Positions 1-52,094 of a stretch of DNA of 52,094 nt are shown here, piece after piece. Both the position numbers and the translations under genes were made by a program. Location of the stretch: positions 1 through 52,094 of the IMG/VR virus record IMGVR_UViG_3300042923_000131; one strand, given 5' to 3'. Below the pieces are notes generated by a model. That model was not told where the DNA came from. It ran no database searches and saw nothing but the letters and a program-made list of their open reading frames with translations. Origin of the DNA: a virus. Lineage: Duplodnaviria; Caudoviricetes. The stretch's first letter is position 1. Each line of letters starts with the position of its first letter.

Positions 1-207
1 AAAGCGTAATGGATTTACTAGGAGCTCTACCAGAGTACAATACAATGAACAAATTGAATAGTGCATTGAAAGAGGGAGTAGAAGAATCAGATTCAGAAGA
101 TGAAGCAGACGAAACTCCAAAAGAAACTAAGAAAGAGCAAAAAGTCAAAGCAAAAGATTCCGATGATGAATCAGTTGATATCGAAAGTATGACAGCGAAA
201 GCTATGT
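1..207. repeat. Terminal direct repeat / assembly overlap, copy 1 (matches 51888..52094)
   Basis: Identical to the last 207 nt except at positions 53 and 80 (A here, G at 51940 and 51967); implies a circular or circularly permuted genome of about 51,887 bp. Confidence 0.95.
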
Positions 208-590
208 ATGAGTTTGGAAAAAGTAAAGGTGTTAAATTCACTTCTACAAAGAAAGCTGATATGATCGCTAAGCTACAAGAAGAAGGTTTTGGAACAGATG
301 CAAAACCAGCTAAGAAAGCTAAAAAAGAAGAAGTGGAAGAGGATGAAGCTGATGTTGATTACTCTGAAATGACTACAAAAGAATTATATCTGTTATGTAA
401 GAAAAACGGAATCAAAGTAGAACAAAAGAAGCCAGCTAAATATTACATCACAAAGTTAGAAGCAGCTGCAGAACCAGAAGAAGATGAAGAATGGGATGAA
501 GAAGAAGCTGATGAAGCTCCTAAAGCATCTAAGAAAGCAAAAACAAAAGCAAAAGAAGAACCAGAAGATGACGATGAATGGGATATCTAA
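9..590 (+). CDS. 3' part of an acidic/Lys-rich protein with two SAP/HeH/Rho-N-like helical repeats (full gene starts at 51758 across the junction, ~239 aa)
   Basis: In frame with ATG 51758 through the overlap; repeats ESMTAKAMYEFGKSKGV..KKADMIAKL and SEMTTKELYLLCKKNGI..KPAKYYITKL; ends DDDEWDI. Confidence 0.75.
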   Translation: MDLLGALPEYNTMNKLNSALKEGVEESDSEDEADETPKETKKEQKVKAKDSDDESVDIESMTAKAMYEFGKSKGVKFTSTKKADMIAKLQEEGFGTDAKPAKKAKKEEVEEDEADVDYSEMTTKELYLLCKKNGIKVEQKKPAKYYITKLEAAAEPEEDEEWDEEEADEAPKASKKAKTKAKEEPEDDDEWDI

Positions 591-607
591 TCTCATAAAA
601 TAACAAT

Positions 608-645
608 ATAGCCTCTGCCGCATAAAGCATCAGAGGCTATTTTTT
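608..645 (+). terminator. Rho-independent terminator
   Basis: ATAGCCTCTG...CAGAGGCTAT stem followed by a T run. Confidence 0.8.
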
Positions 646-656
646 AGAAAGAGGAG

Positions 657-1049
657 TTGAGTAAGATAAAAACAGAAGATATATTAATGCTAGACTATAG
701 GATGGAAAAGAACAAAGAAATTATAACCAAATGTCTTTACAAGATAAAACCATTTGATAAGTTTAAAGGCAAAGAGATTCCTCAAGAACTTTTAGAAAAG
801 TATATTAATAAGTTCATCCAAAAGTTTGCAGTAAGAATACAATGGATAAATCATTCTTGCTTTATAGGCGAAGTTACATATTGGACTTTAAGCCTTAAGA
901 CAGATACTAATCACGAATGGTTAGGCTCAGTACATGGGTATTTGATGTATGAAGTTATTGCTAAAACAGTAATAAAATTATTCAGTATGGCTAAGTCAGA
1001 TGATAGAGTAAATGAAAGAGTAGAAAAGGAAGAAGATGATGATAAATAA
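657..1049 (+). CDS. Hypothetical protein
   Basis: 130-aa ORF overlapping the next gene. Confidence 0.6.
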   Translation: MSKIKTEDILMLDYRMEKNKEIITKCLYKIKPFDKFKGKEIPQELLEKYINKFIQKFAVRIQWINHSCFIGEVTYWTLSLKTDTNHEWLGSVHGYLMYEVIAKTVIKLFSMAKSDDRVNERVEKEEDDDK

Positions 1050-1503
1050 AATAAGGATATTTACAGATGGAGCCTGTAGTTGTAATCCAGGCCCAGGGGG
1101 ATGGGGAGCTGTACTATTATTACCAGAAAGAAGAATTACGATAATAGGATATGCTACTCATACAACTAATAACAGAATGGAACTTTTAGCAGTTATAAAA
1201 GCTTTAAAGAAAGCAGATAGTTTAGGATTTGAAGAAGTAGAGATTTTCTCAGATAGTGCTTATGTTGTAGATGCAGTTAATAAAAAATGGTTAGATAACT
1301 GGAAAAAAAATAAATGGAAAACATCAAAATTGGAAGATGTTAAAAATAAAGACTTGTGGATACGCTTAGATGAATTGTTATCAGACACAAGCAAGACTAT
1401 AAGTATATTGAAAGTAAAAGGACACTCTGGAAATACATTCAATGATTTAGCAGACGCGGCAGCAACTAAAGGAGTTCAACAGGCTAAATTAATGAGTAAA
1501 TAA
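1036..1503 (+). CDS. rnhA: Ribonuclease HI
   Basis: FTDGACSCNPGPGGWG, TTNNRMEL, SDSAYV, VKNKDLW, KVKGHSG..NDLAD. Confidence 0.95.
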   Translation: MMINKIRIFTDGACSCNPGPGGWGAVLLLPERRITIIGYATHTTNNRMELLAVIKALKKADSLGFEEVEIFSDSAYVVDAVNKKWLDNWKKNKWKTSKLEDVKNKDLWIRLDELLSDTSKTISILKVKGHSGNTFNDLADAAATKGVQQAKLMSK

Positions 1504-1559
1504 ATTTGAAAATAATATTGTATAACCTACAATGTAGTATACTTTATTATATATAAGCA

Positions 1560-1950
1560 GTTCTTATAACATTCCCTCAAGTGTTATAATGACTCAGTAC
1601 CAAAATACATATAGAAAGAGAGGTGAAAATTCTCTTCTTTATGGTTTAATCAAAAGGTAACATCAGAGCAGCAAGTAACAGCGATCAAAAACAGGAACAA
1701 AAAATATACTATAAAAGGAAGTGCTAAACTTCTTAGTATGTTGTTGGGCAAAGAGGTTAATCCTGTTCCTCAATAAAATAGGCAAACAAAAAAAATATAG
1801 AATTGAAAGGATGTGAAAATCTCCTTTGTTTAGATATTAATAATGTGTTCACTGCACAGAAAATACTTTTCAACAGTTTGGTCAACTGCTGGTAAAAAAG
1901 ATTAGTCAATATTTAGTTAAAGAGGGTTAAGCCTATCCCTCTTATTTTTA
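1560..1950 (+). ncRNA. Candidate structured non-coding RNA with three similar hairpins
   Basis: ORF-free interval (1504-1969) with stems at 1564-1589, 1616-1636, 1705-1740, 1806-1827, a long-range pair 1690-1696/1761-1767 and a terminator-like stem at 1920-1950. Confidence 0.5.
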
Positions 1951-1969
1951 TAAAAGGAGAACATAGCAA

Positions 1970-2365
1970 ATGAGAAAATTATTTGATAGTATAAAAGAAT
2001 TAATAGTAGAAATAGCTTATGGAATAATTTATGTAATTGAATATAATGTGTATAATGCAGCGATATTATTGCAAGTGTTAATACCTTATATAATGCTATA
2101 TATAGGAATAGAATTATTCAAAGTAAGAGGTAGTTTTCAAATTGGTGGAGAAATATTAATTCCATTCTTTTTAATGTTTATATCAGAAATTTTAAAGAAG
2201 TATGCTAACAAAAATGGTAATGGCTACTCAGTTCCTATTCCTTATAAAAGATTCACTGAGGAAAATGAAGATGGAGAAGTAACGATTAAGCAAGAAGAGA
2301 TTCAAGAAGTAATCTTATATTTGAGTGATGTGGAGAAATATTTAATTAAGAAAGGAAGGTTGTAA
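1970..2365 (+). CDS. Hypothetical membrane protein
   Basis: SD AAGGAG; hydrophobic segments AAILLQVLIPYIMLYIGI and GGEILIPFFLMFI. Confidence 0.7.
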   Translation: MRKLFDSIKELIVEIAYGIIYVIEYNVYNAAILLQVLIPYIMLYIGIELFKVRGSFQIGGEILIPFFLMFISEILKKYANKNGNGYSVPIPYKRFTEENEDGEVTIKQEEIQEVILYLSDVEKYLIKKGRL

Positions 2366-2637
2366 TGGAGTTAGATTATTTAGAAGATTTAAAGAAAAGC
2401 AGAAAGATAGGAGATTATTCTAAACACTTCATGTTTGATAGATTTACAAAAACAGAAGATAAAGCTAAATTTTCTACGATAGGATTTGATGAACTAAAAA
2501 CAAATGCAGAGTTAAAAACAATATCAGAGCAAAATAATCAGCAGCTAGAATTATATCAAGAAATATTAAAATGTAAAAATGAAGGAGTACCATGTAGTTA
2601 CGGTATATGTAGTGAATGTGAAGAACGACAGGAATGA
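2365..2637 (+). CDS. Hypothetical protein with C-terminal Cys cluster
   Basis: Coupled TAATG start; C..PCSYGICSEC. Confidence 0.65.
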   Translation: MELDYLEDLKKSRKIGDYSKHFMFDRFTKTEDKAKFSTIGFDELKTNAELKTISEQNNQQLELYQEILKCKNEGVPCSYGICSECEERQE

Positions 2638-2766
2638 CGAGAATATCATATAAGAAGATTTAAGACGTTAACTAATACTAATATATACCTTAGTTTAATT
2701 AAATGTCTTAAAACAGCAATACGAGATAGCTATTCTGAGTATTTATAGAAAAAGGAGTGATATAAT

Positions 2767-2931
2767 TTGAAAAGTTGTGGGTTTGATTATGAATGTAGAG
2801 TTCATCCTGATGTTGGTAGTATATGCTGCTCAGATTGTAAATATAAAAAAGATTGTAAAGCTTATGAAATATGTAGTTGTTTAAATAGTGATAATGTATG
2901 TGAAGAAGGAAAACAAATGCTATTAAATTAA
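2767..2931 (+). CDS. Small Cys-rich protein (54 aa, 9 Cys), not in the ORF track
   Basis: SD AAGGAGTGA, TTG start, MKSCGFDYECRVHPDVGSICCSDCKYKKDCKAYEICSCLNSDNVCEEGKQMLLN. Confidence 0.65.
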   Translation: MKSCGFDYECRVHPDVGSICCSDCKYKKDCKAYEICSCLNSDNVCEEGKQMLLN

Positions 2932-2939
2932 TAAATAAC

Positions 2940-2968
2940 TGTACAAAGCGAGCTTTATATGATAGAAT
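2940..2968 (+). promoter_or_regulatory. Sigma-A-type early promoter
   Basis: TGTACA-N17-TAGAAT with TG extended -10. Confidence 0.75.
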
Positions 2969-3016
2969 GTTATTAAGAAGTTAAATAAAACAAAAAAATA
3001 AAAAGGGAGTGTTAAA

Positions 3017-3358
3017 ATGACAAATCAAGAGTATTTGGAGGAACAGCTAAGTTTAGCAAAGGAAGCTTTAGAAGGAATAATAATTGATAACAAAATAAGA
3101 GAAGTGGTTTATAAGGTAGATAAGGATAATTATGAATCATTGATAGCATCGATTGAAACTCAGCTACAAAGTCAAGCAGAATTAATGAGTAAAGAAGAAA
3201 AAACAATTACAGATATAAGTGATGAAAAGGAAGTGCATAAGAAAAAGCTTAAAAGAACTCCAAGAAAGAAAATAGTTGGTGCTGCTAGAGATTGGCCAGA
3301 TGATTGTGATTGCCGTATACATTCAAGAGATACTTGTAATTTAGAATGTGAGGATTAA
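3017..3358 (+). CDS. Hypothetical protein
   Basis: SD AGGGAG after promoter; C-terminal CDCRIH..C..EC. Confidence 0.7.
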   Translation: MTNQEYLEEQLSLAKEALEGIIIDNKIREVVYKVDKDNYESLIASIETQLQSQAELMSKEEKTITDISDEKEVHKKKLKRTPRKKIVGAARDWPDDCDCRIHSRDTCNLECED

Positions 3359-3360
3359 CG

Positions 3361-3606
3361 ATGAAAAGAGAAAAAGTAATTAAAGCTTTATTGAATAAGT
3401 TTGATATGATGCAAGTTTATTATATTGAGCTAACTCTAAAGAATGGTTTTAAAGTATTTCTCAGAAGAAAAGAAGAAAACTTTGGTTGGGCTTATTCTTT
3501 ATATGACAAAATTACAAGAGCACCAATAAATGAAAATACATCAATAGAAAGCATAGCTGATACACTAATAGAATTAGTTAAGCAAAAATTGGAGGTAGCA
3601 AAATGA
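3361..3606 (+). CDS. Hypothetical protein
   Basis: SD GAGG, operon context. Confidence 0.65.
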   Translation: MKREKVIKALLNKFDMMQVYYIELTLKNGFKVFLRRKEENFGWAYSLYDKITRAPINENTSIESIADTLIELVKQKLEVAK

Positions 3607-3794
3607 TAGTAAAGAAAACAGGGATGGAAAATATGCCAAGCAATTGTTTAGATTGTACAGATGTATTTTGTAATCTACCGTTAAAGAAAGGTTATAATAA
3701 CAACGATGTAATTTTAAAAAGATACACAAAGAAAAGACATGAAAATTGTAGCTTAATAGATATTAAGGAAGATAAGATAGACCCTAGAGATTAA
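3603..3794 (+). CDS. Small Zn-binding protein (paralog of the C-terminal half of 49207..49593)
   Basis: SD GGAGG; MPSNCLDC..C...RHENCSL. Confidence 0.65.
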   Translation: MIVKKTGMENMPSNCLDCTDVFCNLPLKKGYNNNDVILKRYTKKRHENCSLIDIKEDKIDPRD

Positions 3795-3833
3795 ATAAAA
3801 GCAGATAAAAAAGCAATAATTTTGATTAAACTA

Positions 3834-3862
3834 TGTACAAAAACATCATTATGTGATAGAAT
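3834..3862 (+). promoter_or_regulatory. Sigma-A-type early promoter
   Basis: TGTACA-N17-TAGAAT, TG extension; leader CACTTAGGAGAGT. Confidence 0.75.
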
Positions 3863-3903
3863 GAGTATATAGAAATACAAAATAAACACTTAGGAGAGTA
3901 GAT

Positions 3904-4119
3904 ATGAAAGCGATAATAAAAGTAAAAGAAATTGGAGCTCATGGAGAAATTCATGCAGAAGATGGAAGTGAGTTTATCTGTAACTACGATGTAAATGGAG
4001 ATATTGGCTTAGGAGTTCTTGAATCAGTAACAAGTGAAGAGAAAGCTACAATAGTAGATATAACTTATGATATATTTGGAAACGGAGAAGTTACAGAATT
4101 TGAGGTGAGAGAGATATGA
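3904..4119 (+). CDS. Small acidic hypothetical protein
   Basis: SD AGGAG, directly after promoter. Confidence 0.7.
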   Translation: MKAIIKVKEIGAHGEIHAEDGSEFICNYDVNGDIGLGVLESVTSEEKATIVDITYDIFGNGEVTEFEVREI

Positions 4120-4544
4120 AGACAAGCTATTTTGCAAGATTAAACAGTAATAATTTTAAAGGTAGAGATTTGAATGGAGTTAGTGTCGCTAGAAGTAGTA
4201 GATATTGGAGCGGAAGAAAATATCCACCTTTATTCCCTACATGGGAAATGATTAAAATAGAAAATCAACAAGAATATGAAGAAGTTTATAGAAACCAAAT
4301 ATTAGACCAATTAGACCCTCTAAAGGTATATAATGATTTAGGAGAAGATGCGATATTATTATGTCATGAGAGTGAAGCTAAAATCAATAGTGGAGAAGAG
4401 TTTTGCCACAGACATATGATTGCTAATTGGTTGGAAGAAGAGTTGTTAAAGCAGTACAATATAGATATAGTGATACCAGAGCTATTAGATGATAAAGCAG
4501 ATTTAAAGAAGATATTGAAGCAAACTAAGATGAAAATAAAATAA
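4116..4544 (+). CDS. DUF488-family protein
   Basis: MKTSYFA start, L.PTWEM, LLCHE...FCHRH.IA.WL motif. Confidence 0.7.
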   Translation: MKTSYFARLNSNNFKGRDLNGVSVARSSRYWSGRKYPPLFPTWEMIKIENQQEYEEVYRNQILDQLDPLKVYNDLGEDAILLCHESEAKINSGEEFCHRHMIANWLEEELLKQYNIDIVIPELLDDKADLKKILKQTKMKIK

Positions 4545-4578
4545 AAGAGAGGCAGTTTATCTGCCTTCTTATAAAAGG

Positions 4579-4956
4579 ATGATACTAATGAAAATAAAAA
4601 ATAAGGTAATTGCAATATTAATAACAATTACAATGTCAAGCACAATAACGTATGCAGCTACAAATAACTATTACTCAGAATTATTGAGTGGTCAAGAAGA
4701 CCAAATAAAAACAGATATATTAAATTTATATAATGAAAAAGAACAAGAAGCAGGGAAAAGAAATCACAATGATTTAGTTCTTAAAGTGGAAAATGAAAAA
4801 CAGGAAATAGTATCTGAAATGAATAAATATTTAGAAGATAGAATAAGAGAAGAAGCTAATATAAGGTTAAATGATAGCACAAAAGAAATCGAAGCTAAGT
4901 CAGAAGAAATGAAGATAAGTACAAAAGCTTACATTGATAGCCTATTTGATAATTAA
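4579..4956 (+). CDS. Putative secreted coiled-coil protein
   Basis: Sec-type signal MKIKNKVIAILITITMSSTITYA-A followed by a helical, charged body. Confidence 0.6.
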   Translation: MILMKIKNKVIAILITITMSSTITYAATNNYYSELLSGQEDQIKTDILNLYNEKEQEAGKRNHNDLVLKVENEKQEIVSEMNKYLEDRIREEANIRLNDSTKEIEAKSEEMKISTKAYIDSLFDN

Positions 4957-4970
4957 GAAAGAGGTGCAAA

Positions 4971-6320
4971 ATGTTTCAAGGAAGTATACCGGCTAGTGGA
5001 TTAAAGGTAATGGCAAATGTTATAAAAGATTGGAAATGTGAAAAGATTTATGTAGGTTGTTCAGGTAATTTTACAGTAGAAAGATGCATAAGCAAATTTT
5101 TTGAAGGAACTATATTAAGCAATGATGTAACAATATATAGTGCAAACTTAGGTAAGTATTTCGCAGGAGAAGAATTAGTAGATTTTGAAGTGCGAGAAGA
5201 CTATGAAGGTTACTGCCAATATTTCAGAGATTATATGAATACTAATACAGAGAAGATGGCTACAATGATATTGGCTACAGATATATTACCTTATGAAAAA
5301 AAGAATATTCCTTATTTTAAAAGGATGTTAAAAGCGTATGAAGAACAATGGCCTGAAATGCACAAGACTATGTGTATAAAATTAGAAAATATAGAGACGA
5401 AGATAGAGAACTTTTATTATGGTGATGTAATGAATATGCTAGATGAAATAGATGAAGATACAGGTTTTGTAAGCTTCCCACCATTCTTTAAAGGTGGATA
5501 TGAAAAAATGTGGAAAGACTTAGAAACAACTTTTACGTATGAACCTCCAAGTTATGTAGAGTTTGACCCAGATAAGCATATTGCTATATTTTGTGAGAAA
5601 GTTAAAAAAGCTAAAAACTTTATTATAGGGACAGAGAGAATAGTACCAGAGTTACAAGAGTTCTATTCAGGAATGGCTTTAACAGCTAAGAATAAACCTA
5701 TATACTTTTACTCAAGAACAGATAAGCGAGTATTTATAAGACCTCTAACTAAGCACTCTTTACTAAAAGTAGAAAGAATAAAGAAAAATGATAAGATAAA
5801 TAATGTAGAGATAAAGAAATTAAGTCATGAACAATTTGATGAACTTAGAGCAGTTTATTTGAGTAAGATGATTACACCAGCTAGAGAATCAGCTGCGTTT
5901 GGATTATTTACAGATAATAAACTTTTTGGAGTATTTGCATTTAGTACATCAATGACTTTAGTTAATAGCTTTGAGAATATGATATCAGGACCAACTATAT
6001 ATTTGATGACAGATTTCGCTATAAGTCCAACAAGTGAAACTCATCTGAGCAAATTAGTTCTGAATTGTATATTAAGTAAAGAAGTAAAACAGATAGCTGA
6101 GAATTTAATGAATAAAAGAGTAAGGTCTGTATGTACTAATGCATTTAGTAAGAATCCAATCTCTATGAAATATAGAAGTGTTTTCGAGCAATTAAATCGT
6201 AGAGAAATGGACGTAGATAAAGCAACTGGAAAGGTTACGAAATATAATCTTACTTATGGAGCATTGATGGGTCAATGGACTCTGCAGGAGGGGTATGAAA
6301 AATGGAAACAAAAATCATAA
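4971..6320 (+). CDS. Adenine-MTase-like (Dam/D12-type fold, degenerate motif IV) domain fused to a C-terminal GNAT/Mom-like domain; putative DNA modification protein
   Basis: YVGCSGNFT (motif I-like), SNDV, YYGD, FVSFPPFF (DPPY position); C-terminal FGLFTDNKLFGVFAFS...YLMTDF...LSKLVL. Confidence 0.55.
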   Translation: MFQGSIPASGLKVMANVIKDWKCEKIYVGCSGNFTVERCISKFFEGTILSNDVTIYSANLGKYFAGEELVDFEVREDYEGYCQYFRDYMNTNTEKMATMILATDILPYEKKNIPYFKRMLKAYEEQWPEMHKTMCIKLENIETKIENFYYGDVMNMLDEIDEDTGFVSFPPFFKGGYEKMWKDLETTFTYEPPSYVEFDPDKHIAIFCEKVKKAKNFIIGTERIVPELQEFYSGMALTAKNKPIYFYSRTDKRVFIRPLTKHSLLKVERIKKNDKINNVEIKKLSHEQFDELRAVYLSKMITPARESAAFGLFTDNKLFGVFAFSTSMTLVNSFENMISGPTIYLMTDFAISPTSETHLSKLVLNCILSKEVKQIAENLMNKRVRSVCTNAFSKNPISMKYRSVFEQLNRREMDVDKATGKVTKYNLTYGALMGQWTLQEGYEKWKQKS

Positions 6321-7225
6321 GAATAAATCCGAGAGAGATTAAACTCTTAGAAGTAAATGCAAGATATATGAAAGCAGCTGAATATCAGCAATTAGTGCAA
6401 AATATTAAAAATGATGGTAAGCTTACATCAGTTCCGTTTTGCTGTTTAGATGAAAATTGGGATTGGGAAGTATTATCAGGAAATCATAGAGTACAAGCTG
6501 CTATAGAGGCAGGATTACAAGAAATAGATATTATGTGTACAGAAGAAGAGCTGACTCAGAATCAAAAATTAGGGATTCAAATTAGTCATAACAGTATAAC
6601 TGGTCAAGATGATTTAGCCATACTAAAACAGCTATATGAGAGTATAGATGATATAGCCTATAAGAGTTATTCTGGATTAGATGATGATACTCTGCAGCTT
6701 TTAGATAAAGTAGGAAATCAATCTATGTCAGCAATAGGTTTAGAATATCAGGTTATGAATATGGTTATTCTACCTACAGAGCTTAATATGGTACGTAAAA
6801 TAATGGACAAGGTTAAAGAAGAAGTAAAAAAGAATAAAGCATTAACTCTGAGGTATTCTGAGTACGACAAATATTTAGATACACTAGAAGATGTAGGTAG
6901 TGCTACGGGAATAAAGAACACTGCGACTGCTTTTTTAATGATGCTAGATATTGTAGATAATCATATGGATGAGTTAAAAGACGTATGGATTGAGGAAGAA
7001 GGAAATGATAAAGTATGGATTCCGATAAGCACATTAACAGGAAGACCTAAAGTTAGAGCTGTTGATGGCAGAGTAATAGATAAAGCAATTCAAAAGCTTA
7101 TTGATAAAGGAGAAGTCAAAAAGAATAAGAAAGAAGAAGCTTTAGCAATATTAGCACAAAAGTATTTGGATAATGAAAAGAGTGAGAAGAAAAATAATAA
7201 GAAAAATAAAGATAAAAAAAGCTAA
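6302..7225 (+). CDS. ParB/Sulfiredoxin-like N-terminal domain protein
   Basis: NARYM...LVQNIKNDG..VP...VLSGNHRVQAA; overlaps the upstream gene. Confidence 0.8.
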   Translation: METKIIRINPREIKLLEVNARYMKAAEYQQLVQNIKNDGKLTSVPFCCLDENWDWEVLSGNHRVQAAIEAGLQEIDIMCTEEELTQNQKLGIQISHNSITGQDDLAILKQLYESIDDIAYKSYSGLDDDTLQLLDKVGNQSMSAIGLEYQVMNMVILPTELNMVRKIMDKVKEEVKKNKALTLRYSEYDKYLDTLEDVGSATGIKNTATAFLMMLDIVDNHMDELKDVWIEEEGNDKVWIPISTLTGRPKVRAVDGRVIDKAIQKLIDKGEVKKNKKEEALAILAQKYLDNEKSEKKNNKKNKDKKS

Positions 7226-7231
7226 TAATAC

Positions 7232-7260
7232 TTGACATAAGCTCACTTAAATGATAGAAT
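7232..7260 (+). promoter_or_regulatory. Sigma-A-type early promoter
   Basis: TTGACA-N17-TAGAAT, TG extension. Confidence 0.8.
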
Positions 7261-7313
7261 AAAGATAACAACAAGAACAAAAATAAAATATATCGCTTAG
7301 GAGAGTGGAGAAA

Positions 7314-7505
7314 ATGCAAAAGAAAATTTATCAAGATTACAGCAAAGATTTATACAAAATGGTAAAAAGAAGTCTTAAGACAGTAAGTGAAGCAATTGAC
7401 AATTATACAGGATATTTAAGAGCTTTAGTTGATTTGAATTTAATAGATAAAGAAGAGAAAAGCAAAGAGCTAGAAAAGTTTGTAGAGAAGTTATTTTGGA
7501 TTTAA
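7314..7505 (+). CDS. Hypothetical protein
   Basis: ATG 7314 is better placed to SD AGGAG/GGAG than the track's GTG 7305. Confidence 0.65.
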   Translation: MQKKIYQDYSKDLYKMVKRSLKTVSEAIDNYTGYLRALVDLNLIDKEEKSKELEKFVEKLFWI

Positions 7506-7510
7506 CATTA

Positions 7511-7533
7511 AGAGCCTTCGGGCTCTATCTTTA
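7511..7533 (+). terminator. Terminator-like hairpin
   Basis: AGAGCC-TTCG-GGCTCT followed by ATCTTT. Confidence 0.6.
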
Positions 7534-7547
7534 TAAGAGGTGATAAT

Positions 7548-7841
7548 ATGAATGAAGAAGTTTATAAGTATTTAACCAACTTAGGAATTGACGCAGATAG
7601 ATTTGATGAGTTTATAAAAGCGATATGTAAAATAACAAAGAATCTTTATGATACCGTATCTAATATATGGAATGAGATTAAGAAGTTTTTAAGCTTAAGT
7701 GAAGCAGATAATATGGATAGCTTATTAGATAACAGAATGATATTTAAACCAGTGTTTACTAAGAACGAAAAGTATTTAGCTTATATTTATAACAATAAAA
7801 TAAGTAAAAAAATATTAATTAATTGTAGAAATAATATATAA
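7548..7841 (+). CDS. Hypothetical protein
   Basis: SD GAGGTGA. Confidence 0.65.
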   Translation: MNEEVYKYLTNLGIDADRFDEFIKAICKITKNLYDTVSNIWNEIKKFLSLSEADNMDSLLDNRMIFKPVFTKNEKYLAYIYNNKISKKILINCRNNI

Positions 7842-7846
7842 AATAG

Positions 7847-7875
7847 TTGACTTAAAGTACATAAAGTGATATAAT
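7847..7875 (+). promoter_or_regulatory. Sigma-A-type early promoter
   Basis: TTGACT-N17-TATAAT, TG extension. Confidence 0.8.
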
Positions 7876-7923
7876 GAATGTAAGAAGAAAAACAAATATA
7901 AACACTCAGAGGAGAGATTGAAT

Positions 7924-8202
7924 ATGAAAATAACAGCGAAGAATAAAGAAGTTATGTTTACAGAAAAATACTTAGAGGAAAATACTTATGAGTATAACGT
8001 AATTAATGTTAAACCTACAAACAAAGCAGTAATTTTGCAAGCAGATTGTGAAGAGTGTTCACCAGTAGGAAAAATAACAAAATTTAATTTAATTGTAATC
8101 GAGAAAGATAATATATTGTATTTAGTAAATCAAGATTTTACAACTTGTGCCAGCTATAATTTATTAACAGATGAATATAAAAACTTATTTAACGAAATAT
8201 AA
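7924..8202 (+). CDS. Hypothetical protein
   Basis: SD GAGGAG; ATG 7924. Confidence 0.65.
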   Translation: MKITAKNKEVMFTEKYLEENTYEYNVINVKPTNKAVILQADCEECSPVGKITKFNLIVIEKDNILYLVNQDFTTCASYNLLTDEYKNLFNEI

Positions 8203-8237
8203 AACAAAACATATGAGGGAGAAATCCCTCAACATAT

Positions 8238-8311
8238 GCAAGTGTAGTTCAATAGCAGAACAATGGCTTTCCAAGTCGCAGACGGTAGTTCGATTCTATC
8301 CACTTGCTCCA
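8238..8311 (+). tRNA. tRNA-Gly(TCC), atypical
   Basis: Acceptor GCAAGTG/CACTTGC, discriminator T, encoded CCA; D stem GTTC/GAAC; loop TTTCCAA; T arm GGTAG-TTCGATT-CTATC; 74 nt. Confidence 0.85.
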
Positions 8312-8342
8312 ATAAATAATTTAAAAATAAAAGCAAAAACAC

Positions 8343-8371
8343 TTTACAAAGCAAAGCATTCGTGATATAAT
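8343..8371 (+). promoter_or_regulatory. Sigma-A-type early promoter
   Basis: TTTACA-N17-TATAAT, TG extension; leader CACTTAGGAGAGTG. Confidence 0.8.
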
Positions 8372-8415
8372 GATTGTACAGAAACAAACAAATAACACTT
8401 AGGAGAGTGGAGAAT

Positions 8416-8574
8416 ATGAAATTAACAAGAGAAGAAAGAATAAAAGCAGTATTAGAAGAAACATTGGCTCAAATAGTTGTAATGGTTGAAATGGAAGCAG
8501 ATAATGAAGCTATAACATTTTATAACAATACACAATTACAAGCTATAATGTTAATAGCTCAGGAGGGCGAATAA
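8416..8574 (+). CDS. Small hypothetical protein
   Basis: ATG 8416 after the conserved leader/SD. Confidence 0.65.
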   Translation: MKLTREERIKAVLEETLAQIVVMVEMEADNEAITFYNNTQLQAIMLIAQEGE

Positions 8575-8849
8575 TGAGCAAGATGTTAGTATGGAATAAA
8601 GATAAGAATGGATTTGAAATAAAAGAGCAAGAAGAAGTATATGGCGATAAAACTAAAGTATTTAAAATAGTAGAAGGCTTTTGGATGAGTGAAGAAGAAT
8701 TGATATCAGCTTTTAATAAAGAAGGATATGAAGTTTTACTTGTAGAAGATGAAAGAATAGTAGTTTGTGGAAATGAAGAAGAAGATACGGATTTTGAATT
8801 GGAATTTGAATTAGTAAGAGCAAATAAAACAATAACAGTAAAATACTAA
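8574..8849 (+). CDS. Small acidic hypothetical protein
   Basis: Coupled TAATG, SD AGGAGG. Confidence 0.7.
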   Translation: MSKMLVWNKDKNGFEIKEQEEVYGDKTKVFKIVEGFWMSEEELISAFNKEGYEVLLVEDERIVVCGNEEEDTDFELEFELVRANKTITVKY

Positions 8850-8861
8850 GGAGAGTGTATA

Positions 8862-9530
8862 ATGAGAAAATTTATAAATACAACTACTGGAATAATAAAA
8901 ACAGAAGAAGAACTTAAAAAAGAATTTGCAGAAGAAGTGGAAATAGAAATAACAGAAAGCGAAGACCCTATATTATTTAAAAAAGAACTTGAAGCACATA
9001 TACAGACAATGATTATGCTAGATATAATTACAGAAGTAACAAGAAGATTCTTAGCAGCAGATGATGAAGTATATAGTTTAGAAGAATTAAAAGAAGAACA
9101 ATTTGAAAGTGAGTATAATGAGTATAAACATTTAGGATTTGAGAAGTGGATTATAGAAGCTACAAAGCAAGAGTTCATAATAGAAATAACAGATATGATT
9201 GCTTTGCAAAATGAAATACTAAAAGAATTTAAGAAAAGAGGTTATAAACCTTTAGACGATAATGAAGACGCAATGACAGTATATCTAAAACAAAGTTTAG
9301 AAGCTGATTCAAGTTATACTATACAACAATATGTTATAGATACGATAGACAATTTTCCAGATGATATAGAATTAATAGCAGAAGTAGTAGAACCAATAGA
9401 ACTAGATGAAACAGATATACAAGCAGAAAGATATGAAGTAGAGGAAGAAGAAATAGATTATGATGAGATAATAAAGCAATACAGTGATGAAGATTTATTA
9501 AATGAAATACAAAGAAGAATAAACAATTAA
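8862..9530 (+). CDS. Highly acidic hypothetical protein
   Basis: SD AAGGAG; very E/D-rich. Confidence 0.7.
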   Translation: MRKFINTTTGIIKTEEELKKEFAEEVEIEITESEDPILFKKELEAHIQTMIMLDIITEVTRRFLAADDEVYSLEELKEEQFESEYNEYKHLGFEKWIIEATKQEFIIEITDMIALQNEILKEFKKRGYKPLDDNEDAMTVYLKQSLEADSSYTIQQYVIDTIDNFPDDIELIAEVVEPIELDETDIQAERYEVEEEEIDYDEIIKQYSDEDLLNEIQRRINN

Positions 9531-9583
9531 AATAAAAAAAGGAATCTTGAATAACTTATAGCAAGTAGTTCCTTAACAAAAAT

Positions 9584-9627
9584 AAGAAAAGGGAATCCTA
9601 GTCAGTAGACTGGGTTTTTCTTGGTTT
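9584..9627 (+). terminator. Rho-independent terminator ending the early region
   Basis: CCTAGTC-AGTA-GACTGGG followed by TTTTTCTT. Confidence 0.65.
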
Positions 9628-9683
9628 AAAGGAATGTGATAATATGAAAAGCAATCGATAAAGTAAAAGAAGGTGGACAGAAA

Positions 9684-10265
9684 GTGGGTAAGAAAAATAA
9701 TTCAAAAGTAGATGAATGGTTAGAGGAAGAGAAGCTTTTATTATTACAATGTTGGGCTAGAGATTATACCAACGAAGACATAGCAGATAAGATTGGAATA
9801 GGAACACCAACATTATGGAAATGGAGAAAAGAGTTTCCACAGATTGAAGAAGCCTTAAAGATAGGCAGAGAGATAGTAGATTATAAAGTAGAGAATGCAT
9901 TATTAAAAATAGCTCTAGGATTTAAAACCACAGAAGTAAAGACAATCATTAACGGTGACCAAGATGAGAAAGGTAATAGGAAAGTAAGAATAGAAAAGAC
10001 AGAGAAAGAGATTACTCCTAATGTAACTGCAATACTTGCTTGGCTTAATAACAGAAAATCAGATGATTGGAAAAGAAACAGAGATAACGTTATGGAGTTG
10101 AACGATAATGATTCTAACATAACAGTAAATATAGTAAGACATAATGATGAAGTAGCAAAGCAAAAGGTACTGGATAATAATGTAAAAGATAAAAAAGGAA
10201 AAACTAAAAAGGCTGATATAGATATAGAAGCTGATTGGGATGCAGACGATTGGGATAAGGAATAA
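9684..10265 (+). CDS. terS: Terminase small subunit
   Basis: HTH EDIADKIGIGTPTLWKW, VENALLKIALG, PNVTAILAWLNNR; directly upstream of TerL. Confidence 0.8.
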   Translation: MGKKNNSKVDEWLEEEKLLLLQCWARDYTNEDIADKIGIGTPTLWKWRKEFPQIEEALKIGREIVDYKVENALLKIALGFKTTEVKTIINGDQDEKGNRKVRIEKTEKEITPNVTAILAWLNNRKSDDWKRNRDNVMELNDNDSNITVNIVRHNDEVAKQKVLDNNVKDKKGKTKKADIDIEADWDADDWDKE

Positions 10266-10270
10266 AGCTT

Positions 10271-11623
10271 ATGGAAATAAAGAAAGAAGTAACCGATAGG
10301 TTTGCAGACTTTATATTCGACTTTGATTATGAGCAGTATATGCTAGTAGGTGGTTATGGTTCAGGTAAATCATATCAAGTAGGATTAAAGCTTATATTAA
10401 AATGTCTACAAGAGAAACGTAAAGTATTAGTAGTAAGAGAAGTATATAGCACAATCAAAGAAAGCTGTTATGACTTACTATTAGAGATACTAACTGATAT
10501 GGATTTATTAGCTAACATGGAATCACGTAAAGATAGAAAGACAAAAGTACAAAGTAGAAAAGCACCATTAGAATTTATATTTCCAAATGGTAGTAGAATA
10601 ATATTTAGAGGTATGGATGAGCCTGCCAAAGTAAAGTCAATCAATGACGTATCTATAGTATGGTTAGAGGAATGCTCAGAAATAAAATATGATGCTTATA
10701 AAGAATTACTTGGTAGAATAAGAACTCCTAATATAAGCTTACATTTTATACTATCATGTAATCCAGTAGGAAAAGATAATTGGGTATATCAACATTTCTT
10801 TAAACGTTTAGATAACGAAGGCAATGAAGACGTAATATTAGATGATGAAAAACTATATGTGAAGAAAACCATAATAGTTAATGGAGTATACTATCATCAC
10901 TCAACACCAGACGATAATCCATTCTTGCCTAAAGAATACTTAGCTAGATTAGATGATATACAGAATTATGACTATCCATTATATAGAGTAGCTCGTCATG
11001 GTAGATTTGGAGCTAACGGTACTAGAGTATTACCACAGTTCACAGTTGCTTTAAATGCTAAAAGATTTAGAAACGATGTTAAAGCTATTCCTCAGCAACA
11101 TCATTATTATGGTTTTGACTTTGGATTCGAATCATCATATAATGCAGTAGTAAGTATGGCAGTAGATACAAAGAATAAGTATTTATACATATACGATGAA
11201 ATCTATGTAAACCATATAACAGATGATAAAATGGTAGAGAGAAAAGATATGAAAGATTTTAAAAAGAAACAAGAATCAACTGAGAATATAAACTATCTAG
11301 TAGCAGATAATGAAGACCCTAAAGCTATTAGTTATTATAGACAATCAGGCTTTAAGATAAGAGGTTGCAGAAACAAGTTCGCAGGCTCAAGACTCAGTAA
11401 TACAAGGAAGATAAAAAGATTCAAGAAGATTATATGTAGTCCTAAATGCAAGAATGTAATAAGAGAACTAAGAGACTTAACATATAAGAAGGATAAACAA
11501 GGTAGAGTAATATATGACGATTTCAATATTGACCCTCATACATTCAGTGCAATATGGTATGGGTTAGATACTTATATAGTAGCAGACTTAAAAGATAGAA
11601 AGATTAACAGTAAAGCAGGTTAA
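10271..11623 (+). CDS. terL: Terminase large subunit (PBSX/SPP1-like)
   Basis: Walker A GGYGSGKS, Walker B VWLEE, SCNP, nuclease YGFDFG, DPHTFSAIWYG. Confidence 0.92.
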   Translation: MEIKKEVTDRFADFIFDFDYEQYMLVGGYGSGKSYQVGLKLILKCLQEKRKVLVVREVYSTIKESCYDLLLEILTDMDLLANMESRKDRKTKVQSRKAPLEFIFPNGSRIIFRGMDEPAKVKSINDVSIVWLEECSEIKYDAYKELLGRIRTPNISLHFILSCNPVGKDNWVYQHFFKRLDNEGNEDVILDDEKLYVKKTIIVNGVYYHHSTPDDNPFLPKEYLARLDDIQNYDYPLYRVARHGRFGANGTRVLPQFTVALNAKRFRNDVKAIPQQHHYYGFDFGFESSYNAVVSMAVDTKNKYLYIYDEIYVNHITDDKMVERKDMKDFKKKQESTENINYLVADNEDPKAISYYRQSGFKIRGCRNKFAGSRLSNTRKIKRFKKIICSPKCKNVIRELRDLTYKKDKQGRVIYDDFNIDPHTFSAIWYGLDTYIVADLKDRKINSKAG

Positions 11624-11709
11624 CTATAATCTTTATAAGGAAGTGGTCAATATCTCCCTGTGAGCTTGGGTTAAAGCTCAACAAATAGATTATAAGGAGA
11701 ATGATATAA

Positions 11710-12006
11710 ATGGCAAGTAAAGATATAAACGCAAATGTAACAGTAACTACAACTGTAAAGAAGAAAGTAGATTGGGTTGGTAAATTAACAAGTAGAAAGT
11801 TCTGGGGTGCAGTAACTGGATTTACTACAAGTCTTATGTATTTATTGAATGTAGCAGACACAGAAGCAACTAAGATTACAGCATTGATTATGGCAGGAGC
11901 ATCACTGATAGCTTATATGATAGGTGAGGGTTTAGCAGACTCAAATAAACAGAACTTAAATACAGGAATAGTAGAGCTAGAACAAACAGAAGAAGGTGAA
12001 GAATAA
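11710..12006 (+). CDS. Holin
   Basis: KLTSRKFW motif, two TM segments, AYMIGEGLAD; coupled to amidase. Confidence 0.75.
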   Translation: MASKDINANVTVTTTVKKKVDWVGKLTSRKFWGAVTGFTTSLMYLLNVADTEATKITALIMAGASLIAYMIGEGLADSNKQNLNTGIVELEQTEEGEE

Positions 12007-12953
12007 TGTTAAAGCTATTATCATACGCAGGTCATGGTGGTAAAGATGGTGGCTCGTCTTCTAATGGAGTATTAGAGAAAAACCTAACATTAGATTTAGA
12101 TGCAAGATTCTCAGAGTTAATGAGTAGGCAAGCTAATGTAAGTGTTATTAGAGGTAGAACAACAGATGTATATACAGAGTCTAATGCTAGAGCAGCTAAA
12201 GTAAAGAGCTCAGGAGTTGATATATGTATAGACCATCATGTTAATAGTAACGCAGGTACGCCGGGTAAAGGAGCAGAAGTTCTAGTGTCTGTAAAAAGTA
12301 AAGGTGTTCTAGGAAAGCTTATATTAGAAGAATTAGTTAAACTTGATGGTATGGTTTCAAGAGGTATTAAACAAAAATATAATAGTAGTGGTGGAGATTA
12401 TTATTATATGCATAGACAGACAGGCTCAGTAGAAACAGTAATCATTGAGTATGGCTTCATTAATAATGATGAAGATAGAAATAGACTCTTACAAGAAGAC
12501 TACAGACAACAGTGTGCACAAGCCGTAGTCAACGCTGTATTGAGATATAAGAACTTAAGTAGTACAGAAACTAATCAAACAATAGAGACTCCTATATCTA
12601 ATCCTACTCAGTCTCAGCCAACTATAGATAAGCCAACTATAGCTGATATTCAGTCAAGATTCAATATGTTGTTAAGAGGTAAAGTAACTGCGTTAGATGT
12701 AGATGGAAAACCTGGGCCACTTACAAGAGTATCAGCTAAGAAAGTAATATTGAAAGACTATACAAATAATATAGCAGTAACATGGGTACAAAGAGTTCTC
12801 AAATACTTAGGCTTATATAATGGAGACATAGATGCTAAATATGGACCTAAGACAGCAAGTGCAATAAGACAATTCCAAACGAATTATAATTTATTAGTAG
12901 ATGGCAAAACAGGTTCTCAAACTTGGGGTAAGCTATTCGATTTAATGTCTTAA
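12006..12953 (+). CDS. Endolysin: N-acetylmuramoyl-L-alanine amidase (Amidase_3) with PG-binding domains
   Basis: AGHGGKDGG, EKNLTL, HHVNS, IIEYGFINN; C-terminal DGKPGPLT and DAKYGPKT..IRQFQ..LLVDGKTGSQTW. Confidence 0.9.
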   Translation: MLKLLSYAGHGGKDGGSSSNGVLEKNLTLDLDARFSELMSRQANVSVIRGRTTDVYTESNARAAKVKSSGVDICIDHHVNSNAGTPGKGAEVLVSVKSKGVLGKLILEELVKLDGMVSRGIKQKYNSSGGDYYYMHRQTGSVETVIIEYGFINNDEDRNRLLQEDYRQQCAQAVVNAVLRYKNLSSTETNQTIETPISNPTQSQPTIDKPTIADIQSRFNMLLRGKVTALDVDGKPGPLTRVSAKKVILKDYTNNIAVTWVQRVLKYLGLYNGDIDAKYGPKTASAIRQFQTNYNLLVDGKTGSQTWGKLFDLMS

Positions 12954-12971
12954 TAGAAAGATGGTGTAAAC

Positions 12972-14627
12972 ATGGCAAATGAAACAAATCCAACGATACA
13001 AAATAATAAAGGTAATGTAACTGTATTCTCAGCATATAACAAGATACCGTATGCTATACTTAACTCAGAAGTGGATGGTTCAGCAACAGAAGTATTAAGA
13101 GAAATGGGTGAGATACAAAAACTCTACAGTGTATATAAAAAAGGTATGGCGTTTACACCAGAAGGAAGTGGTGGACATTATTTGCCGGCTGACTTAAGAT
13201 ATAAGAAGACTGCAACTTTGATAAATAAAGAAGCAAGATTCTTATTCTGTGAAATGCCAGATATTAAAATAAAGCCTCAAGGTAATGTAGAGAAGACAAC
13301 AGATGATGCAAAAGATAATGTACAAAGAATGCAAAGTTTAGTGAATAAAATTCTTAAAGAGAATAAGTTTGAAAGTATTCTTTTAAAAGCAGCAAGAGAT
13401 TGTTTCATAGGCAAGAGAGTTGCTTTAGTAGCTAATTTTAATGAAGAGTTTGGAGTTACTGTAAGCTTCTTGCCTAGTCTTAATTTTGTATATGAGACTA
13501 GAATGGATAACACAGAAATATTAACAAAGTTTGTATGCTTTACTACTGTGAAGAATAAAGTTGCTTTAGATGAAAGACGAATCTTTAAAAAGAAGTATAT
13601 ATTACTTTATGAAAAAGATGAAGAAACTGGTGATGAATCAGCTAAACCAGTATGCTACATTGAAGAAGGACTTTATGACGGTAGAGGAGTATTAGTAGAA
13701 GAGGTAACACCTTTGCAGCCAACTCTTTTAGATAGAATACCGGTATCTATTATAGTTAATGATGGATTAACTGGTGAAGTTAAAGGAGAGTCAGAAGTAG
13801 AACTTTTAAGTGACTATGAAAAGTGGTTTAGTAGACTCAGTAATGCAGATATAGATAGTGAACGTAAGAATATGAATCCAGTAAAATATACAGTAGACAT
13901 GGACACAAACTCTACTAAGTCGTTAAGCACATCACCGGGTTCTTTTTGGGATTTACTATCAGACCAAAATCTTGACCATGGAAATCCATCAGCAGGAATC
14001 TTGGAAAGTAGTATGTCTTATAGTCAAGCTTTATCAACTACTCTACAGAGAATAAAAGCTTCAATGCATGAAGAAGTAGATATACCAGATATAAGTCTTG
14101 AAAGTATGGCGGGAGTAATAACGTCAGGTAAAGCACTCAAAGCTATATACTGGCCATTAATAGTAAGATGTAAAGAGAAGATGAAAGTATGGGGCCCAGC
14201 TATAGAATATATAATTAAGATAATTATAGAAGGTGCTATGTTATATCCAGATACTATTAAAAAGTATACAGAGGAAGTATTTTTCCCATCAGATTATGAA
14301 ATAAATATTGAAGTTAATTATCCATTACCAGAAGATGAAATAGAAGAGAAAGAAATTGATTTAGCAGAAGTATCAGCACAAACTCTATCTAAGAAATCTT
14401 ATATGAAGAAATGGAGATTGTTGACAGACTCAGAAGCAGATGAAGAACTTGAGCAGATTGCTTTAGAGTTGTCTATGCTTGAAATGGGTACAAGTGGTTT
14501 AGGTGGAGAAACAGAAGTTCAGATGGATGATGATTTGAGTACTCCTGTGGAGACTATAGATGATGAGCAACAGATAGATGAACCAGAAGATATAGAAGAA
14601 GACACAAAAAAAGAAGTCATTGAATAG
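12972..14627 (+). CDS. Portal protein (SPP1 gp6-like)
   Basis: 551 aa, position, GESEVELL, SGKALK, YPLPEDE, acidic tail. Confidence 0.85.
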   Translation: MANETNPTIQNNKGNVTVFSAYNKIPYAILNSEVDGSATEVLREMGEIQKLYSVYKKGMAFTPEGSGGHYLPADLRYKKTATLINKEARFLFCEMPDIKIKPQGNVEKTTDDAKDNVQRMQSLVNKILKENKFESILLKAARDCFIGKRVALVANFNEEFGVTVSFLPSLNFVYETRMDNTEILTKFVCFTTVKNKVALDERRIFKKKYILLYEKDEETGDESAKPVCYIEEGLYDGRGVLVEEVTPLQPTLLDRIPVSIIVNDGLTGEVKGESEVELLSDYEKWFSRLSNADIDSERKNMNPVKYTVDMDTNSTKSLSTSPGSFWDLLSDQNLDHGNPSAGILESSMSYSQALSTTLQRIKASMHEEVDIPDISLESMAGVITSGKALKAIYWPLIVRCKEKMKVWGPAIEYIIKIIIEGAMLYPDTIKKYTEEVFFPSDYEINIEVNYPLPEDEIEEKEIDLAEVSAQTLSKKSYMKKWRLLTDSEADEELEQIALELSMLEMGTSGLGGETEVQMDDDLSTPVETIDDEQQIDEPEDIEEDTKKEVIE

Positions 14628-14639
14628 GCGGTGTTTTGA

Positions 14640-15548
14640 GTGGCTGAGTTGAATCTAAAAAAAGCTGAAAAGATGAAAGATGAACTTACAAAGAAGCAGC
14701 AGATTAAGATAAGAAATTTATACAAAGAAGCAGCAAGAGAAGTAGGTAAAGAAGCAAGAGCATTGAAGAATATTAAGTCTGGTTCAAAAGTTATAGAAAG
14801 AGCTAGACTTTATGATTTAGAGAGAAAGATAAGAAAGCAAATAAAAATCATATCATGGGAAATAGAGACAGGAATTAAGAGTGATATGTATGGATTATCA
14901 AGAGTAATAGCGGAAGAGAATGAAGGTTTTATTAATAAGATTGGTATAAAAGAAACTGGCTTATTCTCAGGAGTTCCAGACTCAGTAGTTAAAGCTATCT
15001 CATCAGGTAAAGTGTATAATAGTGGATGGAGTTTATCAAGTAGAATATGGTCAATAGAAGAAAAGACTTTAAAAGATATTCACTCAGTAATAGCTAAAGG
15101 ACTTATAGAGAATAAAAGTTCTTATGATATAGCCAAAGATTTAGAAAAATATGTAGACCCAAAAGCTAAGAAAGATTGGTCATGGAGTAAAGTATATCCG
15201 AACACTAACAAAGTAGTTGATTTCAATGCACAAAGATTAGCAAGAACATTAATTCAACATTCATATCAACAAGCTTTTGTAGAGACAACTTATTATAATC
15301 CGTTCATCACAGGATATCAATGGATAAGTGAATTGATACATGATAGAACTTGTGACGTATGTAGACAAAGACATTTAGAGATATTTGATAAAGATAGTTT
15401 ACCACTTGACCATCCAATGGGATTATGTAACGTAATAGCAGTCATTCCTGATTCTCTACAAAATATAGCTAGTAAGATAGGAGATTGGAGTAATAGTCCA
15501 ACAGGAACATATCCAGATATAGATATTTGGAGTAAACATATGAGATAA
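14640..15548 (+). CDS. Minor head morphogenesis protein (SPP1 gp7/Mu F-like)
   Basis: LSSRIW, AQRLART, RTCDVC, PLDHPMGLC. Confidence 0.85.
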   Translation: MAELNLKKAEKMKDELTKKQQIKIRNLYKEAAREVGKEARALKNIKSGSKVIERARLYDLERKIRKQIKIISWEIETGIKSDMYGLSRVIAEENEGFINKIGIKETGLFSGVPDSVVKAISSGKVYNSGWSLSSRIWSIEEKTLKDIHSVIAKGLIENKSSYDIAKDLEKYVDPKAKKDWSWSKVYPNTNKVVDFNAQRLARTLIQHSYQQAFVETTYYNPFITGYQWISELIHDRTCDVCRQRHLEIFDKDSLPLDHPMGLCNVIAVIPDSLQNIASKIGDWSNSPTGTYPDIDIWSKHMR

Positions 15549-15577
15549 AAATAAATAGTAAATAATTAAAATAAAAG

Positions 15578-15606
15578 TTGTACTATTTATATATATATGT
15601 TATAAT
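15578..15606 (+). promoter_or_regulatory. Sigma-A-type promoter inside the head operon
   Basis: TTGTAC-N17-TATAAT, TG extension; leader ACTTAGGAGAGTG. Confidence 0.65.
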
Positions 15607-15646
15607 AATAGTAGATACAAAAACAAATTACTTAGGAGAGTGGATA

Positions 15647-16048
15647 ATGAAATTAAAAGTAAGCTGCACAAACTGTAGTAAATTATTTAGTGTCTCATCT
15701 GACAATGTCAATGTTACAAAATGCTATACTGCAAAATATGGAGAATCTTTAACGATTACAAGTTATGATTGTGAAACGTGTGGATTTAAACATATAGTGC
15801 AAATAGACAATAAAGTAACATCAGAACTTTTCGCTAAAACAGTAGTGATGATGAAACAAAAATTAACATTAAGCAAACTCGGACGAGACGTTTCTACTAA
15901 GCAAAAACAAGAGTTCAAAGATTTAAGAAATATCTTAACAGCTATCAGAACAGAATTAATGATAAAGTTTAACGGAACAGATGTGAGAAGAGAGGATGGC
16001 ACAGTGTTCAAGCTTAAATGTCAAATGGGTTTTGTAGATGAAAAATAA
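15647..16048 (+). CDS. Zn-ribbon protein (paralog 1)
   Basis: ATG 15647 after SD; CTNC...CETC then helical tail. Confidence 0.7.
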   Translation: MKLKVSCTNCSKLFSVSSDNVNVTKCYTAKYGESLTITSYDCETCGFKHIVQIDNKVTSELFAKTVVMMKQKLTLSKLGRDVSTKQKQEFKDLRNILTAIRTELMIKFNGTDVRREDGTVFKLKCQMGFVDEK

Positions 16049-16424
16049 AAGCAAGAATAAAAAAACAGACATGAAGAAATACCAACAAGCTAAAGACTCA
16101 ATAAAAATAATAGTTTGTGATGAATGCAAACATGAGTTTGAAGCAGATTCTGTAAAGATTAAAAAGTATCACATACAAACAGAAGAAGTATTATCGGTAG
16201 CAAGTTTTAATTGTCCAGAATGTGATAAAGAATATTTAGTAAGTGTAAATAATGAGCAAACAGAATCTTTGATAGAAGAGCTAAGTGTTTTATCTGATAG
16301 CTTAGGAAAAGAAAAGAATGAGATTATTTATAAAGTAAAATACGAAAAAAGAAATAGACTTGTTAAAAGAATCATACAAGAGCAAAATGCTTTAAAGAAA
16401 GTCGTTGACCGATTGCGACAATAA
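16038..16424 (+). CDS. Zn-ribbon protein (paralog 2)
   Basis: CDEC...CPEC, same spacing and downstream pattern as paralog 1. Confidence 0.7.
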   Translation: MKNKSKNKKTDMKKYQQAKDSIKIIVCDECKHEFEADSVKIKKYHIQTEEVLSVASFNCPECDKEYLVSVNNEQTESLIEELSVLSDSLGKEKNEIIYKVKYEKRNRLVKRIIQEQNALKKVVDRLRQ

Positions 16425-16517
16425 ATAATAATGAGGATATCGAACAAACTATAGACCGAGATTTTCGGTCTTATACTATTACCAAATATAAAATGGATAT
16501 AAAAGGAGAATTAGAAA

Positions 16518-17201
16518 ATGAATGATGAAATGCTAAAAATGAATTTACAGATGTTTGCAGAAGACAAAGTAGAAGACAAGACAGAAGATAAGGTAGAAGA
16601 TAAGACAGATGCTAAAGTAGATGGTAAGCCAGAAGATAAAAAAACAGATGCCAAAACTTTTACTCAAGATGAAGTAAGTAGAATGATGTCAAAAGAAAAG
16701 AAACAAGGTAGAAATTCTATTCTAAACGATTTAGGAATAGATGAAAAGAATGCAGACAAAGCATTTGGACAGTTTAAAGCATTTTTACAAGCTCAAAAAA
16801 CTGATGAAGAAAAAGTAGTAGATGAACAAAATTTAGCTAATCAAAAAGTAGTAGAAGCAGAACAGAGAGCTATAAAAGCAGAGATTAAAGCAGAGTCCAT
16901 GGTACTTGGTGCTAAAGCTGATATGGTAGACGATGTAATAGTTTTAGTTGCAGCAAAGATGACAGATGATGCAGATATTAAAACTATAGTTAGTGAAATA
17001 AAGAAAAAATATCCATCTTTTTTCTCAGACTCTAAAATAATCGAAGACCCAAATGAAAAGAAAAAGAAAGTTGGTCAAAAAGGAACAGGAAATAGTATTA
17101 AGAATTTAAAAGATGACAAGAAAGAAGAATCAGATTCTATGGGTTCAAGATTAGCAGCTCAAAGAAAAGGACAAACAAAGAAAACAAAGTATTTCAAATA
17201 A
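16518..17201 (+). CDS. Capsid scaffolding protein
   Basis: KTFTQDEV motif, charged helical body, N-terminal LKMNLQMFA. Confidence 0.8.
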   Translation: MNDEMLKMNLQMFAEDKVEDKTEDKVEDKTDAKVDGKPEDKKTDAKTFTQDEVSRMMSKEKKQGRNSILNDLGIDEKNADKAFGQFKAFLQAQKTDEEKVVDEQNLANQKVVEAEQRAIKAEIKAESMVLGAKADMVDDVIVLVAAKMTDDADIKTIVSEIKKKYPSFFSDSKIIEDPNEKKKKVGQKGTGNSIKNLKDDKKEESDSMGSRLAAQRKGQTKKTKYFK

Positions 17202-17213
17202 GGGAGGATATAA

Positions 17214-17606
17214 ATGTTTAATCAATCAGGTATAAAGAAAACAACAAGCACAGGCCCAGTTCAAATTCTTGCTAATGTTCAGATTCAATATTCTTTAGGA
17301 GTAGTAGTATCAGGAGCAGGAGTTACAGCAGTTGATGGTAGAAAGATAATTAAAGCAGGTACTCCAATCTCAGGAGATATAGATGCAAGAACTACAGCTT
17401 TTACACAAGCAGCTATAGTAGAATTAGAATCAAATGCTGTAGGAGTTTTATTGCATGATATTGATGTAACAGATGGTAACGCAAATGGCACTATGTTAAT
17501 CTTTGGCTTTGTAAACACTAATAGATTAGATACAGTAACAAAGGCGTTGATAACTGCTGAAGTAAAAGAAGCATTAAAAGCAAAAGTAACATTCATTGCA
17601 TGCTAA
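17214..17606 (+). CDS. Head decoration protein
   Basis: GRKIIKAGTP, AVGVLLHDIDVT..G; between scaffold and MCP. Confidence 0.75.
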   Translation: MFNQSGIKKTTSTGPVQILANVQIQYSLGVVVSGAGVTAVDGRKIIKAGTPISGDIDARTTAFTQAAIVELESNAVGVLLHDIDVTDGNANGTMLIFGFVNTNRLDTVTKALITAEVKEALKAKVTFIAC

Positions 17607-17640
17607 TAAAAGAAATTAAAAACTAGGAGGATAAATATTA

Positions 17641-18687
17641 ATGAGTATATTTGATTTAATAACAAGTCAAGAACTGTCAGCTTATTGGTTAGAGCTTACA
17701 CAAGATAAAGAATCTTTTATCGGTGAAGAATTATTTCCAGATAACCAAAAAAGAGGTATAGACCTTAAATGGATTAAAGGTGTAAAAGGATTACCAGTAG
17801 TATTAAAGACAAGTGCTTTTGATGTAGCAGCTATTCCAAGAACAAGAATAGGGTTCGATAAATTAATGACCTCTATGCCATTCTTTAAAGAGTCAATTTA
17901 TGTTGATGAGGAATTAAGACAAGAACTTAATTTAGTTTTGGAAACAGGAAATCAAGCTTACATAGATTCTGTTATGACAAAAGTATTTGATGATGAAATT
18001 AGATTGATTGAGTCAGCGGCAGTTTCAAGAGAGAGAATGAGAATGCAATGTATTACAACTGGTATTGTTGCTATGTCAGCAAATGGACAAGCTTTTGTTT
18101 ATGATTATGGTGTTCCAGAATCTCACAAAGGTAATCCTGTAGTTGCTTGGGCAGACTATGCAAATGCAGACCCATTAGAAGATATCAGAGTTGCTAGAGA
18201 TTTAATTTATGATGAAACAGGAACAACTGTAACAAGAGCGATCTGTAACACTTTTACTTGGAGAAAGCTTAGGAATAATGATTTTATTAAGAAAGCAATA
18301 TTTGTGTTAACAAACGGTGTAGGAGCTCTGACAGATTCTCAACTAGCTGAATACATTTCTAATCAAGTGGATATAGATATTGTTATTAATGATAAACGAT
18401 ATGTAGACGAAACAGGAGCTACTAATAGATATGTAGGTGATGATATCTTTGTATTACTTCCACCACAAACTCTAGGTAATACTTGGTTTGGAACTACACC
18501 AGAACAATCAGATTTAATGACGAGTGCGATCGCAAACGTATCAATAGTAGACACAGGAGTTGCAATTACTACTATTGAAGAGTCAGACCCAGTAAATGTA
18601 CAAACAAAAGTTACTCAAGTTTGTTTGCCTTCTTTTGAAGCGGCAGATGAAATCTATATTATGGATGTATCAGTAGCTGCCGTATAG
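17641..18687 (+). CDS. Major capsid protein (lambda gpE-like family)
   Basis: 348 aa, LFP, PFFKES, ERMRMQ, YDYGV, ADPLEDI, GNTWFGTTPE. Confidence 0.9.
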   Translation: MSIFDLITSQELSAYWLELTQDKESFIGEELFPDNQKRGIDLKWIKGVKGLPVVLKTSAFDVAAIPRTRIGFDKLMTSMPFFKESIYVDEELRQELNLVLETGNQAYIDSVMTKVFDDEIRLIESAAVSRERMRMQCITTGIVAMSANGQAFVYDYGVPESHKGNPVVAWADYANADPLEDIRVARDLIYDETGTTVTRAICNTFTWRKLRNNDFIKKAIFVLTNGVGALTDSQLAEYISNQVDIDIVINDKRYVDETGATNRYVGDDIFVLLPPQTLGNTWFGTTPEQSDLMTSAIANVSIVDTGVAITTIEESDPVNVQTKVTQVCLPSFEAADEIYIMDVSVAAV

Positions 18688-18729
18688 GCAGCTTTAACTC
18701 TTTAATAAAATAAAATGGAGGTAAGTAAA

Positions 18730-19041
18730 ATGTCTTTAGTTAAAATGAAAAATTTATTAGGTAATGAGATATCAATTCCTAGAGGAGCAGTAAAATCTTA
18801 TGAGAGTCTAGGATTTGAAGAAGTAATTGTAGTAGTAGAAGAAGTAGATACGCAAGAAGATACAAGAGAAGAAGATTTACTTTTAGCTCAAATTATAGAG
18901 ATAGAAGAAAAACCAATAAGTAATTGGAGTAAAGAAGAAGTTAAGCTTTACGCAGACCATTATGAAATTGAATTGACAGGAACTAAAAATGTAAATGAAG
19001 CAAAAGAAAGAATCAAAAATTTCATGTCAGCAAAAAAGTAG
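18730..19041 (+). CDS. Head-associated small protein with a HeH/LEM-like C-terminus
   Basis: SD GGAGG; SNWSKEEVKLYADHYEIEL; follows MCP. Confidence 0.55.
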   Translation: MSLVKMKNLLGNEISIPRGAVKSYESLGFEEVIVVVEEVDTQEDTREEDLLLAQIIEIEEKPISNWSKEEVKLYADHYEIELTGTKNVNEAKERIKNFMSAKK

Positions 19042-19050
19042 GTGTAATTT

Positions 19051-19317
19051 ATGGCCTTAACAGATATACAAAGAATGAGAAAAATTCTTAGAGACGAAGA
19101 AGCTGGTTTAAGTATGTTCTCTGATGATGATTTACAGTTTTATATAGATGAAAATGATGGTGATATAAATAAGGCTATATATCAATGTTTGATAATTAAA
19201 TCAGAAAATGGTAGTATTTCTATTACAGGATTATCTATGGCAGAAACATCAAGTTACTATAAGAGATTAGCTTCAACATATAGACCTAATAACTCTGGTA
19301 TTCTAGGAGGTAACTAA
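19051..19317 (+). CDS. Head-tail adaptor
   Basis: Size and position, FSDDDLQFYI. Confidence 0.65.
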   Translation: MALTDIQRMRKILRDEEAGLSMFSDDDLQFYIDENDGDINKAIYQCLIIKSENGSISITGLSMAETSSYYKRLASTYRPNNSGILGGN

Positions 19318-19318
19318 T

Positions 19319-19729
19319 ATGGATATAGCTGCTTTGAGCTCACAGAATTTAAAAAAAGTTAGAAGTAGGATTGATTTAGAAGTTAGAAGATTAGGCAAAG
19401 ATATATCATACAAAAGACCTTTATGGGAACAAGATAAAATGAAAGGTACTAAGTTAAAAAGTCAAGATGATTTAGGAACTTTTAAATCTCTATTAATAAA
19501 TGCTTCTGGAAAAGTACAAATAAAAGAAGTAGAAGGAGGCAAGAAATTTGAAATCACAAATACTTGCATTGTTCCTTATACTGAACAAGCCAATTTTAAA
19601 ATCTATGATTGGTTTGAAGATGAGTTAAAAAGATATACAGTAGTAGATGCAAATAATATAAATGATATGAATATATATTGGTTGTTAACTCTTTCTGCTG
19701 AATTGAAAGAAGTTCAAAAATATGGGTGA
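19319..19729 (+). CDS. Head closure protein
   Basis: Position and size in the neck module. Confidence 0.5.
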   Translation: MDIAALSSQNLKKVRSRIDLEVRRLGKDISYKRPLWEQDKMKGTKLKSQDDLGTFKSLLINASGKVQIKEVEGGKKFEITNTCIVPYTEQANFKIYDWFEDELKRYTVVDANNINDMNIYWLLTLSAELKEVQKYG

Positions 19730-20099
19730 TTTTAAAATACAATTTGATGCTAAAGATTTATCTAAAAAAATAAAAGATATCGATTATAAGTTTAGTTCTA
19801 AAGATTATACTGGGTTAACTATGATTCTCCAAATAGCAGCTACTAAGATGGCTGGCTGGGCTAAAGTAAATAAACCTTGGACAACAAGAACTGGAGACGC
19901 TCAGAGAAGATTAACTGGTAGAGCTTACTGGGAAGATTCAAAAACTGTCACAGCTGTAGTTGAGCATCAAGTACATTATGGCGTATGGTTAGAACTTGCA
20001 CGTCAAGGTAAATATGCTATATTAGAAAAATCAATAGAAGAACATAAAATTGAAATTTTAGAATCAGTTGCTATCTATCTTGAGAAAGTAATAAAATAG
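19722..20099 (+). CDS. Neck protein (HK97 gp10-like)
   Basis: AKVNKPWTTRTG, HQVHYGVWLE. Confidence 0.7.
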   Translation: MGDFKIQFDAKDLSKKIKDIDYKFSSKDYTGLTMILQIAATKMAGWAKVNKPWTTRTGDAQRRLTGRAYWEDSKTVTAVVEHQVHYGVWLELARQGKYAILEKSIEEHKIEILESVAIYLEKVIK

Positions 20100-20114
20100 A
20101 GGTGAGATATAGCT

Positions 20115-20459
20115 ATGAAAAGATGGAATAGAGAAATATTATTTACATATCTTGATAGTATTTTTGATACTTATAGCATAGGACAAAAATATCAATATAG
20201 CGAAACTCCTTATATAGTTTTAAAAGGAATGAGTCAAAGTGTAGGTAATAACATAATAGGTGGTTGGCAATATTATAGAATAATGTGTTATGTTCCTGAT
20301 ACTTCTATTTCAGAATTAGACGGAATGATTGAAATAATTAAAAGTAATTTAAAAGGAACAAACTTAGAGATAACAGGAACTTTAAGTGAAGATTATAAAG
20401 ATACAGAAATTAGCATGTATATGAGATATGTAGATATTAGAATACCAAAGGAGGTATAA
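20115..20459 (+). CDS. Tail terminator protein
   Basis: PYIV motif; directly before the major tail gene. Confidence 0.55.
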   Translation: MKRWNREILFTYLDSIFDTYSIGQKYQYSETPYIVLKGMSQSVGNNIIGGWQYYRIMCYVPDTSISELDGMIEIIKSNLKGTNLEITGTLSEDYKDTEISMYMRYVDIRIPKEV

Positions 20460-20460
20460 A

Positions 20461-21276
20461 ATGAAAGATGTTCTTTATGGAATAAAATTAGTAGTATTGG
20501 AAGAACTTGATAAAGTTACACAACTACCAAAGGAAGGCGGAATCGTTTGTAATATTGAGACTGCTGAATCTGCTGAAATGGAATCAGTAGTAAGTGAAGG
20601 TGAAGAAGAGAACAAAAGAACTGATGATAGAATATTAGCTGTAGTTAGAACTCCTGATTTACTTTATGGATATGATATTAAGCTTACAGATAATACTTTT
20701 GACCCAGAGATCGCTTCATTAATTGAAGGTGGAGTTTTAAAATTAAACGAAACAGGAGAAGTTATAGGCTATAGAGCTCCAATGATTGCAGAAGGTTCAA
20801 CTAATATGAAACACTTTAGAGCTACAATCTATGTAGCTAATTATGAAGGTGATAGTATTAAGAATTATGTAAAAGTTATCTGTAACAATTGTTCAGGAAC
20901 TGCTCCGGGTTTTAAAGCAGGAAAAGAGTTCTATGCTCCAGAAATGACAATAAGAGCTAGAGAAGCAACAAAAGCAGGGTTGCCAGTTAAAGAGATTGAT
21001 TATGCTTTAGAGTTACCAATCAAGATAGCTCCGATAGTCACGTCAACTACGATTGGTACACTTAATAGTTTTGACGAAACGATAACAGATATTCCTGCTG
21101 CTACTACAGTTTCTAGTTTCTTATTAGGAATATCAACAAGTTACATTTGCAGTAAGAAAATTAACACTACGCTAGGAGTACAGAAAACGTCAGGAGACTT
21201 AGTCACAGGAGATATCTTAGTAGTATTTGATTTAGAAAGTGGTCTCAATACAGAGTATGTTTTAACAGTAGTATAA
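20461..21276 (+). CDS. Major tail (tube) protein with C-terminal extra domain
   Basis: Position before TAC/TMP, 271 aa, beta-rich Thr-rich C-terminus. Confidence 0.7.
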   Translation: MKDVLYGIKLVVLEELDKVTQLPKEGGIVCNIETAESAEMESVVSEGEEENKRTDDRILAVVRTPDLLYGYDIKLTDNTFDPEIASLIEGGVLKLNETGEVIGYRAPMIAEGSTNMKHFRATIYVANYEGDSIKNYVKVICNNCSGTAPGFKAGKEFYAPEMTIRAREATKAGLPVKEIDYALELPIKIAPIVTSTTIGTLNSFDETITDIPAATTVSSFLLGISTSYICSKKINTTLGVQKTSGDLVTGDILVVFDLESGLNTEYVLTVV

Positions 21277-21307
21277 GTATCTATTAAACAATAAAGGAGA
21301 ATTTAAA

Positions 21308-21787
21308 ATGAGCGTTATAACAATAGAGCAAATGAAAAACAAAAGTACAACAGAAGTAAATATTATTGGTTTTGAAAAAGGTGAGCAGATTACTTTAAGA
21401 TTAAAAAGAATAAGTCTTTTAGGTTTAGTTAAAAGTGGAAAGATACCAAATAAGCTTTTAACTGATGCTACTGAATTATTTGAAACAGTTAAAAATAAAG
21501 AAAATAAAGAAGATAAAGAAGATAAAGCAAAAGATGTACTAGGCTCTTTAGATGGTGTTTCAAATATAAGCAAGATATTAGAAGTAGTTTGTGAAGAAGC
21601 TATGATTGAGCCAAAATATCAAGAAGTATCTGAGTACTTAACAGATGACCAAAAGATGGAAATATTCAATTGGACACAAGGTGGTGTAGCAGATTTAGAA
21701 ACGTTTCGTGAAAAGCCGAGAGATATTGGACTTACTATCGATGAGCAAGATGTACAAAGTACGCCCGAGTCAGTTAATAGGTATTGA
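21308..21787 (+). CDS. Tail assembly chaperone (gpG-like)
   Basis: Position; GKIPNKLL, LTDDQKMEIF. Confidence 0.75.
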   Translation: MSVITIEQMKNKSTTEVNIIGFEKGEQITLRLKRISLLGLVKSGKIPNKLLTDATELFETVKNKENKEDKEDKAKDVLGSLDGVSNISKILEVVCEEAMIEPKYQEVSEYLTDDQKMEIFNWTQGGVADLETFREKPRDIGLTIDEQDVQSTPESVNRY

Positions 21788-21926
21788 AGAAGTATATGAT
21801 GCTTATTGTTTTGATGAAGCTTGTGTCTATATAATAAATCAGATAGACAACAAAAAAGTTCCTCATTTTCCAGAGGATGTAAAAGAAAATCCATTACTTA
21901 AAAAATTAGAGGCTGGGACTTTTTAG
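21705..21926 (+). CDS. Frameshifted C-terminal extension of the tail chaperone (gpGT-like, +1 frame)
   Basis: +1-frame ORF opens just after TAG 21696-21698 at TTT CGT (21704-21709); RPSQLIGI..YDAYCFDEAC. Confidence 0.65.
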   Translation, partial: FVKSREILDLLSMSKMYKVRPSQLIGIEEVYDAYCFDEACVYIINQIDNKKVPHFPEDVKENPLLKKLEAGTF

Positions 21927-21950
21927 AGATAAAGAATCCTAGCCTTTTTT
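21910..21950 (+). terminator. Terminator-like hairpin before the tape measure gene
   Basis: AGGCTGGGA...TCCTAGCCT followed by TTTTT. Confidence 0.5.
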
Positions 21951-21992
21951 ATCAAGTATTAGCAAAATTTCAGAATATGGAGGTGATAATTA

Positions 21993-24900
21993 ATGTCGAA
22001 TGTAGTTGGTTCTATAATGGCTAAGATGATGTTGAATATAGATAATTTTAGTAGTAATTTATCTAAAGTACAAAGTAGTATAGAAATGACAGGTAAAAAA
22101 TTAGAAGGATTAGATAAGTTTGGTGCAGGTTTAATATCTGTCGGAGGAGCGTTAACGAAAGGTGTAACACTTCCTATTTTAGCGATAGGAGCAGCAGCAG
22201 TCAAAACATCATCAGATTTTAACGCAAGTATGTCGAAAGTTCAAGCCATATCTGGAGCAACAGGAGAACAGTTAGCATCTCTAAAAGATAAAGCTATAGA
22301 GATGGGTGCTAAGACTAAATTTAGCGCAAGTGAGTCAGCGGAAGCATTTCAATACATGGCAATGGCTGGTTGGAAAACAGAAGATATGCTACAAGGTATA
22401 AGTGGTATTATGAATCTTGCAGCTGCTGATGGATTAGATTTAGCAACTACGTCAGATATAGTAACAGATGCTCTGACTGCATTTGGATTAAAAGCTTCAG
22501 ATTCTGGAAGGTTTGCAGATGTGTTAGCAGCAGCTTCTAGTAACGCAAATACTAATGTATCAATGTTAGGAGAATCATTTAAGTATGTGGCTCCAGTAGC
22601 TGGTGCTTTAGGTTTCTCAGTAGAAGATACAAGTATAGCTTTAGGTTTAATGGCGAATGCTGGTATAAAAGCAAGTCAATCAGGAACTTCTCTTAGAGGA
22701 GCTTTTACTAGAATGATTAAACCAACTGATAAAGCAGCAGCGTTGATGGATAAATATCACTTATCAATGACTAATTCAGATGGTAGTATGAAATCATTAA
22801 GTGAAGTAATGGGAGACTTGAGAAGTAATTTAGGAAACTTAACTGAAGCTCAACAAGCGGAAGTTGCAGCTACAATATTTGGTCAAGAAGCAATGTCTGG
22901 TATGCTAGCTATAATTAATGCTTCACCTGAGGATTATGAAAAACTATCAAGTGCAATTTACAATTCAGAAGGTGTAGCTACAGAAATGGCCGAAACAATG
23001 CAAGATAACCTTAAAGGTTCTTTAGAACAAACAGGTGGAGCAATAGAGACTCTTGCTATAAAAATAGGAGATATACTTGAACCTAAGATTAGAGCCATAG
23101 TTGATAAAGTAGGTGAATTTGTAGACAAGCTAAATGAAATGGATAGTGAAACTTTAGAGTCTATAATTTCTTTTGCATTGATGGCAGCAGCTATAGGGCC
23201 GATATTGTTAGTTATAGGTAATCTTATAAAAATTTTCGTAAAAGTATCTGAAGCAGTTGCGGCAGTTAAAGAGTCGTTTGCCTTATTTAAAATAGCGACA
23301 GGTTTAGCTACTGGACCAATAATTTTAATCGTTGCAGCCGTAGTTGCTTTTATTGCTATATTAGTTCATCTTTGGAAAACGAATGAAGAGTTTAGAAATA
23401 AAATAATAGATTCTTTTAATCAGATGAAAGAAACAGTTACTCCTATTTTTGAAAAAATAGGAAGTATGTTATCTGATTTATGGAACAATATTTTAGTTCC
23501 TTTTGGAAGTTTTATGCTTGATGTATTTGCTCCGATATTTGCTGCAGCTATAGGAATAATCATGGATTTATTTACTGGATTAATTCAAATAATTGGTGGA
23601 GTTATAGATTTCTTAACAGGAGTATTTACAGGAAATTGGCAACTAGCTTGGGATGGAATAAAACAAATATTCGAAGGTGTATGGACTATGATTTCTGGTA
23701 TATTTACAGGAATATGGGATGCTATATTAGGAGTACTACAAGTAGTCTGGGGAGTAATTGGTGAGACTATAACTAATGCTTGGAATAGTGTAGTTGAATA
23801 TCTTGTAGGAGCTTGGAATAATTTAACTTTAATGATAACAGAAATATTTACAAATATAGGCTTATTTTTACAAGGCTCAGGAGAAAGTATAAGTAATATA
23901 TTTACTACAGTATGGAATGCGATTTATGAATTTTTATCAGGAGTAGTAAGTGGAATTTTAGATTTCATAAATGAACACTTTGGAGCTTTTTTCGAAAACA
24001 TAAGTAATATAATGACAGCTGTTTGGACTATTATAACAACTATTTGGGATTCAATAAAAGTAGTAGTGCTAGGCTTAGTAGCAGTATTTTTAGATTTGAT
24101 AGCTGGAAATTTTGAAGGTGCTAAAGAAACAATAAATAATATTATGGAAAGATTAAGAGAAAATTTTGATAAGATATGGAACGCAATAAAAACAGTAGTG
24201 TCAAATGTAGTTGATGGAATTAGGAATTATAGTGAAGGCGTTTTATCTTCTATGAAAGATATAATATTGAATATATTGAAAGCAATTGCAACTTTGTTTA
24301 CTAATATTTTTGATGCTATATGGAACTTTTTAAAGGGAGTTTGGGAAGGTATCAAGAAAACTTTTACAGATTCTTTAAATTCTATAAAAACTTGGGTAGA
24401 TAAGACATTTAATAGTTTGAAAGATGGAATACCTAACGCAATGGCTAACATGAAGACAGCAGTAGTAAACGGTTTTAATAATGCAATAGATTGGATAAAA
24501 GGATTACCTAAACAAGCTCTTACTTGGGGTAAAGATATGATAGATGGTTTCATAGATGGTGTTAATAAAAAACTATCAGCTTTAGGAGATGCTGCAAAGG
24601 GAGCAGCTAATAAGATTAAAAGTTATTTAGGCTTCTCAGTTCCAGAAGATGGGCCACTTCATGATTATGAAAGTTACATGCCTCATATGATTCAAGGGTT
24701 AACTTCTACTTTGAAAAGAGAAATGCCAACATTGATGAATGTAGTAAAAAGTATTACTGATAATATGTCTAGTATGTTACAAGCTCAACCTGATTTAGCT
24801 ATGGCAGGTATTGGAAGTGAAATAGATGCAGAGACTGGTATTTTTAATAGGTCTATAAATGTAGAGTATAATAGGAAGAAAAAAGAATATGAAGAAAAAA

Positions 24901-25055
24901 ATGATAAATCAGATTCGGATAATAAAGATACTGAGAATAATAATAAATATGTTATAGAAGTTCCTATAACTTTGGATGGAAGAACTATAGCAAAAGCAAC
25001 AGCGGAATTTACTGATGAAGAGTTATTAAAAATTAAGAAAAGAAAAGAGAGGTGA
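21993..25055 (+). CDS. Tape measure protein (TP901 family)
   Basis: 1020 aa, TKFSASESAEA..YMAMAGW, NTNVSMLGESFKY, W/F periodic helical repeats, FSVPEDGPL. Confidence 0.92.
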   Translation: MSNVVGSIMAKMMLNIDNFSSNLSKVQSSIEMTGKKLEGLDKFGAGLISVGGALTKGVTLPILAIGAAAVKTSSDFNASMSKVQAISGATGEQLASLKDKAIEMGAKTKFSASESAEAFQYMAMAGWKTEDMLQGISGIMNLAAADGLDLATTSDIVTDALTAFGLKASDSGRFADVLAAASSNANTNVSMLGESFKYVAPVAGALGFSVEDTSIALGLMANAGIKASQSGTSLRGAFTRMIKPTDKAAALMDKYHLSMTNSDGSMKSLSEVMGDLRSNLGNLTEAQQAEVAATIFGQEAMSGMLAIINASPEDYEKLSSAIYNSEGVATEMAETMQDNLKGSLEQTGGAIETLAIKIGDILEPKIRAIVDKVGEFVDKLNEMDSETLESIISFALMAAAIGPILLVIGNLIKIFVKVSEAVAAVKESFALFKIATGLATGPIILIVAAVVAFIAILVHLWKTNEEFRNKIIDSFNQMKETVTPIFEKIGSMLSDLWNNILVPFGSFMLDVFAPIFAAAIGIIMDLFTGLIQIIGGVIDFLTGVFTGNWQLAWDGIKQIFEGVWTMISGIFTGIWDAILGVLQVVWGVIGETITNAWNSVVEYLVGAWNNLTLMITEIFTNIGLFLQGSGESISNIFTTVWNAIYEFLSGVVSGILDFINEHFGAFFENISNIMTAVWTIITTIWDSIKVVVLGLVAVFLDLIAGNFEGAKETINNIMERLRENFDKIWNAIKTVVSNVVDGIRNYSEGVLSSMKDIILNILKAIATLFTNIFDAIWNFLKGVWEGIKKTFTDSLNSIKTWVDKTFNSLKDGIPNAMANMKTAVVNGFNNAIDWIKGLPKQALTWGKDMIDGFIDGVNKKLSALGDAAKGAANKIKSYLGFSVPEDGPLHDYESYMPHMIQGLTSTLKREMPTLMNVVKSITDNMSSMLQAQPDLAMAGIGSEIDAETGIFNRSINVEYNRKKKEYEEKNDKSDSDNKDTENNNKYVIEVPITLDGRTIAKATAEFTDEELLKIKKRKER

Positions 25056-25060
25056 TAAAT

Positions 25061-25786
25061 ATGGGCAATGATTACTTTGTTTTTGATGATATAACTTCTA
25101 CGAATAAATATATATATTTGATAAATTATACGCCTATATTTATTCCTGAGAGTAAAAAAAGTTATAAAGAACTTAATAGTTCTAATGATACGATAATAAG
25201 TAAAAACGATTCTTATAAAGATGTTAATATAAATTGTGAAGTTGCTATTTTAGGAAATGATGAAATAGATATAGCAAATAAAGTAAGTGAAGCAACTATC
25301 TGGTTATCTAAAAGAAGTAAGTTAAGATTTTGGGATTCTTTAGACAAGTATTATATAGGAGAAGTTTACGGTTTAATTGAAATGAGTAGAAAAAGAAGAT
25401 GGAATGATTTCACAATTAACTTTAGATGTAATCCTATTAAATATGGCTTAGAAGTAATTACAAATTATAGTGTTCAAGAAAAAAATAATTTAGGAACTTA
25501 CAAGACAAAAGGAAAAATAAATGCTACCATAAAACAAAACACAAGTTTTGTAACTTTTACATTGTTGAGCACAGGAGAGAAGGTTCATATTATAGACTCT
25601 TTTTTAGTAGACGATGTTGTAGAAGTAGATTTATTATTAGGAAAAGTATTTAAGAATGGAGTTCTGATAAATAAAAAAGTAAGCTTAGAGAGTGATTTCT
25701 TTTTTATACCTAGTGGAGAGTATTCAATTATAGCCAATCCATCAAGCACAATTTTCGACATAAGCTATATAGAAAGGTGGCTATAA
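25061..25786 (+). CDS. Distal tail protein (Dit)
   Basis: After TMP; FRCNPIKYG, SDFFFI, ends ERWL. Confidence 0.75.
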   Translation: MGNDYFVFDDITSTNKYIYLINYTPIFIPESKKSYKELNSSNDTIISKNDSYKDVNINCEVAILGNDEIDIANKVSEATIWLSKRSKLRFWDSLDKYYIGEVYGLIEMSRKRRWNDFTINFRCNPIKYGLEVITNYSVQEKNNLGTYKTKGKINATIKQNTSFVTFTLLSTGEKVHIIDSFLVDDVVEVDLLLGKVFKNGVLINKKVSLESDFFFIPSGEYSIIANPSSTIFDISYIERWL

Positions 25787-25790
25787 ATAA

Positions 25791-28700
25791 ATGTTCAAAC
25801 TTTTAGATTTGGATGAAGAATATATATGTGATTTAGAAAAAGTAACTATAGCAAAACATGATGTAATAATTAATGGAGTAGATTCTTTGAAACTTGAATT
25901 TCCAGAAGAAGAATCTACTCAAGTTTTAAAAGGTTTCAGAATATTGTTCAAAGATAGATTAGGTTTTTGGAAAGAGCATGTTGTAGATGGTATAGAAGAA
26001 CCTCATAACGAAGAAGGAGTGACGAAATCTTTATACTGTGAGTCTTCTATCTATGAACTTTGTGGAGACTATTTAGACGATGTAAGACCTTACAATGTTA
26101 CGGCTAATATAGCTTTAGAAAATGCTTTATCAACATCAAGATGGGAAGTAGGAATAGTTGATGATTTAGGAATTAAAAGTATTAATTTTTATCATGTATC
26201 AGCTAAAGAAGCTTTAAATGATATTATCAAAACTTGGAAGTGTGAGTTTAGAACTAGAATAGAGATATCTGGAAATAAAATAACTCATAGATATATTGAT
26301 TTACTAGCTAAGTTAGGAACCGATAACGGTAAAAGGTACGAAAACTCAAAAGATTTAATATCAATGACAAGAAAAGTACAAGAAGGAAATATAATAACAG
26401 CTTTGTACGGTTATGGTAAAGGCGAAGAGATAGAAGGTTCTACAGGTTTTGGGAGAAGAATTTCTTTTGAAGATATTGTTTGGGATGTAGCTCAAGGTAA
26501 TCCAATAAATAAACCTTTAGGTCAAAAGTGGCTAGGTTTAGATTCTAAAAAAGAAGTATATGGTAGAAACTCAGAGAACGGAAAAGTACATGTATTTGAT
26601 AGTATAAACTTTGATAACATAACAGACGCAGAAGAACTTATACAAGCTACTTATGATAAATATTTAGAAGTAAGTCAAGAGATAGTAACGTACGAAAGCA
26701 AAGTAGTTGATTTAAAAGATGTAGATAATTTAGAACATGAAGGAGTAGACTTAGGAGATATAGCATCTGTTATAGATAGAGAATATACTCCTGAAATAAG
26801 AGTTAAAGCTAGAGTTATAAGATATGTATATGATTTATTAGATTCAACTAATGATGAAGTAACTTTAGGAAATTATATAGATGGTTTATCAGATTATAAT
26901 TCTAGCAATGATAAGTTTATAGATAATTTAAAAAGTAAGCAAAGTGTATGGGATAGAGCAACGATAATAGATAAAGATGGAACTATTAATTCTCAGTTCT
27001 TGAAAAACTTAGTTGAAGAACTTAATACAAGAATGAATGCCCTTGGAGGCTATGTATACATAAGTGACGCTGGAGAGGGTATTTTAACGATGGATGAGCC
27101 TTTAACTGGAAATCCTACAATGGCTATTCAATTACTGGGTGGTGCTTTCAGAATAGCTGGAAGTAAATTACCAAATGGAGAATGGAACTGGACAACTTTT
27201 GGTGATGGCAATGGTTTCTATGCTGATGCTTTTGTAGGAGGCATACTAAAAGGAGGTAAAGTCAGTTTTAACTTAACTAACGGTACACTCCTTATAGGTA
27301 ATTCAGTAGATGATTATGCTTTAAAGTGGGATGGTACAAAGCTTTGGATTAATGGACTTGGTGTAGAAAGTATTGCATCAGAACAATATGTGAATGATGC
27401 TATAAGTGAAGCACCTCTTTACACTTGGGTTAAATACTCAGATTATCCAGATGGCTCAAGTATGACAGATATATCAACTGGTAAGCTATATGTGGGTCAT
27501 GCTTATAATCAAACTTCTATATCACCCTCAAGTAATAAAGCTGATTACTCTTGGTTACTTGTAAAAGGAGATAAAGGTGACCAAGGGGAACAGGGTGAGC
27601 AAGGTCTTCAAGGGTTACAAGGTATTCAAGGAACTCAGGGTATTAAGGGTGATACAGGTATCGATGGTATTTCATCCTATACCCATATAGCCTATTCAAC
27701 TTCTGCTACTGGTTCTACAGGATTCTCAACAAGCAACCCAGTAGGAGCAACTTATATAGGTATGTATGTAGATAATGTAGAATTAGATAGCACTAATCCA
27801 TCGGCATATAATTGGACTTTGATAAAAGGTGCTGATGGTTCTCAAGGTATTCAAGGGGTTAAAGGTGATGATGGACTTACTCCATACTTACACATAGCTT
27901 ATGCTACAAATGGTACAGGTAGTTCTGGATTCAGTACAACAGATTCAGTTGGAAAAACATACATTGGTCAGTATACAGATTTCATTAGTTCTGATAGTAC
28001 AAATCCTGCTTCTTATTCTTGGACACTTATTAAGGGTGAAACAGGAGCTACTGGAGCGCAAGGATTACAAGGTATTCAAGGAGTGCAAGGAACTCAAGGT
28101 ACAGCAGGAGCTTCACTGTACACTTGGGTTAAATATGCAACTACCCCAACTACTGGAATGAGTGACACCCCTGATGGAAAAGTATATATTGGTTTTGCAT
28201 ATAATAAGACTACAGCCACAGAAAGTTTAACTTACGCTGATTATACTTGGTCTTTAATAAAAGGTGAAGATGGTGCTACAGGGGCAACAGGAGCCAATGG
28301 CACTACAACCTATACTTGGGTCAAATATGCGGATAATATAAGTGGTGGTGGCATGAGTGATAGCCCCACTGATAAACGGTTTTTAGGTATAGCCGTAAAC
28401 AAGACTACCGCTACCGAATCGACCACAGCTACAGACTATACTTGGAGTCCTTTATATGACAACGTGATTGTTGGTGGCAAGAACCTATTTTTAAACAGTA
28501 CGTGGATAAAGGACACCACAAACTGGGGAGAAGGTGTTAGAGATACCGCCGAGCTATTTGAGGGTGATAACAGTTTGCGTAACGTAGTTCCAACTAGTGG
28601 AAGTAGAGATATGTATTCTAATACTATTTCGGTAGTTGCTGGAGAAACATACACTGTATCATATCGACTCAAGGCAAATGTCAATATAGCAACAATGGCT

Positions 28701-30125
28701 AATATGCAATCATTTTTTGCTATATGGGGGGATGGCACTACAATATACCCGATATTGTCCTATTACACCATAGTCGCTGGGGTTTGGCGATATGTCGTAC
28801 ATACCTATACGATACCGTCAGGTAAAACACTGTTGCGCTACATTTGGAGAAATACTGCAGGAAGTGGTGGTGATATATGGATAGCTAAACCTCAACTTGA
28901 GAAGGGTAATATAGCTACTGAGCATCAACAAGCTCCAGAAGACATACAATTAGAACTTGATACTAAGATAGAAAAAGAAGAGCTAAATGTGATAACAGGT
29001 AATCTTGGAACTCAAATGTCAAATTTAGAAAGTGCCTTGTTGCAAAATACAACTGAGATAAAACTAGGTGTGAAGAAAGAAGAACTACTTAGTAAAAATG
29101 TATGGGGTTTAAATTTGATACCTAATCTGCAATCAGCTTGGAATATAACCTTTAAAGAGGAATGGCCAGGTTCAAGGTATGAGTTAACTACTAAGCTACC
29201 AATATCTATAAAGAGTGGAAAAATTTATACTCTATTTAATACAATAGGTGATGGTGCGGATATAGAAACTTGGACAGAACTCACTTTTAAAGATATATTA
29301 GGGAATATAATTCCTGTTCAGAGTTTTCATGGAATGTCTGGAGCGCAAGAAGATGCTATGAGGTTCAGAAGTACTTATACAGGGTATAAACTTAATACCA
29401 ATCTTAATTTAGAAACACGTCCTTCTGATTATCCAGTGACATTTATTACTCCTGAGAATGCAGTATCAGTATCAGTTAAAATTAGAAATAATTGTGTGTT
29501 CCCAACTGGTGTAACAGAGGGTACAGATTTAACACTTGCTAATTTAGACACTTCACAACTTAAGCTAGAAGAAGGTAAAGCAAAAACAGCTTGGGTTAAG
29601 CCTATAGCAGATGTAGCCGGAACTCACAATCTTAATATTTTAGTAGAAGGTTCTCAACCAGTAAGTCCTACAACAGGAATGCTATGGATAGATGCAAGTA
29701 CATCTCAGCTTAAAAAATGGAGTGGTTCAACTTGGGTTGTTGTTGGTTGGGCTGTGATTCAAGATGTATTATCAAGGATAGGATATAGTGAAACTCAACT
29801 TGATATCTTGGATAATAAAGTAAGCATAGAGATATCTTCTTTGAAAGAGGGTCAGGGTGAATTAAAAACTTACTTTGATTTTACGGGAGACAACTTTAAA
29901 ATAGGTAAATCGGAAAGTCCCCTTAATATCACTATAGGCAATTCAGAAATAGACTTTATAGACAACGGAGTGGTAGTAGCCTATATAAATGGTCAAAAAA
30001 TGCTAATAACAAGTTTAGAAGTTTTGAATAGCCTTATAGTAGGAGTACATCAAATAGAAAAATATAATAGTGACATAACACTAATTAAGTGGATTGGAGA
30101 AAGAGAAGGAGGTACGTCAGGTTAA
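25791..30125 (+). CDS. Tail tip (Tal-like) / host-specificity protein with collagen-like repeats and carbohydrate-binding-like modules
   Basis: ITALYGYGKG, VDLGD, GEWNWTTFG, G-X-Y runs, repeated YTWVKY/HIAY modules, LEKGNIAT..APED. Confidence 0.85.
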   Translation: MFKLLDLDEEYICDLEKVTIAKHDVIINGVDSLKLEFPEEESTQVLKGFRILFKDRLGFWKEHVVDGIEEPHNEEGVTKSLYCESSIYELCGDYLDDVRPYNVTANIALENALSTSRWEVGIVDDLGIKSINFYHVSAKEALNDIIKTWKCEFRTRIEISGNKITHRYIDLLAKLGTDNGKRYENSKDLISMTRKVQEGNIITALYGYGKGEEIEGSTGFGRRISFEDIVWDVAQGNPINKPLGQKWLGLDSKKEVYGRNSENGKVHVFDSINFDNITDAEELIQATYDKYLEVSQEIVTYESKVVDLKDVDNLEHEGVDLGDIASVIDREYTPEIRVKARVIRYVYDLLDSTNDEVTLGNYIDGLSDYNSSNDKFIDNLKSKQSVWDRATIIDKDGTINSQFLKNLVEELNTRMNALGGYVYISDAGEGILTMDEPLTGNPTMAIQLLGGAFRIAGSKLPNGEWNWTTFGDGNGFYADAFVGGILKGGKVSFNLTNGTLLIGNSVDDYALKWDGTKLWINGLGVESIASEQYVNDAISEAPLYTWVKYSDYPDGSSMTDISTGKLYVGHAYNQTSISPSSNKADYSWLLVKGDKGDQGEQGEQGLQGLQGIQGTQGIKGDTGIDGISSYTHIAYSTSATGSTGFSTSNPVGATYIGMYVDNVELDSTNPSAYNWTLIKGADGSQGIQGVKGDDGLTPYLHIAYATNGTGSSGFSTTDSVGKTYIGQYTDFISSDSTNPASYSWTLIKGETGATGAQGLQGIQGVQGTQGTAGASLYTWVKYATTPTTGMSDTPDGKVYIGFAYNKTTATESLTYADYTWSLIKGEDGATGATGANGTTTYTWVKYADNISGGGMSDSPTDKRFLGIAVNKTTATESTTATDYTWSPLYDNVIVGGKNLFLNSTWIKDTTNWGEGVRDTAELFEGDNSLRNVVPTSGSRDMYSNTISVVAGETYTVSYRLKANVNIATMANMQSFFAIWGDGTTIYPILSYYTIVAGVWRYVVHTYTIPSGKTLLRYIWRNTAGSGGDIWIAKPQLEKGNIATEHQQAPEDIQLELDTKIEKEELNVITGNLGTQMSNLESALLQNTTEIKLGVKKEELLSKNVWGLNLIPNLQSAWNITFKEEWPGSRYELTTKLPISIKSGKIYTLFNTIGDGADIETWTELTFKDILGNIIPVQSFHGMSGAQEDAMRFRSTYTGYKLNTNLNLETRPSDYPVTFITPENAVSVSVKIRNNCVFPTGVTEGTDLTLANLDTSQLKLEEGKAKTAWVKPIADVAGTHNLNILVEGSQPVSPTTGMLWIDASTSQLKKWSGSTWVVVGWAVIQDVLSRIGYSETQLDILDNKVSIEISSLKEGQGELKTYFDFTGDNFKIGKSESPLNITIGNSEIDFIDNGVVVAYINGQKMLITSLEVLNSLIVGVHQIEKYNSDITLIKWIGEREGGTSG

Positions 30126-32053
30126 TGGCTTTAAGTGGAAGTATTGGAAACACATGGAGAACAGGATATAGAGTACAAGTAGATTGGACAGCGACTCAAG
30201 ATGTAATCAATAATACAAGTACAGTGACTGCTGCTTTAAAACTAATAAGTTTAGGCGGTAGTTATAATATAAATGCAAGTCAATTAAAACCAGTAACAAT
30301 AACAATTGATGGTACAACTTACTCTCATTCTGCTAATGTATCGTTGGTAGGTAGCCAGACAAAAACGTTATTTACAGCTTCTAAGGTAATACAACATGAT
30401 AATGAAGGTAAGAAACAAATAAGTGTTTCGGGTAACGTGAATATTAAGGTAACCCTTAGTGGAGTTTATTATGATAATGTGAATACAGGTACTTTAGCTT
30501 CTGATTTGAATACTATACCAAGAGCAAGTCCAATAACTCTATTCTCAAATTTTTACATAGGTGATAGTATTCCTGTGGCTTGGACGAGAGCAAGTACCAC
30601 ATTCACTCATGATATATCTTTGGTGGCTGGTAATGTAACTATAGCTACTAGAACAGGATTGACTACAAGTACTACTTTAGTGCTAACTACTGATGAGCAG
30701 AATAAGTTATATCAGGCTTTATATGATACTCCTATGGCAAAGGTTACTCTATATTGTCAGACAAAAAGTGGTTCTACCCTTATAGGAGGTGCAACGGCAA
30801 GAGAAGCGATAGCAATAGTTCCAGATTCAGTTGTACCCACATTTACAACTGTGCTATACTCAGAGTTCGTTGACTTGGTTAAAAACTCTATAGGCTTGGG
30901 AACTTATGTTCAAGGGTTAAGTAGATTAAATTTTACAGTAAGTGGAGAAGCTGGGGCTAAATACTCAAATATAGTTAAATATAGTTATTTATTTGAGGGC
31001 GTAATATATGATGGAAAAACAGCAACAAGCTTACCAATAAAGGGTAGTGGAGTCATTCCAATAGTAGCTACTATAACTGACAGTAGAGGTAGAACAGCTA
31101 CTAAGACAGTCAATGTGACCGTATTAGCTTACGCTCCTCCATCAATAACAGAGTTTACAGTAGAGAGATGCTTATCGAACGGTACCTTAGATGCTTTAGG
31201 TACTTACGCTAAGATAATAAGAAAAGGAACTATATCGAGTGTAAATTCAAAGAATCAATTTACTTACGTAATATATAGTAGATTAAGAGGTACATCAGAT
31301 TGGGGCACAGCAAAAGCTACTGGCACAAGTGCATTAGGTGCTACCACTATGGATTCAAACAACGTGATTGGCACTTACTCAGCTCTATCTGCGTTTGAGT
31401 TTAGGTTAGATTTAATAGATAAGCTTTTTACCACTCTTTCTCTTGTGGTTATGTCAGTAAGTAAAGTTACTATGTCTTGGGGCAAAACAGGAGTTGGGAT
31501 AGGTAAGATACATGAAAATGGAGTATTGGATGTAGGCGGAGAAATCATAGGTACAACCGTTAAAGCAGAAAATACTGGTAACGTTGGTATGGAGATAAGG
31601 AGTAGCAATGGTGGTATACCTTACCTTGATTTTGCTAAAACCTCTGCTGAAGATTATAACGTAAGGCTAATTAATACAACAAGTGGGGTATTAAGTTTAC
31701 TAGGTACTTTTGACGCACCAGGCTATAGGTTAAATGGAGCGGATTTATTCCAAGAAACTATGGCACAGAATGGTTATATAAGACTCGGAGGAAAATTTAT
31801 AATAAATTTTGGTGCATTTAGTTTTATGGGAAATTCATCAGGTTCTATGGACACTTCGATAACTTTCCCTAGAGCTTTCCCTACAAGATTTTCAGGATTG
31901 TTTTTAAATATCAATAGACAAGCTGCTGATTCTTGGATAGGTGGAGGTCAACTTAATTATAGAGCAACATTAACTAATGTAAGAGTAGTGTGCTTATCTG
32001 ATATAACTAATGGACAAAATCACAATATAGAATGGATGGCGATAGGCTATTAA
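30125..32053 (+). CDS. Minor structural / tail fibre protein (DUF859-like)
   Basis: Coupled TAATG; LNTIPRAS, TDSRGRT, LAYAPPSI, GVGIGK; fibre-like C-terminus ending WMAIGY. Confidence 0.8.
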   Translation: MALSGSIGNTWRTGYRVQVDWTATQDVINNTSTVTAALKLISLGGSYNINASQLKPVTITIDGTTYSHSANVSLVGSQTKTLFTASKVIQHDNEGKKQISVSGNVNIKVTLSGVYYDNVNTGTLASDLNTIPRASPITLFSNFYIGDSIPVAWTRASTTFTHDISLVAGNVTIATRTGLTTSTTLVLTTDEQNKLYQALYDTPMAKVTLYCQTKSGSTLIGGATAREAIAIVPDSVVPTFTTVLYSEFVDLVKNSIGLGTYVQGLSRLNFTVSGEAGAKYSNIVKYSYLFEGVIYDGKTATSLPIKGSGVIPIVATITDSRGRTATKTVNVTVLAYAPPSITEFTVERCLSNGTLDALGTYAKIIRKGTISSVNSKNQFTYVIYSRLRGTSDWGTAKATGTSALGATTMDSNNVIGTYSALSAFEFRLDLIDKLFTTLSLVVMSVSKVTMSWGKTGVGIGKIHENGVLDVGGEIIGTTVKAENTGNVGMEIRSSNGGIPYLDFAKTSAEDYNVRLINTTSGVLSLLGTFDAPGYRLNGADLFQETMAQNGYIRLGGKFIINFGAFSFMGNSSGSMDTSITFPRAFPTRFSGLFLNINRQAADSWIGGGQLNYRATLTNVRVVCLSDITNGQNHNIEWMAIGY

Positions 32054-32064
32054 GGAGGTGCAAA

Positions 32065-32373
32065 ATGTTTATCAATATAGATAAAGATAGAGCGATAGGT
32101 TTTTATGATATAGAAGATATTAGTGAAGAAGGTTGTATTGGATGTATACCTATTGGAGAAGAGTTATATCAACAGTTATTACAAATGCCGATTGTACGTT
32201 TGAAAGAAGAAGTAGAATTTAAGGTGGAAAATTTAAAGATAGAGAATTTTATACCTGTAGTGTTTGAACCTATACCTATTGAAAAGACTCAAATACAAAA
32301 AGACTTAGAAATAGCTAATACGAAAATAGAAGAACTCATTAAAGCTGTAGAAGCGTTGACAAATATAAATTGA
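32065..32373 (+). CDS. Hypothetical protein, possible fibre assembly chaperone
   Basis: SD AAGGAGGTG, ATG 32065; follows fibre gene. Confidence 0.55.
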   Translation: MFINIDKDRAIGFYDIEDISEEGCIGCIPIGEELYQQLLQMPIVRLKEEVEFKVENLKIENFIPVVFEPIPIEKTQIQKDLEIANTKIEELIKAVEALTNIN

Positions 32374-32387
32374 AAGAAGGTGGATAT

Positions 32388-32684
32388 ATGAATACTAACA
32401 ATTTAACTCAAGAAGAAAGAGTAGTTTTATTACAAGAAATACAAGCAGAACAACTTGATATGTATGAAAGTAAAAATATAAAGTATGGGAATAGTTTTGG
32501 AGTATCAGTGCAGAAGTATGGTTTAGTCGCTGCTCTTACGAGGTTGTCCGATAAGTTTAATAGATTAGAAACTCTAATACTTACTAACAATAAAGGAACA
32601 GTAGACGAGAGCTTAGAAGACACTCTCTCAGACATGGCTACGTATTGTAATATGACTTTAATGGAACTCAAAACAAAAAAATAA
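32388..32684 (+). CDS. DUF1599 / nucleotide-modification-associated domain 1 protein (MazG-like helical fold)
   Basis: KNIKYGNSF...RLSDKFNRL...DESLEDTLSDMATY. Confidence 0.8.
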   Translation: MNTNNLTQEERVVLLQEIQAEQLDMYESKNIKYGNSFGVSVQKYGLVAALTRLSDKFNRLETLILTNNKGTVDESLEDTLSDMATYCNMTLMELKTKK

Positions 32685-32689
32685 AAGGA

Positions 32690-33301
32690 GTGAAGATTAA
32701 TATGGAAGAAGCTAAACTTAGCTTAATATTAGGAGGTGTAAAATTTATACTATCATCAATCGGGGCATTCATATCAATTAAACTAGGAATATTGCTTCCT
32801 GTTATGTTGGGCTTAACATTAGTTATGCTAGCAGATTATGCAACAGGAATGATGGCCTCAGTTATTCAAAAGAGAATAAATCCTTGTGATTATAATAAAG
32901 GACTTAATTCAAAAATAGGAACTATAGGGATTTTTAAAAAAGTAGGATATCTATTTGCAGTAGGAGTTGGTATATGCTTAGATTGGCTAATTATAACTAT
33001 GTCAAGTATTGTAAGTGTTACTATATCGACTCCGACATTCTTTGGACTCTTAATTGCTATATGGTTTATACTTAATGAATTGATAAGTATATTAGAAAAT
33101 TTAGATAGAATGAGTGTAGAGCTACCAAAGTGGTTAAAAGACTGGGTAAAACTTTTACAGAAAAGGATAGACGAAGAAGCTTGCAAAAGCTTAACAGAGC
33201 AAGAGCAATTTGAAGAGACAAAGAAAGTGGTGGAGCTTACTGATAATTTGAAGACAAAATGCGATGAAGTTGCTGAAGAATATATTAATAAAAATAATTA
33301 A
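32690..33301 (+). CDS. Holin (Phage_holin_4-type)
   Basis: DYATG, LNSKIG..GIFKK, NELISILEN, LPKWL. Confidence 0.85.
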   Translation: MKINMEEAKLSLILGGVKFILSSIGAFISIKLGILLPVMLGLTLVMLADYATGMMASVIQKRINPCDYNKGLNSKIGTIGIFKKVGYLFAVGVGICLDWLIITMSSIVSVTISTPTFFGLLIAIWFILNELISILENLDRMSVELPKWLKDWVKLLQKRIDEEACKSLTEQEQFEETKKVVELTDNLKTKCDEVAEEYINKNN

Positions 33302-33319
33302 ATAAAATAAAAATAAATG

Positions 33320-33348
33320 TTTACATATTTAAACTATCGTGATATAAT
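33320..33348 (+). promoter_or_regulatory. Sigma-A-type early promoter
   Basis: TTTACA-N17-TATAAT, TG extension; leader CACTTAGGAGAGTG. Confidence 0.8.
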
Positions 33349-33398
33349 GATTGTACAAACAAAAACAAAACAAATAATCACTTAGGAGAGTGGAATAA

Positions 33399-33590
33399 AT
33401 GACAAATCAAGAAATCGAAAACAAAGTAAGCTTAGCAATTGAAATTAGTGTAGAAAGAGGAATTGCTTGGTTAATGTCAAACGGCAAAAAATTAACAGTT
33501 GCAAATTCAGAAGAAGAAATGAACTATGGCAAATCTAAAGGATTTTGGGTAGCAAGTATTTACCAAAATGGAAATAAGATGGATATATAA
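33399..33590 (+). CDS. Small hypothetical protein
   Basis: After promoter and SD. Confidence 0.7.
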   Translation: MTNQEIENKVSLAIEISVERGIAWLMSNGKKLTVANSEEEMNYGKSKGFWVASIYQNGNKMDI

Positions 33591-33595
33591 AATAG

Positions 33596-33655
33596 AGTCG
33601 AAACTAGGGAAACCTAGTCCGTTGGAATTAGCCTACCAACGCTGAAGAGATTGGC
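33596..33655 (+). ncRNA. Hammerhead ribozyme, type II
   Basis: AGTC-GAAA-CTAGG(GAAA)CCTAG-TC^-CGTTGG(AATTAGCCTA)CCAACG-CTGAAGA-GATT-GGC: full core, three stems, GUC cleavage at 33619. Confidence 0.9.
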
Positions 33656-33675
33656 CAAGAAGGAGAAAATTAAAA

Positions 33676-34272
33676 ATGGAAAAAACACTAAAAGAAAAAA
33701 GGGATATCAATTTAGTAATGATAGACCAAGAAAAAAACCTATTATTAAATAAAAAAATGGGTGAGCACATCGAAGAGATTTTCGCTAGAGATATTTTTAG
33801 TACATATGATAGAACAAAAAGTACTCCTTTAGAAATTTCATTAGATGATATTTCTGAACTATTAAAAGGATATCCAAAGAGAGTAGGAGGAATTGAAGAA
33901 TTTGAAAGACAAGGAATTTTAATATGGGTAAAAGATGCTAAGCAAGATGATGACAAAGTTACTTTAATATTAACTGCAGAGATTAAAAATAATCAATTCA
34001 TGTCTATGCTAATGTCTGTTGCTGATTTTTATGGAAATATAGTTTTTACATCAAAGAATTATAATAAAGATACAAAACAATTTATTAATTGTGGATTATC
34101 TACTGAGCAGATGATTTATATTAAAAGAAACATAGAAAAAATGGCAGGTAAGGGAACTGGAGAAAATATTTTTGAAAACGAGAAAGCGAAAGAGTTTGCA
34201 AATACTTATGTTTTAAAAACTAAAATACCAGATGATTTGAAAGAAGAAATAGACAATATATTTAATTTATAA
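33676..34272 (+). CDS. Hypothetical protein downstream of the ribozyme
   Basis: SD AAGGAG. Confidence 0.7.
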   Translation: MEKTLKEKRDINLVMIDQEKNLLLNKKMGEHIEEIFARDIFSTYDRTKSTPLEISLDDISELLKGYPKRVGGIEEFERQGILIWVKDAKQDDDKVTLILTAEIKNNQFMSMLMSVADFYGNIVFTSKNYNKDTKQFINCGLSTEQMIYIKRNIEKMAGKGTGENIFENEKAKEFANTYVLKTKIPDDLKEEIDNIFNL

Positions 34273-34287
34273 TTAATAAATAAAAAG

Positions 34288-34316
34288 TGTACAAACTATC
34301 AGTTTTATGATATAAT
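34288..34316 (+). promoter_or_regulatory. Sigma-A-type promoter of the replication operon
   Basis: TGTACA-N17-TATAAT, TG extension; leader hairpin ATGCAGAGT..ACTCTGCAT at 34361-34386. Confidence 0.75.
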
Positions 34317-34411
34317 GAATGTACAAACAAAGATATACTAGAATCGTAAGATAAACTAGAATGCAGAGTTTTAATCGACTCTGCATAAAATACAAAAGGA
34401 GGCATAAGGAT

Positions 34412-34951
34412 ATGCTAGCAAACAAAACTGTTAAAGAATTAAGAGATATGGCTAAAGAGCTAGGAATTAAAGGTAGATGGGAAATGATTAAACCAGTATT
34501 GATTATGAAAATAATTGATGCGACAGAATCAATCAATAATACAACTTTGAGAGTAAACGGTGAGGAAACCAAAACTGAAACAGATACTAAGGTAAAAGAA
34601 GTTGAACTTATTAGTAAAGATACGGTAATTAAAGAAGAGAAACAAACCGAAAATACTAAGATTGATAACTATGATGTAGAGAATAGACTACATTACGTAG
34701 ACAAAGCACCTATTGGAACTCTTGTAGCTTTTAAAATTAAAGAAGAGAAAGACAAATATTGTTCTGCTAAGATAGTGAATAAATCAACAAAAAAGCAAGT
34801 TTTAAAAGTAGAGACTAAAAGAGGATTTATTTATATCATACCCTACACAGATATAGTTTGGGTAAAAACTGGTAAGCGTTGGCCAAGTGGAGTATTCGAT
34901 ATGCTAACTGGGGGTAAAAGATATGGCAAAAGTATTTCATCTAGGAAATAA
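34412..34951 (+). CDS. Protein with N-terminal Rho-N/SAP-like helical domain
   Basis: SD AAGGAGG, ATG 34412; KTVKELRDMAKELGIKG. Confidence 0.65.
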   Translation: MLANKTVKELRDMAKELGIKGRWEMIKPVLIMKIIDATESINNTTLRVNGEETKTETDTKVKEVELISKDTVIKEEKQTENTKIDNYDVENRLHYVDKAPIGTLVAFKIKEEKDKYCSAKIVNKSTKKQVLKVETKRGFIYIIPYTDIVWVKTGKRWPSGVFDMLTGGKRYGKSISSRK

Positions 34952-35501
34952 AGATACAGATATGAAAGAACTTGTTTCACTTTTACATAAGAAAGCAGTT
35001 AAGAACAAGTTTTTAAATAAAGAATTTAAAGTAGAAAAAGAAGTTATGAGTGAAAAGATTTTAAAATATATGGATAATAAAAAAGTTGATGCCATATTAT
35101 TTAAGCAAAATATAATGTCAGAGAAACGTGATAAAGTAGGTGCTTTGCAATCTACTGTACAAGCTCAAACTTTAAAGTGTGCTAAGATAACAAAAAATAG
35201 AGTAATATTTAATCCTTATAAAGTTGAAGACAGTTTAGGTAAAAAAGCAAGTAAAGAAGTGATACTAAAAAAGTATTCAATTAATAACTGGGATGGAATG
35301 GTAGCTCTTTTAAAGAAAAAAGGTATAGAGCCTAAAGAGTTTATAAAATATGTAACTGTAGAAAAAACAGTTGACAGCGATAAGCTAAATCAGTTAGAAA
35401 GCTTAGGCAAAATAACAATGGACGATTTAGAAGGTACATATGAAGTAGAAGAAATATCATCTTATATACAAATTAGTGAAGTTAAAGAAGGTAATCAATA
35501 A
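34923..35501 (+). CDS. Hypothetical protein (replication module)
   Basis: 192-aa ORF overlapping the previous gene. Confidence 0.6.
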   Translation: MAKVFHLGNKDTDMKELVSLLHKKAVKNKFLNKEFKVEKEVMSEKILKYMDNKKVDAILFKQNIMSEKRDKVGALQSTVQAQTLKCAKITKNRVIFNPYKVEDSLGKKASKEVILKKYSINNWDGMVALLKKKGIEPKEFIKYVTVEKTVDSDKLNQLESLGKITMDDLEGTYEVEEISSYIQISEVKEGNQ

Positions 35502-35522
35502 GCAAAGTAAGGTGTGTCCTAA

Positions 35523-36461
35523 ATGGAGAATACCAAAGGAAATGAACTTGCAAAAGTTTTATACTATTACGGTTTTATATCTAATGCTAATACATCAGAG
35601 CAGAAGATAGTATGTCCTTTTCATAATGATATAAATCCAAGTATGAAAGTAGATTTGATAAAAAACTCATGGATTTGTTTTGGTTGTGGATTAAATGGAG
35701 ACGCTATAAAGTTTGTTCGATATGCAGAAAAAGAATTAAGCGAAATGGAGTCTCTAAAAAAATATTATAAAATATTGAAGTCAAAAAAAACAGCTCATAT
35801 TAAATTAGGAATGAGAATAAAAGAAAGAAAGAAAAATATACAACAAGATTTAATAGAGGCTAAAGATTATTATTATTGTTTAAGTAAAATAGATTGGAAG
35901 AACAATGATACTCAAGAAGTTATCGAAGCTAGAGACTATATGAAAAAAAGAGGATTTACAGAAAACGCTTTAAATTCGTGTAAAGCTAAAATAACATATA
36001 ATGAGCATTATGGTTTGATATTTCCTATGTTAGATAATGGAGAGTTTAAAGGTTGGGTTTGTAGAACAATGCTACCTAGCATAGAAAAGAAAAGAAAATA
36101 TTTATATAATACTGGTTTTAGTAGAGCTACAACTTTAGTAGGAACATATAATGATAAATCTGATTTGTATTTAGTAGAAGGTTATATGGATATGCTAAAG
36201 TTTAAACAATTTGGAATTAGAAATGTAGCAGCTCTTTTAGGATGGAAGATATCAAATGAACAAATATTAAAGCTTAAAGCTAAAGGAATTAAAAGAATAA
36301 TTTCAGCATTAGATAACGATGAATGTGGTAAAAAAGGAAGTGCAGAATTAAGCAAACATTTTGAAGTAAAAAGATTTTGCTATTTAAGAAAAGTAAAAGA
36401 CCCAGGTGATATGACTAAAGAGCTATTTGAAAAGATGAATAAAAAAACAAAAGGGGAATAA
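35523..36461 (+). CDS. DNA primase (CHC2 Zn finger + Toprim)
   Basis: CPFHNDINPS..WICFGC; LVEGYMD, ALDND, KDPGD. Confidence 0.9.
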   Translation: MENTKGNELAKVLYYYGFISNANTSEQKIVCPFHNDINPSMKVDLIKNSWICFGCGLNGDAIKFVRYAEKELSEMESLKKYYKILKSKKTAHIKLGMRIKERKKNIQQDLIEAKDYYYCLSKIDWKNNDTQEVIEARDYMKKRGFTENALNSCKAKITYNEHYGLIFPMLDNGEFKGWVCRTMLPSIEKKRKYLYNTGFSRATTLVGTYNDKSDLYLVEGYMDMLKFKQFGIRNVAALLGWKISNEQILKLKAKGIKRIISALDNDECGKKGSAELSKHFEVKRFCYLRKVKDPGDMTKELFEKMNKKTKGE

Positions 36462-36463
36462 AT

Positions 36464-37303
36464 ATGGGATTGATAAGTAAGATAAAAAATGATGTAAAAA
36501 AATCAGGTACTAACAAAGGTAAACTCGCTTATTTAAAAGATGGAGACAAAAAGAGATATAGATTTTTAACAGATATGGACGATGGGTTAGAAGTAGTTTT
36601 TCATGATAGCTTTGCAGCTGGTATTAATGTTCCATGCCAAGAAAACTTTGGACTACCTTGTGATTTTTGCGAAGACTCAGATTTAAGAACAAGAAGTTTA
36701 TATTGCTGGAGTGTATGGGATTATGACTTGAAAGAAGTTAAGCTGTTTTTATTTGCAGTTAACAATTGTTCACCAGTTCCTGCTCTTATGGCTTTATATG
36801 AAACTTATGGAACTTTGATTGATAGAGATATGGTAGTGTCAGTTAATGGTAAAGCTCAAAATAAAACTTTTAATGTAGTTCCTATGGATAAGCAAAAGTT
36901 CAGAAATGAAAAAGCAAAACCATTATCTGAGAAAGCGATATTAAAAATAATTAATAAAGCGTTTCCTACGGATGACTCAGAAGATGACGACGATGATGAT
37001 ATTGAAGAAACTAAAAAAACAAAAACTAAAGCTAAGTCAAAAGCTAAAACAAAACCTGCTAAAAAGTCTAAACCTAAAGAAGACGAATGGGACGAAGAAG
37101 AAGACGAGGATGAAGAAGAAGACGAAATCGATTATTCAGATATGACTCCGAAAGAATTATATGCTATGTGCAAAGAAAAAGATATAGATTGTCAAATTAG
37201 AAAGCCAGCTAAATACTATGCAAAACTTTTAGAAGAATTTGATAAAGCTACTGATGATTGGGAAGACGATGAGGAAGAAGACGATGACGAGTGGGAAGAT
37301 TAA
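36464..37303 (+). CDS. Putative single-stranded DNA-binding protein with acidic tail
   Basis: LKDGD..RF, H..C..CDFC, VWDY, RD; acidic C-terminus; between primase and nucleotide genes. Confidence 0.6.
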   Translation: MGLISKIKNDVKKSGTNKGKLAYLKDGDKKRYRFLTDMDDGLEVVFHDSFAAGINVPCQENFGLPCDFCEDSDLRTRSLYCWSVWDYDLKEVKLFLFAVNNCSPVPALMALYETYGTLIDRDMVVSVNGKAQNKTFNVVPMDKQKFRNEKAKPLSEKAILKIINKAFPTDDSEDDDDDDIEETKKTKTKAKSKAKTKPAKKSKPKEDEWDEEEDEDEEEDEIDYSDMTPKELYAMCKEKDIDCQIRKPAKYYAKLLEEFDKATDDWEDDEEEDDDEWED

Positions 37304-37637
37304 AAATCTAACATTCCAATCATGCTATACTCAGCAAATGGAGTATCAAGAAGAAGTTACAGAGGTAAAAGATTTACCAAAAGATAATTTAGAACATTTC
37401 AGTTATCATATACAAGCTATGGTAGAAGAATTGGGTGAAGTAATGAAAGCTGATAAACGTTGGAAAACTCACAGAAACAGTTCTTATAATTCAGCTGAAA
37501 AGTTAGAAGAAATAGCCGATGTTTTTATAACTGCTATGAATATAGCTATACATTCTGGATATACATCTGATGAAGTTCTAAAAGAAATATCTGATAAAAT
37601 AAATAAAAATTACAAAATATTAGGTGCTGAGGAATAA
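37284..37637 (+). CDS. All-alpha NTP pyrophosphohydrolase (dimeric dUTPase/dCTPase/MazG-like)
   Basis: EELGEV..KRWK..EEIADV..K..KN; likely start ATG 37284. Confidence 0.8.
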   Translation: MTSGKIKNLTFQSCYTQQMEYQEEVTEVKDLPKDNLEHFSYHIQAMVEELGEVMKADKRWKTHRNSSYNSAEKLEEIADVFITAMNIAIHSGYTSDEVLKEISDKINKNYKILGAEE

Positions 37638-37673
37638 TCCTCAGTTTCACTTATATACTAAAGGAGCGAGTAA

Positions 37674-38165
37674 ATGATAGTTATAGTAGAAGGTATAGAT
37701 AGAGTAGGAAAAACAACATTATGTAATAAGTTAAAAAGTGACTTAGGCTTTAAAATTCTTAAAGATGAAGTTTTTAAGCCAGAACATTTCACGGAAGAAA
37801 TAATTGCAGAAAAATTCCTTACAACAGTTAATATGCTAAAACTCTTAAATAAAGATATTGATATAGTTATTGATAGATTTTATTTATCAGAAGCAGTGTA
37901 TGGTTTGATGGAAAGAAAGTATGATAGCAAGTATTTGAAAAAGATAGAGTTAGAACTGCTTAAGCTTGACGCTATTATTATATTAGTAAATCCAACAGAT
38001 ATTGAAGAATCAAGTAAAAAGCATGGAAAAGATTTAACTATACATAGTATTTTATTTAATCTAAGATTTGAAAAAATAATCTTAAGAAAAATTCTATGTA
38101 AATATGATAATTTTAAATTTGTTGTAGAGCATTTAAAAGACTTGAAAGTAAGTGAAAAACTATGA
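37674..38165 (+). CDS. dNMP kinase (thymidylate kinase-like P-loop)
   Basis: IVEGIDRVGKTT, IDRFYLSEAVYG. Confidence 0.8.
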   Translation: MIVIVEGIDRVGKTTLCNKLKSDLGFKILKDEVFKPEHFTEEIIAEKFLTTVNMLKLLNKDIDIVIDRFYLSEAVYGLMERKYDSKYLKKIELELLKLDAIIILVNPTDIEESSKKHGKDLTIHSILFNLRFEKIILRKILCKYDNFKFVVEHLKDLKVSEKL

Positions 38166-39061
38166 ATATGAAAGTGATATTAGGAGCAGGTTTATCAGGA
38201 CTAACTTTGGCTACTTGTTTTAAAAATAACTCAGCCATGATTCCAGTTTTATTCAGTAAAGATTATGGTGGACAGATGAAATCACCTTTTCCTTTAGGAC
38301 CTAGAATTTTACATAATAGTTCAAATAAAGTAATTGAGTTTTTAGATTATTTAGGAATAAAAGATAAGCCTAGAGATTTTAAAATAGGATATTACAAATC
38401 GTGTCAAATAAAAGGTGAAGCAACTGAAAGAGAAAGAATAGAGTATATTTTAAAAACAAGAGGAAACTCTAATATAATTGAAAGTTCAATGTCAGCAAAA
38501 GCTAGTACAATTAATGGTTGGGATATGAATGAAATAAATCTATTAAATAAAATGCTAGTAAAGATAAAGATAGTTAAAAGGCCAATTCATAGAGAACTGA
38601 TTGATGGATTAATAAGAATGGGTGGCAATGATATTTATTCAACTATAGATTATTTTGACTTAGCTAAAATGCTATCAGGTAGACCTTATAGAAGAGCTAG
38701 TATAGCTAAAGAAAAAGATGAAAGTTTTGTAGAGCAGTGTTTTTATTGTATAAAAGTAGATGATGATTCTTTTAAAGGGTATGATTATATTTATAATTTA
38801 GACCCAGAAGATAGCGTAAAAAGAATGACTAAGTTTATTTATGAAGGAGAAACCTATTGTATTTATGAAAGTATGAGACCAGAAAGTTTATTGAATGAAA
38901 TGTCTCATACATTCAGACCGATAAAAAAGCAGATACAAATAGTGCAAAATTTGAATGTAAATAATATTAAAGGAGTAACTTTAGTAGGAAGATATGCTCA
39001 AGTTGACCACTCAGTAAGAATAGATACAATAATAAATAAGTACTGGGAGAGTAAAGTATGA
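38162..39061 (+). CDS. FAD-dependent oxidoreductase, UDP-galactopyranose-mutase-like
   Basis: ILGAGLSG, YGG, GPRILH, STI, VGRYAQ. Confidence 0.65.
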   Translation: MNMKVILGAGLSGLTLATCFKNNSAMIPVLFSKDYGGQMKSPFPLGPRILHNSSNKVIEFLDYLGIKDKPRDFKIGYYKSCQIKGEATERERIEYILKTRGNSNIIESSMSAKASTINGWDMNEINLLNKMLVKIKIVKRPIHRELIDGLIRMGGNDIYSTIDYFDLAKMLSGRPYRRASIAKEKDESFVEQCFYCIKVDDDSFKGYDYIYNLDPEDSVKRMTKFIYEGETYCIYESMRPESLLNEMSHTFRPIKKQIQIVQNLNVNNIKGVTLVGRYAQVDHSVRIDTIINKYWESKV

Positions 39062-39615
39062 ATAAAAGTTGCGTAATAGATATTGATGGTGTACTGAATT
39101 ATTATCCTGAAACATGGTTGGATTTTGTAGCCGATAAGACAGGATTTTTTTATAACAATTTGCATGATATGAAAAATGAAATAAGTTATAATGAATACAC
39201 TAAATTAAAAGAAGAGTATCGAAATTGTGGAATTAAAGAGAATTTAAAAGTAAGAGAAGGAGCTGTAGAATTACTGGATTATTTAAAATCAATAGGATAT
39301 TACATAATTATTACAACAGCTAGACCAGTAAATTTACATCAAAATTTAATGTCTCAAACATCTAATTGGCTAAAAAAGAATAAGCTAGATTATGATAATT
39401 TATTCTTCTCTTTTAAGAAACATCTAACTATAGTAGAATATTTTAAAAGTATAGATTTTGCTATTGAAGATAATAGATATTATATAAACGATATAGCTGA
39501 AATGGGGTACAAAGGTTATTTAGTAGATAATATTTATAATCAAGGAGACGTGGAAGAAAAAGTAGTAAGAGTGAAAAATCTAAAAGAAATTGAGGATGAT
39601 TTAAAATGCCGATAA
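39058..39615 (+). CDS. HAD-family 5'(3')-deoxyribonucleotidase-like phosphatase
   Basis: DIDGVL, ITTAR, WL, K, IED. Confidence 0.85.
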   Translation: MNKSCVIDIDGVLNYYPETWLDFVADKTGFFYNNLHDMKNEISYNEYTKLKEEYRNCGIKENLKVREGAVELLDYLKSIGYYIIITTARPVNLHQNLMSQTSNWLKKNKLDYDNLFFSFKKHLTIVEYFKSIDFAIEDNRYYINDIAEMGYKGYLVDNIYNQGDVEEKVVRVKNLKEIEDDLKCR

Positions 39616-40640
39616 ATAATAACCTTAAGAAAAAAGATTTTCCAATGCGGTTGAAATTTGATAAAAGTCCATATACTTATTATCAAAATAATTTAGAATC
39701 AATAGATGTAAAGTTGATAATGGCTCCTAAATATGAAGATGTAAGAACTGGATGTATTGCTTTTGCTAACGCTACATGGGCTGACAGACCTTGGAATAAA
39801 AATGAAATTAATAAATATATGAGTGAAAAAACACAAGATAAATTTATGTATCATATATTTAGTAAAAAGATATTGCCGACAACTATGGAAACTATTCAGT
39901 TGACTTTTAAAATATCAGGAATAAGCTTACAAGAAGTAACTCATATTCTCAGATATAGAAATGCAACGTTTTCAGCAGAATGTTCTGGTGATAAATTTTT
40001 ACATGATAAAGGGTTTTTAATCCCAACGTCAATAGAGAACTCCAAAGAATTTGATGAAAGATATGTAAAAATATGCGAAGATGCTAAAGCGTTATATTGT
40101 GATATGGTAGAAACAAAAGAAATAAATATACACGATGCTAGATATATAATGCCAAGATGCTTAGAAACTTTTTATTTTATGAGTATGGATTTAAAAACAG
40201 CTTTACAATTTATATATGATAGAGTAGATAAACAGATTCAGCCACAAACTGATAATGTTTTAGCTTATCAAATGATTTCAGCCTTATGTATACAATATCC
40301 TATTTTAGTTAAAATTATAGGTAAAGATTTTATACACAGAAAGGCTGATTTTTATATAAATACAGCTAGACAATTTAGAAGTACAAACTGGTATTGTCCA
40401 GATAAAGACTCTGATGTATTTGAATATAACGAAGAAGATTTTATTTACGGTGATAAAAGACGTGATGAAATGCTAGGTTTGTGTGATGTATTATATCCAT
40501 CAAATGTATTCAAATTTATATTAGAAGATTTAGAAAAATTCTTAGTTAATTTAGAAAAGCATATTGATTCAAAATATGGTAAAGATTTTTTCAAAGAAGA
40601 TTTAACAAAAGAAGATATAGGATGGTGCTATAATATATGA
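39606..40640 (+). CDS. ThyX-like flavin-dependent protein with non-canonical active site
   Basis: TFKISGIS..THILRYR, DARYIMP, FIYDR..QIQ; RHR-X7-S motif altered to RYR-X7-C. Confidence 0.75.
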   Translation: MPINNNLKKKDFPMRLKFDKSPYTYYQNNLESIDVKLIMAPKYEDVRTGCIAFANATWADRPWNKNEINKYMSEKTQDKFMYHIFSKKILPTTMETIQLTFKISGISLQEVTHILRYRNATFSAECSGDKFLHDKGFLIPTSIENSKEFDERYVKICEDAKALYCDMVETKEINIHDARYIMPRCLETFYFMSMDLKTALQFIYDRVDKQIQPQTDNVLAYQMISALCIQYPILVKIIGKDFIHRKADFYINTARQFRSTNWYCPDKDSDVFEYNEEDFIYGDKRRDEMLGLCDVLYPSNVFKFILEDLEKFLVNLEKHIDSKYGKDFFKEDLTKEDIGWCYNI

Positions 40641-41407
40641 ATGTGAATAATTCAAATAGTGAGTTTCAAAACTTTAGTGAATGTGATTTAACAAAGCACT
40701 GGTCTTATTCTAATTACAATAGAAATTTAATGATGGCTAATATTATTAAAGATTTAGCTGATAAAAGAAGATATAATTTACCAAATATGATATTAGAAAT
40801 AGGAGCAGGAGATAGTCCTTTGGAATATATGAGCGTAGCAAATTTTAATACATATTGTACTGAATGGATTAAAATAGATGGTGATGCTAAGAGATATAAG
40901 GATGATGCTAGCATAAAGTTATTTGATATTGAAAGTAAAGACTTCTATAATTTTATACAGACTCTTAGATGTAAACCTAACGTTGTGGTAATGTCAGAAG
41001 TAATTGAGCATATGAGTTCAAAAGAATCAGCTAAAAAAGTTATAGAAAATTTGTATCATGTTATGGAAGAAGAAAGTTATCTTTTATTAACAACTCCTAC
41101 TCCACCTTTAGATGGTATATATGAAGAAAGAGTTTGGCCAGATGACCATGAATTTGAGTTTACATATGACGAGATATATGATATACTAAATATATACTTT
41201 AAAATAGAAAAAAAGATTGGATGGAGCTTAGAAGAGCGAGAGTATAATGATTTACTTAAGAATGATGAGTTTATTGGAAAAACCTATTTGAATTTAAAAG
41301 GTTTAATGCCAGAAGGATATATTAGAAGTTTGATATCTTTATTAGCGTATCCAGAAATGAATAGGCAAGTATTATTAGTATGTAGGAAAAGAAGGGTTAT
41401 TTTATGA
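40637..41407 (+). CDS. Class I SAM-dependent methyltransferase (small-molecule type)
   Basis: ILEIGAG, DGD, SEVIEHM, LLLTTP, HEFEF. Confidence 0.85.
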   Translation: MNVNNSNSEFQNFSECDLTKHWSYSNYNRNLMMANIIKDLADKRRYNLPNMILEIGAGDSPLEYMSVANFNTYCTEWIKIDGDAKRYKDDASIKLFDIESKDFYNFIQTLRCKPNVVVMSEVIEHMSSKESAKKVIENLYHVMEEESYLLLTTPTPPLDGIYEERVWPDDHEFEFTYDEIYDILNIYFKIEKKIGWSLEEREYNDLLKNDEFIGKTYLNLKGLMPEGYIRSLISLLAYPEMNRQVLLVCRKRRVIL

Positions 41408-44160
41408 TTGATTTACATAGACATGATGAGTATTCGACATTTGATGGATTTGGAAAAGCTAAGGAAATAGCTAAGATAGCAAAAGAATTAGGACATACTT
41501 CTTTAGGGATTGCTAATCATGGTAATACTAATGGATTGATTCAACATTATTATGATTGTAATGAACAAGGTATCAAACCAGTTCTAGGAGTAGAATGTTA
41601 CTTTCAGCCAGTATTTAATAAAGAAAAGCCAAGATATCATTTATGTTTATTTGCTAAAGATTTAGTAGGTTATGGAAACATAAATAGGATATTATATGCA
41701 GCTGAACAACATAAATATTATACACCTTTAGTACTGTTTGAAGATTTAGAAAAACACAGTGAAGGTGTAATATGTACATCGGCTTGTATAGCAGGAATAG
41801 TATCACAAGCTATTGAAAAAGGTAACATAGATTTAGCTGAAAAAGCTATGAAGAAATTTAAAAAGATATTTGGAGAAGATTATTATATAGAGATACAACC
41901 TTATAAAATTGATGAAATGAGAACACAGGAAAAAGTAAATGTAGAACTAATAAAACTAGCTGTGAAATTAAAGATAAAATGTATACTTACATCGGATAGC
42001 CATTATGGCTCGAGAGAAGATTTTGAAACGTATAAAGTAATGCATGAAATAGCTAAACATAATTATGATATAGAGGCAACTTATGGTGAAAGATTCATGC
42101 CAACAGAAAAAGAATTAAAAGTAAGATTTTATAAAATGCATAAGAAAGATTTTGGAGAAGAGCAAGCGAAGAAAATGTCTTTATCTATGATTAGAAATTT
42201 AGAACAAATAGAAGATAAAGTAGAAGATAATATTTTAGAAGGATTAGAGCTAAAGTTGCCTCAAATGTTTGAAGGTCATGATAGCTATGAGGTTCTTGAA
42301 AAAGAAGTTAGAAAAGGGTTAAAAGAAAAAGGCTTTGGGAAAAACAAAGTATATATAGATAGATGTAAAGCAGAGCTTGAAGTAATTAAGTTTCATGGTT
42401 ACTCTGATTATTTTCTTATAGTTCAAGATTATGTTGATTGGGCTATGAAAAGAGGAATTAACATTGGACCGGGTAGAGGCTCAATTTGTAATTGTGAAGT
42501 AGCTTATATTATAGGTATTACAACAGTTGATAGTATAAAGTTCAATTTAGAGTTTAGAAGATTTATGAGGATGGATAAGAAAAGCATGCCTGATATTGAT
42601 TTAGATTTTGAAACGAGCAGAAGACAAGAAGTAATAGATTATATGGTAGATAAGTATAAAGGACATGCAGCTCAAATATGTAATTACGGTTTGTATAAGA
42701 TAGATAATTTAATAAACGATTTGGCAAAAGTAAGTGGTTTAGTTGTCTCAGGTAAAGATGTGAGTGATGAAGAAAAGAAGTCAAGGAAGATAGAAATAGC
42801 GGCCATTAAAAAACATATAAGAAAATATGATGATGAAAATGGGATAGATTTTAAATCTTTAAAAGCAACGAAAGAGTTTAAATATTATGATAAAGAGTAT
42901 TACAATATAATGACTCATTTTTCTAAGCTTTATCAAAAAGTAAGATTCATAGGAACTCATGCTGCAGGAGTAGCTATAACTGGTGGTAATCTACTTGATT
43001 ATGTTACATTAAGGATAGATTCTAAAACAGGAAAGACGTTCTCAAATTATGATTTAGGTGATTTAGACAGAATCAAAATAATAAAGTTTGATTTCTTAGG
43101 ACTTAAAACTATGGAAGAGCTAGGAGAATTAAGAGTACTTGCGGGGAAAGATAATTATTTTGATATCTCAGAACATATCGAAGACGAAAAGATTAATGAG
43201 AGATTCAATAAAGGAGATACAACTGGTATATTTCAATTTGGTGCAGCTACTGCTAAGAACATTTTAATAGATATAGATTCAGATTGCTTTGAAGACATAA
43301 CAGCAGCATCGGCTATGAACAGACCAGGGCCATTAAGTTTAAAGATGCCTTTAACTTACTCAGAGAACAAATTTAATAAAGAGGAATCAATGGGAAGTAA
43401 GTATTGGGATTATACTAAAGAGACTTACGGAACGATAGTATATCAAGAACAACTTATGGCGATATGTACGAATATAGGTCAGATGACTTGGGGTGAAGCA
43501 GATAAAGTCATGAAGATTCAAAAGAGAAGTGGTCAGAATGCTGCAGCTCTTACAGGAGCTAATGCTAAAGTTTTAGAAGTAAAAGACGAATTGATAGAGA
43601 AGTTTGTTAAAGGTGCTATGAATAATGGCTATAAAGAAAAAGAAGCTTACGACTTTTTTCAAAATCTGTTAGTATATACTTTTAATAAAGGCCATGCAGT
43701 AGGCTACACTTTGATAAGTTTTGAAGCTATGTATTATAAAGTTTATTATCCAACAGAGTTTTGGTATACTAAAATTAAGTACGCTAAAGATGATGAAGAG
43801 ATATCAAGATTTTGTGTAAACGCAGTTGGAGACGAAGCCGTTGTTTTTTTACCACATTGTAATTATTCTCAAGCTAGAACGAGTATTAGGAGAACAGAGG
43901 GAGAAAACGTTATTCAACAAGGATTTACTAATTTAAAAGGAGTAGGAGAAAAAGCAGCAGAATATATAGTAGCTGAAAGAGATAAGAATGGTATATTCAA
44001 ATCGTATGATGATTTTTACGATAGATGTAAAAGCAGAACGGTTACGTCAAGAGTTATAGATATAATGAAAGACCAAGGTACATTAGAATTTAATAAGAAA
44101 ATATACATAAGTAGAGTAACTAAGTTTAATAGTGCTTTATATACAAGAGTTTCTAAATAA
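41404..44160 (+). CDS. dnaE: DNA polymerase III alpha subunit (family C)
   Basis: PHP HRHDEYSTFDG, GPGRGS, PDIDLDF, HAAGV, KFDFLGL, YQEQ, FNKGHA. Confidence 0.95.
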   Translation: MIDLHRHDEYSTFDGFGKAKEIAKIAKELGHTSLGIANHGNTNGLIQHYYDCNEQGIKPVLGVECYFQPVFNKEKPRYHLCLFAKDLVGYGNINRILYAAEQHKYYTPLVLFEDLEKHSEGVICTSACIAGIVSQAIEKGNIDLAEKAMKKFKKIFGEDYYIEIQPYKIDEMRTQEKVNVELIKLAVKLKIKCILTSDSHYGSREDFETYKVMHEIAKHNYDIEATYGERFMPTEKELKVRFYKMHKKDFGEEQAKKMSLSMIRNLEQIEDKVEDNILEGLELKLPQMFEGHDSYEVLEKEVRKGLKEKGFGKNKVYIDRCKAELEVIKFHGYSDYFLIVQDYVDWAMKRGINIGPGRGSICNCEVAYIIGITTVDSIKFNLEFRRFMRMDKKSMPDIDLDFETSRRQEVIDYMVDKYKGHAAQICNYGLYKIDNLINDLAKVSGLVVSGKDVSDEEKKSRKIEIAAIKKHIRKYDDENGIDFKSLKATKEFKYYDKEYYNIMTHFSKLYQKVRFIGTHAAGVAITGGNLLDYVTLRIDSKTGKTFSNYDLGDLDRIKIIKFDFLGLKTMEELGELRVLAGKDNYFDISEHIEDEKINERFNKGDTTGIFQFGAATAKNILIDIDSDCFEDITAASAMNRPGPLSLKMPLTYSENKFNKEESMGSKYWDYTKETYGTIVYQEQLMAICTNIGQMTWGEADKVMKIQKRSGQNAAALTGANAKVLEVKDELIEKFVKGAMNNGYKEKEAYDFFQNLLVYTFNKGHAVGYTLISFEAMYYKVYYPTEFWYTKIKYAKDDEEISRFCVNAVGDEAVVFLPHCNYSQARTSIRRTEGENVIQQGFTNLKGVGEKAAEYIVAERDKNGIFKSYDDFYDRCKSRTVTSRVIDIMKDQGTLEFNKKIYISRVTKFNSALYTRVSK

Positions 44161-44177
44161 AAAGGGAGAGTGTTCAG

Positions 44178-44378
44178 ATGAATAAATGTAGACATAGTGA
44201 TATTAATAATATGTGTATGCTTAAAATAAAGAATGAACAATGTATGTTTATTACACCAGATGAAAATAGATGCAGTGATGAACATGGTGGTGTTATATGG
44301 TATTTTAAAGCTATAAGAGCGTATGAAGACGTAAGAGAAAATCCTAAATATCAAGGAGATACTAATGGCCAAAACTAA
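44178..44378 (+). CDS. Small Cys-containing hypothetical protein
   Basis: SD GGGAG. Confidence 0.55.
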   Translation: MNKCRHSDINNMCMLKIKNEQCMFITPDENRCSDEHGGVIWYFKAIRAYEDVRENPKYQGDTNGQN

Positions 44379-45330
44379 TAAGGAAATGATAATGAAATTA
44401 TGTGCTAAGATTAATGCTAAAGAGGGTAAAGGTACTGTATATTCTTTGGGCTCTAAAGGTGCTGATTTAGACATTAAGCGTTGGTCAACAGGTATTGAGG
44501 ATTTAGATAATATAACTGGGGGTGGAATGCCTGAAGGAAGAGTCGTTGAGATATTTGGCCCAGAGGGTTCGGGTAAAACAACTCTATTATATCATTTATG
44601 TGGGTTACATAATTTGTGTTTAGATATTCCAGTAGAGGGTACCTTTGATGCAATGAGAGCAAGAGTGTTTGGTAACAGACCTAAACAAATGTTAATATTT
44701 AGAGCTAAGTATGGAGAGGATGCTTTTAATAAAACAATACAATTTTCAAGAGCGGGTATTCCTTTAATTGGAATAGATTCAGTTCCAAGTTTGTTACCTC
44801 GTGATGATGTTGAGAAAGTTTTAAAAGCGGCAGATAAAGATACAGTAGAAGAGCAGCGAATAGGGGGAACTGCTAGATTAATTAATAAGTATTTACCTAT
44901 AGTAGAAGAAATAATAGAAACTACGGGAACGACTTTAGTATTTATTAATCAAGTCAGAGATAAAATGAATGCTATGATGTTTGGAGAGAAAACAGATACA
45001 CCGGGTGGAAGAAAATTAAAACATGCTTGTTCTATGAGAATACAAGTTGCTCGTAGAGGTTGGATAGAGATACCAAATAAAGACCCTAAAAATTCAGCCA
45101 AGACCGAGAAGGTTGGAATGATTATGAAGTGTAAGGTAGTGAAGTCAAAGATATGTAATCCATATGGAGAGTGTGAGATTCCTTTATTTTTTGATAGAGG
45201 TTTTGTTAGCTTCTCAGAAGTAGCTAGCATAAGAACAGAGTTAATGAAAGCTAGTGCAGCCAAACATGGTAAAAGAGTTCCTAAAGGTTTTGATAACGAT
45301 GGTGAAGAAATAGAAAGTGAGGATTATTAA
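44365..45330 (+). CDS. recA: RecA-like recombinase
   Basis: STG..LD..GGGMPEGRVVEIFGPEGSGKTT, IDSV, FINQVR, TPGG..LK, KVVKSK. Confidence 0.9.
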   Translation: MAKTNKEMIMKLCAKINAKEGKGTVYSLGSKGADLDIKRWSTGIEDLDNITGGGMPEGRVVEIFGPEGSGKTTLLYHLCGLHNLCLDIPVEGTFDAMRARVFGNRPKQMLIFRAKYGEDAFNKTIQFSRAGIPLIGIDSVPSLLPRDDVEKVLKAADKDTVEEQRIGGTARLINKYLPIVEEIIETTGTTLVFINQVRDKMNAMMFGEKTDTPGGRKLKHACSMRIQVARRGWIEIPNKDPKNSAKTEKVGMIMKCKVVKSKICNPYGECEIPLFFDRGFVSFSEVASIRTELMKASAAKHGKRVPKGFDNDGEEIESEDY

Positions 45331-46163
45331 TGGCAAGCTTAATGGATAGTATAAAGAAACAAGCTGGCAAGAACGGAACTAAAATCCAAACGTCACAAGA
45401 TGCTGAACTAGAAAAAATATTAAATAGATTATTCTATTTAGATAAAAATGTAGAAGAAGAAACGAAGTTCGTTAAGCATGTTATGACAAGAGGGTTAGAA
45501 ACTCAAGAGAGAGTAGGTCTTCACGCTTCTGCTTTTATAGTGAGTGACAAAGAGTTCTGTATACGTAAACAAGTACTAAGTTTGATATATAAACAAGAAC
45601 AAGGACATGAAGTCCCAGTAGGTTTAAAACGTATATTTGAAGAAGGTAATTGTGTTCATGAGAAATGGCAAAGGTTATTTATTAGAGGTGGGTATTCAAA
45701 AACAGAAGATTTAGATTTTACAAGAATGAATGAAGAATATCATATAAGTTTTACACCAGATATAATTTGTAGGATTCCAGAGTTCCATGATGGTTTAATG
45801 ATAAGTGAAGTAAAATCAGTTAATACGTTTCAGTTCAAAAAGATGGACAAACATCCATCAGGATTTAAACAACTACAATGGTATATGTATCTTACAGGTA
45901 TTCATAAGGGGTTTACATTATGTGATGATAAGAACTGTCAAGACTTTAAAGCTATGGTCTATGACTATGACCCTAAAGAAGTAGCTACATATATAGAGAG
46001 AGCAGATGCTATCAATTACTATTATGATAAAGTTTACTTAGAAGGTAGAATGGTTAAACGTCATAAAGAAGCCACCTCTCCAAATTGTAAAAAGTGTAAT
46101 GATTGTGTAATGAAAGATGCATGTTGGAACGTAGGTAAAGGTAAAATAAAGTTAGGCTCTTAG
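45330..46163 (+). CDS. PD-(D/E)XK exonuclease (Cas4/RecB-like, 4 Cys)
   Basis: C.RK, GNCVH, TPD, EVKS, QLQWY, C..C..C....C. Confidence 0.75.
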   Translation: MASLMDSIKKQAGKNGTKIQTSQDAELEKILNRLFYLDKNVEEETKFVKHVMTRGLETQERVGLHASAFIVSDKEFCIRKQVLSLIYKQEQGHEVPVGLKRIFEEGNCVHEKWQRLFIRGGYSKTEDLDFTRMNEEYHISFTPDIICRIPEFHDGLMISEVKSVNTFQFKKMDKHPSGFKQLQWYMYLTGIHKGFTLCDDKNCQDFKAMVYDYDPKEVATYIERADAINYYYDKVYLEGRMVKRHKEATSPNCKKCNDCVMKDACWNVGKGKIKLGS

Positions 46164-46203
46164 TATTCTGAGAGTCTATATCTCTTTATTTAAAAGACTT
46201 TAT

Positions 46204-46809
46204 ATGTATAAGAAGATAATTATAGGGGTAGACCAATCATATCAAAATACAGGTATCTCAGTTGTTGTAGATGGACATATCAAAAATATAGGAAGTATAA
46301 ATTTGTCAAAAGTTGAGAACAATTCTGATAAAAGGATTATAATTAGTCAGAGACTAGAAAGACTTATAATCAATATGCTAGAAAAGAAACCAGATGAACT
46401 ATATATATTTTGTGAGAAAATAAGATTACGCTCTCAAGGTTTTATCAATATAGATTATATAAAATCAATAGGAGCTCTAAACGCTACAATAGTAGATATA
46501 GCTCATAAATACAATATACAAGTTTACTCAGCAGATACAAGGTCATGGAAAGCACAAGTTGTAGGAACAGCAAAACCTAAAAGTAATAATATTGGTGTAG
46601 ACCCGAATAAATGGCCAACAATTCAGTATTTAGTTAAATTGGGGTATCAGCATAAAATACTGGTGCCAGCTTCAAAGCAAAAGAAAAAAGGTGTATTTGA
46701 GATTGATGGAAAAAGGTATACGTATAATGACGATGCTGCAGATTCAGCATGTATAGCTTTGTATGGATTTATTCCAAAGAATAAACAGTTATTAAGCTTA
46801 GAACATTAA
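46204..46809 (+). CDS. RuvC-like Holliday junction resolvase
   Basis: IGVDQSYQNTG, CE, WK, DDAADSACIA. Confidence 0.8.
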   Translation: MYKKIIIGVDQSYQNTGISVVVDGHIKNIGSINLSKVENNSDKRIIISQRLERLIINMLEKKPDELYIFCEKIRLRSQGFINIDYIKSIGALNATIVDIAHKYNIQVYSADTRSWKAQVVGTAKPKSNNIGVDPNKWPTIQYLVKLGYQHKILVPASKQKKKGVFEIDGKRYTYNDDAADSACIALYGFIPKNKQLLSLEH

Positions 46810-46823
46810 AGGGAGGAATAGCT

Positions 46824-46988
46824 ATGTTAGATAGAAAAGTCAAAATATTAGAGCCATGTTTAAGAGGTTTTATGTATGGCTTTGCATATGTTTTAATAGT
46901 AAGCTTAATCTATAATTTATATATTTCAATAGTGTCAGCTTTAAACTTTATTATTGCTATTTTGATAGTAGCAACTATGTGGCGATAA
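46824..46988 (+). CDS. Small membrane protein (54 aa), not in the ORF track
   Basis: SD GGGAGG; MLDRKVKILEPCLRGFMYGFAYVLIVSLIYNLYISIVSALNFIIAILIVATMWR. Confidence 0.6.
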   Translation: MLDRKVKILEPCLRGFMYGFAYVLIVSLIYNLYISIVSALNFIIAILIVATMWR

Positions 46989-47067
46989 CAGATAAAATCT
47001 CCTATATATATTATTATTATATTATTATAGTATTAGTATTATATTTTTCACTTAATGAAAATAATAC

Positions 47068-47096
47068 TTTACACTTATGCAGATATATGATATAAT
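47068..47096 (+). promoter_or_regulatory. Sigma-A-type promoter
   Basis: TTTACA-N17-TATAAT, TG extension. Confidence 0.75.
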
Positions 47097-47166
47097 GATA
47101 TTAACAGCAAGATAGAAATTACTTAATGTGAAGAACACAAATACAGCGATATAGAATATCGAATAT

Positions 47167-47991
47167 ATGGGAGTGAAACAAATGAAAAGAGAAACTTTAT
47201 ACGGAAGAGATAAAGCAGACATATTTGAGTTCAAAACAATTAATGAGTTTTATAATTATATAAGTGAGACAGAATACAATTATGTTTTTAAAGACGCTAA
47301 CAAACAATCAATGTCAGGAACTTATAGTTTTACACGAACTCATGATTTTAAAGAAGCCACAGAGTTATTACAAAATGGGTGGAACAGTATGTCAGCTAAG
47401 TTAGTACAGAAATTGAATGTTATTAAAAATCAAATTCAGCCAAACACAAAACAAAAAACAATATATGATGTTGTAGGATATCAGCCATCAGTGAGTAGAT
47501 ACTTACAAGGTATTCCAACTAACATGATGTCAAAAAAGAATGTTCCGATAAAGCAGAAGATAATAACATTGAATAAAGCAATCAGTTACAGTTGGTCGGT
47601 AGGAACTGATGTAATAATAGAGCAGAGTACAAAAGCATTACAAATAGTGAAGAAGTTAGAAGCTCAAGGTTACAGAGTTAACTTGAATGTAATAATGGGA
47701 GTAACCTCAGAACAAGAAGTATATTGTAAAGTGAGAATAAAGAATGCTAATGAGAGATTAAACTTAAGCAAGCTTGCTTATCCGTTAGTTCACCCTAGTA
47801 TGTTTAGAAGATTGTTTTTCAGATTCATGGAAGTAAACCCAGCTACAACGTTAGGATTTAGAAGAGCTTATGGTTTTCCAATAGAAAGTGAAAACATTAG
47901 AAGAGTGGTAGGAAAAGAATATTTGTTGCCTCCGTTTATAAATAAAGATATATCGCAAATAAATAATATAGAAGATTTAGAAAATTTATAA
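47167..47991 (+). CDS. vWA-like partner of a MoxR ATPase
   Basis: DVVG..P.V.RYLQG.P, ISYS (MIDAS-like), LEAQGYRV, HPSMFRR, YG.P; start may be 47182. Confidence 0.65.
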   Translation: MGVKQMKRETLYGRDKADIFEFKTINEFYNYISETEYNYVFKDANKQSMSGTYSFTRTHDFKEATELLQNGWNSMSAKLVQKLNVIKNQIQPNTKQKTIYDVVGYQPSVSRYLQGIPTNMMSKKNVPIKQKIITLNKAISYSWSVGTDVIIEQSTKALQIVKKLEAQGYRVNLNVIMGVTSEQEVYCKVRIKNANERLNLSKLAYPLVHPSMFRRLFFRFMEVNPATTLGFRRAYGFPIESENIRRVVGKEYLLPPFINKDISQINNIEDLENL

Positions 47992-47999
47992 AATATAAG

Positions 48000-48028
48000 T
48001 GTACAAACCTAGTAGCTTATGATATAAT
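48000..48028 (+). promoter_or_regulatory. Sigma-A-type promoter
   Basis: TGTACA-N17-TATAAT, TG extension. Confidence 0.75.
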
Positions 48029-48077
48029 GAATGTAAGTTAATAAACAAACTAAAACACTCAATGGAGGTAAACACGA

Positions 48078-49175
48078 ATGAAAAATGAATTTAAAATTGC
48101 ATTGGTTGAGAAATGCTTAACTGGTCCACAAGAAGATGAACAAGTAATAGTAACTACAGTATCAACGATAGGTAAGAAGGTTAAACCGAAAGAGCACAAA
48201 CGTAAAGTGTACAAAGAGGATGGCTTAGAAGTATTCGTTTTAAATAATCAAGTATTCAAATACGTGTTAGATGAAAATAATAAATATGCAGTATCAGTTG
48301 ATTTCAAAAGAATGCTAAAAAAGTCAACAAAGAAAGAAGCAGATATTAAAACAGATATTGTAATACCAGAAGTACAAAAGGAAGAAGTACAAAATGAGTT
48401 CAAGGAAGACGAACAAGTTAGACATGAAAAATATGAAGAGATAAAGATATGTATAGATGAGCAAATTCCTATCTATCTTGTTGGACCTGCAGGGTCAGGT
48501 AAAAACTTCACACTTGAACAGATTGCTAAAGACTTAGATATGAACTTCTATTTTGCGAATAGTATTCAGCAAGAACATAAGTTAACTGGATTTATAGATG
48601 CAGGTGGAGAATATCATGAAACAGAATTTTTCAAAGCATGCAACGATGATAAGCCTTGCATATTCTTCTTAGATGAAATGGATGCAAGTATTCCAGAAGT
48701 ATTAGTTTTATTGAATGCAGCAATTGCTAATGGTTACTTTGAGTTTCCTCTAGGAAAGTTAGATTTGAATCATGTACATTTTGTAGCGGCAGGAAATACA
48801 ACTGGAAATGGAGCAGACGAACAATACTCAGGGAGAATGGTAATTGACCAAGCTACACTTGATAGATTCGCAATTATAGAGTTTGATTATAGTAGAGTAG
48901 TAGAAGTCAATTTAGCTAAAGGTGATGTTGAGCTAGTAGAGTTTATACATCAGTTAAGAAAGTTATCAGAACAACAAGGAATAAGAACAACGTTCAGTTA
49001 CAGATGCATAACTATGGTAGTAAAGCTAGTAGATAAAATGGACTTGAATAAAATTATAAAGATAGCAGTTGTTAAAGGTTTAGATTTAGATACAGTTAGA
49101 AGCTTAAGACCAGAAGGTTATACAAAATATCATAAAGCTTTGAAAGAAGTACAAAGAGACTACAAAGTGGGGTAA
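48078..49175 (+). CDS. MoxR/CbbQ-like AAA+ ATPase
   Basis: GPAGSGKN, FLDEMD, LNAA, AAGNT, D.ATLDRF. Confidence 0.85.
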   Translation: MKNEFKIALVEKCLTGPQEDEQVIVTTVSTIGKKVKPKEHKRKVYKEDGLEVFVLNNQVFKYVLDENNKYAVSVDFKRMLKKSTKKEADIKTDIVIPEVQKEEVQNEFKEDEQVRHEKYEEIKICIDEQIPIYLVGPAGSGKNFTLEQIAKDLDMNFYFANSIQQEHKLTGFIDAGGEYHETEFFKACNDDKPCIFFLDEMDASIPEVLVLLNAAIANGYFEFPLGKLDLNHVHFVAAGNTTGNGADEQYSGRMVIDQATLDRFAIIEFDYSRVVEVNLAKGDVELVEFIHQLRKLSEQQGIRTTFSYRCITMVVKLVDKMDLNKIIKIAVVKGLDLDTVRSLRPEGYTKYHKALKEVQRDYKVG

Positions 49176-49192
49176 TCCCCACTTGTTTGTTT
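49161..49192 (+). terminator. Terminator-like hairpin
   Basis: AAGTGGGG-TAAT-CCCCACTT followed by GTTTGTTT. Confidence 0.65.
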
Positions 49193-49206
49193 ATTGGAGG
49201 AACGAT

Positions 49207-49593
49207 ATGCAAGAAGAAGATAAATTAAAGTTTGATAGAGTGACAAGAACCGAAAGCAAAGAATGTGAAATCTGTAATACAATTAAAAGTGAAAAGTTTT
49301 ATAAGATACATTTAAAGCGAGGGGAAATTAAGTCAGAAATAGTAATGTGCAAATTCTGCTTTATAAAGTATGTTAGAAACATGCAAAGGAAATATGAAGT
49401 GGAGGAAAACAAAGTGAGAGCCGTAATCAAAATAACTAATATGAAAAAACTGCCAAATAATTGTGTAGCTTGTAAAGAAATGGGATGTACTCTTGGAACA
49501 CTTAAAAATAATCAAGATAAGGTGAAAGAGAAGTATCAGAAAACAAGACATGAAGATTGTCCATTAAGGGTAGAATCGATATGGAAGAGATAA
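49207..49593 (+). CDS. Protein with two Zn-binding modules
   Basis: SD GGAGG; CEIC..CKFC and LPNNCVAC..C..RHEDCPL. Confidence 0.65.
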   Translation: MQEEDKLKFDRVTRTESKECEICNTIKSEKFYKIHLKRGEIKSEIVMCKFCFIKYVRNMQRKYEVEENKVRAVIKITNMKKLPNNCVACKEMGCTLGTLKNNQDKVKEKYQKTRHEDCPLRVESIWKR

Positions 49594-49928
49594 CATTTGA
49601 TAATCCTTATTGGAGTGAAAAGCAGAAGATAAGTTATTTGCAGAGAAGAATTATTGTACATAGTGTATTATATTATGAGCTAGATTCATCAATTATCACT
49701 GACGCTAGATTTGATGATTTATGCAAACAATTAGTTAACTTACAAAAGCTTTCAAAAGAAAGTGAATTTAAAAGGTCAACTTATTATTATGCTATGTATG
49801 ACTTTGATGGCTCAACTGGATTTAACTTATACAGTAGGTTAAAAGATAATGATAGAAGATATTTAATGATTATAGCTCATCAATTATTATATACATTAGA
49901 AAAAAGCATAAGGGGAAAAGATATATGA
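49581..49928 (+). CDS. Stand-alone NAD+-dependent DNA ligase N-terminal (Ia) domain protein
   Basis: LQRRIIVHSVLYYELDSSIITDARFDDL..QL; no adenylation domain (no KxDG). Confidence 0.75.
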   Translation: MEEITFDNPYWSEKQKISYLQRRIIVHSVLYYELDSSIITDARFDDLCKQLVNLQKLSKESEFKRSTYYYAMYDFDGSTGFNLYSRLKDNDRRYLMIIAHQLLYTLEKSIRGKDI

Positions 49929-50404
49929 GAAGAAGTGGTAAATTCTACAGAACAAATGAGAAAGAAGTAATGAAAAGCCTAGGACTACAGCCGACACCAA
50001 ATTCAGGGTCAGGTTGGATAGTTAAAGAAGATGGACAAAATGAACAAATAATTTGTCAGCTAAAATCTACAGACGCTCAGAGCATAAGCATATCTCAGAA
50101 GGATATAAGAATACTAGAGGATAACGCACTTACTACTCATAAGTTGCCAATGTTCGCTATTCAGTTCTTAAATACTAATGAAGTATTTTTATTAGTAAGA
50201 CCAGAGCATATAACATCAGTAGGAAATTATATAGAAACTGGTGAAGTTATAGATAACGATATTATAACTGGTGGAATAGATTGGAGCAGCACTGAAAGTA
50301 TATCAACAGTTAATAGTAAAATAATCAAATCAAGCGAGGACGCTAGAGAACAGTTCCATAAAGAAAGAGAAAATAAATATAAGAAGGAGAAGAAAGCATG
50401 GTAA
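49925..50404 (+). CDS. Putative PD-(D/E)XK endonuclease (Hjc-like)
   Basis: NEKEV, PNSGSG..KED, CQLKST. Confidence 0.55.
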   Translation: MRRSGKFYRTNEKEVMKSLGLQPTPNSGSGWIVKEDGQNEQIICQLKSTDAQSISISQKDIRILEDNALTTHKLPMFAIQFLNTNEVFLLVRPEHITSVGNYIETGEVIDNDIITGGIDWSSTESISTVNSKIIKSSEDAREQFHKERENKYKKEKKAW

Positions 50405-50775
50405 AAGCAAAAGTACAAACTATATGTAAATATGGTGGACATAGTATCACGAATAACGGTTCTGTCAATCTAACAATGAAAGCTAGATACGATGAACTGT
50501 CTCAGTATATACAGTTGATTCAAATGCTTAACAACGATGTGAGTATCGTAGTAAAACACGAAAATGATAAAGCATTCAAACTAGGTGTATTCAGGATTAA
50601 AGAGATTAAAGTAGACCATGATGGAGAAGGGATATTAAAATTTAATAGCCAATCTGATTTTGTGGAAGTTGATAACTTGAATTTATTAGTAGGAGAAAAA
50701 GACGCTTTATTTAAAGTGAAGTATGAGAGTGAAATTGAAGTAGAAGGAGATTCAGAAGATGAAAGTGAAATATGA
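50398..50775 (+). CDS. Hypothetical protein
   Basis: SD AAGGAG. Confidence 0.65.
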   Translation: MVKAKVQTICKYGGHSITNNGSVNLTMKARYDELSQYIQLIQMLNNDVSIVVKHENDKAFKLGVFRIKEIKVDHDGEGILKFNSQSDFVEVDNLNLLVGEKDALFKVKYESEIEVEGDSEDESEI

Positions 50776-50968
50776 TTTTCCAGAAGTTGTTAGAATAAAT
50801 GAATGTAAACAAGAACCTGAAATTAAGTTTAGTTCAGAATCAGGGATATTGTTAAAAATTACATCTGATGGAAGAATAATATTTGGAGATTTTGTAAAGA
50901 ATAATAATGTAGAAGATTTAGCTCAAGAGTTTATAAGAATAGTTGAAGAATCAATAATAAAAACATAG
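50759..50968 (+). CDS. Hypothetical protein
   Basis: SD AAGGAG, overlapping start. Confidence 0.55.
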   Translation: MKVKYDFPEVVRINECKQEPEIKFSSESGILLKITSDGRIIFGDFVKNNNVEDLAQEFIRIVEESIIKT

Positions 50969-50979
50969 GAGGATTATGA

Positions 50980-51282
50980 ATGGGTGATATTAATTATATA
51001 GAGCTGGCTAAAGCAAAAGTTCAGCCAAAAAGAAACATAGTTATCAGTAAAGCATCTAAGGGTGGATTTACAATAGCTCAACAGTTAGAAGTAGATGAAG
51101 GAAATAGGGTAACAAATATTTTCTTGAAAGGAAGTTTTATCGCAGATAATATATCTTCTCTTTACAATATTAGAGACGCAATGAATGTTGCTATTAAAAA
51201 AGCAGAAGAAATTGAAGAACTAGAAAAAGAAGAATTGATAAGTACAGAAGTAAAAGAAGAAGAGGAAGATTGGGATTCTTAA
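50980..51282 (+). CDS. Hypothetical protein with acidic-Trp tail
   Basis: SD AGGAGG; ends EEEEDWDS. Confidence 0.65.
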   Translation: MGDINYIELAKAKVQPKRNIVISKASKGGFTIAQQLEVDEGNRVTNIFLKGSFIADNISSLYNIRDAMNVAIKKAEEIEELEKEELISTEVKEEEEDWDS

Positions 51283-51318
51283 TAGTAAAAAAAAATAAAA
51301 TAAATTTAATAAAAAAAC

Positions 51319-51347
51319 TGTACAAAGTAAGCTAAATGTGATAGAAT
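51319..51347 (+). promoter_or_regulatory. Sigma-A-type early promoter
   Basis: TGTACA-N17-TAGAAT, TG extension. Confidence 0.75.
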
Positions 51348-51393
51348 GATATTAACAAATAAAACAAAACAAAAATTTAAGGAGAGTGTTCAG

Positions 51394-51585
51394 ATGAACG
51401 AAAGAAATTATTTATTAAGCAAGGTTGAAGAATTACAACAAAGTTTAGGAATTTTTAAAAAACTAGCAGAGAATGAAGATACAGAATTATTGAACATGAA
51501 TGATGTACTAAGAAACATAGATATGCTAACAGAGTCAGTTGACAACGTAATAGAAGAATATGAAGTAAATGAAGAAATAGAGTAA
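51394..51585 (+). CDS. Small acidic coiled-coil protein
   Basis: SD AAGGAG, ATG 51394. Confidence 0.65.
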   Translation: MNERNYLLSKVEELQQSLGIFKKLAENEDTELLNMNDVLRNIDMLTESVDNVIEEYEVNEEIE

Positions 51586-51670
51586 TAAAAATAAGTTCTA
51601 GTGATTAAAAGTATACAGAGATATACAATCACAAGAGTTAAAATAAAAAGCAAATAAATTCAATAAAAAC

Positions 51671-51699
51671 TGTACAAAGCATAGTATTCATGATATAAT
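51671..51699 (+). promoter_or_regulatory. Sigma-A-type early promoter
   Basis: TGTACA-N17-TATAAT, TG extension. Confidence 0.75.
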
Positions 51700-51757
51700 G
51701 AGTACAAGAAGAAAAACAAAACTATAAAATAAAGAAAGAAAAAGGAGAGATTTAGAA

Positions 51758-52094
51758 ATGGCGAAGAATTGGACAATAGCTGAGGCTGCAAAGGAAATTA
51801 AGAAAAATAGTTTAGAGGAAATACTAGACTTCGGAAAGAGATATCCGTTAGCAACAAATGTATTAACAAGAGCGATAACAGAATCTAAAAGCGTAATGGA
51901 TTTACTAGGAGCTCTACCAGAGTACAATACAATGAACAAGTTGAATAGTGCATTGAAAGAGGGAGTGGAAGAATCAGATTCAGAAGATGAAGCAGACGAA
52001 ACTCCAAAAGAAACTAAGAAAGAGCAAAAAGTCAAAGCAAAAGATTCCGATGATGAATCAGTTGATATCGAAAGTATGACAGCGAAAGCTATGT
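51758..52094 (+). CDS. 5' part of the gene that continues at 9..590
   Basis: SD AAGGAG, MAKNWTIAEAAKEIKK...SVMDLLGALPEY; ATG 51896 equals ATG 9, same frame. Confidence 0.8.
   Translation, partial: MAKNWTIAEAAKEIKKNSLEEILDFGKRYPLATNVLTRAITESKSVMDLLGALPEYNTMNKLNSALKEGVEESDSEDEADETPKETKKEQKVKAKDSDDESVDIESMTAKAM
51888..52094. repeat. Terminal direct repeat / assembly overlap, copy 2
   Basis: Matches 1..207 with two substitutions. Confidence 0.95.

What the first reader, a model, noticed from the sequence alone, without database searches (positions are those of the whole stretch)
37284..44160. Candidate undescribed pathway for a modified pyrimidine, coupled to a phage DnaE
Seen: six consecutive genes (dUTPase/MazG-type pyrophosphatase, dNMP kinase, UGM-like FAD enzyme, HAD nucleotidase, non-canonical ThyX-like protein, small-molecule SAM methyltransferase). 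From the kinase onward they overlap stop-to-start and run straight into dnaE. Known: phages that replace a base before replication (T4 hmC, SPO1 hmU, dZ phages) pair a base-modifying synthase with a dNMP kinase, an enzyme that removes the canonical dNTP/dNMP, and their own polymerase. Inference: this cluster has the same logic but a different chemistry (ThyX fold, a second flavoenzyme, a methyltransferase, a family C polymerase). It may make a C5-substituted dU/dC, possibly O-methylated or sugar-bearing, that I cannot match to any characterised pathway.
Basis: partly seen in the sequence, partly recalled or inferred. Interest (0 to 1): 0.88.

Follow-up and report, generated by a model that had tools for sequence, protein, structure and literature searches.

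The report
Phage nucleotide cassette around variant ThyX
An uncultured phage carries, just ahead of its DNA polymerase gene, a tightly packed set of nucleotide enzymes built round an unusual relative of the thymine-making enzyme ThyX; the core of the set recurs in many uncultured phages and may supply an unusual DNA building block, although ordinary thymidylate supply is not excluded.

Summary
The six genes are there as described and run stop-to-start into dnaE. The window is a complete 52-kb virus record. The ThyX-like protein has the ThyX fold, but its substrate loop is rewritten: Cys sits at the Ser88 place and SxRY is lost.

In 40 related loci the variant ThyX always sits with a deoxynucleotidase and a partner. 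In 37 the pair is a YfbR-like HD enzyme plus a nucleoside deoxyribosyltransferase. In 3, this window included, it is a HAD phosphatase plus a UGM-fold flavoprotein. A small kinase is present in 31 of 40, a MazG-like gene in 27 and DnaE in 30. Phages with canonical ThyX lack these partners (0 of 80 loci; YfbR-like 0 of 50 and Tmk 2 of 50 whole records). The methyltransferase is not conserved (2 of 40).

Whether the product is dTMP or a non-canonical pyrimidine cannot be settled from sequence. I put about 0.45 on a non-canonical product and 0.40 on a divergent dTMP/salvage module. No glycosyltransferase was found, and GATC is strongly avoided. The scan had already noted this family on other DNA. 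Geobacillus phage GR1 is the only cultured carrier.

The parts
37239..37637 (+). MazG / dimeric-dUTPase-like all-alpha NTP pyrophosphohydrolase.
   Evidence: Pfam dUTPase_2 E 1.2e-4 (22.8 bits against cut-off 22.9), MazG-like and MazG weak. phrog_173 and phrog_2245 NTP pyrophosphohydrolase E 1e-6 and 1e-5. Homologues in 27 of 40 variant-ThyX loci.
37674..38165 (+). Small (163 aa) Tmk-like P-loop nucleotide or nucleoside kinase ('kinA').
   Evidence: PF02223 E 2.4e-9. TIGR00041 42.6 bits, below its cut-off of 83.25. phrog_761 E 8e-18. The same family is in 16 of 40 loci, and in 11 of them it is fused to an NDT domain. A second small kinase family is in 15 more.
38162..39061 (+). UGM-fold FAD protein (299 aa) of a small phage-only family. 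Motifs: GxGxxG, LGPRILH, GRYAQxxH.
   Evidence: AF2 pLDDT 81. Foldseek PDB top 23 hits are all UDP-galactopyranose mutases, TMq 0.57-0.64. Atlas. 13 homologues, alignment A2. No Pfam GLF hit. No homologue in 50,697 cultured phage records.
39058..39615 (+). HAD-superfamily phosphatase of the 5'(3')-deoxyribonucleotidase (NT5C) kind, always paired with the UGM-fold protein.
   Evidence: PF06941 NT5C 25.4 bits (cut-off 24.8). DxDGV motif invariant. Profile against PDB: 1xpj E 0.004, 3bwv putative 5'(3')-deoxyribonucleotidase E 0.016. Actinophage homologues are annotated 5' nucleotidase. It follows the FAD gene in 8 of 8 loci where the downstream side is visible.
39606..40640 (+). Variant ('Cys-type') ThyX: ThyX core plus about 30 aa of N-terminal and about 100 aa of C-terminal family-specific extension. 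The substrate loop reads R-Y-R-N-A-T-F-S-A-E-C-S-G-D-K-F.
   Evidence: Thy1 E 4.6e-19. TIGR02170 31.6 bits, below its cut-off of 87.9. hhalign against canonical ThyX: probability 99%, E 1.6e-18. AF2 pLDDT 89.6. All top PDB fold hits are ThyX, TMt 0.62-0.74. Motif statistics in 160 family members. 727 homologues. 295 50%-identity clusters at E<=1e-10.
40637..41407 (+). Class I SAM-dependent methyltransferase (Methyltransf_23/11 type). Probably not part of the conserved pathway.
   Evidence: PF13489 E 5e-5. Atlas neighbours are all class I MTases, many viral. A homologue occurs in only 1 other of the 40 loci (L003), at a different place, and in none of L157-L163.
41404..44160 (+). Family C replicative DNA polymerase (DnaE-type, PHP domain).
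   Evidence: PF07733 E 7.5e-61, PHP E 1e-33, finger and HHH_6 domains. phrog_405 E 2e-214. It lies downstream of the variant ThyX in 30 of 40 loci.
35523..37303 (+). Upstream neighbours that travel with the cassette in the nearer clade: DnaG-type primase (35523-36461) and a conserved 279-aa protein with an acidic tail (36464-37303).
   Evidence: Pfam Zn_ribbon_DnaG and Toprim. Conserved order in 16-17 loci.

Best explanation
The cluster is a pre-replicative deoxypyrimidine-pool cassette built round a variant ThyX.

Shown:
- The protein has the ThyX fold. It keeps the Arg residues that in solved ThyX and PolB structures hold the nucleotide and the pyrimidine O2: the RxR motif, DARY..PR, and R..D..IQP.
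- Its substrate-recognition loop is rewritten. Cys sits at the Ser88 place, a Gly-Asp insertion follows, Lys/Arg stands for Arg90, and Trp/Phe or other residues stand for the lid Tyr91.
- It is always accompanied by a deoxynucleotidase and usually by a small kinase, a MazG-like pyrophosphatase and the phage's own DnaE.

Inferred mechanism:
1. The MazG/dUTPase-like enzyme turns a pyrimidine dNTP into the dNMP substrate and removes the canonical triphosphate.
2. The variant ThyX uses reduced flavin and methylene-tetrahydrofolate to put a one-carbon unit on C5 of dUMP (less likely dCMP). The product differs from that of canonical ThyX. 5-hydroxymethyl is the simplest candidate, because the Tyr lid that shields the methylene intermediate from water is gone.
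3. The dedicated kinase carries the product to the diphosphate, and DnaE incorporates it.
4. The phosphatase, with its partner, drains the canonical monophosphate or nucleoside. The pair is HAD plus the UGM-fold flavoprotein here, and HD plus NDT elsewhere.

The methyltransferase is most likely an unrelated passenger.
For: (1) Loop. The rewritten loop is family-wide. In 157 of 160 sequences a strict pattern matched, with Cys, Asp/Glu and Lys/Arg in every one; the other 3 carry ...FS[SC]ECTGDKF. Relatives with FSQQC beside canonical YSQQS place the Cys at the Ser88 position. Ser88, Arg90 and Tyr91 are described as conserved and critical, and the Tyr as a lid over C5/N5 (passages of PMC11940539, and of PMC6514825; PolB contacts in PMC5003785 section 9).

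(2) Partners. In 40 loci there is HD + NDT in 37 and HAD + UGM-like in the other 3. A kinase is present in 31 of 40; 8 of the 9 without one are loci that end too early. MazG-like is in 27 of 40 and DnaE in 30 of 40. The linkage survives at least four different gene orders.

(3) Controls.
- 80 phage loci with canonical ThyX: 0 with these kinase, HD or NDT families.
- Whole records of 50 of these 80: YfbR-like 0 of 50, Tmk 2 of 50.

(4) Thymidylate synthases alongside. A canonical ThyA (PCVHH, RSND...N, C-terminal DVAI; 250 and 211 bits) coexists with the variant ThyX in 2 of 30 records searched. A divergent ThyA-like gene coexists in 2 more.

(5) Distribution. The family is essentially phage-only: 3 MAG contigs among 185,579 species genomes.

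(6) Precedent. Verified ThyA-family clusters for non-canonical pyrimidines hold the same accessory kinds: a Tmk-like kinase, a 1xpj-like HAD, and UGM in phage RL38J1 (passages of PMC13326640). Our HAD profile also hits 1xpj first.
Against: - No chemistry is shown, and no read-level data were available. The two runs that hold the stretch are kept as contigs only.
- Under one plausible loop alignment (Cys = Ser88, a two-residue insertion, Lys/Arg = Arg90, Trp/Phe = Tyr91) the catalytic set is nearly conserved. PolB Y99F keeps 80% of its dUMP activity. An ordinary dTMP synthase is therefore possible.
- The Cys is not kept in all sister clades, where Thr, Ala, Gly, Ser or Val occur. It is Gly in the variant ThyX beside the UGM-like/HAD pair in L157 and L159, the two loci where that region is visible. 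A universal Cys nucleophile is therefore unlikely.
- GATC (5 observed against 158.6 expected), GAATTC (0 against 11.5) and TCTAGA (0 against 9.7) are avoided in the window. GATC is also avoided in several relatives. The DNA therefore seems exposed to restriction at sites containing both T and C.
- All carriers are AT-rich: locus GC 0.30-0.42. The GR1 locus is 0.32, in a host I recall as about 0.52. A need for extra dTTP and dATP would explain NDT + nucleotidase + kinase as base-swapping salvage. The kinase-NDT fusions fit consecutive salvage steps.
- A canonical ThyA in some carriers argues against complete replacement of thymine in those phages.
Confidence: 0.45

Rival explanations
1. An ordinary, if divergent, thymidylate supply and deoxynucleoside salvage module for an AT-rich phage. 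The variant ThyX makes dTMP from dUMP, and the dUTPase-like enzyme feeds it. The nucleotidase frees deoxynucleosides from surplus dNMPs. NDT (here perhaps the UGM-fold enzyme) moves the deoxyribose to another base. The kinase re-phosphorylates the product. No modified base enters DNA.
For: - ThyX fold, with conserved RxR, DARY..PR and R..D..IQP.
- A loop alignment exists that keeps the Arg90 and Tyr91 equivalents. Y-to-F is tolerated in PolB.
- All carrier loci are AT-rich, 0.30-0.42 GC.
- Kinase-NDT fusions occur in 11 loci. dCMP deaminase is nearby in 10 loci.
- Restriction-site avoidance suggests unprotected DNA.
- E. coli YfbR takes part in a dC-to-dU route to thymidylate (recalled, not checked here).
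Against: - Phages with canonical ThyX do not carry these partners: 0 of 80 loci, YfbR-like 0 of 50 and Tmk 2 of 50 records.
- The strictly conserved new loop residues have no reason under unchanged chemistry.
- Two carriers also encode a canonical ThyA.
- A dNMP phosphatase is counter-productive for simple dNTP supply unless it is selective.
- A UGM-fold enzyme has no known role in nucleoside salvage.
Confidence: 0.4
2. The UGM-fold protein and the HAD phosphatase make an activated furanose sugar, and the DNA base made by the variant ThyX is then glycosylated or O-methylated.
For: - The best PDB fold matches are UGMs.
- Verified glycosyl-5hoC clusters contain UGM (phage RL38J1) and a 1xpj-like HAD, the latter proposed as a sugar-phosphate phosphatase (passages of PMC13326640). 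Our HAD profile hits 1xpj.
- A methyltransferase gene is adjacent.
Against: - No glycosyltransferase, nucleotidyltransferase or sugar kinase was found in the 40 window ORFs scanned. The remaining, mostly structural-region ORFs were not scanned.
- The pair occupies the slot held by NDT + HD nucleotidase in 37 other loci, which points to nucleotide substrates rather than sugar substrates.
- There is no Pfam GLF match, and the protein is about 70-90 aa shorter than UGMs.
- The methyltransferase is not conserved.
- GATC, GAATTC and TCTAGA are avoided.
Confidence: 0.05
3. The cassette does not feed DNA synthesis. It makes or destroys a free base, a nucleoside or a signalling nucleotide (for example as counter-defence or host takeover), or the variant ThyX has lost catalysis and serves as a nucleotide-binding subunit.
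For: - In nucleoside-antibiotic pathways a TS-like enzyme works with an NDT-family hydrolase to give a free modified base (MilA/MilB, recalled; MilA is named in PMC13326640).
- A solved ThyX is titled 'structurally atypical ... not required for thymidylate biosynthesis' (3ge9, in the listing).
Against: - The position directly before the replicative polymerase in 30 of 40 loci, within replication modules.
- The presence of a kinase and an NTP pyrophosphatase.
- Strong conservation of the nucleotide-binding Arg residues.
Confidence: 0.1

Closest known systems
Canonical flavin-dependent thymidylate synthase ThyX/FDTS (Pfam Thy1 PF02511; T. maritima TM0449, M. tuberculosis ThyX)
   Same: - Same fold: hhalign probability 99%; all top Foldseek PDB hits, TMt 0.62-0.74.
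- Conserved first and third Arg of RHR, and conserved equivalents of Arg147 and Arg174.
   Different: - About 15-19% identity.
- The ThyX motif is not met: His79 is Tyr in 113 of 157 sequences, Ser88 is Cys, SxRY is lost or re-spaced, and the Arg at -8 is Leu.
- There are N- and C-terminal extensions of about 130 aa.
- It scores below the TIGR02170 equivalog cut-off.
- It has a different and constant set of neighbours.
ThyA-family non-canonical pyrimidine pathways of phages: T4 dCMP hydroxymethylase + dCTPase + dNMP kinase; SPO1-type dUMP hydroxymethylase + dTMPase + dTTPase/dUTPase + kinase (both recalled); RB69/DLP3/RL38J1 5-hydroxy-dCMP synthase clusters (PMC13326640, passages read)
   Same: - The same logic of parts: a TS-like C5 enzyme, a dedicated kinase, an NTP pyrophosphatase, a nucleotidase, dCMP deaminase in some relatives, and the phage's own polymerase.
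- The verified 5hoC clusters also hold a Tmk-like kinase, a 1xpj-like HAD and (in RL38J1) UGM.
   Different: - The C5 enzyme here has the unrelated ThyX fold. No ThyX-fold enzyme of this kind appeared in my searches.
- No glycosyltransferase was found.
- The polymerase is family C.
- No modified base has been shown.
PolB, the ThyX-family UMP/dUMP C5-methylase of polyoxin biosynthesis (PMC5003785, abstract and section 9 read)
   Same: A ThyX homologue recruited to a substrate other than the housekeeping one through changes in loops around the substrate-recognition peptide.
   Different: PolB keeps the Ser-Ala-Arg-Tyr recognition peptide and still methylates. It is bacterial and lies in an antibiotic cluster.
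Z-genome cluster PurZ + DatZ (small HD dATPase) + MazZ (MazG-like) next to the phage polymerase (recalled, not checked here)
   Same: A small HD phosphohydrolase and a MazG-like enzyme sit beside a base-making synthase and the polymerase. One removes the canonical nucleotide and the other supplies the substrate.
   Different: That is purine chemistry rather than pyrimidine chemistry. There is no NDT, no ThyX, and the polymerase family differs.
UDP-galactopyranose mutase (Glf)
   Same: The best structural matches of the 299-aa flavoprotein. The GxGxxG, 'GP.I.H' and C-terminal 'GR.A' motifs resemble UGM motifs; the resemblance of the last two is recalled.
   Different: There is no Pfam GLF match, and no UGM hit by sequence profile against PDB. 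It is shorter by about 70-90 aa. It is paired with a deoxynucleotidase-like HAD and stands where other phages have NDT.

Membership tests
ThyX / FDTS (flavin-dependent thymidylate synthase) | ThyX fold and Pfam Thy1 domain above the gathering score | tested here: met
   Thy1 69.4 bits (cut-off 24.8). hhalign probability 99%. Foldseek top hits are all ThyX.
ThyX / FDTS (flavin-dependent thymidylate synthase) | ThyX motif RHRxxSxxxxSxR(Y), with Ser88, Arg90 and Tyr91 (T. maritima numbering) | tested here: not met
   The window has RYRNATFSAECSGDKF. In the family, Cys is at the Ser88 place in all 157 pattern-matched sequences, and SxRY is absent or re-spaced. hhalign leaves SQRY unaligned.
ThyX / FDTS (flavin-dependent thymidylate synthase) | Score above the NCBIfam equivalog cut-off (TIGR02170) | tested here: not met
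   31.6 bits against a cut-off of 87.9.
ThyX / FDTS (flavin-dependent thymidylate synthase) | Nucleotide-binding Arg residues equivalent to Arg78, Arg80, Arg147 and Arg174 | tested here: met
   R116, R118, R179 and R206 are invariant in alignment A1, and are aligned to those residues by HMMER.
ThyX / FDTS (flavin-dependent thymidylate synthase) | Reductive methylation of dUMP to dTMP with FAD, NADPH and CH2-THF | not testable with these tools
   Needs thyA complementation and an in vitro assay.
Phage base-replacement ('make new, destroy old') nucleotide cluster | A synthase homologue with altered active site making a non-canonical dNMP | tested here: inconclusive
   The active-site loop is altered and conserved. 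The product is unknown, and one loop alignment keeps the key residues.
Phage base-replacement ('make new, destroy old') nucleotide cluster | A dedicated kinase plus enzymes that can remove the canonical dNTP or dNMP, linked to the synthase | tested here: met
   Kinase in 31 of 40 loci, deoxynucleotidase in 40 of 40, MazG-like in 27 of 40. These are absent beside canonical ThyX. Substrate specificities are not known.
Phage base-replacement ('make new, destroy old') nucleotide cluster | A modified base present in virion DNA | not testable with these tools
   Only assembled contigs hold the sequence. LC-MS is needed.
Phage base-replacement ('make new, destroy old') nucleotide cluster | Relaxed avoidance of restriction sites, expected for a generally protective modification (a soft criterion) | tested here: not met
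   GATC 5 against 158.6 expected, GAATTC 0 against 11.5, TCTAGA 0 against 9.7.
UDP-galactopyranose mutase (GLF, PF03275) | UGM fold | tested here: met
   The top 23 Foldseek PDB hits are UGMs, TMq 0.57-0.64. The Atlas structure rows include viral GLF clusters.
UDP-galactopyranose mutase (GLF, PF03275) | Pfam GLF domain, or a sequence-profile match to UGM | tested here: not met
   No GLF hit at E<=0.01. The profile of A2 against PDB gives no UGM.
UDP-galactopyranose mutase (GLF, PF03275) | UDP- and sugar-binding Arg/Tyr/Trp residues | tested here: inconclusive
   No residue-level alignment to UGM could be obtained. The family invariants are listed.
NT5C-type HAD 5'(3')-deoxyribonucleotidase | HAD motif I (DxDxT/V) and an NT5C domain above cut-off | tested here: met
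   D8-I-D10-G-V is invariant. PF06941 gives 25.4 bits against a cut-off of 24.8, which is marginal. PDB 3bwv E 0.016.
dTMP kinase (Tmk) | P-loop and the DR[YFH] motif; score above family cut-offs | tested here: inconclusive
   GIDRVGKT and DRF are present. PF02223 37.6 bits is above its cut-off of 27. TIGR00041 42.6 bits is below 83.25. At 163 aa it is about 40 aa shorter than Tmk (typical length recalled).

The most novel reading that the evidence does not exclude
The variant ThyX is the first ThyX-fold (flavin-dependent) synthase of a non-canonical pyrimidine deoxynucleotide. It would be the counterpart of the ThyA-family hydroxymethyl- and hydroxy-pyrimidine synthases, and its product would be built into DNA by a family C polymerase. 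In addition, the UGM-fold flavoprotein with its HAD partner would do the job that nucleoside deoxyribosyltransferase and HD nucleotidase do in sister phages. That would make it a flavin-N5-based enzyme acting at the anomeric carbon of a deoxynucleoside or deoxynucleotide, an activity not known for this fold.
Probability: 0.3. Interest if true: 0.85.

Novelty: new variant of a known kind. Interest (0 to 1): 0.68.

Why it matters
All phage enzymes that make non-canonical pyrimidine mononucleotides in the literature I read or recall are ThyA homologues (introduction passage of PMC13326640). A ThyX-fold equivalent would open a second, flavin-based branch of DNA base chemistry.

The family is large: 727 homologues and 295 50%-identity clusters at E<=1e-10. 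It is almost wholly uncultured, with one cultured phage among 50,697 records.

Even under the ordinary reading the result is of interest. The strictly linked set of ThyX-variant + deoxynucleotidase + NDT (or UGM-like) + kinase would be an undescribed salvage route by which AT-rich phages re-balance the host's deoxynucleotide pool.

The non-orthologous swap of NDT + HD for a UGM-fold flavoprotein + HAD gives a concrete functional lead for an orphan phage flavoprotein family.

Tried and rejected
Searches that gave nothing or little
- Single-sequence searches against PDB found no ThyX for the ThyX-like gene. For the flavoprotein and the methyltransferase they gave only chance-level hits.
- The search for related loci with the single ThyX-like protein found no relative. 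The alignment A1 was needed.
- The pattern from the flavoprotein alignment was narrow. It found 1 viral locus and 6 metagenome loci, and missed L002 and L003.
- Sequencing runs: the two holders are soil-metagenome runs kept as contigs only, one of them the possible source. Read laying could say nothing on base modification, so I did not run it.
- No paper on Geobacillus phage GR1 is in the library.
- Literature searches for a ThyX-type non-canonical synthase or for this cassette gave nothing relevant in the listings, except PMC8989533, PMC5003785 and PMC13326640, of which I read passages or sections. One search served only to find residue roles.
The supplement of PMC13326640 may list IMG/VR thymidylate-synthase homologues that bear on prior knowledge of this family.

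Ideas rejected or weakened
- Catalytic N-terminal Pro: MP starts 110 of 120 sequences, but Ser or Lys variants exist.
- Cys as a universal Michael nucleophile: sister clades lack it.
- dCMP as substrate, by reading Asp129 as the Arg90 equivalent: this depends on one of three possible loop alignments. It is kept only as a minor variant.
- 'Kinase in 40 of 40 loci' was an artefact of single-linkage clustering through kinase-NDT fusions. It was corrected to 31 of 40 by domain-level search.
- In one search the 'kin' model was likewise mixed with NDT. Its control result (0 of 80) was repeated with clean models.

Limits on the counts
- The ThyA search covered 30 of the 39 related loci. L007, L010, L018, L019, L023, L024, L027, L030 and L032 were left out, mostly as short or near-duplicate records.
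- The Pfam controls on whole records covered the first 50 of the 80 control loci.

Full report
**What is there**

The window is a complete, linear IMG/VR virus record of 52,094 bp. It has about 31% G+C and all long ORFs are on the + strand. The genome has terminase, portal, tail and lysis genes and a replication module.

In the replication module the finding's six genes follow a DnaG-type primase and a conserved acidic 279-aa protein. They run into a DnaE-type polymerase and a RecA/UvsX-like recombinase. From the kinase onward each gene overlaps the next by 4-10 bases.

| Gene | Call | Evidence |
|---|---|---|
| 37239-37637 | MazG/dUTPase_2-like pyrophosphatase (marginal scores) | |
| 37674-38165 | 163-aa Tmk-like kinase | |
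| 38162-39061 | 299-aa flavoprotein | |
| 39058-39615 | HAD phosphatase of the NT5C kind | |
| 39606-40640 | 344-aa ThyX-like protein | |
| 40637-41407 | generic class I SAM methyltransferase | |

Sequence alone does not show it, but the fold does: model pLDDT 81, and the top 23 PDB hits are all UDP-galactopyranose mutases with TMq 0.57-0.64.

**The ThyX-like protein**

It belongs to a large family. There are 727 homologues by word-seeded search. By exhaustive profile search there are 1477 / 295 / 72 50%-identity clusters at E <= 1e-3 / 1e-10 / 1e-30.

Profile-profile comparison with canonical Clostridia ThyX gives probability 99%, E 1.6e-18. The AlphaFold model (pLDDT 89.6) finds only ThyX structures at the top of the PDB list, with TMt 0.62-0.74. 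The phage has no second ThyX and no ThyA.

The residues equivalent to Arg78, Arg80, Arg147 and Arg174 are invariant. The substrate-recognition loop is rewritten: R-[YH]-R-x-A-x-F-S-A-[DEQ]-C-[ST]-[GA]-[DE]-[KR]-[WF...]. This pattern holds in 157 of 160 family sequences. The other three carry the same C-T-G-D-K core.

Relatives with 'FSQQC', set beside canonical 'YSQQS', place the Cys at the Ser88 position. What follows can be read in three ways:
- ungapped, so that Arg90 becomes Gly and Tyr91 becomes Asp;
- shifted by one, so that Arg90 becomes Asp;
- with a Gly-Asp insertion, so that Lys/Arg stands for Arg90 and Trp/Phe for Tyr91.

HMMER chose the first. hhalign left SxRY unaligned. I could not obtain a residue-level structural superposition.

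The literature I read describes Ser88 and Tyr91 as critical and Arg90 as conserved (introduction passage of PMC11940539). It describes the Ser and Arg as dUMP ligands, with the Tyr as a lid over C5/N5 (section 3.1 passage of PMC6514825). In PolB the same peptide binds the phosphate and O4, while the Arg174 equivalent binds O2 (section 9 of PMC5003785). PolB Y99F keeps 80% of its dUMP activity (same section).

The Cys is not universal in sister clades. It is Gly in the variant ThyX found beside other UGM-like/HAD pairs. I therefore do not rest the case on a Cys nucleophile.

**Neighbourhoods**

I compared 39 related loci and the window: 38 from IMG/VR and Geobacillus phage GR1. The variant ThyX there is 38-63% identical to the window's.

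- A YfbR-like HD 5'-deoxynucleotidase (PF12917, E 8e-22) lies just upstream in 37 of 40 loci.
- A nucleoside 2-deoxyribosyltransferase domain (PF05014) occurs in the same 37. It is free-standing or fused to the C-terminus of the kinase.
- The three loci without them (window, L002, L003) have the UGM-fold flavoprotein and the HAD phosphatase in the same slot.
- A small kinase of the window's type is in 16 loci, and a second small P-loop kinase in 15. Of the 9 loci without one, 8 end before the place where their nearest relatives carry it.
- MazG-like genes are in 27 loci and DnaE in 30.
- At least four gene orders occur.

Seven further loci hold flavoprotein homologues. HAD follows the flavoprotein in 5 of 5 where the downstream side is visible. 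A variant ThyX is adjacent in L157, L158, L159, L160 (a C-terminal piece) and L161, with the gene order changed in some.

The methyltransferase occurs in only one other locus, L003, and lies elsewhere there.

**Controls**

I took 80 IMG/VR loci with canonical ThyX.
- None has these kinase, HD or NDT families within 8 kb.
- In the whole records of the first 50, YfbR-like is found in 0 of 50 and Tmk in 2 of 50.

The family is almost absent from cellular genomes: 3 MAG contigs among 185,579 species. Among 50,697 cultured phage records it is found only in GR1. The flavoprotein has no homologue in those records at all.

**Other evidence**

- Of 30 carrier records searched, 2 also encode a ThyA with all canonical marks. 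These are G066, 98% complete, and G068. The marks are PCVHH, RSND...N, Leu at the 143 place and a C-terminal DVAI.
- Two more records encode a divergent ThyA-like protein.
- Eight loci have a mini-ThyA-like protein of about 190 aa between the variant ThyX and DnaE. In the two read (L075, L076) it carries the catalytic Cys, and Asp at the place of Asn177.
- Ten loci have a dCMP deaminase. The GR1 clade has a nitroreductase directly upstream of the variant ThyX.

Against a generally protective modification, the window strongly avoids three restriction-type palindromes:

| Site | Observed | Expected |
|---|---|---|
| GATC | 5 | 158.6 |
| GAATTC | 0 | 11.5 |
| TCTAGA | 0 | 9.7 |

GATC is also depleted in several relatives, but not all. 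All carrier loci are AT-rich, 0.30-0.42 G+C, against a median of 0.41 and a range of 0.25-0.60 in the controls. No glycosyltransferase was found in the 40 window ORFs scanned.

**Reading**

The parts list matches the established logic of phage base replacement: a pyrophosphatase, a nucleotidase, a TS-like enzyme, a dedicated kinase and the phage's own polymerase. T4 and SPO1-type phages are recalled examples. The 5-hydroxy-dCMP clusters of PMC13326640 also hold a Tmk-like kinase, a 1xpj-like HAD and, in RL38J1, UGM (passages). Our HAD profile hits 1xpj first.

The linkage is specific to the variant ThyX and is not shared by canonical phage ThyX. This, the conserved new loop and the coexistence with ThyA make a changed product the slightly better explanation (0.45). 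The simplest candidate is a C5 one-carbon product of dUMP other than methyl.

A divergent dTMP synthase inside a base-swapping salvage module for AT-rich phages explains several facts equally well or better (0.40): the NDT, nucleotidase and kinase genes, the kinase-NDT fusions, the AT-richness and the restriction-site avoidance.

The sugar or O-methyl extension has little support (0.05). Other roles take the remaining 0.10.

The scan had already noted this family on other DNA and reached the same open verdict.
- the controls;
- the NDT+HD versus UGM-like+HAD alternation;
- the corrected kinase count;
- the ThyA coexistence;
- the breadth of the variant superfamily;
- the restriction-site evidence.

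Noticed in passing
window 4971-6320 (+): A 449-aa fusion of a phage Dam-like domain (PF22555, E 1e-71) and a phage GNAT-like domain (PF22559, E 4e-44). This is a candidate DNA adenine-modifying enzyme, separate from the finding.
   Followed up: no
whole window: GATC is almost absent (5 observed against 158.6 expected, z -17). GAATTC (0 against 11.5) and TCTAGA (0 against 9.7) are absent; CTAG and CATG are depleted. GATC depletion is shared by some related loci (L003-L008, L029, L033, L038) but not by others.
   Followed up: partly
whole window: Strong and constant purine excess on the coding strand: A 21292 against T 14703, G 10356 against C 5743. GC skew is +0.15 to +0.39 in every 2-kb bin, with no switch.
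   Followed up: no
window 36464-37303 (+): A conserved 279-aa protein with a long Asp/Glu/Lys-rich tail lies between the primase and the MazG-like gene. It has no Pfam family and is present in 17 related loci at the same place.
   Followed up: no
L008:9002-9598, L016:8963-9526, L012:3539-4192 and five other loci: A 'mini ThyA-like' protein of about 190-217 aa lies between the variant ThyX and DnaE. It gives weak PF00303 hits. In the two copies read it has the catalytic Cys, the RSxD motif, and Asp at the place of E. coli Asn177, which is the dCMP-type signature.
   Followed up: partly
L071 (record G068) and L072 (record G066): Canonical ThyA genes (250 and 211 bits) are on the same phage records as a variant ThyX of the GR1 clade.
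   Followed up: partly
L004:6216-7163 and ten other loci: Fusion proteins of the small Tmk-like kinase (N-terminal) with a nucleoside 2-deoxyribosyltransferase domain (C-terminal), about 305-326 aa.
   Followed up: partly
L040:8286-8885 (Geobacillus phage GR1) and L031, L032, L034, L036: A nitroreductase-family flavoprotein lies directly upstream of the variant ThyX in the GR1 clade. It is a possible flavin reductase partner.
   Followed up: no
L162:2599-3294: A 231-aa ThyX homologue (116 bits to the canonical profile) lies near a UGM-like/HAD/kinase trio. The RHR motif appears to be replaced by T-H-A, so it looks degenerate or re-purposed.
   Followed up: no
L005:6296-7012: A UDG-superfamily gene (PF03167, E 1e-17) is inserted between the kinase and NDT in one related cassette.
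   Followed up: no
L017-L028 group, e.g. L018:8960-9988: An NAD-dependent epimerase/dehydratase gene lies directly downstream of the variant ThyX in 6 loci that also carry a class II RNR and a 1210-aa DnaE.
   Followed up: no
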